DNA of 64,000 bases. Origin: an uncultured Blastocatellia bacterium (GTDB lineage Bacteria > Acidobacteriota > Blastocatellia > HR10). Positions 1 to 64,000 of this stretch are shown piece by piece. The position numbers were made by a program, and so were the translations under genes. The notes beneath the pieces were generated by a model that worked only from the letters and a program-made list of their open reading frames with translations, was not told the origin of the DNA and made no database searches. The stretch covers positions 58,023 to 122,022 of the forward strand of contig CALHAI010000004.1 in NCBI GenBank assembly GCA_937934295.1. The letters are read 5' to 3'. Numbering within the stretch: position 1 is the stretch's first letter; each line of letters starts with the position of its first letter.

Positions 1-1
1 C

Positions 2-262
2 GAGGGCGCAGTGGTGCGCCGGATTGATCCTGGGGATTTCGCCGAAGTCGTGCGCGAACCCACCTCGGATCAAGACGCGGCGGTTGTCCATCTCACGTTC
101 TATGCCGATGGGGTGGGGGTGGGAGAGGTCCTGCGCGCGGCTGTGAAGATCGCACCTCGTGGTGCGAACATTCGCATCTTCGCCTCATCTCGCGTGCGAG
201 ACCCAGATGACTTCGTCACGCTTTCGGGACCGGAAGTGGAGATCCTCTCGCGCTCGCGGTGA
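2..262 (+). CDS. hypothetical protein, 3' end (runs off the left edge)
   Basis: Frame open from window start to TGA at 262 with typical GC3-rich codons; no motif recognised. Confidence 0.55.
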   Translation, partial: EGAVVRRIDPGDFAEVVREPTSDQDAAVVHLTFYADGVGVGEVLRAAVKIAPRGANIRIFASSRVRDPDDFVTLSGPEVEILSRSR

Positions 263-301
263 TCGCTTCAGGGGTGAAATCTTCCAGCCGGACGTGATAA
301 A

Positions 302-1681
302 ATGGCTCCAATGCGTCGAGGGGATAGCAGGAGGTGCCGGCTCGTCGGGCTGGCGCTCCTTCTCGGAGGAGGCATCGGGTGGGCGTCTCAGCAACCGGCG
401 TGGCCCCCGGACCCTCCATTCCGCGAAGTGCAGGTGGAAACGCGCGTCGAGGAGTATGCGCGCCGATTGCGCACGCTCTATCGAACGGCGGAGAGCTTGG
501 CCAAGTTGGGGGACTTCGAGGAAGCGTTGCGCTATTACGATGAAGCCCTGCAGCTTCAACGTCAGCATCGGGATCGGCGCGGGATGAGCCTCACGCTCAT
601 GGCCATTGGCGACACCTATCTCTTCCGCATGGGGAAGCCCGAGCTCTCGCTCGAGGCGTATGCGCGGGCGCTGGAGCTGAAGCGCGAGATCAAGGATCGG
701 AAGGGAGAGCCCGAGGTGCTGCACCAAATGGCGTATGCCTACTATGTGATGGGGCGAACGGAGGAGGCCGAGCGCCTCTATCATCAGGTCCTCGAACTCT
801 CGCGCAAGGCGAAGAATCGGCGCGCCGAAGGCAATGCGTTGAACGGACTGGGGAATTGTCGGCTCGCACAGGGGCGGGCGCAGGAAGCGTTGGCGTTTTA
901 CGAGCAGGCGCTTCCGGTGCGGAAGAAGGCCAAGGACGGTCGCGGCGTCGCCAACACGACGTACAACATGGGCCGGGCTTACATGGCGCTCGGGCAGACG
1001 GAGCGTGCGATCGAGTACCTCACGAAGGCGCTCGCGCTGCGCCGCGAGCTGCTCGACGTGCAGGCCGAGGCCGAGACGCTGTTTGATTTGGCGCGCGCCT
1101 CCGCAGGGGAGAAACGTTTTGACGAAGCGGTGCGGCATTTTCAAGAGGCGGCACAGTTGGCGCACCGGACTCGGCGGCCACGCCTGGAAGTAATGGCATT
1201 GTATGCGGCTGGGGTGATCGAACTCGGTCGCGAGCGCGCGGAAGCGGCCATCGCGCTCTTGCGGCAAGCGCTCGAGCGCGTTCGCGGGAAGCCCGATTTT
1301 CGTCGAGAGCTGCGATTAATCTTGACGAGTCTCGGATCCGCGTACTTTCTGGCCGGGTGGTACGGCGAGGCCACGCGGATATATGGCGAGGGAGTGCGCG
1401 CGGCTCATGCCGATGGGGATCGCTTCTTGCTCGCCGAGTTGCTGTTGGGATTGGGGCAAGTGCAGGCGGCGCAGGCGAGCTACCGCCATGCCCTGGCCTG
1501 TTATTTCCAGGCGCAGCGCCTCTTGTCGGAAGCGCATTCCCCTCTGGCCCAAGCCATCGAGCGTCATGTGCGCGAGCTCCGTGAGCAGCTCGGCGAGGAA
1601 CGGTTCGCCGAGATCGCGGCTGAAGCCCGCGCGCACGGGGTGAGGCTTTTGCGCGAACTGACCGGCGTGGAGCTCTGGTGA
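302..1681 (+). CDS. secreted tetratricopeptide-repeat protein
   Basis: Signal-like N-terminus (LVGLALLLGGGIGWA) and many TPR units (AEGNALNGLGN, ALAFYEQAL, AIEYLTKAL). Confidence 0.85.
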   Translation: MAPMRRGDSRRCRLVGLALLLGGGIGWASQQPAWPPDPPFREVQVETRVEEYARRLRTLYRTAESLAKLGDFEEALRYYDEALQLQRQHRDRRGMSLTLMAIGDTYLFRMGKPELSLEAYARALELKREIKDRKGEPEVLHQMAYAYYVMGRTEEAERLYHQVLELSRKAKNRRAEGNALNGLGNCRLAQGRAQEALAFYEQALPVRKKAKDGRGVANTTYNMGRAYMALGQTERAIEYLTKALALRRELLDVQAEAETLFDLARASAGEKRFDEAVRHFQEAAQLAHRTRRPRLEVMALYAAGVIELGRERAEAAIALLRQALERVRGKPDFRRELRLILTSLGSAYFLAGWYGEATRIYGEGVRAAHADGDRFLLAELLLGLGQVQAAQASYRHALACYFQAQRLLSEAHSPLAQAIERHVRELREQLGEERFAEIAAEARAHGVRLLRELTGVELW

Positions 1682-1686
1682 CCCGC

Positions 1687-2991
1687 TCACGGCGCCACGT
1701 TTTTCACGACGACTCCCCCCTTCATGACGAAGACGACGCGCTCCAGGAGTGTGATGTCTTCCAGGGGGTTCCCCTCGACGGCGATCAGATCGGCGAACAT
1801 CCCCGGTTCGAGGGCGCCGACGCGATCCGCCCATCCGAGCAGCTCGGCCGCCCAAATCGTCGCCGAACGGATCGCCTCAAGAGGCGTCATCCCGTATTTG
1901 ACCATGTAGGTGAACTGCTTCGCATTCTCGCCATGGGGATAGACGCCGGCATCCGTCCCGAAGGCGATCTTGACGCCAGCGCGCACGGCGCGCGCGAAAT
2001 TCTCTCGTTGGAGCGGGCCGACTTGTCGCTCCTTCTCCAGCGCTTCCGGGAGCATGCCGACACGTTCGCCGTGCTGGAGGATGAACTCATGGTTGTAGAT
2101 GTCCATGACCAGATAGGTCCCTCGCTCCTTCGCTAGCTGAAGACCCTCTTCGTCAATGAGGCTCGCGTGCTCGATAGAAGCGACGCCAGCGCGGATCGCC
2201 GTTTTAATCCCCTCGGCACCGTGCGCGTGCGCGGCGACCTTTCGACCGAGCTTGTGCGCCTCCTCCACGATGGCGCGCAATTCCTCGAACGTGTACTGTT
2301 GCGTCCCCGGTTGATCTCCCTTTGAGAGGACGCCACCGGTGGCGCAGACCTTGATGAGATCCGCCCCATACTTGATCACTTCGCGGACCTTCGCGCGCGC
2401 AGCCCAAGGGCCATCGGCCACGGCTTCGGCTTTGTATCGAAATTCCGGAGCGAGCAAGTTGTTGTCGCAGTGGCCGCCGGTGATTCCCAGGGCCGGACCG
2501 GAGACCAGAAGGCGCGGTCCGGGCACATCGCCTTCGGCGATGGCATCGCGCAGGGCGACGTCCGCGTAGCCGGATGCCCCGAGATTCCGCACGGTCGTGA
2601 ATCCGGCTTGCAGCGTGCGCCATGCATTGGCCGCTCCGTGAAGCGCTTCTCGCGGCACCGAGACGCTCAGAGCGCGATACCCCGCATGTTCTGGATTGAC
2701 CGTCAGATGCACGTGCACGTCAATGAGTCCCGGCAGGACCGTCAAACGGCTGAGATCGAGAACAGGCGTCTCCTTCGGAGCACGCGCCAACAGGACGTCG
2801 GCCGGGCCCACCTCCGTGATCCGATCCCCTTCGGTGAGGATCGCATGATTCGGGAGCAGGCGCCCATGACGGACGTCCACCAGAGCACCCACTTTCACAA
2901 GGAGGCGGGTGGGGCCGGATCGCGCCCCCGCCTTCGTCGCCATCAGCAGGAGAATGGTGAGAAGTATCACGACGACTCTCGTTCGTCCCAT
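1687..2991 (-). CDS. secreted metal-dependent amidohydrolase (prolidase/Xaa-Pro dipeptidase-like)
   Basis: PGLIDVHVH, IKVCATGG, AAHAHG, IEHAS, FGTDAG motifs; start moved to MGRTRVVV (signal peptide). Confidence 0.9.
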   Translation of the reverse strand: MGRTRVVVILLTILLLMATKAGARSGPTRLLVKVGALVDVRHGRLLPNHAILTEGDRITEVGPADVLLARAPKETPVLDLSRLTVLPGLIDVHVHLTVNPEHAGYRALSVSVPREALHGAANAWRTLQAGFTTVRNLGASGYADVALRDAIAEGDVPGPRLLVSGPALGITGGHCDNNLLAPEFRYKAEAVADGPWAARAKVREVIKYGADLIKVCATGGVLSKGDQPGTQQYTFEELRAIVEEAHKLGRKVAAHAHGAEGIKTAIRAGVASIEHASLIDEEGLQLAKERGTYLVMDIYNHEFILQHGERVGMLPEALEKERQVGPLQRENFARAVRAGVKIAFGTDAGVYPHGENAKQFTYMVKYGMTPLEAIRSATIWAAELLGWADRVGALEPGMFADLIAVEGNPLEDITLLERVVFVMKGGVVVKNVAP

Positions 2992-3093
2992 CTTCGGCCT
3001 CCCCTCGCGATGATGTCCTCGGAGAGGTAGCACACCTTCGGGCGCGCTGGCAAGTGTCGGCGGTGTGCCCCGTGCGAGCCCGTCGTGCAGATA

Positions 3094-3123
3094 TTGACAG
3101 CGTGAGGCGAGGCATATTATAAG
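3094..3123 (+). promoter_or_regulatory. putative sigma70 promoter of the cytochrome bc operon
   Basis: TTGACA-N18-TATAAG. Confidence 0.5.
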
Positions 3124-3438
3124 TAATGGCCCAAGGGGCAAGGCGTGGCTGGGGGCTTCAGAATCATGCGAGGAACGAGGGCGCGGGTCTCAAGACGGCC
3201 ATCTCGGCGAGGCGAGGTTGATCTTGCGATGCGATTCGCCGCGGGGCGCTCATGTGAGCATGTGTCACCCTAATCTGCACATCTGCCGGAATCGATACCC
3301 GAGAGGGCGAGCGAACAGGCGTTTCACAACCGAGGTGCTTCTTCTTTCCCACGCGTTCCGGATTCGTGAGCGTCTTTGCGCCGTCGGCGGTGACGCGAAG
3401 GGCTCGCGCGCGGACTTCGACATTTGGGGAGAGGGACT

Positions 3439-3981
3439 ATGAAGACATCGCCACCGGCACCCATTGAGCGGGAGGCACCAGCTGCCGAGGTGGCCGGGTC
3501 CTCGTCGCTCACGGAGACGGTCAATAAGCTGCGGCGTCGCCTCGTGTGGACCTCGATCTGGGGATTTCTGGCCACCAATTTCCTCATGTTCCTGCGCTTC
3601 TTCTTCCCCAGGGCGCTCTTTGAGCCAAGCCCGGTCTTTCGGATCGGCTATCCGTCGGATTTCAGCTTAGGTGTGGACACGCGCTTTCAAGATCAATATC
3701 GCATCTGGGTGGTGCGCACGACCGATCGGCTCTTTGTGATCTACGCCCGGTGCACGCACTTGGGATGCACGCCCCTGTGGAGTCCGAGCGAGAACAAGTT
3801 CAAATGCCCGTGTCACGGCAGCGGCTACGACATGGAAGGGATCAACTTCGAAGGGCCGGCGCCGCGCCCGATGGATCGGGCGAAGGTCGAGCTGGATGCT
3901 GAGGGGCAGATCGTCGTGGATGTGAGCCGGCTCTACACCTCCAAGGAGTTTAACGAGCCCGGCGCCTACATCCCTCTGTGA
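3439..3981 (+). CDS. qcrA: Rieske 2Fe-2S subunit of cytochrome bc complex
   Basis: CTHLGC and CPCHGS motifs, RR plus TM anchor, GPAPRP. Confidence 0.93.
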
Positions 3982-4027
3982 GCGCGCGGGTCATGGCGCG
4001 CGCCATCTCTTTTCTGGGAGGATCACT

Positions 4028-4936
4028 ATGGACCGCGAGAAGGAGGGGCGAGGCGGCGTTGGGGTCCTGGAGCGCGTTCGAGAGGAGAGCGAACAGCTCA
4101 GGATGCGGCTTAAGGAAGAGCTCGAGGGGTTGAAGCAGGATCTCAAGGAGCCGCAACGCACACAACTTTGGAGATCTATCTTTCGCGTCCCGCATGAGCG
4201 CACGACGCCGCGCAATCGCACGCTCGCCGTTTTGGCCAACGTCTTCCTGCACCTGCACCCGGCGCGCATCAATCGCGATGCCGTCCGCTATAGCTATACG
4301 TGGGGTATGGGGGGCATCTCCTTCTACCTCTTCATCGTGCTCACGTTCACGGGTGTCCTACTCATGTTCTACTACCATCCGACGAAGGTGCAGGCGTTCC
4401 GGGACATCCTCTATCTGGAACACGATGTGCCGTTTGGGCGGTTGCTGCGCAACATGCATCGCTGGGCGGCGCATCTGATGGTCATCACGGTGTGGCTGCA
4501 TATGTTCCGCGTCGTGCTCACGGGGTCGTACAAGCGACCGCGCGAGTTCAATTGGTGCGTGGGGGTGATCCTGCTGGTCTTGACGCTACTGTTGAGCTTC
4601 ACGGGATATCTTCTGCCGGACGATCAACTGGGGTTTTGGGCGGTGACCGTTGGGACGAACATGGCGCGCGCGACGCCACTCATCGGACACGAGGGGCCGT
4701 TCGGGCCACAGTTGGGGATGACGCCCTACAATGACGTGCGCTTTGCGTTGCTCGGCGGTTCGATCGTGGACTCGAATGCGCTCTTGCGGGCCTACATCTG
4801 GCATTGCATCGCGCTGCCGCTTTTGGCGGCCATCTTCATGGGCGTGCACTTCTGGCGTGTTCGGAAAGATGGGGGGATTTCGGGGCCGGCCCCGGTGATG
4901 TTGGAGTCGGAGATGAAGCCGGTGCGGAAGGTCTGA
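4028..4936 (+). CDS. qcrB: cytochrome b (b6-like N-terminal subunit)
   Basis: RNMHRWAAH...LHMFR, PREFNW, FTGYLLP, H-x14-H heme ligands. Confidence 0.93.
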   Translation: MDREKEGRGGVGVLERVREESEQLRMRLKEELEGLKQDLKEPQRTQLWRSIFRVPHERTTPRNRTLAVLANVFLHLHPARINRDAVRYSYTWGMGGISFYLFIVLTFTGVLLMFYYHPTKVQAFRDILYLEHDVPFGRLLRNMHRWAAHLMVITVWLHMFRVVLTGSYKRPREFNWCVGVILLVLTLLLSFTGYLLPDDQLGFWAVTVGTNMARATPLIGHEGPFGPQLGMTPYNDVRFALLGGSIVDSNALLRAYIWHCIALPLLAAIFMGVHFWRVRKDGGISGPAPVMLESEMKPVRKV

Positions 4937-4966
4937 TCCGCTGAGGCCCATCGCGGAGGGGGGGAT

Positions 4967-5902
4967 ATGGATTGGTATCAGCTCTGGCAGATTATTTCGG
5001 CGCCCGATAACGTCCCGATCGTCGGGTTGCTCGTCATCGTCCCATTTTACACCTGGTATGGATTGCGGCAAGCTCGGGCGAACGATCGGCTCATTCAGGA
5101 GCTGGAGGCGAATCCCGAGCTGGCCAAGACGCACCATCGCAAGACGTTCCCGTATCGGCCCGGCTGGCCGACGGAAGTCCACGTCTGGCCCTATCTCCTG
5201 CGCATCGAGTTCCTGGCGGCGATCATCGTGACGGCGCTGCTGATGGTGTGGTCGCTCACGCTTGACGCGCCGCTGGAGGAGCCGGCGAATCCGAACCTGA
5301 CGCCGAATCCCTCGAAGGCGCCGTGGTATTTCGTCGGCCTGCAGGAGATGCTCGTCTATTTCGATCCCTGGTTCGCCGGCGTCGTGCTGCCGACGCTCAT
5401 CATCATCGGACTCATGGCCTTTCCCTATGTGGACGCGAATCCGTTGGGGAACGGCTACTACACGTGGCGACAGCGGACGGTCGCCATCGGGTCGTTCCTG
5501 ATCGGCTTCTATCTCTGGATCGCGCTGATCATTGTGGGCACGCTGATGCGGGGGCCGGGTTGGATGCTCTTTTGGCCGGGGCAGACGTGGGATCACACGC
5601 GCTTGGTCTATGAGGTGAATCGAAATTTGCCGGATCTTTTCGGGATCACGAGTGATTGGGGGAAGGGGATCTTCGGCCTCTTCGCCGTCGTGCTCTTTTA
5701 TCTGGCCGCCGGCTTTGGGCTTCACAAATTGGTGACGCGCTCGCCGCTTAATCGCAAGATCTATGAGCGGACGAGCCTCGTGCAATATCTCATCTTTCAA
5801 TTCTTCGCCATCACGATCCTGGTTGGCCTTCCGGCGAAGATCCTGCTGCGGCTTCTGTTTCGCATCAAGTATGTGTGGATCACGCCCTGGTTCAATATCT
5901 GA
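4967..5902 (+). CDS. cytochrome bc complex subunit IV-like (cytochrome b C-terminal part)
   Basis: PLEEPANPNLTPNPSKAPWYF (PEWY-equivalent), multiple TM helices. Confidence 0.85.
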   Translation: MDWYQLWQIISAPDNVPIVGLLVIVPFYTWYGLRQARANDRLIQELEANPELAKTHHRKTFPYRPGWPTEVHVWPYLLRIEFLAAIIVTALLMVWSLTLDAPLEEPANPNLTPNPSKAPWYFVGLQEMLVYFDPWFAGVVLPTLIIIGLMAFPYVDANPLGNGYYTWRQRTVAIGSFLIGFYLWIALIIVGTLMRGPGWMLFWPGQTWDHTRLVYEVNRNLPDLFGITSDWGKGIFGLFAVVLFYLAAGFGLHKLVTRSPLNRKIYERTSLVQYLIFQFFAITILVGLPAKILLRLLFRIKYVWITPWFNI

Positions 5903-5925
5903 TGGCGAGCGGAGGGGAAAGCGCC

Positions 5926-8900
5926 ATGGAGCGGGAGGTCCTCGAGCTGGAGAATCGGGCGGGTCTTGAGGAGCCTGATCCGATCACGAATCGCTCGATG
6001 AGCGGTCCACTCTTGATTGCCTCGCTGGTGCTCGTGGGCACGCTCATCTGGGCGCTCTATGATGAGGTCTATGGGCGGCGCCCGTGGAGGGCGATGCAGC
6101 GGGAGTTCGTCGAACGCTACACAGCCTATTTGAAGCGGGTCAGGCCGCGACAGGTGGCGACCGAGGCCGCGCTCCAGCAATCGCCCGAGTACCGGAAGCT
6201 GGAGCAAGAGTTGAGGGCCGCGCGCCAAGCCGTCGCCCCGCGCGTGCAAGAGATCGACCGAGAACTGGCTGAGATCGAGCGGCAGCTCGAGGCCATTCGG
6301 CCGGCCTTTCAGGACGCGCGAGCGAAGATTGGAGCTCTGACCTATGAATGGGAGGTAGCCGGCAGCGAGCGCGCCAAGGCGCGAAAGATGCGCGAGATCG
6401 AGAAAGCCAAGCGCGGTCCGTTCCGCGTGCGCCTGATCGCCGCCGATGGGGAAGGGAAGAGCGAGGAGTGGCGCTTGACCTTCGAGGAGTTGCAGCGCCG
6501 ATTCCTGACCCTGCAGGAACGCAAAGCGCAATTGGTCTCCGAACGTGCCCGCTTGTTGGAGCCGGTCACGGAGATCGAGAAGAAGATGAATCAGTACCTG
6601 CAGGATAACCTCGTCGGGCTCGATCAGAAGCAGATCGACGGCCTGCTCCGTAAGATGGAGACGTTCAAGATCGAGCTGAAGCAAATCCACGTTCCGGAGG
6701 GGGATCTCGTTGACCGCTGCATCTCTTGCCACGTGGGGATCTTGGAACCGGTGCCGCTGACGGAGCAGATCATGGGGCGAAAGGCCTTCGTCAGCCATCC
6801 GAATCCCGCGCTGCTACGGATTCATAACCCCGAGCGGTTCGGGTGCTCGCCCTGCCACGGTGGAAATGGGCGCGCGACGACGAGCGTCGTGAAGGCGCAT
6901 GGATTGAACAAGCATTGGCTGTGGCCGCTCTATCGACCGGAGAATTACGAGGCCGGTTGTGTACAATGTCATTTCCGCGATCGCGTCCTGGAGGGGGCAG
7001 AGGTCTTCAATCTCGGGCGTGATCTCTACGAGCTGAAGGGGTGCGTCGGCTGCCATCGCTATGAGGGGTACGATCACGAGACCGAGGCGCTCATCGAGAC
7101 TCGCAAGACGATTCGCCAATTGAATCTGGAGCGCGCGGAGAATGAGCGGGAGATTCGGCGGGCGCTGCGCGCCGCTGATCAAGCGACGGATGATCGCGAG
7201 GCGCAGCGCCTGTATGCCTTGGCCGAGACCTTGCGCGTCAAGAACAGCCAGATCGCCGATCGGTTGGAGCAACTGGAGCTGCAGGCGAAATACCTCATGC
7301 AAGACCAGAAGAAAGTCGGACCGAACCTGAAGGAGATTCGCTTGAAGTTGCGCAAGGAGTGGATTCCCGTCTGGATCGAAAATCCGCATGCCTTCCGACC
7401 GACGACGAAGATGCCGCGCTTCCGATTGAGCCGGGAGGAGGTGCAAGCGATCTCGGCTTATCTCTGGCAGACGGCCTTGCGCGATCCGCTGCCGGCGCAG
7501 CCGCCGGGCGATCCTATTCGCGGACGCGAGTTGTTTGAGACGCGCGGCTGCCTGGCCTGCCACGCCATCGGTGAGGGCGCACAAGCCATTGGTGGGACGT
7601 TCGCGGCCAATCTCTCGCGCGTGGGCGAGAAGGTCAACTACGACTATCTGGTCCGCTGGATTCACAATCCGCGTGAACGCGCGCGTCCCTATTGCCCGAA
7701 CGAACGACGGGACATCGGACCAGAGGAGTATGCGAAGAAGGGACTGCCGTTCCGCTTCGACCTCGACCACTCGAGGTGCCCAAGCTGCGGTTCTGAGATG
7801 CAGGTTCAGCAGATGACCGTCATGCCGAGCCTGCGCCTCTCTTGGCAAGAGGCGCGCGACATCGCCAGTTTCTTGATCACGCAGCGGCGTCCGGGGACAT
7901 CCTATCCCCCCGCACCTTTCCTGGATGACCCCAAGCTGAAGACGCGCGGGGCGCAGCTCATCCGCCGATACGGATGCGCCGGCTGCCATGAGATCAGTGG
8001 GTTTGAGGAGGAGCCGAAGATCGGCACGGAGCTGACCCGCGAGGGGAGCAAGCCGATCGAGCAGTTGGACTTCGGGCTTTTGGCGCGCGAAGCGAAGCGC
8101 CAGGGCTGGTACAACCACAAGGGCTTCATCGAGAACAAGCTCCGGAGCCCGGACATCTACGATCGCGGCAAGCTGAAGGCTCCCGAAGATCGGCTTCGCA
8201 TGCCGAATCCGAACCTCACCGAGGAAGAGATTCGGGCGCTGACGACGTTCCTGATCGGGAGCGTGAACGCGACGCTGCCGCCCAGTTATTACTACACGCC
8301 CAACGATCAGCGGAAGGACATTCAGGAGGGGTGGTGGATCATTAAGAAATACAATTGCATGGGCTGCCATACGATTATGCCCGGACAGCGCTCGGTCCTG
8401 AGCACGCTTCCTCGGTATCAAGACCCGGATTGGAAGGACCAATTGCCGCCGAGCTTGATCGGTGAGGGGGCGCGCGTGCGTCCGGATTGGCTGGCGCGAT
8501 TCCTGGAGAATCCGGCGCTCAGCGAAGCGAATCTGGAGCGCAATGGTGTGCGCGAGTATTTGAAGGTCCGCATGCCAACGTTCTACTTCTCGCCGAATGA
8601 AATCCGCATCCTCGTGCGCTTCTTCGAGGCGTTGTCGGCGCAGGCGCAGCCGTATATCGAGCCGAAGCTGGAACCGATCACCGAGGTGGAACGCGCGCTG
8701 GCCCGGCAACTCTTCACCTCTCCGGCCGCTCCGTGCCTCCGATGCCACATGACGGGCGATCCGGCGCACGATCAGAAGGCGACGGCGCCCAACTTCTTGA
8801 TCGCGCGCGAACGCTTGAAGCCCGGGTGGACGGCTCGATGGATGATTGATCCGCAAGCGATCAGTCCGGGGACGGCCATGCCTTCCGGGCTCTTTCGCCG

Positions 8901-9114
8901 TGAAGGGGGCCGCTGGGTCTTCGCCGGACCCGTGCCGGAAGCGTTCAAGACCTATCCGGGCGATCACGTGGATCTGCTCATCCGCTACATGTTCCAATTG
9001 ACGGCTGAAGAACAGCGACGCCTGCTGGCGGGCACGCGAGCCGCATTGCGCACGCGTTCGCCGGACATGCGCATGGCCGCCGAGCGCCCGCGGGATCGAA
9101 GAGGGGGAACGTGA
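5926..9114 (+). CDS. membrane-anchored multiheme (8x CxxCH) cytochrome c
   Basis: CISCH, CSPCH, CVQCH, CVGCH, CLACH, CAGCH, CMGCH, CLRCH; N-terminal TM; GPxL...MP monoheme-type domains. Confidence 0.92.
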   Translation: MEREVLELENRAGLEEPDPITNRSMSGPLLIASLVLVGTLIWALYDEVYGRRPWRAMQREFVERYTAYLKRVRPRQVATEAALQQSPEYRKLEQELRAARQAVAPRVQEIDRELAEIERQLEAIRPAFQDARAKIGALTYEWEVAGSERAKARKMREIEKAKRGPFRVRLIAADGEGKSEEWRLTFEELQRRFLTLQERKAQLVSERARLLEPVTEIEKKMNQYLQDNLVGLDQKQIDGLLRKMETFKIELKQIHVPEGDLVDRCISCHVGILEPVPLTEQIMGRKAFVSHPNPALLRIHNPERFGCSPCHGGNGRATTSVVKAHGLNKHWLWPLYRPENYEAGCVQCHFRDRVLEGAEVFNLGRDLYELKGCVGCHRYEGYDHETEALIETRKTIRQLNLERAENEREIRRALRAADQATDDREAQRLYALAETLRVKNSQIADRLEQLELQAKYLMQDQKKVGPNLKEIRLKLRKEWIPVWIENPHAFRPTTKMPRFRLSREEVQAISAYLWQTALRDPLPAQPPGDPIRGRELFETRGCLACHAIGEGAQAIGGTFAANLSRVGEKVNYDYLVRWIHNPRERARPYCPNERRDIGPEEYAKKGLPFRFDLDHSRCPSCGSEMQVQQMTVMPSLRLSWQEARDIASFLITQRRPGTSYPPAPFLDDPKLKTRGAQLIRRYGCAGCHEISGFEEEPKIGTELTREGSKPIEQLDFGLLAREAKRQGWYNHKGFIENKLRSPDIYDRGKLKAPEDRLRMPNPNLTEEEIRALTTFLIGSVNATLPPSYYYTPNDQRKDIQEGWWIIKKYNCMGCHTIMPGQRSVLSTLPRYQDPDWKDQLPPSLIGEGARVRPDWLARFLENPALSEANLERNGVREYLKVRMPTFYFSPNEIRILVRFFEALSAQAQPYIEPKLEPITEVERALARQLFTSPAAPCLRCHMTGDPAHDQKATAPNFLIARERLKPGWTARWMIDPQAISPGTAMPSGLFRREGGRWVFAGPVPEAFKTYPGDHVDLLIRYMFQLTAEEQRRLLAGTRAALRTRSPDMRMAAERPRDRRGGT

Positions 9115-9148
9115 GGCTCTCATCCTACAAATCTGGGAGGAGGTCACT

Positions 9149-10012
9149 ATGAGAATCTGGAAGTCGCCTTTGGTGTTGGTTCTCACACTTGCGGCACTCA
9201 GCCTTCAGTGTGGGAAAAAGGAAGAAGTCGGAGAGGCGCCCAAGGAAGAGGGAGCCGCGCCCACCATCGCCTATCAGCCGACTGGCGATGAGGGGACGAT
9301 CACTGGCGTCGTGAACTTTACGGGACAGCCGCCGCAACGGCGTCGGATCCAAATGGATGCCGATCCGGTCTGCGCCCAGAAGAATCCGAACGCGCTGTCC
9401 GAAGATGTCCTCGTCAATAATGGGAAGCTGCAGAACGTCTTCGTCTACGTCAAGAGCGGGTTGGAAAAATATTCGTTCTCCGTGCCCTCGGAGGAGCAGG
9501 TGCTCGATCAGAACGGATGCATGTATCGTCCGCGCGTGCTGGGCCTCATGGCCGGGCAGAATCTGAAAATCACCACGAGCGATCCGACCAATCACAATAT
9601 CCATCCGACGCCGAAGAACAATCCCGAGTGGAACGTTAATCAACCGCCGGGATCGGAGCCGATCATCCGCTCCTTCCCGCGCCCAGAGGTGATGATCCCG
9701 GTCAAGTGCAATCAGCATCCGTGGATGCGAAGCTACATCGGCGTCTTGCGCCATCCCTTCCACGCCGTGAGCCGAGAGGATGGGAGCTTCGAGATCAGAG
9801 GCCTCCCACCGGGCGAATACGAGATCGAAGCCTGGCACGAGCGATACGGCGCGCAGGTGGCGAAGGTGACCGTGGGCGTGAAGGAGACGAAATCCATCGA
9901 ATTCACCTATGCGGCCGGACAGGCCTATCGTCCGGGATCGCTGCGCTTGATGCCGGCGCTCGTGCTGCCGTGCTGCGAGAGGGGGACGACGCGCGCGGTG
10001 GCTATGCACTGA
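9149..10012 (+). CDS. lipoprotein with cupredoxin-like and carboxypeptidase-regulatory-like domains
   Basis: Lipobox-like LSLQC; HNIH and CNQHPWM; DGSFEIRGLPPGEYEIEAWHE. Confidence 0.8.
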   Translation: MRIWKSPLVLVLTLAALSLQCGKKEEVGEAPKEEGAAPTIAYQPTGDEGTITGVVNFTGQPPQRRRIQMDADPVCAQKNPNALSEDVLVNNGKLQNVFVYVKSGLEKYSFSVPSEEQVLDQNGCMYRPRVLGLMAGQNLKITTSDPTNHNIHPTPKNNPEWNVNQPPGSEPIIRSFPRPEVMIPVKCNQHPWMRSYIGVLRHPFHAVSREDGSFEIRGLPPGEYEIEAWHERYGAQVAKVTVGVKETKSIEFTYAAGQAYRPGSLRLMPALVLPCCERGTTRAVAMH

Positions 10013-10019
10013 GGCAAAG

Positions 10020-10052
10020 GGGGAGAGAGTCGAGAGCCTCGGATCTCTCCCC
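10020..10052 (+). terminator. intergenic stem-loop (terminator or mRNA stabiliser)
   Basis: GGGGAGAGA/TCTCTCCCC arms with inner TCGAG/CTCGG pairing; no U-tract. Confidence 0.4.
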
Positions 10053-10100
10053 AAGCCGCGAACGCGGCATCAGGCTTTCGTTCGGTGTATTGAGTCGTGT

Positions 10101-11030
10101 ATGCGTAGGGGAAGAGGAGTTTATCGGCTCGCCCAGGTGACAGCGGGGGCGACGTTTGTGCTCCTTGTGCTCGGCGCCCTGGTGACGAGCAACGAAGCGG
10201 GCGATTCCGTGCCGGATTGGCCGACGGCATTCGGGCGATGGCTTCCCCTGGAGCAGATCGTCGGGAACGTCGTCTACGAGTATACGCATCGCGTTGTGGC
10301 GGCGACCGTAGGGTTCTTGACGCTCCTTCTGAACGTGGGGTTGTGGTGGAGGGAGAGGCGGGCGTGGGTGCGGTGGCTGGGACTTGTCGCCCTGTTGGCG
10401 GTCCTCGGACAGGCAGTGCTCGGTGGCGCGCGTGTCCTCTTCTTGGAATATCGGTTTGCCTTCGCGCTCGTTCACGCGTTCATGGCGCAGTTCTTTTTCG
10501 GTCTCACCGTGAGCTTAGCGGTGGTGACATCGCCGGGGTGGCTGCGGTTGGAACAGAGCCAAGCAGAGGTTCGCTTCCCGACATCTCTTCCTCGATGGTG
10601 CTGCGCGGCGATCGTCGGGCTCTTCGTTCAACTCTTGCTTGGCGCGGGATTTCGTCATCGAGGCATGGGGATTCTCCCCCATATCCTAGGAGCTGTTGGA
10701 GTGAGCGCGCTCATCCTCGCCAGCGTCTGGAACGTGCGAAGAGTGGTGCGAGAACATGGAGGGGAACTGCGCGTGCTCTCTCGTCCGGCGCTGTGGATCG
10801 CCGGATTACTCGGCGCGCAACTGGGGTTGGGCATCGCGGCTTATCTCGCGCGTCGCGCGGCGCGGTTCGATCCGCAGCCACTTGAGCCGATGGTCTCTCT
10901 CACCGTTGCGCATGTCGCCGGTGGCGCCTTGTTGCTCGCGGCTCTGCTCGTGCTCACGTGGCGGATATTTGGGCTCAGCGGGCTGAAGCGGACGACACCT
11001 GCCCTACAGTCGACCGTGGGGAAGATCTGA
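10101..11030 (+). CDS. ctaA: heme A synthase (COX15/CtaA family)
   Basis: GDSVPDWP, YEYTHR, conserved His residues, about 8 TM. Confidence 0.88.
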   Translation: MRRGRGVYRLAQVTAGATFVLLVLGALVTSNEAGDSVPDWPTAFGRWLPLEQIVGNVVYEYTHRVVAATVGFLTLLLNVGLWWRERRAWVRWLGLVALLAVLGQAVLGGARVLFLEYRFAFALVHAFMAQFFFGLTVSLAVVTSPGWLRLEQSQAEVRFPTSLPRWCCAAIVGLFVQLLLGAGFRHRGMGILPHILGAVGVSALILASVWNVRRVVREHGGELRVLSRPALWIAGLLGAQLGLGIAAYLARRAARFDPQPLEPMVSLTVAHVAGGALLLAALLVLTWRIFGLSGLKRTTPALQSTVGKI

Positions 11031-11950
11031 TGAGTGCGCCAAGCCTACGACTTCCCGTTCTCGAAGACCGGCAGCGGCATCCCATGCTGGCTGCGGTGTG
11101 GGCCTATCTCGAGCTGACGAAGCCGGACATCACGCTTCTTGTCGTCATCACGGCGGCAGCCTCCTTCTGGCTCGGAGCTCGGCACCCGGTAGACCGCCTT
11201 CCGTTGCTGCACGTGCTTGTTGGGATCACGGCGCTTTCCTCAGGTATCGGCGCCATGAATCACTACTTGGAGCGAGAGCGGGATGGACGGATGCACCGGA
11301 CGAAACGACGACCTCTGCCGAGCGGCCGATTGCGACCGCCTCACGCCTTGATCTTCGGCCTCGGTCTCTCGATCCTTGCCGAACTCTATCTGTTCTTTTT
11401 CCTCAATCCGCTGACGGCGCTCCTTGGCGCTTTGGCATTCGTGAGCTATCTCTTCGCCTATACCCCGTTGAAGACGCGGACGACCCTCTGTACGACGATC
11501 GGGGCTATTCCAGGCGCCATACCCGCCCTCATGGGGTGGACGGCCGCGCGCGATGAGATCCACGTCGGAGCGTGGATCCTCTTCGCCATTCTCTTCCTCT
11601 GGCAATTCCCCCATTTCTTCGCCATCGCGTGGGTGTATCGCGAGGACTATGCGCGCGGGGGAATTCGGATGCTTCCGGTCATGGACCCGGATGGCCAGCG
11701 CACGGGGCGACGGATCGTCCTCTATACGCTCTTGCTCGTAGGCGTCAGTGCCCTTCCGACGCTCTTCGGACTCTCGGGATCGCTCTACTTGATGGGGGCG
11801 CTCTTTCTCGGAGGATATTTCCTTTGGGAAAGTCTCCGTGCGGCGCGCACGCGCACGAGACGACATGCCCGTCGGGTCTTGAAGGCTTCGATCCTCTACT
11901 TACCGCTCCTTTTGGGCCTCATGTGCCTCGATCTCTCAGCTCTTCCGTGA
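11030..11950 (+). CDS. ctaB: protoheme IX farnesyltransferase (heme O synthase)
   Basis: ELTKP, NHYLERERDGRMHRTKRRPLPSG, YTPLK, LWQFPHF; TGATG overlap with ctaA. Confidence 0.95.
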   Translation: MSAPSLRLPVLEDRQRHPMLAAVWAYLELTKPDITLLVVITAAASFWLGARHPVDRLPLLHVLVGITALSSGIGAMNHYLERERDGRMHRTKRRPLPSGRLRPPHALIFGLGLSILAELYLFFFLNPLTALLGALAFVSYLFAYTPLKTRTTLCTTIGAIPGAIPALMGWTAARDEIHVGAWILFAILFLWQFPHFFAIAWVYREDYARGGIRMLPVMDPDGQRTGRRIVLYTLLLVGVSALPTLFGLSGSLYLMGALFLGGYFLWESLRAARTRTRRHARRVLKASILYLPLLLGLMCLDLSALP

Positions 11951-12227
11951 GAGAAGGGGCGTCAACCTTCCCGCCTCGATCCTCTGAGTGGTTCCAAAGC
12001 GTAAGGGCAAGCCAGAAGACGAGACCCAGGATGGCGACCGGGGGGATCAAGAGGGCGACGATGGCCGTGTTCAAAACCCTCGCGATCTCCTCCACGTGAG
12101 AAGAGCCGGCAACAGCTGTTCGACACATGGCGCATTGCGCCAGGATGGGGAAGAGTTCGCCACTGAGCCCGAGCGCGCCTCCGAGAAGAAGACTTTTCCT
12201 GAATCGGCCCCTCTCCATGCTCTTCAT
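11919..12227 (-). CDS. small membrane protein with AQCAMC motif, last gene of the oxidase operon
   Basis: ATGA-coupled to subunit IV; signal-like segment, CxxC, one TM helix. Confidence 0.7.
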   Translation of the reverse strand: MKSMERGRFRKSLLLGGALGLSGELFPILAQCAMCRTAVAGSSHVEEIARVLNTAIVALLIPPVAILGLVFWLALTLWNHSEDRGGKVDAPSLTEELRDRGT

Positions 12228-12535
12228 CGAACGGCCAATCGCAGCGCGCGCATGCCGTCGGGGAAGAAGACCGTAAGCAGTGTGATACAGAGCACCATCG
12301 CGGGAATCAGCGTGACGACCAGATTCAACCGCTCGAAGCGCAGATGCATGAAATGAGCCAGGATGAGCGCCGCCTTGACGATCGAGAGACCCATCAGGAG
12401 AAAGAGCATCAATCCGATCGGCAGATGAAAGTACGCGAGCGTGACCTCGATGGCCGTGAGCACGAGCAGCCAGACCCATGTCAGGACGTAGAGTTTCGGA
12501 CCCGTCTCGACATGTCCGGCATGTGTGATCTCCAT
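12224..12535 (-). CDS. ctaF: cytochrome c oxidase subunit IV
   Basis: LLVLTAIEV...KAALILAHFMHLRFE, 3 TM. Confidence 0.88.
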   Translation of the reverse strand: MEITHAGHVETGPKLYVLTWVWLLVLTAIEVTLAYFHLPIGLMLFLLMGLSIVKAALILAHFMHLRFERLNLVVTLIPAMVLCITLLTVFFPDGMRALRLAVR

Positions 12536-12549
12536 AAGGCCTGCCTCCT

Positions 12550-13179
<630 letters not shown>

Positions 13180-13184
13180 CGGCA

Positions 13185-13862
13185 TCACCTCCAGAGGAAG
13201 AGCAGAATGAAGAGATACACCCACAACCCGTCCATGAAATGCCAGTACAGGGCCGCCGCACTCACCAAGGCGTTGTAGTGCTTCAGGCGGTCAGGCGTTC
13301 CCATTAAGATCAAGCGCCGGTGCCAACCGCGCGACGTGATGTATCCCAGTCCACAGATTCCCCCGAGGATGTGGACGCCGTGCGCCGCCGTCAGCAGATA
13401 GAAGAACGAGCTGTGCGGATTCGTGTTCAGATAAATACCTTGAGCAGCCAATTGCCGCCACGCACCATATTGACCGGCGAGGAAGAGCAGACCCAGGGCC
13501 ATCGTCACCGAGAGTCCTCGCAAGCCCTCCCGCACCGCTCCGTGCCGGAGAAAGAGACGCGAACGATGTAACGTCGCGCTGCTCGCCAACAGCACGAGCG
13601 TATTCGCCCACAGGATCGTCGGCGGATCGAGCGGCTGCCAATCTCCGCCAAGCCCTTGTCGCACGATGTACGCGCTCGTGAATCCGAGGAACAACATGCC
13701 GATCGAGGCGAGCGCGAAGAACATGGCCAAGCGGTAACCTCCTTCGGGCAAGCTCGGAGGGCGCTCTCCACCTCTCCGTCCGCCATCATCGGGGCGACCC
13801 GGCGGTCGCGAGCCGACGGCGATCCTCTCAATATCCGTGAGCGAAGTGATCGTCTTGGCCAT
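13185..13862 (-). CDS. ctaE: cytochrome c oxidase subunit III (first copy)
   Basis: FFYLLTAAHGVHI, LYWHFMDGLW. Confidence 0.9.
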   Translation of the reverse strand: MAKTITSLTDIERIAVGSRPPGRPDDGGRRGGERPPSLPEGGYRLAMFFALASIGMLFLGFTSAYIVRQGLGGDWQPLDPPTILWANTLVLLASSATLHRSRLFLRHGAVREGLRGLSVTMALGLLFLAGQYGAWRQLAAQGIYLNTNPHSSFFYLLTAAHGVHILGGICGLGYITSRGWHRRLILMGTPDRLKHYNALVSAAALYWHFMDGLWVYLFILLFLWR

Positions 13863-13866
13863 CGTC

Positions 13867-15630
13867 CTAGGACTTCGCGGGCGCCGGCGGGGCCGTCTGA
13901 AGGAGGTAATCCTCAGCCGCTCCCGGCACGCTGTACTCATACGGACCATGATGGACGACGGGCGTCTGCGGCCCAAAGTTGTCATGCGGCGGTGGAGAGG
14001 GAACCGTCCATTCAAGCGTCGTCGCGCGCCAGGGGTTCGTCTCCGCTTTCTGGCCCTTCCAGATGGACCAGAAGAAGTTGAAGAAGAAGAGCAATTGCGC
14101 CCCCGCCGTGATCAAAGCCGCAATCGTGATGAAGACGTGAATGGGCTGTAAGGGCGTGAGGAAGTCGAAGCCCACCGTCTCCGCATATCGCCGCGGATGT
14201 CCGGCGATCCCCAAGATGTGCATCGGGATGAAGATAGCATAGATGCCGATGAACGTGAGCCAGAAATGGAGCTTCCCGAGCGTGTCGTTCATCATGCGGC
14301 CGAACATCTTCGGGAACCAGTAATACGTCCCCGCGAAGATGCCAAAGATCGCCGCAACGCCCATGATGAGGTGAAAATGCGCCACGACGAAGTACGTATC
14401 GTGCATCAGGATATCGAGCGATGTCTGTCCCAGAATGATGCCCGAGAGCCCGCCGGTGACGAAGATCGAGACGAAGCCGAGGGCGAAGAGCATGGGGACG
14501 GTGAAGCGAATCCGCGCCTTGTAGAGCGTCGCCAACCAGTTGAACGTCTTGATCGCCGAGGGCACGCCGATTGACAGCGTCAGGAGCGAAAAAGCGATCG
14601 CCGAATACGGGCTCATCCCACTCACGAACATATGGTGGCCCCACACTAGGAAGCCAAGTAGGCCGATGGCGAAGATCGCCGTGACCATCGCGCGATAACC
14701 GAAGATCGGCTTGCGGGCGAACGTGGAGAGGACGTGCGATGTGATCCCCATGCCCGGGAGGATCGCGATATAGACCTCAGGATGCCCGAAGAACCAGAAG
14801 AGATGCTGCCAAAGTAGCGGCGAACCGCCTTTGTGCGGCAGGATCTGATCACTGACAATGAGCCCGCCGGGAACGAAGAAGCTCGTCCCTGCCACGCGAT
14901 CCAGAAGCAGCAGGATGCCCCCGGCCAGCAGCACCGGGAAGGCCAGAAGCGCGAGCACGGCCGTCGTGAACCACGCCCAAACGGTCAGCGGGAGCCGCGT
15001 CATCGCCATGCCCTTGGTGCGGAGATTGAGCGTCGTCGTGATGAAGTTCAACGCGCCCAGGAGCGACGCGATGCAGAAGAGGGCGATGCTGAGGATCCAC
15101 AGATTCTGCCCCATGCCAAGTCCGGGTCCGGCGATCTCCCCAATAGCGCTCAACGGCGCATAAGCCGTCCATCCGGAGATCGGTGCCCCACCCGAGACGA
15201 AGAACGCCGCCATCAGCACGAGAAATCCGGCCAGTGTGACCCAGAAGGAGAGCATGTTCAAGACGGGAAAAGCCATGTCGTGCGCCCCAACTTGAATGGG
15301 CAGGAAGTAATTCCCGAATCCCCCAAGCGGCGCCGTCGTCAGCACGAAGAAGACCATGATCGTTCCATGCATCGTCACAAGCGAGAGATAGAACTCGGGG
15401 CTGATCGTCCCTCCCGCCATCGCGTTCGGGAAGAGCTTCGCCAAAAGTGGCCAGCGTTCCGTCGGCCACGCCAACCGCAAGCGCATGTAGAGCGACAGAA
15501 CGATCCCGATCGCGACAGCCGCCAGGGCCAAAAAGAGATACTGCAACCCGATCACTTTGTGATCGGTGCTGAAGATGTAACGTCGGATGAAGCCCTTCGG
15601 CGCCTCATGCGTCGCAACGGCCTGCCTCAT
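13867..15630 (-). CDS. ctaD: cytochrome c oxidase subunit I (A1 type)
   Basis: STDHKVIG, WFFGHPEVY, WGHHMF, HDTYFVVAHFH. Confidence 0.97.
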   Translation of the reverse strand: MRQAVATHEAPKGFIRRYIFSTDHKVIGLQYLFLALAAVAIGIVLSLYMRLRLAWPTERWPLLAKLFPNAMAGGTISPEFYLSLVTMHGTIMVFFVLTTAPLGGFGNYFLPIQVGAHDMAFPVLNMLSFWVTLAGFLVLMAAFFVSGGAPISGWTAYAPLSAIGEIAGPGLGMGQNLWILSIALFCIASLLGALNFITTTLNLRTKGMAMTRLPLTVWAWFTTAVLALLAFPVLLAGGILLLLDRVAGTSFFVPGGLIVSDQILPHKGGSPLLWQHLFWFFGHPEVYIAILPGMGITSHVLSTFARKPIFGYRAMVTAIFAIGLLGFLVWGHHMFVSGMSPYSAIAFSLLTLSIGVPSAIKTFNWLATLYKARIRFTVPMLFALGFVSIFVTGGLSGIILGQTSLDILMHDTYFVVAHFHLIMGVAAIFGIFAGTYYWFPKMFGRMMNDTLGKLHFWLTFIGIYAIFIPMHILGIAGHPRRYAETVGFDFLTPLQPIHVFITIAALITAGAQLLFFFNFFWSIWKGQKAETNPWRATTLEWTVPSPPPHDNFGPQTPVVHHGPYEYSVPGAAEDYLLQTAPPAPAKS

Positions 15631-15728
15631 CGCCTTCCCTCCTCACTCGTATCCTGATCCCCGTGCGCACCCCAAAAGGCGCGTTGATGGCGCGCCCGTC
15701 CTTTCCTCACTCTCGCTTGGCTCTCGCA

Positions 15729-16523
15729 TCACGGACTCGCTCGCTGCTGTAACCACCTCTCGAATTCCGGTTCGGGGAGGACCAAGAGGAATCCCCGCAT
15801 CCGATGGTGAGTGAGTCCGCAGAGCTCCGCACAAGCGATCTCGAACTGACCCGTCTTTACCGCTTTGAAGTGAATGTTGATGGCCAACCCCGGAACAGCA
15901 TCCTGCTTCATCCGTAAGGGCGGAACCCAAAAGCTGTGGATCACGTCCTTCGAGCGCAAGACGACGTGGATGTCTCGGTTCACCGGGATGGCCATCTGGT
16001 TCACCGTCACGATGTCATCGTGAGCGGCGGGATCGCTCAGGTCCAAGCCGACGGGATTATCCACATCATTGATCAGATCCGTCCGCGTCCGACCGAATTT
16101 TCCGTCCGGACCGGGATATCGGATGTTCCATACGAACTGCTGCGCCGTGACCTCGACCTGAAGCGCACCCGGAGGCGGCGCATTCAGATGGAGCTTGGCC
16201 CATACGCGTTGTCCGAGAACGGCAAGAGAGAGGAAGACGACGGCCGTGATCGTCGTCCAGAGGACTTCGAGCCGTGGGCTGTCGTGCCAATAGCTAGCCC
16301 GTTCCTCCCCCTGTCGCCGATACCGGACGATGAAGAAAGCGAGCATCACTTGAGCCAAGGCGAACGCGATCCCAATGATCGTGAGCGTGAGCATGAACTG
16401 CCGGTCAATGCTCGGGCCATGTTCGGAGATCGCTTCGGGGAACCACCAAAAACGTCCGGCGAACATGATGACTGTACCCAGGGTAATCACCCCGATGACC
16501 AACGCCAAGGCAAATCCCATCAT
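15729..16523 (-). CDS. ctaC: cytochrome c oxidase subunit II
   Basis: DVIHSFW and CAELCGLTHHRM CuA motif; no fused cytochrome c domain. Confidence 0.95.
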   Translation of the reverse strand: MMGFALALVIGVITLGTVIMFAGRFWWFPEAISEHGPSIDRQFMLTLTIIGIAFALAQVMLAFFIVRYRRQGEERASYWHDSPRLEVLWTTITAVVFLSLAVLGQRVWAKLHLNAPPPGALQVEVTAQQFVWNIRYPGPDGKFGRTRTDLINDVDNPVGLDLSDPAAHDDIVTVNQMAIPVNRDIHVVLRSKDVIHSFWVPPLRMKQDAVPGLAINIHFKAVKTGQFEIACAELCGLTHHRMRGFLLVLPEPEFERWLQQRASP

Positions 16524-16564
16524 TTGACCTCGCCCTGCCCGTTCTCGCCCTGCTGAAGGCCCCT

Positions 16565-16594
16565 TGTATAGCACGACTCGAATGGCCTTGTCAA
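16565..16594 (-). promoter_or_regulatory. putative promoter of the oxidase operon
   Basis: TTGACA-N18-TATACA with extended TGn -10 on the minus strand. Confidence 0.5.
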
Positions 16595-16712
16595 CCGATC
16601 AAAACGGGCAGGCCGTGGCGAGGCCGAGAGCGCTTCAGGCCCAGGCCCATGTATGCTAAACTGGGAACGCCGCGCGCGCCGGAGACGTAGGATCACTGGG
16701 GAGGTCAGGCCT

Positions 16713-17669
16713 ATGGAGAACATCGAAGGTCTCGACGCTTTGAAGCGCGCTCTCTCGCGGAAAGCCCGCGAGCTGGACGAGCGCTATCGCCTTCGGGAGA
16801 AGCTCACGAATATGGCGGCCACCGTGACCTCGGCTGCGCAAAAGAGCGCGGATCTTTTGGCCGATGGGCTTGAAGCCGCTCGTCAACGGATCGAAGGTTC
16901 GGAAGTCCGTGCCGGGGTTCGCGAGGATGTGGAGCGGACGGTGGAGGAGATTCGAGAGGGAGTCGAAGCGGCGGCCCACGCGGCGCGCGAGAAGGCGGAA
17001 GCGTTCGCCCGCCGGATCGAAACGGAATATCGTCGTGTGGAGACGGTCGCGCGCGCCTTCGATCGCGCGACCCGCGCCGAGGAACATTTGCGCTCGGGAT
17101 GGGAGCGCGTGCGCGCCTGGATCGCACAGAATCCGGGGAAGACGGCGGCCCTCACATTCTCCTTCATCGCGGGCGTGCGAGCCGGAAGCGCCTTTCCGCA
17201 TCTGGGAGCCGCATTGCTCGGCGTCGGCGGAGCGCATCACTGGTTCTTCCACAGCGCGCTCGCTCCGTATGGATTGCGGCGCCTCACGGAGATGTATCTG
17301 GCCTATCTGCAGGAGCAGGAACGACTCCTGGCCGATGGGCGAATGGCGGAGGCCGAGCGGGCGCGGCTCGAGTTTCAACGGGCGGTCACGCGATATGTCG
17401 GAGCGCCGCTGCTTGGCGTCTTCAGCATCACGTTGGGGGGGACGCTCATCGCCGAAAGTCTCTCTCCGGCGCGACTCACCGGAGCTCCCATTGAACTGAT
17501 CTTCGGCGGCAATCCGATCCTGGACAGCCTCTGGCTCTTCTCCAACGGTCTCATCTGCCTCCATAATGGCGTGCGCTTTTTCTTGATCGCTTTCGCGGAA
17601 GATGAGGACGTGCACCGAGTTGTTCGGGAGATTCGCGGCATGCTCCCCACGTTGGAGAGGCGTGCCTGA
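16713..17669 (+). CDS. hypothetical protein: long helical N-terminus plus membrane C-terminal domain
   Basis: GGGAGG RBS; charged amphipathic region, then QNPGKTAALTFSFIAG and further TM segments. Confidence 0.8.
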   Translation: MENIEGLDALKRALSRKARELDERYRLREKLTNMAATVTSAAQKSADLLADGLEAARQRIEGSEVRAGVREDVERTVEEIREGVEAAAHAAREKAEAFARRIETEYRRVETVARAFDRATRAEEHLRSGWERVRAWIAQNPGKTAALTFSFIAGVRAGSAFPHLGAALLGVGGAHHWFFHSALAPYGLRRLTEMYLAYLQEQERLLADGRMAEAERARLEFQRAVTRYVGAPLLGVFSITLGGTLIAESLSPARLTGAPIELIFGGNPILDSLWLFSNGLICLHNGVRFFLIAFAEDEDVHRVVREIRGMLPTLERRA

Positions 17670-17674
17670 CGGAT

Positions 17675-18676
17675 TCATGCGAGGGTCGCGCGAACCCTCC
17701 CGACGGCCTCCACGATGACGCGCAGCTTCGCGATCGCTTCTTCGACCGTGCGCGTCTTCAAGCCGCAGTCGGGATCAATCCACAGAGCCTCGGCCGGCAC
17801 GACCTCCAAACCCTGCCGGATGCGCGCCACGACCGTCTCCACGTCTTCGATCACATGCGAATGCACGTCCACGACGCCGAAGCTCAAGTCCTTCGTGAAT
17901 GGAGAACGCTTGAAGTGCTCCAGCAGGTCGAGATTACTGTTGGACATTTCCAGATCGAAATTGTCCACCGGCAGCGCGAGCATCTCCGGATAGATCTTCT
18001 CGAAGGCTCCGTAGCAGGCGTGGCTGATGAAATAGGCCGGAAGCCCATCGGTCACCATCTGCAACGCTTCGCGCGCAAGGGGCAATTCCTGAGGGCGGAC
18101 CGAGAGCGCCGGCTCGTCAATCTGAATGATCCGCGCGCCCGCTTCGATCAAAGCTTCGACCTCCTTCCGAATCTCGCGCGCGAGGGCCAGGCACGTCGCT
18201 CGGCGGTCGGGGTAGTATTCATTGAAGCACCAGTCCATGACCGTGTACGGGCCGGTGAGCATGCCCTTGACCGGCTTTGCGGTCAAGCTCTGGGCGAAGC
18301 GCCACCAGGAGACCGTGATCGGCCGCTCCCATTTCACCTTGGAGACGATGATCGGCTTCCGATAGTACCGGTTCCCATAAGAGCGGACGAAGCCACCGAT
18401 CTCGAAGCCACGCATGTTCTCAGCGAAGTAGGTGACCATGTCCCCACGATATTGTTCGCCATCCACGAGGACGTCAATCCCCAACTCCTCTTGCGTGCGA
18501 ATCCAGAATTCGGTCGCGCGGCGTTCGAGGCGCTCTACCTCGTCGCGCGAGATGAGGCCTCGCGCCCATCGGGTGCGGGCCTGTTGCAGCTCATCGGGCT
18601 TTGGGAAACTGCCGACGGACGTCGTCGGCAGAAGTGGAAGGTCAAGGCCCAGAGCGCGCAGTTTCTCTCTGCTCAT
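17675..18676 (-). CDS. metE: cobalamin-independent methionine synthase, catalytic (C-terminal barrel) subunit
   Basis: PTTSVGSFPKP, DVLVDGE, KGMLTGP, IQIDEP, Zn ligands HAC...E...PDCG. Confidence 0.93.
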   Translation of the reverse strand: MSREKLRALGLDLPLLPTTSVGSFPKPDELQQARTRWARGLISRDEVERLERRATEFWIRTQEELGIDVLVDGEQYRGDMVTYFAENMRGFEIGGFVRSYGNRYYRKPIIVSKVKWERPITVSWWRFAQSLTAKPVKGMLTGPYTVMDWCFNEYYPDRRATCLALAREIRKEVEALIEAGARIIQIDEPALSVRPQELPLAREALQMVTDGLPAYFISHACYGAFEKIYPEMLALPVDNFDLEMSNSNLDLLEHFKRSPFTKDLSFGVVDVHSHVIEDVETVVARIRQGLEVVPAEALWIDPDCGLKTRTVEEAIAKLRVIVEAVGRVRATLA

Positions 18677-19653
18677 CGTTTGAACCTCAGGCCGATGCGG
18701 ACCAAGTGTTGGAGTTTCCGAAACGCGCGATCGCGCGGCAGGAACTCCAGCCCTGTCGAGGGGTTCAAATACGCCACCTCGCTGCGAATGGCCGGGAGCA
18801 GTCGCTCGAGCGCCGCAGCGACCTCGGCCTCCGGCTCCAACTTCGTATTCCGTCCGTCGATGAGGCCGAGGCCGAGCGCTTTGGCCGACCCCTCAACGGC
18901 GATTCGATCTATAAGCTGTGGGCTGGAGGTGAAGTCCAGACCGAGGACATCAACGGGGAGGTCCTGGAGCCGTTCGTAGAAGGACGAGACATCGCCGAAG
19001 GAGATGTAGAGGGCCAGACGGGCTGTCCCCTTCGCGCGCGCGAGCGCGCAAATCCCCGCAGCGAAGAGGTCAAAGTTGGCGCCGTCGAGCACGATCGCGG
19101 GTTCATCCACCTGAATGAGCTCGGCGCCAGCCGCCGCCAGATCGGCGATTTCCTCGGCCAAGATCGTCGCATAGTCCTCGACCCGTCGCTCCAAGTCACG
19201 ATACTCCATCCGCTCAACCAACGAGAAGACGGCCAACGTATAGGGACCCGTCAAGACGGGCTTCACCGGCCGCGAGGAGATCGAACAGGCATATCGATAC
19301 TCTTCGATGAGAATCGGACGTTCCCGAACGAGGCGATCCACCAGGATTGGCTGACGGAAGTAGAAGTTCGTATCGAAGTAGCGAAGGAGGCCGTTGATCT
19401 TCGTCCCTCTGAGCTTCCCCGCGATGTGGGAGATCGGATCGTACCACCGGATTTGCCCATCGGTCACCAGATCGAGCCCCGCTTCGATCTGTTCGGCGAT
19501 GGCGCGACGGACCATCTCGTCTTCGGCACGACGAATATCGGCTTCGGTCACTTCCTGGCGATCGAAGCGGGCGAGCGTTTGGCGCAGGATTTGCAATTCG
19601 GGAGTATCGCCGATGCGCGGATAGCTGCCGGCATTGGTCAGGCTCAGATTCAT
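18673..19653 (-). CDS. MetE N-terminal-barrel-like subunit (non-catalytic)
   Basis: [35 protein letters not shown]; lacks Zn ligands (NPSTGL). Confidence 0.88.
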
Positions 19654-21380
19654 CGAGCGAGCACCTCGCGAGTCTCTTCTTCGATGATCTTGCGGATGCG
19701 CGTGAGGGCGGTCTCCAGCGCGACGTCCTCGACCGCTCGGGTCCGGCGGCGGAGGATCTCGACCTGACCGCGCGCGAGCTTCTGCGGGCCAATGGTCACG
19801 CGAATCGGGATGCCGATGAGGTCCGCATCTTTGAATTTCACGCCCGCGCGCTCGTCACGATCGTCATACAGGACCTCGATATTCGCCGCCAGCAGGTCGG
19901 TGTAGAGTCGCTCGGCGGCCGCGCGCTGCGCCGCGTCGGCCATGTTCACGGGAACGAGGATGACTTGAAAAGGCGCGATCGTGATCGGCCAGATGATGCC
20001 CTCTGCGTCGTGAGAGAGTTCGACGGCTGCGGCCATGACGCGCTCGACGCCGATGCCATAGCTCCCCATGACGAGCGGCACGGCCTTCCCCTCCTGATTC
20101 AGGACGTAGGCGCCCATGGACTCGCTGTAGCGCGTGCCGAGTTTGAAGATGTGGCCGATCTCCAACCCCTTCCGAACAGTCAGCGTCCCCTCGCACTGCG
20201 GGCAGCCTTCGCCCATCTTCACCAGACGCAGATCGGCCCACTTCGTCACGCGGATGTCACGCTCCACATCCACGCCTCGCAGGTGGAAATCATCGCGATT
20301 GGCGCCAGTGACCATGTTGCGGCGTCCCCGCAGTGCGAAATCGGCCAAGATCGGATAGGCCGTGACGCCGACGGCCCCAATGCTCCCCGGATAGGCGCCC
20401 AACGCGGCCTTGATCTCCTCCGGATGCGCCGGACGGATGTGCATCGCGCCGGTTGCCTCAACCAGTTTCGTCTCGTTCAGCTCGTGATCGCCGCGCAGCA
20501 GAAGGAGCGTGAACTGATCGTCCAGGAAATAGGCGAGCGTCTTGATCTGCCGATCGGCCGGAGCACCACCGGGGAAGTCCTCCAGATCTTTGATCGTGCG
20601 CACGCCCGGGGTCGGGAACATCTCCGGCACCGGGAGCCCATCCGCATCCGCGATGTCCAGGATGCGGGAGGTCGCTTTCTCCGTGTTGGCCGCGTAACCG
20701 CACGCCTCGCAAAGTGCAATGTGGTCTTCGCCGGCGTCGGTGAGGACCATGAATTCGGCCGATTCCTGCCCCCCCATCGCTCCGGAAGACGCGTGGACGA
20801 CGAGATACTTCAAGCCGCACCGGTCGAAGATGCGACAGTACGCCTCGTACTGATTCCGGTAGGCGCGGTCGAGTCCCTCCCAGTCGAGATCGAAGGTGTA
20901 GGCATCCTTCATGATGAACTCGCGAACGCGCAGGACGCCCGAACGCGGACGCGGTTCGTCGCGGAATTTCGTCTGAATCTGATACCACACCTGGGGCAGT
21001 TGCTTATAGGAGCGCAATTCGTGACGTGCGATCGCCGTGAAGACCTCCTCGTGCGTCATGCCCAGGCAGAGCTCACTCCCTCGCCGATCACGCAGGCGGA
21101 ACATGTTCTCGCCCATGATCTCCCAGCGCCCGGATTCTTTCCATAACTCCGCCGGATGGAGGGCGGGCAGGTGGAATTCTTGTCCGCCGATGCGATTCAT
21201 CTCCTCACGAATGATCGTCATGATCTTCTGCATGACGCGCCAGGCCAGCGGCAAGAAGCTGTAGAGGCCCGAGGCGAGCTGCCGGATCATCCCCGCCCGC
21301 AGCAGCAGTTGATGGCTGACGACTTCGGCGTCCGCCGGAGTCTCGCGCACAGTCGGAATGAACGACTTCGACCACCGCAT
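19650..21380 (-). CDS. proS: proline--tRNA ligase
   Basis: [33 protein letters not shown]; editing insertion. Confidence 0.97.
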
Positions 21381-21440
21381 AGACCCCCCTCCGCCTTCCA
21401 CGGCGAGTCAAGATATTTTACGCGAGCGACGGCGATTTGC

Positions 21441-22442
21441 CTAGGGCTGAGCGTCACATTCAGCGAGAAAGAGCGTTTCCAAAGCCAGTTGCCGATTGAG
21501 CTGGCGCCAGAGGTCGCGTCGCAAGGCGGCGAGCTTCTCCATGAAGCGCACGACGCGCGACGGGGGCCACCAGACGGCGAGCGATCGCAGGTGCGCGACG
21601 ATGTCCGCGTTCACCACGTCGCCGGCCTCAAGCTGCAGGCGCAGCACGTCGGCGAGCACCTGTTCGAGGACGTCCAGTCGGCGCTCGAACTCCTCTCGAT
21701 CCACGCGTCGTCCCAAGTATTCCGCTGCCCGAATGAGTCGCACGCGATCTCCCGCGCTCAACACGGCCAGCAGTTCCAAGGCCTCGCGGCGCATCTCCCG
21801 ATAGACCGAGAGATCCATTGAGAGCGCCTTTCCAATCCGCCCCTCCGAAAGCCGCGCCAGAAGGCGAATCTCCTCCTCCGGACGCACAAAGCGCTTGCGA
21901 AGGAAGCCCTCGATCTCCGCCGTCTTGAGGGGAGTGAAGTGGTAGATCTGACATCGCGAGCGGATCGTCGGCAGCAGGCGAGCCAGTTGGCTGGTCAGGA
22001 GAATGAGCACAGATCCGGCCGGAGGCTCCTCCAGCGTCTTCAGCAGAGCGTTGGCCGCTTGCTCGGTCATCGTCTCGGCCTCGTCAATGATGAAGACGCG
22101 CCAGCGGGCCTCGAAGGGTTTTCGATAGGCGTGTTCGCACAGCGAGCGGATTTGTTCGATGCGGAGGAACGTCGTCTCCGGACGAACGACGAGCACATCC
22201 ACGTGTTCGCCGCGCTCGATCTTTTGGCAGCTCGGACAGACGTCGCAACTGTCGGGAAGAGCGCGATCTCCCTCGAATGCGTTCGGGCAATTGATCGTCT
22301 TGGCCAATGCGAGCGCGAATTGCCGCTTGCCCACGCCTTCGGGGCCGGAGAAAAGGAGCGAATGGCCAAGATGCCCTCCGCGCACAGCCCCTTGCAGAGC
22401 GCACTTCACGCGCTCGTTCCCTACCAGATCGCGAAAGGCCAT
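21441..22442 (-). CDS. holB: DNA polymerase III subunit delta'
   Basis: GPEGVGK, Zn Cys cluster, ANALLKTLEEP, LPTIRSRC; follows tmk. Confidence 0.93.
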   Translation of the reverse strand: MAFRDLVGNERVKCALQGAVRGGHLGHSLLFSGPEGVGKRQFALALAKTINCPNAFEGDRALPDSCDVCPSCQKIERGEHVDVLVVRPETTFLRIEQIRSLCEHAYRKPFEARWRVFIIDEAETMTEQAANALLKTLEEPPAGSVLILLTSQLARLLPTIRSRCQIYHFTPLKTAEIEGFLRKRFVRPEEEIRLLARLSEGRIGKALSMDLSVYREMRREALELLAVLSAGDRVRLIRAAEYLGRRVDREEFERRLDVLEQVLADVLRLQLEAGDVVNADIVAHLRSLAVWWPPSRVVRFMEKLAALRRDLWRQLNRQLALETLFLAECDAQP

Positions 22443-22448
22443 CTCGGG

Positions 22449-23063
22449 TTACGTCCGAAGGATCGAGGCAACGGCCTCCCACACTCGGTACGCCGTGACC
22501 TCTTCCGCCTCAGCCGAGGAGATGACGCGCACGCGCTCAGGTTCGGCGCGCGCGATCTCCAGATACCCCGCTCGCACGCGATGGAGGAATTCCCCTCCGT
22601 TCCGCTCGAATCGATCCCATCGCTCCGCCGGACGCCGCCGCGCCAAGGCGATCTGGACGTCGCAGTCGAGCACGATCGTGAGATCGGGAAGAAGGCCTTC
22701 GGTCGCCCATCGGTTCACCGCGCGCACCAGCTCCAGAGGAAGGCCTCGCCCGTATCCCTGATAGGCGAGCGTCGCGTCCGAATAGCGGTCGGAGAGAACA
22801 ATCCGACCCTCCGCGAGGGCCGGGCGGATGACCCGCATGACGTGCTCGGCGCGATCCGCCGCGTAGAGGAAGAGCTCGGCAAGTGGCCCCATCTCTTGCG
22901 CGAGCACCAGCTCGCGAAGGGCGGCCCCCAGCTCCGTCCCCCCGGGCTCTCGCGTCACCAGATGCGAGACACCCCGCCGCTCCAACTCGCGGGCCACGCG
23001 ATGGAGCATCGTCGTCTTACCGCTCCCATCAATGCCCTCGAAGGTGATGAGCTTTCCACGCAT
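22449..23063 (-). CDS. tmk: thymidylate kinase
   Basis: FEGIDGSGKTT, TREPGG, DRYSDATLAYQG. Confidence 0.96.
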   Translation of the reverse strand: MRGKLITFEGIDGSGKTTMLHRVARELERRGVSHLVTREPGGTELGAALRELVLAQEMGPLAELFLYAADRAEHVMRVIRPALAEGRIVLSDRYSDATLAYQGYGRGLPLELVRAVNRWATEGLLPDLTIVLDCDVQIALARRRPAERWDRFERNGGEFLHRVRAGYLEIARAEPERVRVISSAEAEEVTAYRVWEAVASILRT

Positions 23064-23067
23064 GGGC

Positions 23068-23322
23068 TCACTCTGAAACCGGCGCGTGCGGTCCTTCGTG
23101 CGGAGTACCCCCTTCGCCTTTCGGTCGCGTGATCGTGGAGATGGCATGCTTGAAGATGAGCATCTCCTGTTGCCCGGCATCCAGCAGGATCGAGTATCTG
23201 TCGAAGCCCTTGATCCGGCCAATTAACCGAATGCCGCTCACCAGGTACACGGTGACCGAGACGTGATCTCGGCGCAAAGCGTTCAGAAAGGCATCTTGCA
23301 TCGCCTGCTCGATCCGTTCCAA
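23068..23322 (-). CDS. hfq: RNA chaperone Hfq
   Basis: QDAFLNALRR...VYLVSGIRLIG...FKHAIST; conserved miaA-hfq order. Confidence 0.95.
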   Translation of the reverse strand: MERIEQAMQDAFLNALRRDHVSVTVYLVSGIRLIGRIKGFDRYSILLDAGQQEMLIFKHAISTITRPKGEGGTPHEGPHAPVSE

Positions 23323-23376
23323 GAGGCACCCTCCTTGTCCAAAGATGATCCCCCACGCGTGCGAGCCGAAGCAACT

Positions 23377-24369
23377 CTAGCCCCCCGCGCAAGGGTTTTC
23401 AACCTCGGCGAGGACTCCTTCCCGCATCGGGAGGTCCCACCGCGCGCGGATCATCCGGATGACCGCGCGTTGAACGTCCGGATCGTCGCCGAAGCCATAG
23501 AACCACAGGACGTTCGGTTCGCGGCGAAACCACGTGAGCTGTCGCTTCGCGTAATGGCGCACATCGCGCTGCGTCAGCTGCATGGCGCGCGCCAACGAGA
23601 TCTCTCCGCGCAGATACTGTAGGATCCGCCGATACCCGTGCGCTTGAAGCGCCTTGGCCGTCTCCGGGACACCCGAGCGGAGCAACGCTTGGACCTCTTC
23701 GACCCATCCGCGCGCGAACATCTCCTCGGCGCGCCGGTTGATCCGACGATAGAGTTCCTCTCGGGGGGGATCCAACGCGATCAGGTACAGCCGATGCGCG
23801 AGCGAAGGCGGAGCCGGTCGCTCGCGCTGTGCGTCGGAGATGCGCCGCCCGGTCTGAAAGAAATATTCCAGCGCGCGCGTCGTGCGCGACCAATCGCGCG
23901 GATGGATGCGCGCGGCCGCTGCCGGATCCACGCGCTTGAGCAACCGATGCAAGTGCTCCGGCCCGCGTCGTTCGAGGAGCCGCTGGAGCCGCTCCCGCAG
24001 CGCCAAATCCGTCGGCGGAGCGGGGAAGAGCGGTTGCCGCAGCGCTCGGATGTAAAATCCTGTCCCGCCGACGAGGAGCACGAGCTTCCCTCGCGCTTCG
24101 ATCGCCTTGATGACCGCGAGCGCCCGACGCGCATATTCCCCCGCCGTGAAATGCTCCGTCGGTTCCAAAACGTCGATGAGATGGTGCGCGATGCCGCGCC
24201 GCTTCTCCGCAGGGACTTTCGCCGTGCCGATGTAGAGCCCCCGATAGAGTTGCACGGAATCGCAGTTGACGATCTCTCCGTCGAAGAGCTCAGCCAGGAC
24301 GATCCCCAATTCGCTCTTCCCCGAAGCCGTCGGTCCCACGACAGCCAGAATCGGACGCGCCACGCTCAT
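23377..24369 (-). CDS. miaA: tRNA dimethylallyltransferase
   Basis: GPTASGKS, DSVQLYRGLYIGTAK, VGGTGFY, YAKRQLTW. Confidence 0.96.
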   Translation of the reverse strand: MSVARPILAVVGPTASGKSELGIVLAELFDGEIVNCDSVQLYRGLYIGTAKVPAEKRRGIAHHLIDVLEPTEHFTAGEYARRALAVIKAIEARGKLVLLVGGTGFYIRALRQPLFPAPPTDLALRERLQRLLERRGPEHLHRLLKRVDPAAAARIHPRDWSRTTRALEYFFQTGRRISDAQRERPAPPSLAHRLYLIALDPPREELYRRINRRAEEMFARGWVEEVQALLRSGVPETAKALQAHGYRRILQYLRGEISLARAMQLTQRDVRHYAKRQLTWFRREPNVLWFYGFGDDPDVQRAVIRMIRARWDLPMREGVLAEVENPCAGG

Positions 24370-24449
24370 CGCCACGCTCCCCAAAGGAGTCCGAGCAGCA
24401 CCAGCGCGCCAAGCAACAGCAGCGCCCCCCACCGTTGTCCTCGCGTCAT
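24366..24449 (-). CDS. putative 27-aa membrane micropeptide MTRGQRWGALLLLGALVLLGLLWGAWR
   Basis: Hand-translated; single TM helix; stop overlaps miaA start (ATGA). Confidence 0.4.
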   Translation of the reverse strand: MTRGQRWGALLLLGALVLLGLLWGAWR

Positions 24450-24579
24450 GGCTGATCCCATCGGGGCGTCGTTCCCCCTCTCAGGGGCCAACTCGGCCAA
24501 CGCCGATCCGCGCCCCACGCCTCGCCATATACGGCGATCTCACAGAACCGACGGAGCGATCGAATCGGCGACGAGCAAT

Positions 24580-25536
24580 TCATCGGGGGGGATAGTAGAT
24601 GAACTTGTCCGTGAACCATTGGCTCTCGAACGCGTAGACGCTCGGCAGCGGACGAAACGGGGCCGCCAGACGCACGGCATTGACGGCCGCGCGATCTAGC
24701 GCCGGAATGCCCGAAGATTGCCGCAACCGCAACTGCAACAGCCGCCCATCTCGCCCGACTTCGAAGATGACGATCACCGTCACGGGCGCCGACAGCAAGT
24801 TCGCCTCCGGGGGGATGAACCAGCGCTGCTGAATCACACGCTCCAGATAGGCGCGGTATTCTTCCATCGCCGCGACCGCTTGCGCGTTCACCGAGGGCGG
24901 GCCCTCCAACGTCACGCCCGAGTGCGGATTGCTGAAGGCCTCGGATGCCGGAGGCGCACTGCTCCCGCGAATCGCCGCGAGGACGGATTCGGGGATGGGG
25001 GCATTGCGACGATCCAAGGCTTCTCCCCGAGCCCCCGGCGCGGGTAACGTCGGCGCCAGGCGCGGGTCCGCCAACGCTTCTTTCGACGAAGTGCCCGACG
25101 CCGGGCGAACCGTCTGCGGTCGATCCTCAATCAATTCCGGCAGCGCGCGGCCACGACCGCTCACCTTCGGCAAGGAAGAAGAGCCTGTGGGGTTCGGGTT
25201 CGGCTCCCCGCGCGCGACCGTCGTGCGCTCGGAGAGGAACTCGGGATGCCGCGGAGGACGCAAGGCCTCGATCCCCGCCAATTGTCGAATCACCTCAGGC
25301 GGCGGCGCATAAAAGGGTTTGTCCAACTCGATGATCTCCGGACGCGGATATCCGATCGCCGCCGATCCCCCCTCCACCTCTTCCGAGGGGAATGACGCGG
25401 GCGTCGCCGAAAAAAGAACGACCGCCAGCAGCATCAGATGAAACGCCAGCGAGACAAGTACCCCTAGCCGTGCTTCTCTGGTCAGGCGAAGCCGTCCTTC
25501 AAGAGCGGGCACCGTTTGGAAGGCGAACCGTTCCAT
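24580..25536 (-). CDS. TonB/TolA-family protein
   Basis: N-terminal TM with SLAFH, Pro-rich linker, C-terminal SSGIPALDRAAVNAVRLAAPF. Confidence 0.85.
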   Translation of the reverse strand: MERFAFQTVPALEGRLRLTREARLGVLVSLAFHLMLLAVVLFSATPASFPSEEVEGGSAAIGYPRPEIIELDKPFYAPPPEVIRQLAGIEALRPPRHPEFLSERTTVARGEPNPNPTGSSSLPKVSGRGRALPELIEDRPQTVRPASGTSSKEALADPRLAPTLPAPGARGEALDRRNAPIPESVLAAIRGSSAPPASEAFSNPHSGVTLEGPPSVNAQAVAAMEEYRAYLERVIQQRWFIPPEANLLSAPVTVIVIFEVGRDGRLLQLRLRQSSGIPALDRAAVNAVRLAAPFRPLPSVYAFESQWFTDKFIYYPPR

Positions 25537-25662
25537 CCGTCTTTCTCCATGCTCGCGCGAGGCGATCCCACATCCCGCTCACGGCGTGCGCGTCCGTCTC
25601 TGTCCTTCCTCGCTCAGCTTAAGCGATGTACATACAATGATACCCCGCAAGCCGTCGGAGAA

Positions 25663-26616
25663 TCAACCGATTCCCGCGCGACGTCCATGTTCCTGAATCG
25701 CAGCGAGAATGTGCAACGCCAGGGCGAGCGCCCGACGGCCATCCTCTCCGCTAACCAGCGGCGGCGTCCCTTCCCGCACACACCTCAAGAAGGCCTCGAG
25801 CTGCGCTCGCAACGGCTCATCCTTCGACACCACGATGCGCTCGTCCGTGATGCGTGGGCGTCCGCCCGAGTCGGCCGAAGCCATCAGACGATAGACCGCC
25901 AGCTCCTGACGCGTATAGTCGAGCGAGATGTACGCGTTCGGTTGAAAGACGCGCAGCTTTCGAACCTTCTCCCGCGAAATTCGACTCGCCGTCACATTGG
26001 CGACGCAGCCGTTGGCGAACTCCAAACGGGCGTTGGCGATGTCCACGCGATCAGTCAGAATGGGGACCCCAACGGCATGCACCGCGCAAACCTCGGCGTC
26101 CACCACCGAGAGCAGGATGTCCAGGTCGTGGATCATCAGGTCGAGGACGACGTCAATGTCCAGGCTGCGTTCGGTGAACTCGCCCAGACGGTGGACCTCG
26201 AAGAACTTCGGCTCGACAAGGAGCGTCGAGAGCGCTCGGACGGCCGGATTGAACCGCTCCAGATGTCCGACTTGCAGGAGCACCCCTGCCTCGCGCGCAC
26301 AACGAATCATGCGCTCGGCTTCCTCCAGCGTGCGCGCTATCGGTTTCTCGACAAGGACGGCCACGCCGTTTTTCAGGAACTCGCACGCGATCTCACAGTG
26401 GCTCTCGGTCGGGACGGCGATGCTCACAGCATCCACCTGACCGAGCAGCTCGCGATAGTCGGCGTAATGGCGGACGGCATATTGGGCGGCGATCGCTTCG
26501 CCTCGCACACGGTCGATGTCGCAAACACCGACAAGCACCGCTTCCGGAAGCGAAGCGTAGATTCGCGCATGCTCTTTCCCAATACGCCCGACGCCGATAA
26601 CGGCCACCCGCAGCAT
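25663..26616 (-). CDS. Gfo/Idh/MocA oxidoreductase (GnnA-like)
   Basis: GVGRIG, VEKP, VGHLERFNP, DVVLDLMIHD. Confidence 0.9.
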   Translation of the reverse strand: MLRVAVIGVGRIGKEHARIYASLPEAVLVGVCDIDRVRGEAIAAQYAVRHYADYRELLGQVDAVSIAVPTESHCEIACEFLKNGVAVLVEKPIARTLEEAERMIRCAREAGVLLQVGHLERFNPAVRALSTLLVEPKFFEVHRLGEFTERSLDIDVVLDLMIHDLDILLSVVDAEVCAVHAVGVPILTDRVDIANARLEFANGCVANVTASRISREKVRKLRVFQPNAYISLDYTRQELAVYRLMASADSGGRPRITDERIVVSKDEPLRAQLEAFLRCVREGTPPLVSGEDGRRALALALHILAAIQEHGRRAGIG

Positions 26617-26721
26617 CGCCTGCTCAAGTGTACGAGAGCGGGAGGAAGGGAGGCAAGCGAGAGCTCTTCGGCCCCGACGCCCGCTTGCCCCTCGGTGCGT
26701 GTTCCTCTCATAATCTCTTCG

Positions 26722-28377
26722 GTGGATGCGCGCAGGTGGAAGAACGAAGGGCTTCGCGTGCTCCTGCTCGCTGGCTTATGCGCGCTCTTCTTCTTCTACC
26801 GATTGGGCGCGATGGCGCTCATCGGCCCCGATGAACCGCGCTACGCCCAAGTCGCTCGCGAGATGCTCGCTCGCCATGATCCCATTACGCCGACAATCGG
26901 CGGACAGCCGTGGTTGGAGAAACCTGCCCTCGCGTATTGGCTGATGGCGCTCAGTATGCGGATCTTCGGCGTGAGCGAATTCGCCGCCCGATTCCCATCG
27001 GCCTTTCTCGCAACGCTCTTGGCCTTCCTCATCTACGGGGTGGGGCGGCGCGTGCACTCTCCCCTTTACGGAATCCTTGCGGCCTGCTGTTTCATCGTGA
27101 ATCCCATGTCCTTTGGATTCGCCCGAGGCGCGACAACGGATATGCCGCTTTCGGCGACGCTCGCCGCTGGTCTCTGCCTGTTGTTCCTCGCGCTTCAGGA
27201 GGCCGTCCCCCGCAAACGAGCCTGGCTGTTCTCCGGCGCCTGTTTTTGCTTCGGGCTGGCCATCTTGGCTAAAGGGCTCATCGGAATCCTCTTCCCCATT
27301 GTGATCGCGGGCAGCTATCTCCTCCTTCACCGACGCGCGGCGATGTGGAATGGGCTTGGGCTCGCACGAGGCAGCCTCGTCCTGCTGCTCGTGTGTGCGA
27401 GTTGGTATGGGCCTATGTTGGCTCGACATGGATGGACGTTTGTGGACGAGTTCTTCATCCAACACCACATCGAGCGCTACGTGACCGAACGATTCCGGCA
27501 TCCCGGGCCCATTTCCTACTATCTCCCCGTCCTGCTCGTCGGCGCTTTCCCTTGGACCCCGCTCCTGATCTCGGCCCTCGCGCGGCTCTTCATCCAGCGC
27601 TACAAGCGAGATCAAAAGGGGTCTGCTGAAGATCAGGCTCTTGAGCGCCTTATGACGTTCGCGGCACTGTGGATGGTCTGGCCTCTGTCCTTCTTCTCCC
27701 TCTCACAATCGAAGCTTCCGGGCTATGTGCTCCCCATCTTCCCGGCGACGGCCTTCTTGGCGGCTCGCGAGATGCTCTCCCTTTGGAGAAGGGAGGCCGA
27801 TCGCCTAGCGCGGATCGGAATGCTGATCTTGCCTCTTTTCGTGTCGGCGATCGCCACGCTGGCGCTTTTTTATGCGAAGAAGGAGCTGGAAGCGTTCGAT
27901 CCTCTGAAGCACGTGCTCTTTTGGGGAGGACTAGGCGGAGGGCTTCTCGGCCTCGGACTCTCGCTCGCCGCGCGCTCTAGGGCGCTCCTCGTCTTTGTGC
28001 TCCTTTTGTGTGCGGCGAGCGTCCCCAGCGTGCTCTCTACGTTTCAACCGCTGATCGAGAAGAAGGAGTCTTTTCAAGACCTGGCCGAGATCGCGCTCCG
28101 GGCGTTTCAACCTGGAGAACGACTCATCGGGTACGGATGGTTCCATCACAGCCTGACCTTTTATACCAACGCGCGTTCGATCTACGACGAGCACGGGAGA
28201 GTGCGAGTCCTCTTCTCTCCCCATGAGTTGATCGAGGTCGCACGGCACCTTGGGTCAGTACTTGTGGTGGCCAAACGATCGCATGTGAGGCAGCTCCGTG
28301 AGTCTCCTCAATTTGAGGTTGAGTTGATCGGGGAGAGGGGCGAGCATGCGCTTTTGCGGGTTAAGCTTTTGGAATGA
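26722..28377 (+). CDS. ArnT/PMT-like membrane glycosyltransferase (GT-C)
   Basis: DEPRYAQVAREM, EKPALAYW, AARFPSA, LAKG, SKLPGY; start approximated at GTG 26722. Confidence 0.9.
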   Translation: MDARRWKNEGLRVLLLAGLCALFFFYRLGAMALIGPDEPRYAQVAREMLARHDPITPTIGGQPWLEKPALAYWLMALSMRIFGVSEFAARFPSAFLATLLAFLIYGVGRRVHSPLYGILAACCFIVNPMSFGFARGATTDMPLSATLAAGLCLLFLALQEAVPRKRAWLFSGACFCFGLAILAKGLIGILFPIVIAGSYLLLHRRAAMWNGLGLARGSLVLLLVCASWYGPMLARHGWTFVDEFFIQHHIERYVTERFRHPGPISYYLPVLLVGAFPWTPLLISALARLFIQRYKRDQKGSAEDQALERLMTFAALWMVWPLSFFSLSQSKLPGYVLPIFPATAFLAAREMLSLWRREADRLARIGMLILPLFVSAIATLALFYAKKELEAFDPLKHVLFWGGLGGGLLGLGLSLAARSRALLVFVLLLCAASVPSVLSTFQPLIEKKESFQDLAEIALRAFQPGERLIGYGWFHHSLTFYTNARSIYDEHGRVRVLFSPHELIEVARHLGSVLVVAKRSHVRQLRESPQFEVELIGERGEHALLRVKLLE

Positions 28378-28426
28378 AGCGACTTGCTTTGGGGAGGCTT
28401 TTGGGCTTGTCCTCCGAACTATGCTC

Positions 28427-28455
28427 TTGACAGGCTAAGTAAATTTGACTATATT
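28427..28455 (+). promoter_or_regulatory. sigma70 promoter of hsp20
   Basis: TTGACA-N17-TATATT. Confidence 0.7.
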
Positions 28456-28508
28456 TATGTCAGGAAAATTGAGCGTGACATACGAAAATTCTTGGCAGGA
28501 GGTGGGCT

Positions 28509-29018
28509 ATGTTGGTGAGATGGCGACCTTTCGATGAGTTCTTCAATCTCTATCGAGACATTGACAATATGTTTCGCCGGGTCTTCCATGAGCTGACCCG
28601 GGATTTGGAGGACTGGTTCGCGCCTCGGTCTGAGGAGGAGCGGCTTCCTCGACTCTCCGGCGCTTGGGTTCCGGTTGAGGCTTTTGTGGAGCAGGGGAAA
28701 CTGCACCTGCGGGTGGAAGTGCCGGGCGTGGACCCGAAGGATCTGGATATCAGCGTCACGGGCCAGCAGCTGGTGATTCGCGGTCGGAAGACCTTCGATC
28801 GGAAGGTCGAGGAGGCCAACTTCATCCGTCGGGAGATCGCCTATGGGAGCTTCGAGCGGGTGATCCCCCTGCCAGAGGGCGTGAATACGGACCAGATCGA
28901 GGCGACCTATCACAATGGCGTCCTTGAGCTGGTGATGCCGGCCCCGGCGGCGCTGGCGGTGAAGAGAGTTCAAGTGAAGGTGCTTGAGGCCCCCAAGGCG
29001 GCTGAGGCGGCGAACTAG
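28509..29018 (+). CDS. small heat shock protein (Hsp20/alpha-crystallin)
   Basis: EVPGVDP, RREIAYGSFER, ATYHNGVLEL; GGAGG RBS. Confidence 0.95.
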   Translation: MLVRWRPFDEFFNLYRDIDNMFRRVFHELTRDLEDWFAPRSEEERLPRLSGAWVPVEAFVEQGKLHLRVEVPGVDPKDLDISVTGQQLVIRGRKTFDRKVEEANFIRREIAYGSFERVIPLPEGVNTDQIEATYHNGVLELVMPAPAALAVKRVQVKVLEAPKAAEAAN

Positions 29019-29052
29019 ATTCCTCCCCCCCCACTTGGGGGCATTTTTCTTC

Positions 29053-29082
29053 TTGACAAAAGGTGCTAACCTTCTGTACACT
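29053..29082 (+). promoter_or_regulatory. putative promoter of the sigma factor-rho unit
   Basis: TTGACA-N18-TACACT just after a CCCCC/GGGGG hairpin and T-run following hsp20. Confidence 0.5.
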
Positions 29083-29284
29083 CAGGTGGTTCTGTTGAGA
29101 GGGTGGAAGTTTCTGGCACCTGATGTCATACAAGGGATGGAACGAGCGCGTGTCCCCAAGCGGGTGCTTGGGGACTCCGGCATATGACGAACGAGGAGCC
29201 AAAGCCCTCGATACGGGACAAAGCTTGGTCGCTTCGTCGGAAGAGCAACGCATGGAGACGACCTGACATCCACTAAGCGTGAGG

Positions 29285-30898
29285 ATGATGACGAAGGAGG
29301 AGATCTTGCTGGACTCCATGGATGATGCGCTCCTCATGGAAGAAGATCCCTCGTCGCTGGAGGAGGGATTCGTCCGCGAGGACTTCTTAGACTTCGCCTA
29401 TCCGGAGGAAGAATTTGAAGAGGGGTTGGAAGGGTTCCCTGAAGGAGAGGTCCTGGAAGAAGAGATCGCGGGAGAGGGGGAGGCCGAAGAGGTCGAGGCG
29501 GTTGATGCCATTCGGACCTATTTCCGGGAGATCGCTTCGACGCCGCTTTTGACGCAAGAAGGGGAAGTCATGCTAGCCAAGCGTATCGAGCGCGGGCAGC
29601 GCTTGGTGCGCAAGGCGCTCTCCCGTTCGCCGATTGTGGTCATGGAGCTCTTGGCACTGGGCGAGCGGCTCCGCAAGGGGGAGATCGACGTGGAGGAGCT
29701 TGTGGACGCGGAGAGTGAGGCATCGTCCGAGGAGCGGTTGCGTCAGTTGAAGGCGCGCGTGCTTGAGATCCTCGATGAGGTGAAGAAGCTCTATCGGCGC
29801 TGCCAGAGGCAGGCCGAGCAACTCCGCATGCTGCGCCAGGAGGGGGCGCGTCGGCGTCGGCTCCTGCGGCAATTTCAGGAGACACGGATCTTGCTCTCGC
29901 GCAAGATTCGGGAGTTGGACCTCGCGCCTTCGGTGCGCGAGCGACTGATCAGCAAGATTCGAGAGGCAGGTGAGCAGTTGCGACGGGCTCGGGAACAGCG
30001 GCAACATGCCGAAGAGGCTCTGGCACGGAGCCGGCGCAAGGACAACAGCGAGTTGCGCGCGCGTGTGCGGGTGGCTCGGCGGCGCGTGAGGGAGCTGGAG
30101 GAGCGGTATGGGGCGGCGTTGCAGGACCCGGCGCGGACGCTGGAGCAGATCGCGCGAGGCGAGCAACAGTCCGAGCAGGCGCGGAAGGAGCTGACAGAGG
30201 CGAACCTCCGTCTGGTGATCGCCTTCGCCAAGCGATATGCGCACTTGGGATTGCCGCTTTTGGACCTCATCCAAGAGGGGAACATTGGCTTGATGAAGGC
30301 CGTCGAGAAGTTCGACTATCGCCGGGGCTATAAGTTCTCGACCTATGCCGTGTGGTGGATTCGGCAGGCGATTCGGCGGGCGATCTCGGACAAGGCGCGG
30401 ACGATTCGGCTTCCCGTGCACGTGACGGACACGCTGGAGCGCGTCCGGCAAGTGACGCGGGAACTCAGCGAGAAGCTCGGGCGCGAGCCGACGCCGGCCG
30501 AGATCGCGCGGAAGGTGGGGATCACGACTGAGAAGTTGCGACAACTCATGGAGGCCGCGCAGGGGCCCGTCTCGCTGGAGACGCCCATGTTCGAGAACGA
30601 GGAGGTTCGGCTCGGCCATCTCATCCCGGACAAGAGCTCCAACAATCCGATCGAGCTGGCGATTCAGAATAATCTCAAGCGTGTGACGGAGGAGTCGCTA
30701 CAGGTCCTCACCCCTCGCGAGCAAACGATTATTCGGATGCGGTTCGGCCTGAACCCGCAGGGGGAGGAATATACACTGGAGGAGATTGGCAAGCATCTTG
30801 GCGTCACGCGCGAGCGCGTCCGTCAGATCGAAGCTCGAGCGCTGGCGAAGCTTCGACATCCAGCGATCAGTTCCAAGCTCAAGTCCTTCTTGGGTTGA
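29285..30898 (+). CDS. RpoD-like sigma70 factor (probable group 2 paralog)
   Basis: [10 protein letters not shown] (1.2), [44 protein letters not shown]. Confidence 0.93.
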
Positions 30899-30903
30899 AG
30901 GCT

Positions 30904-32112
30904 ATGGGAGAGAAGCGGGAGGAGTTTCACACCGGACACGATGCCTCATCGCAGCCGGCTATGACGAAAAACGATCTCATCCTGATCGAGGGCGTCCTGG
31001 AAGTCTTGCCAGAAGGGCACGGCTTTCTGCTGTCGCCCGAAAACGGGTATATTCCGAGCCCGGACGACATCTACGTCGCGCAATCGCAGATTCGCCGCTT
31101 CAAGATGCGCACCGGCGATGTCGTGTGCGGGCTCTCTCGTCCTCCACACGATGACGAGCGGTATTTCGCGCTGGTGCGCGTGGAGACGATCAACGGCGAA
31201 CCTCCAGACAGGCGGCGAGAGACGCCTCCGTTTGAGACGCTCGTCCCGTTGTTCCCAGAAGAGCGGTTCCGTCTGGAGACGACGCCGGACAACCTCTCGG
31301 CGCGGGTGATGGATTTGCTGACGCCGATCGGCAAGGGGCAGCGCGGATTGATCGTCGCTCCGCCGCGGACGGGGAAGACGATGCTCCTGCAGACGATCGC
31401 CAATTCGATTACCCGCAACCATCCGGAGGTGAAGCTGATCGTTTTGTTGATTGACGAGCGTCCGGAAGAAGTCACCGACTGGGAACGGAAGGTGCACGGT
31501 GAGATCGTCGCCTCCACGTTCGATCAGCCGGCAGAGCGGCATGCCCGCGTGGCGGAGATGGTCCTGGAGAAGGCCAAGCGGCTCGTCGAGTACGGCAATG
31601 ACGTGGTGATCCTGCTGGACTCGATCACCCGCCTGGCGCGGGCGCACAACTCCATTGTGGAGCGGAGTGGTCGGACGCTGACCGGTGGGATTGACGCCAG
31701 CGCCATGGAGAAGCCCAAGCGCTTCTTCGGTGCCGCGCGCAACCTCGAAGATGCGGGGAGTCTGACGATCATCGCGACCGCGCTCATCGATACCGGGTCG
31801 CGCATGGATCAGGTCATCTTCGAGGAGTTCAAGGGGACGGGCAACATGGAGATCCACCTGGATCGCGCGTTGGCGGACAAGCGCGTCTTCCCGGCCATCG
31901 ACATCCACCGATCGGGAACGCGGCGAGAAGAACTCCTGATCCCGCCTCAGGATTTGAATCGCATTATCGTCTTGCGTCGCGTCCTGGCCACGCTCTCGCC
32001 GGTCGAGGCCATGCAGCTCATGTTGGAGCGCTTGGCGAAGACGAAGACGAATGCGGAGTTTCTGAACTCGCTCCAGGTCGAATCGGAGCGAGCCGCGTCG
32101 TCTCGACGTTGA
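30904..32112 (+). CDS. rho: transcription termination factor Rho (short N-terminus)
   Basis: [46 protein letters not shown]. Confidence 0.95.
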
Positions 32113-32214
32113 GGCGTGGCGCGCCCTCGAGGGCGGGATTCCGGTCTCGGAATCGTGGAGACGTGGTCCTCAAGATCACGTGGAAGTTGGCCCTTTTCCC
32201 CAAACAAGCAGCTC

Positions 32215-32242
32215 TTGACTTCTCGGTTCACTGAGCTATAAT
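32215..32242 (+). promoter_or_regulatory. putative sigma70 promoter
   Basis: TTGACT-N16-TATAAT, followed by TAAGGAGG RBS. Confidence 0.6.
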
Positions 32243-32277
32243 GGGAACCACCAGAGAAATTAAGGAGGGATGGAGCT

Positions 32278-32649
32278 ATGCGGCGATGGATCGTTTGGGT
32301 GATTGTCTCCTCCTTTGTCGTTCCGCTGGTCAACCTTTTAGCTCAGGAACAGAAAGCGGGTCAGGCACCAGCGGCGCCGAAGGTGCAGCCCGCGCTCAAG
32401 ACCCATTCGGGTGAAGTCGTGTCGGTGGACACGACGAAGAATCAGATCGTGATCAAGCAGCGGACGGGAAAGGAAATGACGCTGGAAGTCGCTCCGGACG
32501 CTCGGATCACGAAGGCGCGTCAGACGATCACCCTGAGCGATGTGAAGCCAGGTGACCGGGTGACTACCCGATGCGATGAGTCCGGCGGCAAGTGCGTGCT
32601 CAAGTCCATTCGCGTTCAGGTAGCGCGCGCGGCTGCGCGGACGTCGTGA
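32278..32649 (+). CDS. secreted small beta-barrel (OB-fold-like) protein
   Basis: Signal peptide; GEVVSVD...[10 protein letters not shown] pattern. Confidence 0.75.
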
Positions 32650-32758
32650 AGGTGCATGGGACGGCTCTCGTCGAGTGAGATCTCGGGCGCTTGGCGAGAG
32701 CCGTCCTGAATTTTTATTTCTCGTTCACCGATTGCTCGAAAGACCTGGACGATCCCCC

Positions 32759-34303
32759 ATGCTCTTCAAGGTCCTGAGTGCGGCGACGCTTGGCATCGAG
32801 GCCTATCTCGTGGAGGTCGAGGTGGATCTCTCTCCGCGAGCGGGCGATCAGGCCGGGGCGGCTTTCATCATGGTGGGCCTGCCCGATGCCGCCGTCCGAG
32901 AGAGTCGCGAGCGGATTCGCGCGGCCATCCAAAATTGCGGCTTCTTCTTCCCCATCCATCGGGTCACGGTGAACCTCGCGCCGGCGGACATCAAGAAGGA
33001 GGGGTCGAGCTTCGATCTGCCGATCGCCGTGGGCATTCTCGGGGCGAACGGATATTTGGAGGGCGTGAGCCTGGAAGATGCGCTCTTTGTGGGAGAGCTC
33101 TCATTGGATGGTCGAGTCCGACCGATTCGCGGCGCCTTGCCGATCGCCGTGACGGCGAGAGCGCGAGGAATCCGGCGGATGTTCCTGCCGCCGGAGAATG
33201 CGCGCGAAGCGGCCGTCGTCGAAGGGGTTGATATCTATCCGGTGAGCGCGCTCCCTGAGCTTGTCGAGATCCTCACCGGACGGCGCTCCGTGGCTCCCGT
33301 GCGCCTCTCTCCGGAGGCATTCTCGGCGGACATCAATCGCTATCCCGTTGACTTCAGTGAGGTGAAGGGGCAGCTGGCGGCCAAACGCGCCATTGAGGTC
33401 GCCTGTGCCGGGGGGCACAACATCCTGATGATCGGTCCACCCGGCAGTGGCAAGACGATGCTCGCCAAGCGCATCCCAACGATCCTCCCTCCGCTCACCT
33501 TTGAAGAAGCCATCGAGGTCACCAAGATTCACAGCGTCGTCGGATTGACCGAAGAGCGCGGTCTCGTCGTGATGCGTCCCTTTCGCGCACCGCATCATAC
33601 GATCAGCGATGCCGGGCTCATCGGAGGGGGAGCCATCCCGCGTCCGGGCGAAGTCAGCCTCGCCCATCATGGCGTCCTCTTTTTGGACGAGTTGCCCGAA
33701 TTCGATCGAAACGTCCTCGAGGTCCTTCGACAACCGCTGGAAGACGGACGGGTGACGATCTCGCGGGCCGCCATGTCGCTGACCTTCCCCGCGCGGTTCA
33801 TGCTCGTGGCGGCGATGAACCCCTGTCCATGCGGGTATTGGGGCTCGCGCGTTCGCGAATGTACGTGCACCCCGGCGATGATCCAGCGTTACGTCTCGAA
33901 GATCTCCGGACCGTTGCTGGACCGCATAGACATTCACGTCGAAGTCCCGGCCGTGCGGTTCCGTGAACTCGCTGAGGATGCGCCAGGCGAAAACTCTCTG
34001 ATGATCCGAGCGCGCGTAGTCCGTGCGCGCGCGCTCCAACTGCGCCGATACGCGACTGATGGCATTTATTGTAATGCGCAGATGACTCCCCGATTGATTC
34101 GCAAGTCTTGTCGTCTGGAGGAGTCGGCGCACCGCCTCTTGGAGCACGCCGTCTCCCGCTTGGGGCTTTCGGCGCGCGCCTACGATCGCATTCTGAAGGT
34201 GAGCCGCACGATCGCCGATCTCGAGGAGAGCGAGCTCATTCGATCGCACCACATCTCCGAAGCCATTCAATATCGCAGCCTCGATCGCGCGTACTGGATG
34301 TGA
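32759..34303 (+). CDS. comM: YifB/ComM family Mg-chelatase-like AAA+ ATPase
   Basis: [49 protein letters not shown]. Confidence 0.93.
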
Positions 34304-34306
34304 GCC

Positions 34307-35500
34307 TCACTTGGCCGGGTGAGAGGATGCCAGGCGCGGCCGCAGCATGAGCGCGCGTTCATCGGGAATCCAGAGCGTGAGGAACGATGTCGCCAGAGGA
34401 AACGCCGCCATTGCGGCGAGAACGCCTTCGAAACCGAACGTCCGCGTGAGCGGCTCGCACAGCGCCGGAGACATCGAGCCGATCCCCCAAGCGAAACCCA
34501 TCATCAGCGCGGAGACCGTGGAGGTCTCTCCAGGGGCCAGCTCTTGAGCTGTCGCGACGTTCACCGGGAAGATGGACATGAGGGCGAAGCCCCCGGCGAT
34601 GAGGGCGGCCATGCTCAATGGCCCCGTCGTCAGCGCAGCCGTCGCTAGAAAGAGGGGGATGAGTATTCCCGTCCCAAGCGTGAGCCATCGGCCACCGAAG
34701 CGTTCGGCAAAGGCTCCTCCGAGGAAGCTCCCGCAGGCGCCGGCCAATAAGTAAGCGGTCAGAAGCCCCCCGGTCTCTCGCAAGCTGTATCCCCGATGCG
34801 TCAAGATGAAGGGCATGTAGCTGTTGGTCATCACGTAGGTGGCCGAGCGCGAGACGGTGATGGTGTAGAGGGCGAGCATCGGGCGCCAGATCGCTCGCAG
34901 CGTCGAGGTCAAGCTCCCGAACGCCTCTCGCTTATCCGAGAGGAGCCGATCCTCCCTGGGGCCATATCGGGAGATGAGCAAAGTGGCCACCCATCCAAGG
35001 GGCATCAGGAGATACGTGTGCGTCAAATCCGTCGCCGCAACGATTGCCGTGATGATCAGGGGGCCGAGGGCGAAGCCCAGCGTCCCCGAAGACGAGAACG
35101 TCGAGAGCGCCAGACGGCGTCGATGTTCATTAGCGCGGGCGACTAGCGCCGCGCCTTGCGGATGAAACGCGCCGTTGCCCATCCCCCCGAGGATGAGGAA
35201 GAGTAGGAGCATCCCATACGACGTAGCCGTGCCGATTAGGGAGATGAACGATCCGGCGATGGCCGGTCCGACGACGGCGAACGCGCGGCGCGTATATCGG
35301 TCGGCGAGAAATCCGTACACGGGTTGCATGAGCGAAGAGGTGAGATTCAAAAGAGGGGCGAGCCAAAAAACCTCGGCTTCGCTCAGATTCAGCCGTCGGG
35401 CGATCAGCGGCAGCAGCGGATACAGGGTGCTCGTATGCAGATCGTTGACGAAGTGGCCGAACCCGAGAACCAAGAGGGTGCGCCTCCCTTCCCCCTTCAT
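34307..35500 (-). CDS. MFS transporter (Fsr-like)
   Basis: GHFVND, QPVYGFLADR, AFHPQG; about 12 TM. Confidence 0.9.
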   Translation of the reverse strand: MKGEGRRTLLVLGFGHFVNDLHTSTLYPLLPLIARRLNLSEAEVFWLAPLLNLTSSLMQPVYGFLADRYTRRAFAVVGPAIAGSFISLIGTATSYGMLLLFLILGGMGNGAFHPQGAALVARANEHRRRLALSTFSSSGTLGFALGPLIITAIVAATDLTHTYLLMPLGWVATLLISRYGPREDRLLSDKREAFGSLTSTLRAIWRPMLALYTITVSRSATYVMTNSYMPFILTHRGYSLRETGGLLTAYLLAGACGSFLGGAFAERFGGRWLTLGTGILIPLFLATAALTTGPLSMAALIAGGFALMSIFPVNVATAQELAPGETSTVSALMMGFAWGIGSMSPALCEPLTRTFGFEGVLAAMAAFPLATSFLTLWIPDERALMLRPRLASSHPAK

Positions 35501-35800
35501 GCTCGCCTCCGCGTGCGATCACTCTGCTTCGCCGCGTGCTGTCGGAAATGCTCGACGATCATTCGAGAAACGCGCCCGAAGCGAATGCAGGATACCCTGC
35601 TGAGGAGGAAGGGGTCCGCTTGCGGCAGCGCCCCGATGATCCCGTCCCCGCTCCAGGCGATCGGCTGCCGATCGCGTCCCACGGTCTTCACGGCCCGATG
35701 GTGGAAGCTGTGGACCTCAGCCATCGTCTCTCCGGCCAAACGCGCCAGGATCGTCCCCTCTTCGATGCGGTGTGCTCCTTCTCCGCCCAGGAGCCGCCAA
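35497..35800 (-). pseudogene. decayed C-terminal fragment of a class I glutamine amidotransferase (peptidase C26/PuuD-like)
   Basis: HRIEEGTILARLAG...VHSFHHRAVK...AWSGDGII; QWHPE region frameshifted; no N-terminal half seen. Confidence 0.6.
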
Positions 35801-36048
35801 TCGGTCTCATCGCGTTTCTGCCAAACCGGTCCGAGTCGCGAGTGTGGCGGCTGCCCATATCGGCGCGGATCCCCGTCGCTTTGCCTCTCGCTCGGCGGTC
35901 GCATCGTTGCCTCTCTGCGAAGAAGCGCGTCGCGCGAAAAGTATTCAGTGTAGTGAGCGTGCACGCCTTTGTCAAAGGCAGCCTCTGGCAGCTCAAGGGG
36001 ACGATCGTCCGGCGCGCATGCTACCATTAGGAGGCGGAGAGAGCGAGA

Positions 36049-37443
36049 ATGAAGATCGCCCTGGTCGTCCATCGATTCTTCCCCGATGGTATCGGGGGAG
36101 TCGAGACGCTGGCCGCTCGCTTGGCTCACGCGCTGCGGAAGCGAGGCCATGACGTGCTCCTCCTCTGCGCGGCGCGTTCGCTCGGATCCGAAGGGCCGAT
36201 CCGCTTCCTTCGGGAAGCATATGAAGAGATCCCTGTTCTGCGCGTCGCGGGAGAGGGGGAGAAAAAGGTGGCGCCGATTCGGGCCACATATCGAGATGAT
36301 ATGATCGGCGAAGCCGTCACGCGGTTGTGGATCGAGGAGCGTCCCGATCTCGTGCATGTGCTGCATGGATTGTTTCTTTCAGCTTCGGTCATCGAGAGCG
36401 TTCGTCGAGTGGGGCTGCCGCTGGTGTGGACGCTTCCGGATTATTGGCCCATCTGTTGGAAGACGACGCTCCTCACCTGGGATGACCGGCTTTGCGCGGG
36501 GGATTGGGTGGTGCCGACATCCGAATGCGTGGCCTGTGTGATCTTCGAGAGCCGAACCTATCGCCGGCTCTTCGGCGAAAGCCGATTCTGGCCGCGGCCG
36601 CTGGCGCGCGGACTTGTTCGAATCGTCCGAAGTTCGGTTGGACGCCGCCTCGTCCCTTCGCTCTGGGCGCATACCATCGAGGCGCTTCGCGCGCGGCCCG
36701 CATGGTTTCACGCACTCGTTCACCGTGCGGATGCCCTCGTCGCCGTGAGTCCGTTCTCTTTCGACCTCTTCCGCGCCGCTGGGTTTCCTCGCCTTCGACT
36801 CATCGAGCAAACGATCGTCCCACCCGAAGACACTCTGGCGACGTCGGCGCCGTGGGCGATCGTGCGCTTCGGCTATATCGGGCGGATGAATTACGCCAAG
36901 GGCGTTGACCTGCTCGTTCGAGCTTTTCGACTCGCCGATGTGGGACAGCGTGCGACGCTCGAGCTTTTTGGCGCGTTCGAGGACGCGGCGTTTCGCGATC
37001 ACGTCCTGCGGCTGGCGGATCGAGATCCGCGCATTCACTTTCACGGCGAATTCCCACCGGAACGACTGGGAGAGGTCCTCGCGCAAATAGATGTGCTCGT
37101 CATCCCCTCGCGATGGCCGGAGACGGGGCCGCTTGTGCTCCTGGAAGCCTTCGCAGTCGGACGTCCAGTCATCGGTGCGCGCCTGGGGCAGATGGAGCGG
37201 GCGATAGAGCCGGGACGAAGCGGATGGTTCTTTGAGCGAGCGAATGCGCATGATCTCGCGGCCGTCTTGAGGAGGATCGTCGAGCAGCCTGAGGACTGGT
37301 CACGCCTTCGGAAGAATATTCGTCCGGTGAGGCCTTTCGAGGAGATGGTGCGCGAGTATGAGGCGCTCTATCGCGAATGCGTGGAACGCCATGGTCGCGA
37401 GACTTCGAGCGGGGACGTCGCAGGTTCGGACGCTCATCGGTGA
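36049..37443 (+). CDS. glycosyltransferase family 4
   Basis: GIGGVE, GYIGRMNYAKG, PSRWPETGPLVLLEA. Confidence 0.92.
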   Translation: MKIALVVHRFFPDGIGGVETLAARLAHALRKRGHDVLLLCAARSLGSEGPIRFLREAYEEIPVLRVAGEGEKKVAPIRATYRDDMIGEAVTRLWIEERPDLVHVLHGLFLSASVIESVRRVGLPLVWTLPDYWPICWKTTLLTWDDRLCAGDWVVPTSECVACVIFESRTYRRLFGESRFWPRPLARGLVRIVRSSVGRRLVPSLWAHTIEALRARPAWFHALVHRADALVAVSPFSFDLFRAAGFPRLRLIEQTIVPPEDTLATSAPWAIVRFGYIGRMNYAKGVDLLVRAFRLADVGQRATLELFGAFEDAAFRDHVLRLADRDPRIHFHGEFPPERLGEVLAQIDVLVIPSRWPETGPLVLLEAFAVGRPVIGARLGQMERAIEPGRSGWFFERANAHDLAAVLRRIVEQPEDWSRLRKNIRPVRPFEEMVREYEALYRECVERHGRETSSGDVAGSDAHR

Positions 37444-37819
37444 GGGCTCGTGGTGGGAGCCCATTGAGGGGGGGCTCAAGGGCATCGGCGCGCTCGCCCT
37501 CCTTCTTGCTCTCGCGCTCGCCGCATCGCGTTTTCGATCCTGGAGAGAAGAGCGCGCGGTTCCACAACCCCACGCGTCGATCGAAGGCCGGTGCGCGCCG
37601 GGGAACGTTGATCTGAATCGGGCGACACCGGAAGAGTTGGAGGCCGTCCCCGGCATCGGCCCGGTCCTGGCGCAGGAGATCGTGCGCTATCGCGAGCGGC
37701 ACGGGCCGTTCCGCCGCGTGGAGGAGCTGCTGATCCTGCGCGGCGTGAGCGTGCGGAAGCTTCGCGCGTTGTCCTCTTTCCTCTGTGTCGAAGGGGGGCA
37801 CCCGGCGGAGACGAATTGA
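37358..37819 (+). CDS. comEA: ComEA-family helix-hairpin-helix DNA-binding protein (true start probably downstream)
   Basis: TM then VDLNRATPEELEAVPGIGPVLAQEIVRYRERHGPF. Confidence 0.85.
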   Translation: MRRSIANAWNAMVARLRAGTSQVRTLIGEGSWWEPIEGGLKGIGALALLLALALAASRFRSWREERAVPQPHASIEGRCAPGNVDLNRATPEELEAVPGIGPVLAQEIVRYRERHGPFRRVEELLILRGVSVRKLRALSSFLCVEGGHPAETN

Positions 37820-37853
37820 CGGATGCGAGGGTGGGCTATAGCATTGAGGCCCT

Positions 37854-39275
37854 ATGTCAGGGCCACACTTTCATCTCATCGGAATCGGCGGGACGGCAAT
37901 GGCCGGACTGGCCGGGCTCTTGCTGGCCAAGGGATATCGGGTCACGGGATCGGATCAGGACGTCTATCCCCCGATGTCGGAGCTGCTCGACCGCCTGGGG
38001 ATTCCGATCGCTCGGGGGTATCGGCCGGAGAATTTGCGACCGCATCCGGATCGCGTCGTCATCGGGAATGCTCTCTCGCGGGGGAATCCGGAGATCGAAT
38101 ATGCGCTCGACGCGAAATTGCACTACGTCTCTCTGCCCGAGGTCCTTCGAGAAGAGTTCATTCGCGGTCGGCATTCGGTCGTGATCGCGGGGACGCACGG
38201 CAAGACGACGACGACCTCGCTCATGGTCTGGGCGCTCGAACAGGGGGGGCAGCGCCCGAGCTTCCTGATCGGTGGGATCGCGGAGAATTTCGGGACGAAC
38301 TTTCGGTGGAGCGAGAGCGCGTACTTCGTCATCGAAGGAGACGAATACGACAGCGCTTTCTTCGACAAAGGGCCGAAGTTCATGCACTATCTGCCGGACA
38401 CGGTGATCGTGAACACCATCGAGTTCGATCATGCCGACATCTATCCTGATCTGGAGGCGGTGAAGACGGCCTTTCGGCGCTTGATCAACATCATCCCTCG
38501 GCGGGGTTGCCTGATCGCCGATTTCGATTCGCCAGTCGTGCGCGAGGTGGTCGCCGGAGCCTGGTGTCCCGTGCATTCGTTCGGCTTGATGGCGGAGGCG
38601 GAGTGGCGCGCCCTTGAGATTCGCGTCACCGAACGGGGGACGACGTTTGAGGTGCGACATCGCGGTCTCTTCGTGGGGGAGTTCTTCACACCCTTAGTGG
38701 GCGAGTTCAACGTGCGCAATTGTTTGGCCGTCATCGCAGCCGCCACCGCGCTCGGCATCGAGCGCGAGGCGATCGCTCGCGCTCTGGCGAGTTTCCGCAG
38801 CGTCCGGCGCCGCATGGAGGTGAGGGCGGAGATCGCGGGGATCACGCTCATTGACGATTTCGCGCATCATCCGACGGCCGTGCGCGTCACTCTGGAAGCG
38901 CTACGCCAACGGTATCCCAATCGGCGACTCATCGCCGTCTTCGAGCCGAGATCGCGCACGTCGCGCCTTCGGATCATGCAACCGGCTTTCGAAGAGGCAT
39001 TCCTTGCGGCCGATGTCGCCGTCCTCGGTCCGGTGTTCCGACCGGAGGTCATTTCGGAAGAGGCGCGGCTCTCACCATCGGAGCTCGCGCGCGCGCTTCG
39101 AGAGCGCGGACGTCCGGCCTATGCCTTCTCAGGGGTGGAGGAGATCGTGAGCGCTCTCGACGAGATGCTCGTGCCCGGCGATGTCGTCGTCGTCCTCTCC
39201 AATGGAGATTTCGGAGGGCTTCATGAGAAGCTCATCCTGAGGCTCCGCGAGCGCGGCTCAGCGAAGACCCGGTGA
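37854..39275 (+). CDS. mpl: murein peptide ligase
   Basis: HLIGIGGTAM, GNALSRGNPE, GTHGKTTT, EGDEYDSAFFDK, DDFAHHP, FEPRS. Confidence 0.93.
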   Translation: MSGPHFHLIGIGGTAMAGLAGLLLAKGYRVTGSDQDVYPPMSELLDRLGIPIARGYRPENLRPHPDRVVIGNALSRGNPEIEYALDAKLHYVSLPEVLREEFIRGRHSVVIAGTHGKTTTTSLMVWALEQGGQRPSFLIGGIAENFGTNFRWSESAYFVIEGDEYDSAFFDKGPKFMHYLPDTVIVNTIEFDHADIYPDLEAVKTAFRRLINIIPRRGCLIADFDSPVVREVVAGAWCPVHSFGLMAEAEWRALEIRVTERGTTFEVRHRGLFVGEFFTPLVGEFNVRNCLAVIAAATALGIEREAIARALASFRSVRRRMEVRAEIAGITLIDDFAHHPTAVRVTLEALRQRYPNRRLIAVFEPRSRTSRLRIMQPAFEEAFLAADVAVLGPVFRPEVISEEARLSPSELARALRERGRPAYAFSGVEEIVSALDEMLVPGDVVVVLSNGDFGGLHEKLILRLRERGSAKTR

Positions 39276-39315
39276 ACGGGATCACGCTCCGTGTGGACGA
39301 GATGTGGCGGAGCGG

Positions 39316-40389
39316 CTATGAGGGCGTGAGAAGTGCGGCCAGATCCTCTCGTTGGCGGGCGGCGAGCTGCCCGCAAGCGGCGGCGATCTCCCGGCCTCGA
39401 GGTCGGCGGATGAATGTGGGAATGCCCGCCGCGCGCAAGATCTGTTGGAAGCGCGCGATGCGCGACTCCGGCGATGAGGCGAAGGGGAGCTCGGGGGCGG
39501 GATTGTATGGGATCACATTCACCTTCGCGCGAATTCCGCGCAGCAGCCGGATGAGCCGTCGCGCGTCCTCCTCGCCGTCGTTGATCCCCTCAAGCATCAC
39601 ATACTCGAAGGAGATCCACTCGTTCCTTCGGAGCGGATACGCGCGACAGGCAGCCAGCAGTTCCTCAAGGGGCCATCGCCGATTGATCGGCATGAGCTGA
39701 TCCCGAAGCGCGTTCGTCGTCGCCGCGAGCGAGATGGCCAGCTCCGGCCGAATAGGCTCTGTGGCGAGGCGGCGAATCCGCGGGACGACGCCGGCCGTCG
39801 AAAGCGTGATCCGCCGTTGGGAGATGTTCATCCCCCTTGAGTCGCAGAAGAGGCGGATCGCCTTCATCACGTTCTCATAGTTCAGAAGCGGCTCACCCAT
39901 CCCCATGAGGACGAGATTGAGTCCCCGCTTCGGCTTCGCCTCGGGGCCATAGAGGTCATTGAGGATGAGCCAGGCTTGGGCCACAATCTCGCCAGCCTCC
40001 AGGTTCCGCAGAAGGCCCAGGCGGGCCGTCATGCAGAATTGGCACGCCAGCGGACACCCAGCTTGCGTGGAGAGGCAGATCGTGTCGGCATACGGTTCAG
40101 GAATCCACACCGACTCGATTCGCACCCCATCTCTCAACCGCAGCAGATAACGCCGCGTCCCATCGCTCGCTTGGAAGACGTCGGCGACCTCCACATCGGT
40201 GATGACGTATTCGGCCGCGAGCGCCTCTCGCAAAGGGAGGGGAAGATCGGTCGCCGCCCGAAGGTCAACGATCCGCCGCCGGTGGAGTGCCTCAAAGAGC
40301 TGATGCGCGCGATACGGCTTTGGATCGCGTGCGCGCAGCAACTCTTTCAGCTCCTCTCGCGTCCGCCCAAGAAGCGCTTCTCGCATCAT
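39316..40389 (-). CDS. rlmN: 23S rRNA/tRNA adenine C2-methyltransferase RlmN
   Basis: CLSTQAGCPLACQFC, MGMGEP, AACGQL. Confidence 0.96.
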   Translation of the reverse strand: MMREALLGRTREELKELLRARDPKPYRAHQLFEALHRRRIVDLRAATDLPLPLREALAAEYVITDVEVADVFQASDGTRRYLLRLRDGVRIESVWIPEPYADTICLSTQAGCPLACQFCMTARLGLLRNLEAGEIVAQAWLILNDLYGPEAKPKRGLNLVLMGMGEPLLNYENVMKAIRLFCDSRGMNISQRRITLSTAGVVPRIRRLATEPIRPELAISLAATTNALRDQLMPINRRWPLEELLAACRAYPLRRNEWISFEYVMLEGINDGEEDARRLIRLLRGIRAKVNVIPYNPAPELPFASSPESRIARFQQILRAAGIPTFIRRPRGREIAAACGQLAARQREDLAALLTPS

Positions 40390-40500
40390 TTCGCATTATA
40401 GCGGCGGCTGGACGGATTCCCAAGACAAAGGGACACATCTATTGGCCGTGGCGATCTCGACCCCCGTTTTCGCGGACATCACGCGGGGTCAATTTTTCCC

Positions 40501-40529
40501 TTGACAATGTCGAGGACTATTTGTATACT
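40501..40529 (+). promoter_or_regulatory. near-consensus sigma70 promoter of the micropeptide pair
   Basis: TTGACA-N17-TATACT. Confidence 0.75.
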
Positions 40530-40570
40530 TTGAACCGATGCTGGATTTCGATCACATAAGGAGAGATGAT

Positions 40571-40681
40571 ATGCGCGAAAGAGGACAACTCGACATGGTG
40601 ACGCTCGTGCTGATCATGGCGTTTGTGATCCTGTTCCTGTTCATGTTCTTGCTGTTGGGAGGCGGAGGCGCAGGGTCATAA
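40571..40681 (+). CDS. 36-aa hydrophobic prepilin-like micropeptide A (MRERGQLDMVTLVLIMAFVILFLFMFLLLGGGGAGS)
   Basis: Hand-translated; TAAGGAG RBS, upstream promoter, paralog downstream. Confidence 0.8.
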   Translation: MRERGQLDMVTLVLIMAFVILFLFMFLLLGGGGAGS

Positions 40682-40709
40682 CTCGTTTCTTTGCCTGCGC
40701 GTCTCGAGA

Positions 40710-40754
40710 ATCCCCTGTGACGTCGTTCTGGCGAAGCACAGGGGATGTTTTTTT
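40710..40754 (+). terminator. intrinsic terminator
   Basis: ATCCCCTGTG/CACAGGGGAT perfect 10-bp stem followed by T7. Confidence 0.75.
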
Positions 40755-40789
40755 ATGGGTTTTATTGCTCCGTTCAGGGGGGGAGGGGT

Positions 40790-40891
40790 ATGCGCGAAAG
40801 GGGGCAAATTGATCCGATAATGCTCGTGTTGCTCCTGATGCTGGCGTTTTTCCTGATCATGATAGTTCTGTTGTTGCCGCGGCCAGCATAG
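40790..40891 (+). CDS. 33-aa hydrophobic prepilin-like micropeptide B (MRERGQIDPIMLVLLLMLAFFLIMIVLLLPRPA)
   Basis: Hand-translated; GGGAGG RBS; shares MRERGQxD with peptide A. Confidence 0.78.
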   Translation: MRERGQIDPIMLVLLLMLAFFLIMIVLLLPRPA

Positions 40892-41009
40892 GAGACGCAA
40901 CATCTGAGGATCCTTCACCGTCTGCTTCGTAAAATGGGAGCTCTCCTTAGTGTTGCTCCCTGCATGAGGGGGATTGCCTTTCCTGTTCGAGTCACGATAA
41001 GATGATTTC

Positions 41010-41642
41010 GTGCGCGTGATCGCAGGCCTGTATAAGGGGCGGCGCTTGAGGAGTCTCTCGGGAAAGGTCGTTCGGCCGACCCCCGATCGCTTGCGGGAAT
41101 CGCTCTTCAGTATCTTACGACCTCGGCTTACCGGAGCGCGGTTTCTCGATCTCTGCGCGGGGACAGGATCGGTGGGGATTGAAGCGCTCAGCCGTGGGGC
41201 GCATCGGGTCACGTTCGTCGAGCGCTCGCCCGCGGTCATCAGCGTACTCCGGCAGAATCTCGCCGCCTGTGGTATCTGCGACGGCATTGAGATTCTCCAG
41301 CAGGATGCCGTTCGCGCTCTGGAACGATTCAGCGAGCAAGGGGATGTCTTCGACGTGATCTTCTTCGACCCTCCGTATGCCTCGACGCTCTATGATTCCG
41401 TGCTCGAAGGCCTCGCGCGCAGGCCATGGGTGCTCGCGCCGGACGGGGTGCTTGTCGTCATGCATCATGCCAAGCGCGCTTTGGAACCCCGTTATGGGGA
41501 ATTGGAACGCGTGCGGCAGGTGCGACAGGGGGAGAACGTCTTGAGCTTCTACGTGCGTCGCCCTTTGCCGATGCCTGAGCGGTATGGCGAAGCGGAGGAG
41601 CAGGAGCTGGCGTTCGCCCTCGTGGGAAGCGCGGTGGAATGA
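41010..41642 (+). CDS. rsmD: 16S rRNA G966 methyltransferase
   Basis: MRVIAGLYKGRRL, RPTPDRLRESLF, LDLCAGTG, FFDPPY. Confidence 0.93.
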   Translation: MRVIAGLYKGRRLRSLSGKVVRPTPDRLRESLFSILRPRLTGARFLDLCAGTGSVGIEALSRGAHRVTFVERSPAVISVLRQNLAACGICDGIEILQQDAVRALERFSEQGDVFDVIFFDPPYASTLYDSVLEGLARRPWVLAPDGVLVVMHHAKRALEPRYGELERVRQVRQGENVLSFYVRRPLPMPERYGEAEEQELAFALVGSAVE

Positions 41643-41749
41643 GAGACGGCCACATACGATCTGGAGCCCTCGCCTTTCCAGAAGGACTGCTTTCACGAAG
41701 AGGGATGCCATATGAAGCCTTAAGAGCGGGGAGGGAGAAAGGAGGCGAT

Positions 41750-42241
41750 ATGCGAAGGCGGGTGACCATCGTCATCCTCGGTCTCATCCTTTGTGGGGCG
41801 GAGATGGGATTCGCGCAAGAGGCCCCACGAGTCGAGATTTTCACGGGCTATGCGTATGCGCGGTTGGCGGAAGCCGTCAACTCTCATGGGTGGAATTTTT
41901 CGATCGCCGGGAACGTGAATTCATGGTTCGGGATCGCCGCCGATGTGAGCGGTCATTATCGTTCGGATCTCTCGCTGTACACCTACACCATTGGTCCTCG
42001 CTTCTCCATGCGGAATACGGTCACGGCCTTCACGCACTTTTTGTTCGGCGGCGCGCGACTCGGAGATGGTGGCTCGCTCTCGGCGTTCGGGATGGTCTTG
42101 GGTGGAGGGTTCGACGTCCCCATTGGCGAGCGCTTCGCGCTCCGCTTGCTGCAGGCCGATTATCTCTTCACCCGGTTCGGTGGTGAGACGCAGAACAACG
42201 CGCGGCTGTCGGCGGGCCTTGTGTTCACCTTCGGGCGGTGA
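41750..42241 (+). CDS. outer-membrane beta-barrel protein (OmpA-like, 8-stranded)
   Basis: AAAGGAGG RBS, signal peptide, alternating beta strands, C-terminal aromatic residue. Confidence 0.8.
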   Translation: MRRRVTIVILGLILCGAEMGFAQEAPRVEIFTGYAYARLAEAVNSHGWNFSIAGNVNSWFGIAADVSGHYRSDLSLYTYTIGPRFSMRNTVTAFTHFLFGGARLGDGGSLSAFGMVLGGGFDVPIGERFALRLLQADYLFTRFGGETQNNARLSAGLVFTFGR

Positions 42242-42388
42242 GGGCCTCTTGGGGCGAAGGAGTGTATCCGCGCAAGTGCGGCGTACCCATTGCGAACGGC
42301 TTTTCGCCCTTTCTTGCCAGGGGGAGAACTCGTGTGGTAGCTTTACGGATCCCGAGATGAAGCATTCGTTGGACATGAGGGGCGAACG

Positions 42389-42916
42389 ATGATCCGGCCA
42401 TTTCGTGGCATCTGGCCCAGGATCGCCGAGACGGCTTTCGTGGAAGAGACGGCAGTCGTCGTTGGGGATGTGGAGATCGGAGAGCACTCTTCGATCTGGT
42501 TCCATGCGGTGGTGCGCGCCGATGTGCACTTCATCCGCATCGGGCGGGACACGAACATTCAGGACGGGACGGTGGTGCATGTGACGGGCGGACGATTCCC
42601 GGCGCTCATCGGCGATCGCGTCACGATCGGGCATCGGGCGATCGTTCACGGATGCACGATCGGCGACGAGTGCTTGATCGGGATGGGGGCCATTCTCTTG
42701 GACGGCGCCGTCATCGGCGCGCGTTCGCTTGTCGCGGCCGGAGCCGTCGTTCGCGAGGGGATGCAGGTGCCGTCGGGATCGCTTGTGGCGGGTGTTCCGG
42801 CGCGGATCGTGCGCGAGCTGACTGAAGAGGAGCTGCGCCGGATCGAGGGGGGATGGCAGGGCTATCGGGAGTTGAAGGATCACTATCTCGCCGAGCGGGT
42901 GAGGGCGATGGGATGA
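42389..42916 (+). CDS. gamma carbonic anhydrase family protein (YrdA-like)
   Basis: Hexapeptide repeats, RADV, NIQDGTVVH, GHRAIVHGC. Confidence 0.92.
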   Translation: MIRPFRGIWPRIAETAFVEETAVVVGDVEIGEHSSIWFHAVVRADVHFIRIGRDTNIQDGTVVHVTGGRFPALIGDRVTIGHRAIVHGCTIGDECLIGMGAILLDGAVIGARSLVAAGAVVREGMQVPSGSLVAGVPARIVRELTEEELRRIEGGWQGYRELKDHYLAERVRAMG

Positions 42917-44190
42917 TCCAAACGGTTCGGGGGACATTCGACATCCTCCCGGATGAGGTGCCGCGCTGGCGCCTTCTGGAGGAGACGGCGCGAACTGTCT
43001 TCCGGTGCTATGGATATCGCGAGATTCGCACGCCGATCTTCGAGCGCACGGCACTCTTCGCCCGCAGCGTCGGCGAGGAGACGGACATCGTCGCCAAGGA
43101 GATGTACACCTTCACGGATCGGGGGGGCGAGTGTTTGAGCCTGCGCCCGGAGAGCACGGCGTCGGTCGTTCGGGCTTACATTCAGCACAGGATGTGGACG
43201 TGGGGGAGCGTGGTGAAGCTCTTCTATCTCGGGCCACATTTTCGCTATGAGCGGCCGCAAAAAGGGCGATTTCGACAGTTCCATCAGATCGGGGCGGAGG
43301 CGATCGGGCAGAACGATGATCCAGCCATTGATGCCGAGCTGATCGAGATGGTGGAGGAATATCTAGATCGTCTTGGCGTCGCCGAGCGCGAGCTCTTCAT
43401 CAATTCGGTCGGATGCTCGCGGTGTCGTCCGGCGTATGTGCGACACCTGAAGGACGCGCTCTCTGGAGTGCTCTCTCGCCTGTGCGAGGATTGTCAGCGG
43501 CGGTATGAGACGAACCCCCTGCGGATCCTGGATTGCAAGGTGGAGGACGATCAGCCGTTCATCGAGCGAGCGCCGGCGTTGCTCGATCACCTCTGCGAGG
43601 CGTGTGCGGCGCATTTTGAAGCCTTGCGTCGGCATCTGGAGGAGCGGGGGATCGCTTATCAGGTCGCGCGACGGCTCGTGCGCGGACTCGACTATTACAC
43701 GCGCACGGCCTTTGAGATCACCAGCGCGCGACTGGGCGCGCAGAATGCCATCGCGGGTGGCGGACGATACGATGGACTCTCGGAACTGCTCGGCGGGCCG
43801 CCAGCCAAAGGGATCGGGTTCGCTCTGGGCGTGGAGCGGTTGCTCCTGGCCTTGCCCGAGGACGCTGCCGTCACCGATGACGCGCCGGACCTGTACATCG
43901 CCTACCTCGGAGAGGCGGCGCGCCAGGAGGCGTTTCGCGTGGCTCGACGGCTGCGGCGCGCTGGCCTGGTCGTGATCTACGATTTCCAGGAGCGGAAGCT
44001 GCGGCGACTGATGGCGCAAGCCGATCGGATGAAGGCGCGCTACGCGCTCTTGATCGGCGAAGATGAATTGGCCGCCGGACGCTATACCCTTCGCGATATG
44101 CGGACGGGCGAGCAGGAAGTGCTTTCGGAGGAAGCGCTCGTGCGGCGGCTCATGACCTCGCGGGAGCTCTCCGCGAGCGGACGAAGATGA
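42913..44190 (+). CDS. hisS: histidine--tRNA ligase
   Basis: RGTFD, KEMYTF, LRPEST, FRYERPQKGRFRQF, LVRGLDYY, GGGRYDGL. Confidence 0.97.
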   Translation: MIQTVRGTFDILPDEVPRWRLLEETARTVFRCYGYREIRTPIFERTALFARSVGEETDIVAKEMYTFTDRGGECLSLRPESTASVVRAYIQHRMWTWGSVVKLFYLGPHFRYERPQKGRFRQFHQIGAEAIGQNDDPAIDAELIEMVEEYLDRLGVAERELFINSVGCSRCRPAYVRHLKDALSGVLSRLCEDCQRRYETNPLRILDCKVEDDQPFIERAPALLDHLCEACAAHFEALRRHLEERGIAYQVARRLVRGLDYYTRTAFEITSARLGAQNAIAGGGRYDGLSELLGGPPAKGIGFALGVERLLLALPEDAAVTDDAPDLYIAYLGEAARQEAFRVARRLRRAGLVVIYDFQERKLRRLMAQADRMKARYALLIGEDELAAGRYTLRDMRTGEQEVLSEEALVRRLMTSRELSASGRR

Positions 44191-44220
44191 AGGAAGGCGT
44201 CCCTTCGGGAGCGAGATCAA

Positions 44221-46056
44221 ATGGGCGCGACGCGATCGGAAGAATCGCAGGCGAGAGTCGGGGAGGGGGAACGCCAAGAGGCGCTCACGCGGACGCATAC
44301 CTGTGGCGAGCTGCGTCCGGAGCATGCCGGGCAACGCGTTGTCCTCATGGGGTGGGTACATCGGCGGCGCGATCTCGGCCCCCTGACGTTCCTCGATCTC
44401 CGCGATCGCTACGGGATCACGCAGATCGTGTGCGATGCACAGTGGGCTCCCGAAGCACATGCCGTGGCCAAGCAAGTGCGCCATGAGTATGTCCTCGCCG
44501 TCATTGGGACGGTCATGCGCCGAGCGCCGGAGACGGTCAATCCGAAGATCGCGACGGGAGAGATCGAGGTCGTGGCCGAGCGCGTGCTCATCCTCAACCC
44601 CTCGAAGACGCCGCCCTTCCCCGTCGAGGATGAGCGCGGAAGCCTGCCTTCGGAAGACGTGCGCTTGCGGTATCGCTATCTGGATCTGCGTCGATCTCGC
44701 CTGCAGCGCAACCTCATCCTCCGGCATCGCGCGGCCCTGACGGCGCGCCAGTATTTCGATCGGCATGGATTTCTGGAGATCGAGACGCCGATGCTCATCA
44801 AGTCTACGCCGGAAGGAGCGCGCGACTTCATCGTCCCGAGCCGATTGCATCCGGGGAAATTCTACGCCTTGCCGCAATCGCCCCAGCTCTTCAAGCAACT
44901 CCTCATGGTGGCCGGCTTCGATCGATACTTTCAGATTGTGCGGTGCTTTCGCGATGAGGATTTGCGCGCGGATCGGCAGCCGGAGTTCACACAGATTGAC
45001 GTGGAGATGTCCTTCGCCACGCCCGAGATGATCTTCGCCCTCATCGAGCCGCTCATCGAAGAGATGTGTCGGCTCGTGGGGCGAGAGATCGTTCGACCGT
45101 TTCCGCGTCTCCCTTTTGTGGAAGCGATCGAGCGCTATGGGACGGATAAGCCGGATGTGCGCTTCGGGATGGAGTTGGTGGACCTCAGTCCGTGGCTGCA
45201 CGACGTCGAGTTCGCGCCCTATCGGCGAGCTCTCGAGGATGGCGGCGTCATCAAGGGGATCGCCGTCACGGGGGGAGCCAAGTATTCGCGGAAGCAGTTG
45301 GACGAGCTGGCCGAGATCGCTCGACGCGAAGGGCTCTCGGGACTGACGTGGGTCAAGCTGGGAGATGGCGAGGTGGCGTCCGCGCTCGTGAAAGCGCTCG
45401 GAGCCGCGCGGGTGGAAGCGCTCGCGCGCGCGACCGGAGCGGATCGGGGCGATCTCGTGCTCATCGCCGCGGGCCCGCGCACCGTGGTGAACGAAGCGCT
45501 CGGCCTGTTGCGCACGGAGATCGCGCGGCGCGAAGGCTGGGCCGACGGGACGCAATTTCGATTCGTCTGGATCACCGACTTCCCCATGTTCAAATGGGAT
45601 CCGGACGCGCACCGGTGGAGCGCCGTGCATCATCCCTTCACGTCTCCCCGTGACGAGGATGTGGATCGGTTGGAGACGGATCCGGCCTCCGTGCGCGCCA
45701 AAGCCTACGATCTCGTCCTGAACGGCGTGGAGATCGGAGGGGGGTCCATCCGCATCTATCGGCGGGACCTCCAACAGCGCGTCTTCCGCGTGATCGGACT
45801 CGACGAGGAGGAAGCGCGGCGCAAGTTCGGCTTCCTGCTCGACGCGTTCGAATACGGAGCACCGCCGCATGGGGGCATCGCGCTGGGCTTCGACCGATTG
45901 ATCATGCTGCTTGCGGGAGAGACCTCCATTCGGGAAGTGATCGCGTTCCCGAAGACGGCGAGCGCGACGGATCTCATGCTCGAATGTCCGAGTGACGTCT
46001 CTCCCGAACAGTTGGACGAATTGGGCCTCATCCTCAAACCGAAGCGGGGCGAATGA
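44221..46056 (+). CDS. aspS: aspartate--tRNA ligase
   Basis: RTHTCG, RLRYRYLDLR, TPEGARDF, PQSPQLFKQ, GAPPHGG. Confidence 0.97.
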   Translation: MGATRSEESQARVGEGERQEALTRTHTCGELRPEHAGQRVVLMGWVHRRRDLGPLTFLDLRDRYGITQIVCDAQWAPEAHAVAKQVRHEYVLAVIGTVMRRAPETVNPKIATGEIEVVAERVLILNPSKTPPFPVEDERGSLPSEDVRLRYRYLDLRRSRLQRNLILRHRAALTARQYFDRHGFLEIETPMLIKSTPEGARDFIVPSRLHPGKFYALPQSPQLFKQLLMVAGFDRYFQIVRCFRDEDLRADRQPEFTQIDVEMSFATPEMIFALIEPLIEEMCRLVGREIVRPFPRLPFVEAIERYGTDKPDVRFGMELVDLSPWLHDVEFAPYRRALEDGGVIKGIAVTGGAKYSRKQLDELAEIARREGLSGLTWVKLGDGEVASALVKALGAARVEALARATGADRGDLVLIAAGPRTVVNEALGLLRTEIARREGWADGTQFRFVWITDFPMFKWDPDAHRWSAVHHPFTSPRDEDVDRLETDPASVRAKAYDLVLNGVEIGGGSIRIYRRDLQQRVFRVIGLDEEEARRKFGFLLDAFEYGAPPHGGIALGFDRLIMLLAGETSIREVIAFPKTASATDLMLECPSDVSPEQLDELGLILKPKRGE

Positions 46057-46068
46057 GCGGGGCACCGC

Positions 46069-47910
46069 ATGGGGAAGATTCGCATTCTCCCAGACCCGCT
46101 GGCGAGTAAGATCGCCGCCGGCGAGGTCGTCGAGCGTCCGGCGTCGGTCGTGAAAGAGCTCATCGAGAACGCGCTCGACGCCGGAGGCCGACAGATTCGC
46201 ATCGAGGTGGAACTCGGGGGGAAGAAGCTCGTGCGCGTCGCCGATGACGGCGAGGGGATGACGCGCGATGATGCCCTGCTCGCTTTCGAGCGACATGCCA
46301 CGAGTAAGATCACCTCGGTCGAGGACCTGGAGCACATCGTGACCCTCGGGTTTCGGGGCGAGGCCCTGCCTTCGATCGCCGCCGTGGCACGCGTCCTCTT
46401 GCGGACGAAGACGGCGGCGGATCTGGTGGGGACGGAAGTCGAGATCGAGGGGGGAAAGATCAAGGACGTGCGCGAATGCGCGTGGACTGGGGGGACCGAG
46501 GTGCACGTGCGCGATCTCTTCTACAATGTCCCGGCGCGTCGCAAGTTCCTCAAAAGCGACACGACCGAGCTGTTTCATGTCACGAATCTCGTGACGCACT
46601 ACGCGCTCTGCTATCCGCGCGTGGCCTTTCGACTGCAACATGGAGGGCGGATACTCCTGGATGTCGCGGCCGTAGAGACGCTGCGGGAGCGCGCCTATCA
46701 GGTCTTCGGCGCGGACTTCCTCGCGAGTGTGGTCGAGCTGGAGCACGTCGGCGAGAGCGTGCGGGTCTACGGGTTCGCCTCCAAGCCGAATTGGGGGCGG
46801 ACCACGCGCGAGGCGCAGTATTTCTTCGTCAACGGTCGCTATGTGCGAGATCGCGTCTTGGCGCAGGCGCTCAGCGAGAGCTATCGAACGCTCCTCCCCT
46901 CCGGCATGCATCCGGCGGCGGTTTTGTTCGTCGAGCTGCCGCCTTCAGATGTGGATGTGAACGTGCATCCGGCGAAGATCGAGGTGCGCTTCCGACGTCC
47001 GGTTCAGGTGCAAGCGGCGATCATCGAGGCCGTGCGACGCGCGCTGCAGCAGGCGCGGCCCGTCCTGGAGGTGAAGCGGCCTGTCGAAGATCGGCCTCCA
47101 CCGCGCTCCGAGCGCACGCTCGCGCGCGAAGCGTTTCATCTTCAGGCGCCGCTCGCCCCTTCGACGCCGCGTCAGCCTTCGCTCGGCCTCGCGTTCTCCG
47201 CGATGGGAGCGCCTAAGGAGAGGAAGGCATTCGTTCCATCGGAAGCCGCGTCGCCGGAGGTCTTCGGAGCGGGCTCATCGATCAGCCCGCAGTGCTTGGC
47301 GCGTCCGTCGCTCGATGCCGTGGCCGAAGAAGAGGTGGCCGAGCGAATTCGCCTCCTCGGTCAGTTCCGCCAGAGCTTCATCCTCGCGGCGACGGATCGA
47401 GAGCTCTTGCTCATCGATCAACATGCCGCGCACGAGCGCATCCTCTTCGAGCGGTTTCGAGAGCAGCTCGCTCGCGAGGCATTGCCCGCGCAGCCGCTCC
47501 TTGTGCCGGAGATCATCGAGCTGACGCCCGCGCAGCACGCCGCCTTCGAGAGCGTGCGCGAGGACCTGGCGCGGTTGGGGATCGAAGTCGGGGAATTCTC
47601 AGGCCGCGCGCTCGCGCTCACGGCGCTTCCGGCTGATGTGCCCCTCTCGGAGGCTCGCCCTCTCGTCTTGGAGCTTCTGGAGGTTGCCGATCAAGAGCGA
47701 CGCTCCTCGCCCGAGCGCCTGTGCGACCGTCTGGCGGCGAGCCTCGCCTGTCGCGCCGCCGTGAAGATCCATACTCCGCTGACCGAGGCGATGATGCGCT
47801 GGCTTGTGGACGAACTGTTCCGCGCGTCTTTCCCCACGAGCTGTCCACATGGACGACCGGTCGTGGTGAGGTTCACGCTTCGAGAGATCGAACGGCTCTT
47901 TCACCGATAG
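46069..47910 (+). CDS. mutL: DNA mismatch repair endonuclease MutL
   Basis: IAAGEVVERP, HATSK, GFRGEAL, DQHAAHER, CPHGRP. Confidence 0.97.
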   Translation: MGKIRILPDPLASKIAAGEVVERPASVVKELIENALDAGGRQIRIEVELGGKKLVRVADDGEGMTRDDALLAFERHATSKITSVEDLEHIVTLGFRGEALPSIAAVARVLLRTKTAADLVGTEVEIEGGKIKDVRECAWTGGTEVHVRDLFYNVPARRKFLKSDTTELFHVTNLVTHYALCYPRVAFRLQHGGRILLDVAAVETLRERAYQVFGADFLASVVELEHVGESVRVYGFASKPNWGRTTREAQYFFVNGRYVRDRVLAQALSESYRTLLPSGMHPAAVLFVELPPSDVDVNVHPAKIEVRFRRPVQVQAAIIEAVRRALQQARPVLEVKRPVEDRPPPRSERTLAREAFHLQAPLAPSTPRQPSLGLAFSAMGAPKERKAFVPSEAASPEVFGAGSSISPQCLARPSLDAVAEEEVAERIRLLGQFRQSFILAATDRELLLIDQHAAHERILFERFREQLAREALPAQPLLVPEIIELTPAQHAAFESVREDLARLGIEVGEFSGRALALTALPADVPLSEARPLVLELLEVADQERRSSPERLCDRLAASLACRAAVKIHTPLTEAMMRWLVDELFRASFPTSCPHGRPVVVRFTLREIERLFHR

Positions 47911-47949
47911 GCGCCGACGTCTGCCGGATTCCTCTCCGCGAGCGGGCGC

Positions 47950-49664
<1,715 letters not shown>

Positions 49665-49812
49665 CCATGGCCCGCTATAACCCCAGGTTGTGCACGGTGT
49701 GGGGAGAACGCCGCGGGTGTTCTCGCTCATGCCTTCGCCCGCGAGCCGGTGGCCCTTCTTCTGGACGGAGGGAGATAAAGCATGCTATCCTTACGTACCT
49801 CGATTGTGGCGT

Positions 49813-49888
49813 GGGCCGTTAGCTCAGTCGGTAGAGCATCGGGCTTTTAACCCGAGGGTCGCAGGTTCGATTCCTGCACGGCTCACCA
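49813..49888 (+). tRNA. tRNA-Lys(UUU)
   Basis: 76-nt cloverleaf GGGCCGTTAGCTCAG...TCGGG CTTTTAA CCCGA...GTTCGATTCC...CCA. Confidence 0.97.
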
Positions 49889-49897
49889 TCATCTTGT

Positions 49898-51538
49898 ATG
49901 GCTGAAAGAGAGAGATCGAGGAGGACAGCGCGGGGCTTCGCCATGGCTGCCGCGCTCTTCGTGTTCGGGACGCTCGTCCAGGCACAGGAGAGAGCGCCGA
50001 TCCTCGTGTTGCCGTTTGAGAATAAGACCCGCGAGGCCGATTACCACTGGGTGGGGGAAGCCTGTGCCCTTTTTCTCTCCGACCTGCTGGCGCAGATGGG
50101 AGAGCCGGTCGTCTCGCCCGATGATCGGCGAGCGGTTTATGAGCAGCTTCGATTGCCCGAAGGGCTGGTCGTGACACGTGCCTCGGCGCTCCTTGTCGCC
50201 GAGCAGCTCGGGGCCGAGCGGCTTCTGGTGGGAACGTATCAGGTGAGCGGGCCGAAGGGACAGGAACGTCTCGCGCTCACCGCGCGCGTGATTCACGTGT
50301 CGGAGGTTCGGCTGCTGACGAACGAATTGGCGGTGGGTGCTCCGCTTCAAGACTTGCCCTCGCTTTTAGGGGTGCTCGTCGGCGAGGTGCTTGGTGAGCG
50401 TCTCTCGGCCGCTGCGCGTCAGGACGCGAGGTCGCGCGCCGCAATGCTGCCTGTGAGCGTGTTGGAGCTGTTTGCGAAAGCGCGGATGGCGGCGGATCCT
50501 CAGGTCGCCCTTCAGCTCCTTCGTCGCGCGGAGCAAGCGGCCAAGGGGACGGTCTATGCCCCCTTGCTTCTGGAGTTGGGACGAACGTATGTGCAGCAGA
50601 GGCAGTGCGCCGACGCGGTGCCCTATCTTCATCGCCTCGGTCCCGAATCCTCGGCGTACAAGGAGGCGCAATTTTACTTGGGGATTTGCGCGATCCAGCA
50701 AGGGGAGTGGGACCGCGCGCTCGACATCTATCGAACGCTGGGGCGCGCGTGGCCATTGGCAGAGGTCTTCAACAATTTGGCGGTCGCCGAACTGCATAGG
50801 GGGCAGATGGACGCGGCGATGAGCAACCTCTCGCGAGCGATCGAACGCTCCGACACCGATCCGGATATTCGTTTCAACTACGGCTATGCGTTCTGGAAGC
50901 GCGGGGATTTTGAGAACGCCATCGCAGCATTGCGGCAGGTCGTGCGATGGCGGGCGACCGATGGAGAGGCGCACTATCTTCTGGGAAAGAGCTTGCAACG
51001 CTTGGGGCGAGAGGAAGACGCTCAAGGGGCGCTGACGCTCGCGCGGCGGTATCTCCCGCAGTTCGCCGAATGGGAGAAGGTCGCCGATCCGCCGATCTCT
51101 CCGCGGCTCAAGATGCGCATCTCGCGACGCAGCGAAAGGGCACCTCGAACCCTCGCCGCGCGCGTCTCGATGATGCCGCCGTCTGAAGCCGTGCGCGAGG
51201 CGGAAGCTCTGGCAGACGTTGGTCGGGAGGAAGAGGCGCTGGCGATCTTGGAGGGCGTATTGAAGAGGGCTCCGGACTTCGCGGAGGCTCATCTCCTGAA
51301 AGCGCGTCTCTATTTTCGACGTGGGAATTGGCGCGAGGCCGCCGATGCCGCGCATGCGGCCGCGTTTTGGAATCCGCAATGGGCGCCCGCGCATCTGTTG
51401 CTCGCGCGCCTTTATCTGGCCGTGGGCGAACGCGAGCGCGCGCGCCTGAGCGTCGAACGAGCCTTAGCTCTCGATCCGAACAATGCGGAAGCGCGCGAGC
51501 TGGCACGCTCCTTGAGCGTGAGTCCGCGCAAGCCGTGA
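49898..51538 (+). CDS. secreted TPR protein with TolB-N/CsgG-like N-terminal domain
   Basis: Signal peptide, ILVLPFEN, C-terminal TPRs (ALALDPNNAEA). Confidence 0.85.
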   Translation: MAERERSRRTARGFAMAAALFVFGTLVQAQERAPILVLPFENKTREADYHWVGEACALFLSDLLAQMGEPVVSPDDRRAVYEQLRLPEGLVVTRASALLVAEQLGAERLLVGTYQVSGPKGQERLALTARVIHVSEVRLLTNELAVGAPLQDLPSLLGVLVGEVLGERLSAAARQDARSRAAMLPVSVLELFAKARMAADPQVALQLLRRAEQAAKGTVYAPLLLELGRTYVQQRQCADAVPYLHRLGPESSAYKEAQFYLGICAIQQGEWDRALDIYRTLGRAWPLAEVFNNLAVAELHRGQMDAAMSNLSRAIERSDTDPDIRFNYGYAFWKRGDFENAIAALRQVVRWRATDGEAHYLLGKSLQRLGREEDAQGALTLARRYLPQFAEWEKVADPPISPRLKMRISRRSERAPRTLAARVSMMPPSEAVREAEALADVGREEEALAILEGVLKRAPDFAEAHLLKARLYFRRGNWREAADAAHAAAFWNPQWAPAHLLLARLYLAVGERERARLSVERALALDPNNAEARELARSLSVSPRKP

Positions 51539-51611
51539 TCAGCCTCGTGAGGAGCCGACTCCTTGACTTCCCCCCTTTGTCGAGGACACGGCTCGTGCTG
51601 AGGGTGAAACG

Positions 51612-53195
51612 ATGGCGGAAGAACGAACGGCGATTGCGGAGCTTCGCCGAGATGTCACGGTCTGGGGCTCCTACATGTGGGGCTTCGCCGACGTCGGCGC
51701 CGATACATTCGTCGCGCTCGGCTTGGTCTTCGCCTTCTCCGAGGGAGCGGCCCCGTTGGCCTTCTTGCTCGCGGGGACGGTCTACATCCTGGTCGGCCTC
51801 GCCTACACGGAATTGGCCTCGGCATATCCGGTGGCCGGGGGGGGACAATATTTCGCCCTGCGTGGCTTGGGCGATTTTTGGAGTTTGGTGGCCGGCAGCG
51901 CACTCGTGCTCGATTACACGCTCTGTACGGCGCTCTTCGCTTATTTCGCCGTGACCTATTTCTCGCATTTCGTGCCGGCTTTGGCCGAAGCGACGCTCGC
52001 GCTGGGGCCGTTCGAACATGTGCGGATCGGCCTGGCCCTCATGACGCTTCTGCTCATCGTCTTCCTCGCGTGGTTGAACGTGCGCGGGATGCGGCAGGCC
52101 AGCCTGCTCAACGAACTGATCGGCGTTTTGATCATCCTCATGGAATCGCTCATCATCTCGATGGGGTTCGTCTTCGCGTGGAAGCCGGAGCTGCTCATGG
52201 CACAGTGGAGCGAGACGTTCGCGAATTTCCATCCGCGTCAGTTCCTCTATGGCGCATCGCTGGCGATCATCTCCTTCGTGGGTTTGGAATCCATCTCGCA
52301 GGCGGCGCAGGAGACGCGGCGTCCGGCCACGATCGTCCCTCGGACTTCGATCGCCTTGGTCTTCACGGTCTTCCTCTTCGCCGTCTCGCTCTCGGTGCTC
52401 ACGCTGGGCACGGTGCGGTGGGAAGTCTTTCTCGACGAGCACAATGTCGGGCGCTCGGTGGCGATCGTGGCGGGGCATCTGCCGTGGATCGGGCGCGTGG
52501 CCGAAGATGTGACGGCCGCGCTTGCCGTGCTCGTCCTCATGCTCTCCTCCAATTCCGGAGTGATGAGCGTCTCGCGCGTGGCGTTCTCGATGAGTCGGTA
52601 CGATTTCATCTCCTCGTGGTTCGAACGGGTCCATCCGCAGTATCGCACGCCGGCGCGCACGATCGTCGTCTTCTCGACGATCGCCGCGCTGCAGGTCGTG
52701 CTGGCTTCCCTGACCGAGAGCGCCATTGATACGCTGGCCAACATGTACGCCTTTGGCGCGACGCTCGGCTACACGCTCGTCATGATCTCGCTCATCCGGC
52801 TGCGCTTCACCGATCCCTATACGCCGCGCCCCTATCGCGTGCCGTTCAACATCCCGATTCGGGGAGAGGGCACGACGGTCTACGTTCCCGTTTTGGGGAT
52901 CGTTGGACTCGTCGGGATCACGGCTGTTCTCGTGATCGTGCTCTTCACGCATGAGATCGCGGCCGTGGCGGGACCGCTGTGGGTCCTCCTCAGCGTCCTC
53001 TACTATGCGTGGCATCGTCGGCGGAGGGGACTCCCGATCTTTCGGAGCGTGCGGCGCCCGTGGGAGCGCGAGCAGATGGCGGTGCTCGAGGCGGCCGAGG
53101 AATACGATCTCTTGGAGCAGTATCGCATCGTTCTCGCCGAGCGCGATCGTTGGAGAAAGCGGCTCAGCCATGACGCCGATACCGTCGTGGAATGA
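51612..53195 (+). CDS. APC-family permease
   Basis: LRRDV, YTELASAYPVAGG, SFVGLES, AQETRRP, HPQYRTP; about 12 TM. Confidence 0.92.
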   Translation: MAEERTAIAELRRDVTVWGSYMWGFADVGADTFVALGLVFAFSEGAAPLAFLLAGTVYILVGLAYTELASAYPVAGGGQYFALRGLGDFWSLVAGSALVLDYTLCTALFAYFAVTYFSHFVPALAEATLALGPFEHVRIGLALMTLLLIVFLAWLNVRGMRQASLLNELIGVLIILMESLIISMGFVFAWKPELLMAQWSETFANFHPRQFLYGASLAIISFVGLESISQAAQETRRPATIVPRTSIALVFTVFLFAVSLSVLTLGTVRWEVFLDEHNVGRSVAIVAGHLPWIGRVAEDVTAALAVLVLMLSSNSGVMSVSRVAFSMSRYDFISSWFERVHPQYRTPARTIVVFSTIAALQVVLASLTESAIDTLANMYAFGATLGYTLVMISLIRLRFTDPYTPRPYRVPFNIPIRGEGTTVYVPVLGIVGLVGITAVLVIVLFTHEIAAVAGPLWVLLSVLYYAWHRRRRGLPIFRSVRRPWEREQMAVLEAAEEYDLLEQYRIVLAERDRWRKRLSHDADTVVE

Positions 53196-53439
53196 ATCGC
53201 GCGATCCGACGCCGCGGGCGTCATCGCTCTCGTTTCAAGACGTCGTGCAGATCGTGTATACGTTCCTCTTTGTGGTCCTTGGGGCGATCATCCTCTTTCG
53301 CGTGATCCGCTTGGGGGGGAGTCCGATAGGACTCGGCGTGGGTGGGGGATTCGTGGCGTTTGGGCTCTACCGCTTGCGTTTCGTCGTCAGGTATCATCTC
53401 CGTCGAAGAAGGGGAGAGCGCACGAATGTCGGGCGGTGA
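53170..53439 (+). CDS. small 2-TM membrane protein
   Basis: Overlaps both neighbours; two hydrophobic helices and a basic tail. Confidence 0.6.
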   Translation: MTPIPSWNESRDPTPRASSLSFQDVVQIVYTFLFVVLGAIILFRVIRLGGSPIGLGVGGGFVAFGLYRLRFVVRYHLRRRRGERTNVGR

Positions 53440-53995
53440 GGCGCACATCTCGGTCGTCGGGGTGACGTTGGCCGCGATCTTCCTGGCCTCTCTAGGGGGG
53501 ATGCTGTGGTGGATGCTCCATCCCCCGGCGCCGATCGGGCCAGCGGTGGCGCGCGCCTATCGCGGGGTGAGCGCGCTCAAGCGCATCCTCGTCCCCGTGA
53601 AGGGGACGGGCTATAGCGATCGCGCGGTTGAGTTGGCGTGCCGCCTCGGCCAGGAGCAGCAGGCCGAATTGATTCTCACCTATGTGATCGAGGTCCCGCT
53701 CTCGCTGCCCCTCAATACGCCGCTCGATCAGGAGGAGCGGCGAGCGCGCGAAGCCCTGGAGCGCGCCGTCGAACTGGTGAAGCTCCACAATCTGAGACCG
53801 ATCCCCGTCGTGCGGCGAGATCGTGATGTTGGCCGAGGGATCGTGAGCGTCGTCACCGATTATGATGTGGACCTGGTCGTGATCGGATTGAACCCGCGAC
53901 GTGTCGCGGCGGGAGATTCCATCGGCCGAGGGATCGAGACGGTCTTGCGCCGTGCGGGCGTCGAGGTGATCATTGACATGGTCCCCGAGGAGTAG
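53426..53995 (+). CDS. membrane-anchored universal stress protein
   Basis: N-terminal TM; KRILVPV...RAVELA...DLVVIG...SIGRGIETVLR. Confidence 0.88.
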   Translation: MSGGEAHISVVGVTLAAIFLASLGGMLWWMLHPPAPIGPAVARAYRGVSALKRILVPVKGTGYSDRAVELACRLGQEQQAELILTYVIEVPLSLPLNTPLDQEERRAREALERAVELVKLHNLRPIPVVRRDRDVGRGIVSVVTDYDVDLVVIGLNPRRVAAGDSIGRGIETVLRRAGVEVIIDMVPEE

Positions 53996-54048
53996 TCGGG
54001 CCGTTTTGAGGAGAGCGTGCTTCTCGATCGAACGTCGGAGGGAAAGCT

Positions 54049-55182
54049 ATGCGGGTCGTCGTGGTCGGATACGGACGCGTGGGACGTCGCGCCGTCGCGC
54101 AGCTTGTGGAGCGCGGTCATGAGGTGACGTTGATCGACAAGGAGGCCATTCGGCTGCGCGGCGCCGTGGATTTCCCCAACGTGAAGTTGGTGCAAGGTGA
54201 TGGCACGGACGTGGACGTGCAGCGCCAAGCGGGCGTGGATCGCGCCGATCTTTTCCTCGCGCTCACCCGCGAGGACAATGTGAATCTGATGGCGGCGCAA
54301 GTCGCGCGCTTGGTCTTTCACGTACCGCGCGCTCTCGCCCGCGTCTACGAGCCGAGCCATCGGGATGTCACCGACGATGGACAGTTGATCACCATCTGTC
54401 CGACGCTCTACACGGTCGAGGCCATCATGCAGCGCGTTGATGAATTGGCCGCGCATCCGATCCCGCGACCGGAAATCCCTCCCGTGCACGAGCCGCGTCC
54501 GGCGCGGCCGCGAACCGACGAGTCGAAGTTCATCCTTGTGGTCGGCGCGGGAAAGGTCGGGATTAATCTCGTTCGCTCGTTGCTCGGGAGCGGGCATGAG
54601 GTGGCGCTCGTCGAGCGCGATGTGGCATATGCCGCGCGGCTGCGGACGGAGTTGGAGTGCCCGGTCATCATCGGCGACGGGACCTTGGGGCCCGTCCTCG
54701 AAGAAGCCGGTGCCGGTCGCGCCCGCGTCTTCGTCGCCGTCACCGGCAATGACGAGAACAACCTGATCGCGTGTCAGCTCGCCAAACGGGTGTTCCGCGT
54801 CCCCAAGGCGATCGCGCGCGTGAGCAATCCGAAGAACGAACCCGTGATGCGGCAGCTCGGCGTGGATGCGACCGTCAGTTCGACGGCCATCATCGAGCAG
54901 GTCATTGAACGCGAGCTGCCGACGATCTCCATCCGCACGCTCCTCAATCTGCATGGCGGACGAGCACAGATCATCGAGTATGTGCTTGGCGAGCGGTGTC
55001 CGGTGGCCGGGAAGGCCTTGCGCGACATCGCCTTCCCACCCGAGTGCAACATCGTCGCCATCGAGCGCGCGGGCACGACGCTCATCCCTCGTGGAGAGAC
55101 GCGCTTGCAGGTCGGCGATATGGTCGTCGCCTTAGTCACCCGAGAGCAGGAGTCGGAATTGCGCCGCCTCTTGATGGGATGA
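54049..55182 (+). CDS. trkA: TrkA-family RCK protein (RCK_N-RCK_N-RCK_C)
   Basis: Two GxGxxG Rossmann motifs (GYGRVG, GAGKVG), DNVN and DENN, C-terminal IPRGETRLQVGD. Confidence 0.88.
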   Translation: MRVVVVGYGRVGRRAVAQLVERGHEVTLIDKEAIRLRGAVDFPNVKLVQGDGTDVDVQRQAGVDRADLFLALTREDNVNLMAAQVARLVFHVPRALARVYEPSHRDVTDDGQLITICPTLYTVEAIMQRVDELAAHPIPRPEIPPVHEPRPARPRTDESKFILVVGAGKVGINLVRSLLGSGHEVALVERDVAYAARLRTELECPVIIGDGTLGPVLEEAGAGRARVFVAVTGNDENNLIACQLAKRVFRVPKAIARVSNPKNEPVMRQLGVDATVSSTAIIEQVIERELPTISIRTLLNLHGGRAQIIEYVLGERCPVAGKALRDIAFPPECNIVAIERAGTTLIPRGETRLQVGDMVVALVTREQESELRRLLMG

Positions 55183-56093
55183 GGCGTTCGGAAGCCATGA
55201 ACGAGTTTTGGGCTGTGCGCATTCGCTTGAAGGAAGACCTGAGCGAGGTCCTGTTCCCCTGCTTCTCGCGCGCTGGGACGCGCGGGCTCGCTTTCATCGA
55301 GACGGACACGGACCTGGAGGTGCTCGTCTATTTCGACGTGCCGCAGGAGGTCGCGTGGTGGGCGAACGAGATGCGTCGCGCCATACGAGAGGCCGGGTTC
55401 TCCGACGACTGCGTGGCCGACGTTCGCGTCGAACGTGTTCCTGCTGAGGATTGGGCGAGCCGATGGAAAGCGGGGTACAATCCCTTTCCCGTCGGGCGAC
55501 GATTCCTCATCGCGCCATCGTGGGGCCGACCCCCGGAGACGGGGGATCGCCTCCTGATTGTGATCGATCCGGGGATGGCCTTTGGCACGGGCATGCATGC
55601 GACGACGCGACAGTGTCTGCAGGCGCTGGAGGAATATTGGACGGGGCGCTCTCTCCTCGACGTAGGGACTGGGACCGGCATCCTCGCCATCGCCGCGGCT
55701 CACCTCCATCCCCAGGCGCGCATCGTCGCGCTCGATATTGATCCCGAAGCCTGTGCGGTCGCCCGCGAGAATGTGGAGCGGAACGGCGTCCGCGAAGGCA
55801 TCGCGCTGTTCTGTGGGACGCTCGACGACCTGCCCGAAGAACGCTTCGAGATGGTGCTCGCTAATCTCACGGCCGATGTGCTCGCGAGCCTTCTCCCCCG
55901 GTTCCCCCAGCGGCTCGAACCGGGGGGCTTCCTCGTCCTCTCCGGGCTCCTCGACGGCGATGAGGAGCCATTCCGAGAGGCCCTCGCGGCGAAGGCCTTT
56001 CGCCCTCTCGAGATCAAACGAGAGGAGGAGTGGCGAACGATTGTCGCGCGGTATGAGCCTTCATCGGTTCTATGCGCCTCCGGAAGCCATTGA
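55179..56093 (+). CDS. prmA: ribosomal protein L11 methyltransferase
   Basis: EDWASRWK, IDPGMAFGTGMHATT, LDVGTGTGIL, VLANL. Confidence 0.94.
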   Translation: MRRSEAMNEFWAVRIRLKEDLSEVLFPCFSRAGTRGLAFIETDTDLEVLVYFDVPQEVAWWANEMRRAIREAGFSDDCVADVRVERVPAEDWASRWKAGYNPFPVGRRFLIAPSWGRPPETGDRLLIVIDPGMAFGTGMHATTRQCLQALEEYWTGRSLLDVGTGTGILAIAAAHLHPQARIVALDIDPEACAVARENVERNGVREGIALFCGTLDDLPEERFEMVLANLTADVLASLLPRFPQRLEPGGFLVLSGLLDGDEEPFREALAAKAFRPLEIKREEEWRTIVARYEPSSVLCASGSH

Positions 56094-56784
56094 TGAGAGC
56101 GTGATCCGACTCGATGAGCGGGAGTCGCATCATCTGCGCCATGTCCTCAGGTTGAAGCCAGGAGCGCGCGTCCTCGTCTTCGACGGGACGGGCGTCGAAT
56201 ATGAGGGAATCGTGCTGGAGACTCCAGAGCGCTGCGCATCGGTGGGCATTCGGATGCGAACGACGCCGACTGTCGAATCACCGCTTGAGCTGACGCTCGC
56301 GCAAGCGCTCCTTAAAGGCGAGAAGTTCGATCTCGTCGTGCAGAAGGCGACCGAGCTGGGCGTGCATCGGATCATCCCCCTTCTGACGCGCCACGCGGTC
56401 ATCGGGACATCTTCACCACAGCGACTCGAGCGATGGCGGCGTATCGCGTTGGAGGCCGCTAAGCAATCCCGGCGGACGCGTCTCGTTCATGTCGAGGAGC
56501 CGCAGCGGATGCTGGATGTGCTGGAAAAGATGCGCGCGCCCGCGCTCTTTTGCGTGGAGCGAGAGGGGGTATCGCTTCGCGAGATCGCCGCGCGATGGTC
56601 TGACGCGCCTCCGCATCAGCTCATCGTCTTCGTCGGCCCGGAAGGGGGATGGGCCGATGAGGAGATCGAGACCGCGCGGAAAGTCGGAGCCGCGTTCCTC
56701 TCGCTTGGCCCGCGCATCTTGCGCGCGGAGACGGCCGGACTCGTCGTGCTCAGCCTGGTTCAATTCCTGTGGGGAGATTTGTGA
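56053..56784 (+). CDS. rsmE: 16S rRNA U1498 methyltransferase
   Basis: HHLRHVLR, QKATELG, VGPEGG, LGPRILRAETA. Confidence 0.95.
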   Translation: MSLHRFYAPPEAIDESVIRLDERESHHLRHVLRLKPGARVLVFDGTGVEYEGIVLETPERCASVGIRMRTTPTVESPLELTLAQALLKGEKFDLVVQKATELGVHRIIPLLTRHAVIGTSSPQRLERWRRIALEAAKQSRRTRLVHVEEPQRMLDVLEKMRAPALFCVEREGVSLREIAARWSDAPPHQLIVFVGPEGGWADEEIETARKVGAAFLSLGPRILRAETAGLVVLSLVQFLWGDL

Positions 56785-57048
56785 TCGGGCGCGGAAGTTC
56801 CGTCAGGGGATCCTCCTCCGCATGCTCCGGAACGAGGGCTGGCGCTTCCCCAGCGGTTCACCAGACCCGTGTGGGGAGGGGGGGAACAGCTGTTCGTCGC
56901 CCTCATCCGCGAGGAGGTGCTCCTCGCATGAGGAGGGCGAAGGCCGAGAGCACGAAGATCCCTTCGCGCGCTTCTCGATGTGCGGAGGGCACGTGGTTGC
57001 GAAGGCCTTCGACCTTCGGATAAGATTTCTCGCTGTGAGGTCGGACCG

Positions 57049-58164
57049 ATGATCAGAACGATCGAATGGACGGACGAAGGCGTTCGCGTGATTGATCAGC
57101 GAAAGTTGCCGCATGAGGAGATCTCTCTGCTCTTGCGCACGCCGGAAGAGGTGGCCGAGGCCATTCGCGCGATGATCGTGCGCGGGGCGCCGGCCATCGG
57201 CGTGACGGCGGCATTCGGCCTGGCGCTCGGCGTGAGACGCTCGAGCGCCCGCACGGTTGAGGAGTTAGAAGCGGAATTCGAGGCGCTCTGCCGACTCATG
57301 GCGCGCGCGCGACCGACGGCGGCGAATCTCTTCTGGGCCATCGAACGCGTGCGACGTGCGTGGGCCGAAGCGCGACGGCGCAACCTGCCGTTGCCCCTGC
57401 TCAAGGAGTGGGTGATTCAAGAGGCGCACAACATCTACCGGGAGGACATCGAGACGAATTGGCGGATGGCGCATCATGGGGCCGCCCTGATCCCTGATCC
57501 CGCGCGCATCCTCACGCATTGCAATACGGGCGCTCTGGCGACGGCCGGGGGCATGGGCACGGCGCTCGGCGTCGTGCGCGCCGCCGTGCTCATGGGCAAG
57601 CGCGTGCACGTCTACGTGGATGAGACGCGCCCGTTTCTCCAAGGCGCGCGATTGACGGCCTGGGAGCTGCTCAAGGAGCGAATCCCGGCCACGCTGATCA
57701 CGGACAATATGGCCGGATACATGATGTATCGAGGACTTGTGGACTGCGTGCTCGTGGGCGCGGACCGGATTGCCGCCAATGGCGATGTCGCTAACAAGAT
57801 CGGGACCTACACGCTCGCCATCCTCGCGAAGGAGCATGGGATCCCCTTCTACGTCGTGGCCCCTATCTCGACATTGGACCTCTCGATCGCATCCGGCGAT
57901 CACATCCCTATTGAGGAACGACCGGCGATCGAGGTCACACACATCAACGGACGGCCAATCGCCCCCCAGGGGATCGCCGTCGCCAATCCGGCCTTCGACA
58001 TCACGCCCCATCGCTACGTGACGGCCATCGTGACCGAGCGCGGGATCGCGCGACCGCCATATCCGGAGAGCTTGAGCGCTTTGGCCGCACAGCCGGACGT
58101 CGCGCACGCTCCGGCTGAAGAACGAGCGCTCTCGGGTGACGCCCCGCCTTCGGGATCTTCGTGA
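57049..58164 (+). CDS. mtnA: methylthioribose-1-phosphate isomerase
   Basis: [49 protein letters not shown]. Confidence 0.95.
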
Positions 58165-58177
58165 GGGGAAGGCGGCG

Positions 58178-59269
58178 ATGTTGATCCTCGGGATCGAGAC
58201 TTCTTGCGACGAGACGGCGGCTGCCGTCGTTGAGGACGGGCAGATCGTGCGCTCGAACATCGTGGCCACGCAGTACGCCATCCATCGGCCGTACGGAGGG
58301 ATCGTACCCGAGCTGGCCTCGCGCGAGCATGTGCGGAACATCATCCCCATCGTCCGGGCTGCCTTAGAGGATGCGGGCGTGACCTTTCGCGAGATCGAGG
58401 CCATCGCCGTGACGCGAGGTCCGGGGCTGATCGGCTCACTCCTTGTGGGGATCTGCTACGCGAAGTCGCTCGCGTATGCCCTCTCGCGGCCGTTTCTGGG
58501 TGTGAATCATCATGAGGGGCACATCTTCTCGGTTGTCTTCGAGAATCCGCCCGTTCGGTATCCCGCGCTCGCGCTCGTCGTCTCGGGGGGGGATACGAGC
58601 CTCTTCTGGGTGCCGGAGCCGGAGCGGTACCACCTGCTCGGACATACGCGCGACGATGCGGCTGGTGAGGCCTTTGATAAGGTGGCGAAGCTGCTGGGAC
58701 TTGGGTATCCCGGCGGTCCGGTGATCGACCGATTGGCGAAGTGCGGGGATCCTCGCGCCGTTCGGTTCACGATCCCGCGCACGAGTGAGAACGATTTCGA
58801 TTTCAGCTTCAGCGGGCTCAAGACGGCCGTCGTTCGCTACGTGCGGGAGCGGGAGATTCGTCCCGTGCGAGAGGGGGAGGAGGTGCCGGAAGTGATCCTC
58901 GATCTGCTGGCGAGCTTTCAAGAGACGGTCGTGCGCACGCTCGTGCAGCGCCTGTCGCGGGCGCTGGAACGGTACGAAGCGCGCACGCTCATTCTGACCG
59001 GTGGCGTCGCGTGCAACAGTCGGTTGCGCGAAGAAGTGTTTCGCCTGGGACGAGCGACCGGGATTCCCGTCTATGTCCCGAGCCCGCCGCTCACGACCGA
59101 TAATGCCGCCATGATCGCTGCCGCCGCTTATCCGAAGCTGCTGCGCGGCGAACGTTCGGGATGGGATCTGACGGCCGAGTCCGGTCTGCGCTTGCATCAG
59201 GTGGACGCGCGGCGCGACAGCCGCGCCCTTCGCTTGAAGGGGGGATATGGCAGAGCGCATCTATCGTGA
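58178..59269 (+). CDS. tsaD: tRNA threonylcarbamoyltransferase TsaD
   Basis: [47 protein letters not shown]. Confidence 0.96.
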
Positions 59270-60539
59270 TCCGGTGCATAACATCATCTCGCTGGAGGAG
59301 ACGGATCCGGACGATCAGCTGCTCATTCGATTGATCGATACTCCCGAATTTCAACGATTGCGCCGGATCAAACAATTGGGCTTGGCGCTCTTCACTTATC
59401 AAGGGGCTGAGCACAGCCGCTTCTCGCATTCGCTCGGCGTGATGCATCTGATGCGGCGCGTCCTCGCGCTGCTCGGGCAACGGTATCCGATCGACCGCGA
59501 GACGCGCCTGACGGCCATGTGCGCGGCCTTGCTCCATGACATCGGGCACGGACCCTTCTCTCACGTCATGGAGGCCGTACTCGGTTACCGGCATGAGGAA
59601 TGGGGAGCCCGGATCATCCTTGATGAGGGGACAGTGCTCCATCGCGTATTGAGCGAGCATGATCGCGAGCTGCCCGCGCGGATCGTCGCCGTCTGGCAGC
59701 ACACCTATCGGCCGCGATTCGTCTCCCAGCTCATCTCCAGTCAGATGGATGTGGACCGCTTCGACTATCTCTTGCGCGACAGCCTGATGACGGGTGCCAA
59801 GTACGGCCTCTACGACCTGGAGTGGATCCTTCATACGCTGGAGATCGCGCCCGAGCAGGAGTACCTCTACGTCGCAGCCAAGGGCCTTTACGCCGTCGAA
59901 GCGTATCTGCAGGCGCGCTATTACATGTTCCGTCAGGTCTACTTCCATCGGAACTTGCGAACGGCTGAAGCGATGCTCCGCTCCATTTTCCGACGCGCCA
60001 TCGATCTCATGGCGAGCGATCGCTTGCAGCATATCGTCCCCGATTCGGTGATGGCGAAGGTCCTGCGGCGCGCGTCGCTCGTGACCGAGGAGTATCTCGC
60101 TTTCGACGATCACGATGTCATGTTCCACATCAAATGGTGGACGAAAGAGCCTGATCCGATCCTCAGGGATCTGGCCAGCGGATTCCTCCACCGCCGCCTC
60201 TTCAAGTCCGTGGATATGCAGATCAATGCCGAGCGCCGGCGCCGATTCCTCGAGCAAGCGCGTCGGATCGTCGAGGTCGCCGGGTTCGATCCTCGTTACT
60301 ATCTGGTCGAGGATCGCGCGAGCGACATCCCGTATCTCGGCCCCTATTCCCCGGAGACCTCGGGACCGGAGAATCGCATCTACGTCGAAGTGGATGGGGG
60401 GAGCCGCATCCTGCGCGAGATCACGGAGATCTCTCCCGCGATCCGCCGATTGCGACGATTTCATATTGATCGGCTCTGCTTCCCCGAAGCGGTGAGCGAG
60501 GCCATTCGCACTCTGGTTGAACGGGAGGAGAAGGCATGA
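59247..60539 (+). CDS. HD-domain phosphohydrolase (SAMHD1/YwfO-like)
   Basis: [45 protein letters not shown]. Confidence 0.92.
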
Positions 60540-61489
60540 GGGTCTCGCGTCGCGAATTCCTCGCACGCGGTCTTCGAGCCGGAGCGACAGCGTTCGTCGG
60601 AGTGAGCGCTTGGTCTGCGCCCTTCGGCGAGGTGGAGACGAGGATCACGCTCTTGCACACGAACGATGTCCACTCGCGGTTGGAACCGTTTCCCGACGAC
60701 GATCCGCAATACGCCGGATTGGGCGGTGCCGCTCGACGCGCCGCGCTCGTCAAACGCGTTCGTCGGGAGAATCCGAACACGCTGCTTCTGGATGCCGGCG
60801 ATGCCTTTCAGGGAACGCCGTACTACACCGTCTATCGCGGTGAGGCCGATTATCAGGTCATGTCGGCCATCGGCTACGATGTCGTCACCTTGGGGAATCA
60901 CGAATTCGACAGCGGATTGGAGGCACTCGCTCGCGCTCTCAATTTCGCGAAGTTCGACGTCGTCTGCGCGAATTACGACTTCCGCGAGACACTGCTTCGA
61001 GATCGTATCAAGCCCTACGTCGTGCGAGAGCTCGCTGGAGTGCGCATTGGGATCTTCGGGCTCGGGATCGCCCTGGAGGGGCTGGTGCCGGAGCGACATC
61101 GGGTGGGTGTGCGGTATCGCGATCCCATCGCGACGGCGCGCGCGATGGTTCGCACGCTCCGAGAGCGCGAGGACGCACTGCTTGTCGTCTGCCTCTCGCA
61201 CTTGGGGCTCTACGAGGAGTCCGAGCGAGAACGGATGGCCCCCCCTCTCATCGGCGATCGCGAAGTCGCGCGAGCCGTCGAGGGGATTGATGTGATCCTC
61301 GGCGGGCATACACATACGTTCATGAAAGAGCCGGAACTCGTTCGTCGTCCAAGCGGCGGTGCGACGCTCATCTTTCAGGTGGGATTCGGCGGCATCGTCT
61401 TGGGCCGCCTCGATCTCTTCGTCCGCGAGCGGCGACTTGTCGGTTTCGTGGGGGGCGCGCTGCCGATCTCCGAGCGCGCGCTCGCATGA
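60536..61489 (+). CDS. Tat-exported 5'-nucleotidase, metallophosphoesterase domain only
   Basis: SRREFL Tat signal; HTNDVHS, DAGD, GNHEFD, LSHLG, GGHTH. Confidence 0.9.
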
Positions 61490-61503
61490 GGGAGAGAGCC
61501 GAC

Positions 61504-62115
61504 ATGGCGCGACCGATCCTCACCGAGGCCGATGTGATGGCTCTGGAACCCGGAACGACGCTCTTGGTCCCGCCGGATGCGCTCATCACGCCGGCCGCGC
61601 ATGATCGCGCGCGAGAGCGCGGGATCGAGATCCGCCGAAGTCCTAACCCATCTCGCGAGGCGATCGCCCTCGGCGCCGACCATGCTGGGTTCGCGCTCAA
61701 GGAGAAGCTCAAGACGTGGTTGATCGAGTTGGGCTACGAGGTGCGCGATTTCGGGACCTTCGATGAGCGACCGGTGGATTACCCCGACATCGCGTATCGC
61801 GTCGCGCGAGCCATCTCCCGTGGGGAGATCGCGCGCGGCATCCTTCTGGACGGGGCGGGCATCGGCTCTTGTATCGTCGCCAATAAGTTGCCGGGCGTGC
61901 GCGCCGCTCTCTGCTATGATCGCGCGACGGCTCGAAATAGCCGCGAGCATAATGATGCCAATGTCTTGACACTCGGCGCGCGCTCGCTCAATGAGGCGAC
62001 GGCGCGGGAGATCGTTCTGGTGTGGCTCACGTATCATCTGACCGAGGAGCGACATCGGCGTCGCATCGAGAAGATCCGCGACATTGAGCGCCGACATCTG
62101 AAGGACGTCGAGTGA
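61504..62115 (+). CDS. rpiB: RpiB/LacA/LacB sugar-phosphate isomerase with extra N-terminal domain
   Basis: GADHAG, VDYPD, ANKLPGVRAA, REHNDANVL, RHRRR. Confidence 0.88.
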   Translation: MARPILTEADVMALEPGTTLLVPPDALITPAAHDRARERGIEIRRSPNPSREAIALGADHAGFALKEKLKTWLIELGYEVRDFGTFDERPVDYPDIAYRVARAISRGEIARGILLDGAGIGSCIVANKLPGVRAALCYDRATARNSREHNDANVLTLGARSLNEATAREIVLVWLTYHLTEERHRRRIEKIRDIERRHLKDVE

Positions 62116-63023
62116 CCTCCATCCCCACGCCAGAAGGCATGCCGTACTTACCGTGTGATCTCTGCGGCGGAACGGATGCGCGATTCCTCATGGCGTGCGA
62201 GCGGTTGGACGGGCCGCTTGTGCGATGCCGGCAGTGCGGTCTGGTCTACGTTGGGGAGCGGCGGGAGGATTTCACCTTCTCGCGCTTCGATCCCGAGCGC
62301 TCGCGTCGTTTGGCCGAGCGCGTGAGAGCGCTCGAGTTGGTGGATGAAGAGGTCGAGGTGCGCGAAGCGCCCGTGCGAGAGCAGGTGATGGCCGAGCGGT
62401 TGCGATGGGTGCAACGCTTCATCGCGTCAGGGCGGCTGTTGGAGATCGGATGCGCGGATGGCGCCTTTCTGAAGCTGGCCGCTCGTGCGGGATTTCACGC
62501 ACACGGGATCGAGCCCGATCCGGTGACAAGCGCTGTGGCTCGGCAGTGTTCCAACATCGTCGTCTTCCCCGGCACGCTCGCCGACGCCCCGTACCCAGCC
62601 GCTTCCTTCGACGTCATTGTGCTCTTCCATGTCCTGGAGCATCTGGATTCGCCGCGACGAGCGCTTCATGAAATCCACCGCCTTCTGCGCCCTGGCGGAG
62701 TCATCGTCATCGAAACGCCTAATATCGCCTCGCTCTGGTTTCGCCTCCTCGGCCGACGGTGGCGGCAGTTCATCCCTGATCACTACTACTTCTTCTCGCC
62801 GGTCACGTTGACGCGGCTTCTTGAGGAGAGCCGATTCCGCCTGCTCGCGCTCACCCACCCAAAGCGAATCGTGAGCCTGCGACTTCTGAGCGATCGCCTA
62901 CGACGCTTATCCATTCCGGCAGGGCGACTCCTGCTGCGAGCCATCACCCGAATGGGGTGGGAAGAGCGAACGGTCACCCTCCGCCTCAGCGACGTCCTGC
63001 TCGCTGCAGCCGTGAAGCCGTAA
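62112..63023 (+). CDS. class I SAM-dependent methyltransferase with N-terminal Cys4 Zn site
   Basis: CDLC...CRQC, LEIGCADG, FHVLEH, LRPGG. Confidence 0.9.
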   Translation: MTSIPTPEGMPYLPCDLCGGTDARFLMACERLDGPLVRCRQCGLVYVGERREDFTFSRFDPERSRRLAERVRALELVDEEVEVREAPVREQVMAERLRWVQRFIASGRLLEIGCADGAFLKLAARAGFHAHGIEPDPVTSAVARQCSNIVVFPGTLADAPYPAASFDVIVLFHVLEHLDSPRRALHEIHRLLRPGGVIVIETPNIASLWFRLLGRRWRQFIPDHYYFFSPVTLTRLLEESRFRLLALTHPKRIVSLRLLSDRLRRLSIPAGRLLLRAITRMGWEERTVTLRLSDVLLAAAVKP

Positions 63024-63047
63024 GAGCGTTCCGTCTAGTTCAATTAG

Positions 63048-63143
63048 GTTTCAATCCCACCTTGGTTCGATTAGCACTGAGCGGGCCGCGTTGGGGAGGA
63101 AGCTTTTGGAGGCGTTTCAATCCCACCTTGGTTCGATTAGCAC
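63048..63143 (-). CRISPR. CRISPR mini-array: 2 identical 30-bp repeats and one 36-bp spacer
   Basis: GTTTCAATCCCACCTTGGTTCGATTAGCAC at 63048-63077 and 63114-63143; minus-strand form ends ATTGAAAC; next to cas2. Confidence 0.92.
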
Positions 63144-63300
63144 CCAGGCAATTCGTCCGAAAAAAGCTGAATTTCGGCCTCCATTATGCCGTCGACCTCC
63201 GGTAGGTGTCAAGAGGGCGGGGAACGACGGCACTTTGGCCCCACTCCCTGGCGCGGACAAACCCTTGACCTGTACGCCCTCAGTCCTGAGGGAATTGTTC
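63144..63300 (-). promoter_or_regulatory. CRISPR leader
   Basis: Lies between cas2 and the first repeat; contains GTCGACCTCC and the inverted repeat TGCCGTCG/CGACGGCA. Confidence 0.6.
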
Positions 63301-63473
63301 CCATCTGGCGGAAGCGCCATGCGAGGGGGGAGGCGTCGGCTTCCGCTGCGCAAAATCTACCCTCCCAAACGTTCGGATGCCAATGAGAGAGGATTTGGCT
63401 ATGCACAGCCTCCCATGTTATCCCGACAAAGGCCAGATCGCTTCGCCACCTCTTCTAGCGATCTTCCAGCTCC

Positions 63474-63737
63474 CTAAATTATGCTCCCCGTTTCACCCTT
63501 CACCTGTCCTATGATTTCCTTCCTCACCCATCGCGCATCTCGCAGGATATAGAGATAGACTGAGTCTCGATCCTCATCAATGAGAGCCTTCAGTCCAAGT
63601 CTCACCTGTTCCACTTGGGCTTCACTCAACTCTCCCTCGAATGCCGAATTCTGCACCCAATTCATGTAGCGGCGGAGAAACGGGCACACCTTATTGACCC
63701 GCTCCTGCTCAATGTCATAGACGATGATGACGTACAT
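63474..63737 (-). CDS. cas2: CRISPR-associated endoribonuclease Cas2
   Basis: YVIIVYDI...WVQNSAFEGEL...DSVYLY. Confidence 0.95.
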   Translation of the reverse strand: MYVIIVYDIEQERVNKVCPFLRRYMNWVQNSAFEGELSEAQVEQVRLGLKALIDEDRDSVYLYILRDARWVRKEIIGQVKGETGSII

Positions 63738-63830
63738 GAGTGAAACCCTCCACTTCAGAGATTCAAAAGGGGCGGTCAGTATCCGGCGACAATGACTGTT
63801 TACCCATGACCGATCGCTGAACCACCGACG

Positions 63831-64000
63831 CTACCACCACGCCCGCAAAGCCCGATAGGGCTCATCGCCCACGAAGTGGCGCACGAGTTTATAACACTCC
63901 AGCCGAATGAAGCCCCGATACGACACATGGCATCCCATGCGCCGATGTTTGACGGTTGCTTGGAGGCGTTCATCGAACTCTTGCACGACCGTCTTGCGGG
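63831..64000 (-). CDS. cas1: Cas1 C-terminus (type I-B style), partial
   Basis: Hand translation RKTVVQEFDERLQATVKHRRMGCHVSYRGFIRLECYKLVRHFVGDEPYRALRAWW*. Confidence 0.9.
   Translation of the reverse strand, partial: RKTVVQEFDERLQATVKHRRMGCHVSYRGFIRLECYKLVRHFVGDEPYRALRAWW

What the first reader, a model, noticed from the sequence alone, without database searches (positions are those of the whole stretch)
40501..40891. Tandem pair of minimal prepilin-like micropeptides (MRERG|QxD plus TM helix) under a strong promoter
Seen: TTGACA-N17-TATACT, strong SD sites and two ORFs of 36 and 33 aa below the ORF-track cutoff. They share MRERGQ[LI]D with synonymous differences (AGA/AGG, GGA/GGG, GAC/GAT), pointing to selection on the peptide, followed by about 21 hydrophobic residues and a tiny tail. 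Known: a charged leader ending in RG before Q and a hydrophobic stretch is the class III signal cut by prepilin peptidases (TadE-like and archaeal pilins). These peptides lack Glu+5 and any globular domain, and no pilus genes are nearby. Inference: an undescribed family of ~30-aa helix-only pilins, prepilin-peptidase or pilus modulators, or type I toxin-like membrane peptides.
Basis: partly seen in the sequence, partly recalled or inferred. Interest (0 to 1): 0.82.

Follow-up and report, generated by a model that had tools for sequence, protein, structure and literature searches.

The report
Tiny prepilin-like membrane peptide gene pair
Two real, conserved genes for about 35-residue single-helix membrane peptides carry the same kind of start signal as this bacterium's own pilus subunits, and belong to an unnamed family found so far in one order of Acidobacteriota-like bacteria.

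Summary
A near-consensus promoter (40501-40529) drives a 36-aa ORF (40571-40681). A hairpin with a T-run follows, then a 33-aa ORF (40790-40891). Promoter, ribosome sites, reading frames and the rlmN/rsmD flanks are kept in all 6 other genomes of the genus, and second codon positions vary least.

The pair is a genus-specific, Cys-less offshoot of an unnamed family. That family was found in all 12 genomes of the order searched and nowhere credible outside it. Its older members end in G-[ST]-G-x-C-P and sit directly upstream of an orthologous ECF sigma gene.

The prepilin reading is strengthened but not proven. Gly and Asp(+3) are invariant in 33 of 33 members. G|Q is the junction of 30 of 34 Flp/TadE-like proteins of this order. 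The genome's major pilin starts with the same five residues as both peptides. One PilD-type peptidase is present. Against it, Glu+5 is absent, there is no Pfam or profile homology beyond the junction, and no pilus genes lie nearby.

Best reading (about 0.4): the leader is cut off by the prepilin peptidase, and the helix-only products cannot polymerise and act inside the membrane. A type I toxin is unlikely. Genes real: about 0.9.

The parts
40491..40497 (+). A/T-rich tract just upstream of the -35 hexamer (possible UP element)
   Evidence: Sequence; ATTTTT-like block kept in the 7-genome alignment. The UP function is inferred.
40501..40529 (+). Sigma-70-type promoter, TTGACA-N17-TATACT
   Evidence: 11 of 12 matches; both hexamers identical in 7 of 7 genus genomes; one of only 18 such sites in the genome.
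40536..40570 (+). Short 5' leader (about 35 nt from the inferred start) with SD AAGGAG at 40558-40563
   Evidence: Sequence; leader block and SD conserved in the genus; the fold is no more stable than shuffles, z -1.09. The start site is inferred from the -10 position.
40571..40681 (+). Peptide gene 1, 36 aa: 5-residue basic leader, Gly5, Gln6, Asp8, about 21 hydrophobic residues, Gly-rich tail
   Evidence: orthologues in 6 of 6 genus-mates; codon-position pattern 13/4/12; profile E 3e-18.
40711..40754 (+). Intrinsic-terminator-like hairpin (stem 40711-40719 / 40737-40745) plus T-run 40748-40754
   Evidence: Sequence; predicted in the MFE and centroid folds; stem conserved in 6 of 7 genus genomes, T-run only in 2 of them. 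The tool's terminator scan (loop limit 8) did not list it.
40777..40788 (+). G-rich Shine-Dalgarno region of peptide gene 2
   Evidence: Sequence; purine-rich SD kept before the second ORF in genus-mates.
40790..40891 (+). Peptide gene 2, 33 aa: same leader and Gly-Gln-x-Asp, about 21 hydrophobic residues, Pro-rich tail
   Evidence: a second ORF is present in 6 of 7 genus genomes, leaderless in one and absent in one; it diverges faster than gene 1 (5 synonymous against 8 non-synonymous codon differences to its closest orthologue).
39316..40389 (-). Flanking gene rlmN (divergent)
   Evidence: TIGR00048, 375 bits. Context only.
41010..41642 (+). Flanking gene rsmD (same strand, 119 nt downstream)
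   Evidence: TIGR00095, 161 bits. Context only; rsmD has other neighbours in three genomes outside the genus.

Best explanation
The two ORFs are translated genes for single-pass inner-membrane peptides, with the N-terminus in the cytoplasm and a tiny tail outside. They are genus-specific, Cys-less paralogues of an undescribed family restricted, as far as searched, to one order. Their N-terminus works as a class III (prepilin-type) signal of the local Tad flavour: a short basic leader, then an invariant Gly, then Gln. The genome's single PilD-type peptidase removes the leader after Gly5. The roughly 30-residue helix-only products have Asp at +3 instead of Glu at +5, so they do not enter a fibre. 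They stay in the membrane as pilin mimics that bind or load a membrane partner, such as the peptidase, a pilus platform or a sensor. Gene 1 is made in large amounts from a consensus promoter, and gene 2 in smaller amounts by read-through of the hairpin. Shown: the genes, their conservation, the motif, and the match to the genome's own pilin and Tad signals. Inferred: translation, topology, cleavage, the failure to polymerise, and the regulatory role.
For: Real genes: conserved promoter, SD, frame and synteny in 7 of 7 genus genomes. The second codon position varies least, 4 columns against 13 and 12. Relatives in other families of the order keep the peptide motif with quite different codons. 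Eleven small proteins (32-41 aa) are the only true hits among 1.84 billion representatives. Signal: Gly and Asp are invariant in 33 of 33 members and Gln is present in 32 of 33. All 11 database members have G-x-x-D, and 10 of 11 have Gln. In this order G|Q is the junction of 11 of 11 Flp and 19 of 23 TadE-like proteins examined, whereas 18 of 19 type IVa pilins examined have G|F and one weak sub-cut-off hit has G|Y. The own major pilin has the identical five-residue leader, and the genus-mates have (x)RERG or HERG before F. One TadE-like protein of the same genome has RERG|Q. Like Flp, the peptides have six polar or mixed residues with one acidic residue before the hydrophobic run. One Peptidase_A24 locus is in the genome, and 31 of 31 genomes searched in the class have a match. 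One genus-mate has a leaderless second copy that begins one residue after the proposed cut, with its own SD. This fits a leader that is removed anyway. Precedent: in Caulobacter the leader plus the first 17 residues of the mature Tad pilin are enough to signal through the kinase PleC from within the inner membrane (PMC7196804, abstract and passages read).
Against: Glu+5, invariant in the 30 G|Q Tad substrates of the order, is absent in 33 of 33 peptides, and nobody has shown that Asp+3 can replace it or allows cleavage. Pfam Flp_Fap, TadE and N_methyl do not match the peptides even at E up to 10. Profile-profile comparison aligns only the junction: 4 columns at probability 1.5% against Flp, and 7 columns at 17.8% against TadE-like N-termini. 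So the likeness may be convergent or trivial, since a basic N-terminus is expected of any N-in helix. The residue before Gly is not conserved across the family. No pil or tad gene lies near either locus. The family is far narrower than Tad or type IV pili. One member has G-A instead of G-Q. Leaders of the peptides and of the major pilins do not co-vary outside the genus. The leaderless copy may be a decaying gene. There is no expression or protein evidence.
Confidence: 0.4

Rival explanations
1. Small membrane regulators with no link to prepilin processing. The uncut peptide uses its Gly-Gln-x-Asp face and helix to bind another membrane partner. In the older, Cys-tailed paralogues that partner belongs to the pathway of the adjacent ECF sigma factor, for example a site-2 protease or an anti-sigma factor encoded elsewhere.
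For: This is the commonest role of bacterial peptides under 50 aa (established knowledge, recalled). Cys-tailed paralogues stand directly upstream of an orthologous ECF sigma gene in 11 of 12 genomes of the order. In the three genomes checked, that sigma gene is followed by unrelated convergent genes and no anti-sigma gene. There is no homology to pilins beyond the junction.
Against: It does not explain why the invariant residues coincide with the cleavage junction of the local Tad substrates and why the leader equals the pilin leader. The window's pair is not next to any sigma gene (no hit in the window's locus). A cytoplasmic part of 5-9 residues is too short for a known anti-sigma domain.
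Confidence: 0.33
2. Cis-acting leader peptides. Their translation or membrane insertion tunes expression of the downstream gene (rsmD here, the ECF sigma gene at the other locus), and the peptide itself has no role in trans.
For: Hairpins follow the peptide genes. At the ECF locus a conserved anti-SD-like block and a hairpin with compensatory changes precede the sigma gene's SD. Tails are Gly- or Pro-rich.
Against: The conserved part is the N-terminal motif, not the tail, which varies freely and is missing in one orthologue. Up to five tandem copies each have their own SD. rsmD has no such peptides outside the genus. The stop codons lie about 45-120 nt from the downstream structures.
Confidence: 0.08
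3. True minimal pilins: cleaved and polymerised into a Tad-like or novel fibre made of helices only.
For: Class III-like signal, high expression signals, and Flp pilins are already nearly helix-only.
Against: No Glu+5 or Tyr+6. A roughly 30-residue product that is almost wholly hydrophobic would give a fibre with a greasy surface (inference). No assembly genes are adjacent, and the canonical Flp gene is present elsewhere.
Confidence: 0.05
4. Type I toxin-like membrane peptides held in check by an antisense RNA.
For: Size, hydrophobicity and tandem copies resemble hok, ldr and ibs-type toxins (recalled).
Against: Near-consensus promoter plus strong SD and a 35-nt leader with no significant structure, z -1.09. 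No promoter-like site on the minus strand inside 40530-40900. No Rfam match. Fixed chromosomal position in the whole genus, and co-transcription of relatives with a sigma gene.
Confidence: 0.05
5. Not genes: chance ORFs in a conserved non-coding RNA or promoter region.
For: ORFs are short. There is no expression data. The codon-position bias alone is modest (13/4/12).
Against: The peptide motif is kept across families of the order with different nucleotide sequence and GC content, always with an SD and a start codon. Gene callers in four public sources called such ORFs. No Rfam family matches.
Confidence: 0.04

Closest known systems
Flp/Fap pilins of Tad (type IVc) pili (Pfam PF04964)
   Same: Small size. 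Basic leader ending in Gly, with Gln at +1 in this order (11 of 11 Flp examined). One acidic residue within the first six residues after the junction. A single hydrophobic helix and no globular domain. A short Gly-containing segment after the helix.
   Different: The product would be about 28-31 residues against about 45. Asp at +3 replaces the Glu+5/Tyr+6 pair. No PF04964 match, and hhalign probability is 1.5% over 4 columns. Not in a tad locus; the genome has a separate canonical flp gene.
TadE/TadF-like pseudopilins (Pfam PF07811)
   Same: An Arg-rich leader followed by G|Q. One of the genome's two TadE-like proteins has RERG|Q, the same four residues before Gln as the window's peptides.
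   Different: TadE-like proteins are 140-230 aa with a periplasmic domain and Glu+5. The peptides have neither. No PF07811 match, and hhalign probability is 17.8% over 7 columns.
The CIP segment of Caulobacter Tad pilin PilA (PMC7196804)
   Same: A pilin leader plus a bare N-terminal helix that acts from the inner-membrane pool as a signal to a membrane sensor. The authors showed that 17 residues of the mature pilin suffice (passages read).
   Different: CIP is an experimental truncation or synthetic peptide of a normal pilin. Here the short form would be encoded as such, in several paralogues. No sensor partner is known, and no function has been tested.
Archaeal class III signal peptides with Gln at +1 (EppA-type pilins)
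   Same: Basic residue, Gly, then Gln, and no need for Glu+5 (recalled; only the listing and abstract start of PMC3875500 were seen).
   Different: Those are archaeal proteins of 70 aa or more with a DUF361-type domain. The residue before Gly is not conserved as Lys/Arg across this bacterial family.
Type I toxins and other small membrane proteins (Hok, Ldr, Ibs; MgrB, AcrZ, KdpF)
   Same: Length, single helix, tandem duplication (recalled).
   Different: No antisense partner was found, expression signals are strong and constitutive, and there is no sequence match to any Pfam or NCBIfam small-protein model.

Membership tests
Class III (type IV prepilin-type) signal peptide substrates | Short, positively charged leader at the extreme N-terminus | tested here: met
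   Leaders are 4-9 residues with Arg/Lys in 32 of the 33 aligned members (the 33rd, a GTG-start copy, has the same leader after its start). One further copy, not in that alignment, is leaderless.
Class III (type IV prepilin-type) signal peptide substrates | Gly at -1 of the cleavage site | tested here: met
   Gly invariant in 33 of 33 and in 11 of 11 database members.
Class III (type IV prepilin-type) signal peptide substrates | +1 residue as in bona fide substrates of the same lineage | tested here: met
   Gln in 32 of 33 peptides. G|Q in 30 of 34 Flp/TadE-like proteins of the order. Type IVa pilins have G|F in 18 of 19 examined and G|Y in one weak hit.
Class III (type IV prepilin-type) signal peptide substrates | Glu at +5 (bacterial type IV and Tad pilins) | tested here: not met
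   0 of 33 have Glu+5, and all have Asp+3. 30 of 30 G|Q Tad substrates of the order have Glu+5.
Class III (type IV prepilin-type) signal peptide substrates | About 20 hydrophobic residues directly after the junction region | tested here: met
   The hydrophobic run starts at about +7 and is 15-22 residues long.
Class III (type IV prepilin-type) signal peptide substrates | Cleavage by a PilD/TadV-type aspartic peptidase | not testable with these tools
   One Peptidase_A24 gene is present. Cleavage needs a bench test.
Flp/Fap pilin (PF04964) | Match to the family profile, including the Glu-Tyr pair | tested here: not met
   No Pfam hit at E up to 10. hhalign against 11 Flp N-termini of the order gives probability 1.5% over 4 columns.
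TadE-like pseudopilin (PF07811) | Match to the family profile and a periplasmic domain | tested here: not met
   No Pfam hit. hhalign probability 17.8% over 7 columns. The peptides end 3-10 residues after the helix.
Type I toxin-antitoxin | Overlapping or adjacent antisense RNA gene and repressed translation | tested here: inconclusive
   No minus-strand promoter-like site inside the locus, an exposed SD and an unstructured leader, and no Rfam hit. Consensus scans cannot exclude an RNA.
Bacterial lipoprotein signal (lipobox) | Cys at +1 after a small residue at the end of the hydrophobic core | tested here: not met
   The window's two peptides have no Cys. Among the Cys-tailed relatives, one subfamily has Gln before Cys, which does not fit the lipobox as I recall it.
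ECF anti-sigma factor | Cytoplasmic anti-sigma domain of several helices | tested here: not met
   Only 5-9 residues precede the membrane helix, and there is no Pfam or NCBIfam match.

The most novel reading that the evidence does not exclude
A natural, dedicated class of 'signal-only' prepilins. These are genome-encoded helix-only pilin mimics that are processed by the prepilin peptidase but are built not to polymerise. Their membrane pool informs or controls a membrane sensor or the pilus machinery. In the ancestral, Cys-tailed form they are wired to an ECF sigma factor that has no anti-sigma gene of its own. That would be a new input route for ECF signalling and a natural counterpart of the experimental CIP peptide.
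Probability: 0.22. Interest if true: 0.82.

Novelty: new variant of a known kind. Interest (0 to 1): 0.6.

Why it matters
If the peptides are cut by the prepilin peptidase, they would be the shortest natural class III substrates known to me. They would also be the first encoded as bare helices, which would show that the prepilin signal is used for something other than building fibres or pseudopili. It would give a natural example of the pilin-pool signalling seen experimentally in Caulobacter and Pseudomonas. Through the Cys-tailed relatives it would also give a testable link between pilin-like peptides and an ECF sigma factor that lacks a partner anti-sigma gene. Even on the plainer reading, this is a strongly expressed, conserved small-protein family that standard annotation misses, in a poorly studied lineage.

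Tried and rejected
Rfam scan of 40300-41100 at E up to 1 gave 0 matches.

Pfam and NCBIfam on both peptides and on five relatives gave nothing over cut-off. The best hits were chance-level: Rv3103c_Nterm at 13 bits against a cut-off of 50, and 'smalltalk' at 12.5 against 24.7. One paper search for 'smalltalk protein' found a single unrelated mention.

The word-based homologue search refuses queries under 40 aa. I then sent the window's own longer 47-aa ORF, which contains peptide 1. No candidate was found.

I then spent the one genome-contig scan on RlmN, hoping for organism names. It returned 80 distant loci at 38-53% identity, none near this genome, and I did not use them. The taxon is therefore only inferred as Acidobacteriota-like, from the two best hits. 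The class guess (Blastocatellia) rests on my recollection that one sister genus with two replicons of 3.7 Mb resembles Chloracidobacterium.

Protein atlas: the best feature score was 0.85, to unnamed clusters, below the level that means anything.

Sequencing runs: no RNA holder was listed, and read laying was therefore not used.

Complex prediction of the PilD-type peptidase (alignment of 18) with the peptide family (alignment A2) gave no verdict, score 0.12 against a mark of 0.32. It is not evidence either way.

A genome-wide regular-expression scan for G|Q or G|x followed by a helix was too loose to measure the specificity of the motif, because internal start codons of large membrane proteins pass it. 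I draw nothing from it.

Counting peptide copies against TadE-like hits per genome shows no clear relation. Co-variation of peptide leaders with major-pilin leaders outside the genus was not seen.

I considered and set aside these readings:
- Lipoprotein signal: no Cys here, and Gln before Cys in one subfamily.
- Rhomboid or signal-peptidase I substrates: wrong orientation, or products of 3-4 residues.
- Light-harvesting-type peptides: no His.
- Arrest peptides: the tail is not conserved.

Paper searches for non-pilin prepilin-peptidase substrates, small proteins with ECF sigma factors in Acidobacteria, and Tad with ECF sigma found nothing that describes this family.
Full report
**1. What is there**

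Window 40501-40891 holds, on the + strand:
- a near-consensus sigma-70-type promoter (TTGACA, 17 nt, TATACT; 11 of 12 matches);
- a short leader with AAGGAG seven bases before an ATG;
- a 36-codon ORF (40571-40681);
- a GC-rich hairpin (40711-40745) followed by seven T (40748-40754);
- a G-rich ribosome site;
- a 33-codon ORF (40790-40891).

Both products start with the same six residues, then one variable residue, then Asp, then about 21 hydrophobic residues. The tail is short and Gly-rich in the first and Pro-rich in the second.

The flanks are rlmN (minus strand, 375 bits) and rsmD (plus strand, 161 bits). mpl lies further upstream and a gamma carbonic anhydrase-like gene further downstream. 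It omitted only the hairpin between the ORFs.

**2. Are they genes?**

The window is G000:C4:58023-122022 of a 2.79-Mb genome, 94.5% complete. All six other genomes of the genus have the same arrangement, rlmN, peptide gene(s), rsmD.

In the alignment of the seven intergenic regions:
- both promoter hexamers, the SD and the start are kept in all seven;
- the hairpin stem is kept in six, though its T-run is present in only two;
- ORF 1 is present in 7 of 7;
- a second ORF is present in 6 of 7, absent from one genome, and leaderless in another.

Over 29 ungapped codons of ORF 1 the variable columns fall 13, 4 and 12 on codon positions 1, 2 and 3. Pairwise codon differences are 113 synonymous against 80 non-synonymous. 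This is what a membrane helix under selection for hydrophobicity gives, since T sits at position 2, but on its own it is modest evidence.

ORF 2 changes faster. It shows 5 synonymous against 8 non-synonymous differences to its closest orthologue, and 8 against 2 among three others.

The longer 47-codon frame from the upstream ATG at 40538 is not conserved. In one genus-mate a 1-nt insertion puts that ATG out of frame (read).

The strongest argument for coding comes from distant relatives (section 3). They keep the peptide motif, an SD and a start codon while the DNA has diverged in sequence and GC content.

No expression data could be had (see Tried and rejected).

**3. The family**

A profile of 18 peptides was searched against 301 genomes of the class. 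It found members in every genome of the order: families f1 7 of 7, f2 3 of 3, f3 1 of 1, plus the own genome. Outside the order it found only three weak partial hits (E 0.007-0.008, helix region only, inside 59-142-aa frames), which I take as chance.

A second profile of 33 peptides was searched against 401 genomes of the phylum. It hit only the own genome, one other genome of the order, and one 15-residue stretch inside a 347-aa frame.

Among 1.84 billion representative proteins, 12 passed E 0.001. Eleven are 32-41-aa members and one is an unrelated 334-aa repeat protein. Where the sources name them at all, they call them 'hypothetical protein'; only 2 of the 10 clusters looked up carry a name. 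No Pfam or NCBIfam model fits.

Across 33 aligned members Gly and Asp are invariant and Gln is present in 32.

Most members differ from the window's pair in the tail. After a Leu/Ala-rich helix they end in G-[ST]-G-x-C-P plus 1-6 residues.

The own genome has two such Cys-tailed paralogues outside the window, at C4:249668-249922. They stand behind a second near-consensus promoter (TTGACT, 17 nt, TATACT). Every genus-mate has the same pair, the sister genus has three copies, and one genome of another family has five tandem copies behind TTGACA-N17-TATACT.

In 11 of 12 genomes of the order these Cys-tailed genes lie directly upstream of an orthologous ECF sigma gene, 52-95% identical. The exception is a 3.1-kb locus of a genome that is 78% complete.

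In the three genomes where I looked downstream of the sigma gene, the next gene is convergent and different each time, and no anti-sigma gene is there. Between the last peptide gene and the sigma gene, the genus and its sister genus keep an anti-SD-like block and a hairpin with compensatory changes.

The window's pair is not next to a sigma gene. Its place between rlmN and rsmD is specific to the genus. In three genomes outside the genus rsmD has other neighbours and no such ORF upstream.

So the pair in the window is a young, Cys-less, Phe-rich offshoot of an older family.

**4. The prepilin question**

The genome has one Peptidase_A24 gene of the PilD type. It is 412 aa, with the Cys-rich N-terminal part and both Asp motifs. 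It also has three N_methyl pilins over cut-off, one Flp pilin and two TadE-like proteins next to it.

Their N-termini bear directly on the finding:
- The major type IVa pilin begins with exactly the five residues that begin both peptides, followed by F-S-L-I-E.
- In five genus-mates the pilin leader is the same or has one extra or changed residue before ERG|F.
- The Flp pilin has E-K-G|Q.
- The TadE-like proteins have R-T-R-G|Q and R-E-R-G|Q.

Across five genomes of the order plus the own one, G|Q is the junction in 11 of 11 Flp and 19 of 23 TadE-like proteins, always with Glu at +5. Of the 19 type IVa pilins examined, 18 have G|F and one weak sub-cut-off hit has G|Y.

The peptides thus combine the pilin's leader with the Tad-type +1 residue. 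Like Flp, they have six mixed residues with one acidic residue before the hydrophobic run.

What they lack is Glu+5, and for Flp also Tyr+6. All 33 have Asp at +3 instead.

From what I recall of the pilin literature, not checked here, Gly-1 is what the peptidase needs. Glu+5 is needed for assembly and methylation rather than for cleavage. That would predict cleavage without polymerisation.

The leaderless second copy in one genus-mate starts one residue after the proposed cut and has its own SD. This is what one would expect if the leader is only removed. It could equally be a gene in decay.

Several results stand against membership:
- No Pfam pilin model matches at E up to 10.
- Profile-profile comparison aligns only the junction: 4 columns at 1.5% against Flp, and 7 columns at 17.8% against TadE-like N-termini.
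- The residue before Gly varies across the family.
- Leaders do not track the major pilin's leader outside the genus.
- Neither locus is near pil or tad genes.

**5. Mechanism, with odds**

I put about 0.9 on real translated genes for N-in single-pass peptides.

I put about 0.4 on the full chain: class III signal, cleavage after Gly5 by the single PilD-type enzyme, and a non-polymerising helix-only product acting within the membrane on the peptidase, a pilus platform or a sensor.

The Caulobacter work shows such a thing can function. There the leader plus the first 17 residues of the mature Tad pilin restore signalling through PleC, and the pool in the inner membrane is what is sensed (PMC7196804, abstract and passages). 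Haloferax pilins also regulate motility (PMC10983859, abstract only).

The consensus promoter is one of 18 such sites in the genome. Others precede groES and, by my reading, a tRNA gene and probably the rRNA operon. Together with the terminator after gene 1, it suggests much peptide 1 and less peptide 2.

The main rival (0.33) is an uncut small regulator of some other membrane partner, perhaps in the ECF pathway. Cis-acting leader peptide (0.08), true mini-pilin (0.05), type I toxin (0.05) and non-coding (0.04) follow. Reasons are given under the rivals.

**6. Novelty and verdict**

The family is undescribed as far as my searches reach. The nearest known things are Flp pilins and TadE-like pseudopilins. 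It fails their profile tests and the Glu+5 test, so I do not file it as a member. It may still work like the signal part of one.

I rate it a new variant of a known kind, a class III-signal-like peptide reduced to the signal and helix. Interest is 0.6: a pilus specialist would be surprised, the test is simple, but nothing beyond sequence supports the mechanism yet.

Noticed in passing
outside the window: G000:C4:249668-249922 (locus L060 1339-1593, minus strand) and the sigma gene at L060 663-1223: Two Cys-tailed paralogues (36 and 32 aa) behind TTGACT-N17-TATACT, followed by an ECF sigma gene with no anti-sigma gene after it. groES-groEL is divergent upstream. The arrangement is kept in 11 of 12 genomes of the order.
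   Followed up: partly
L035 1483-2180 (G008:C107): Five tandem copies of Cys-tailed family members, each with its own SD, behind TTGACA-N17-TATACT and in front of the orthologous ECF sigma gene. The local DNA is much more A+T-rich than in the window.
   Followed up: partly
L060 about 1230-1335 (minus strand) and the same place in genus-mates and G007: Between the last peptide gene and the sigma gene there is a conserved block containing CCTCCT, complementary to the sigma gene's SD. A hairpin whose stem changes by compensatory substitutions follows. It looks like a translational or attenuation control of the sigma gene.
   Followed up: partly
L015 1626-1712 (G003:C32): In one genus-mate the second peptide gene has no leader and starts one residue after the proposed cleavage point, while the first copy there starts with GTG and has lost its tail.
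   Followed up: partly
L127 1382-2617 (G000:C19), the PilD-type peptidase: The prepilin peptidase is 412 aa in this genus, against about 280-300 aa in several other genera of the class. The extra roughly 130 residues lie between the two catalytic Asp regions. The gene lies about 1.4 kb from the end of its contig.
   Followed up: no
window about 32215-32242 (G000:C4:90237): Another of the genome's 18 near-consensus promoters (TTGACT-N16-TATAAT), followed by AAGGAGG and an ORF that starts like a signal peptide.
   Followed up: no
window 40536-40557: The first roughly 20 nt of the peptide 1 leader are conserved in the genus more strongly than an unstructured leader would need. No Rfam match and no significant fold.
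   Followed up: partly
window 41747-42238: A 164-aa ORF after rsmD with no NCBIfam match at E 1e-5. A longer frame from 41639 is also open.
   Followed up: no
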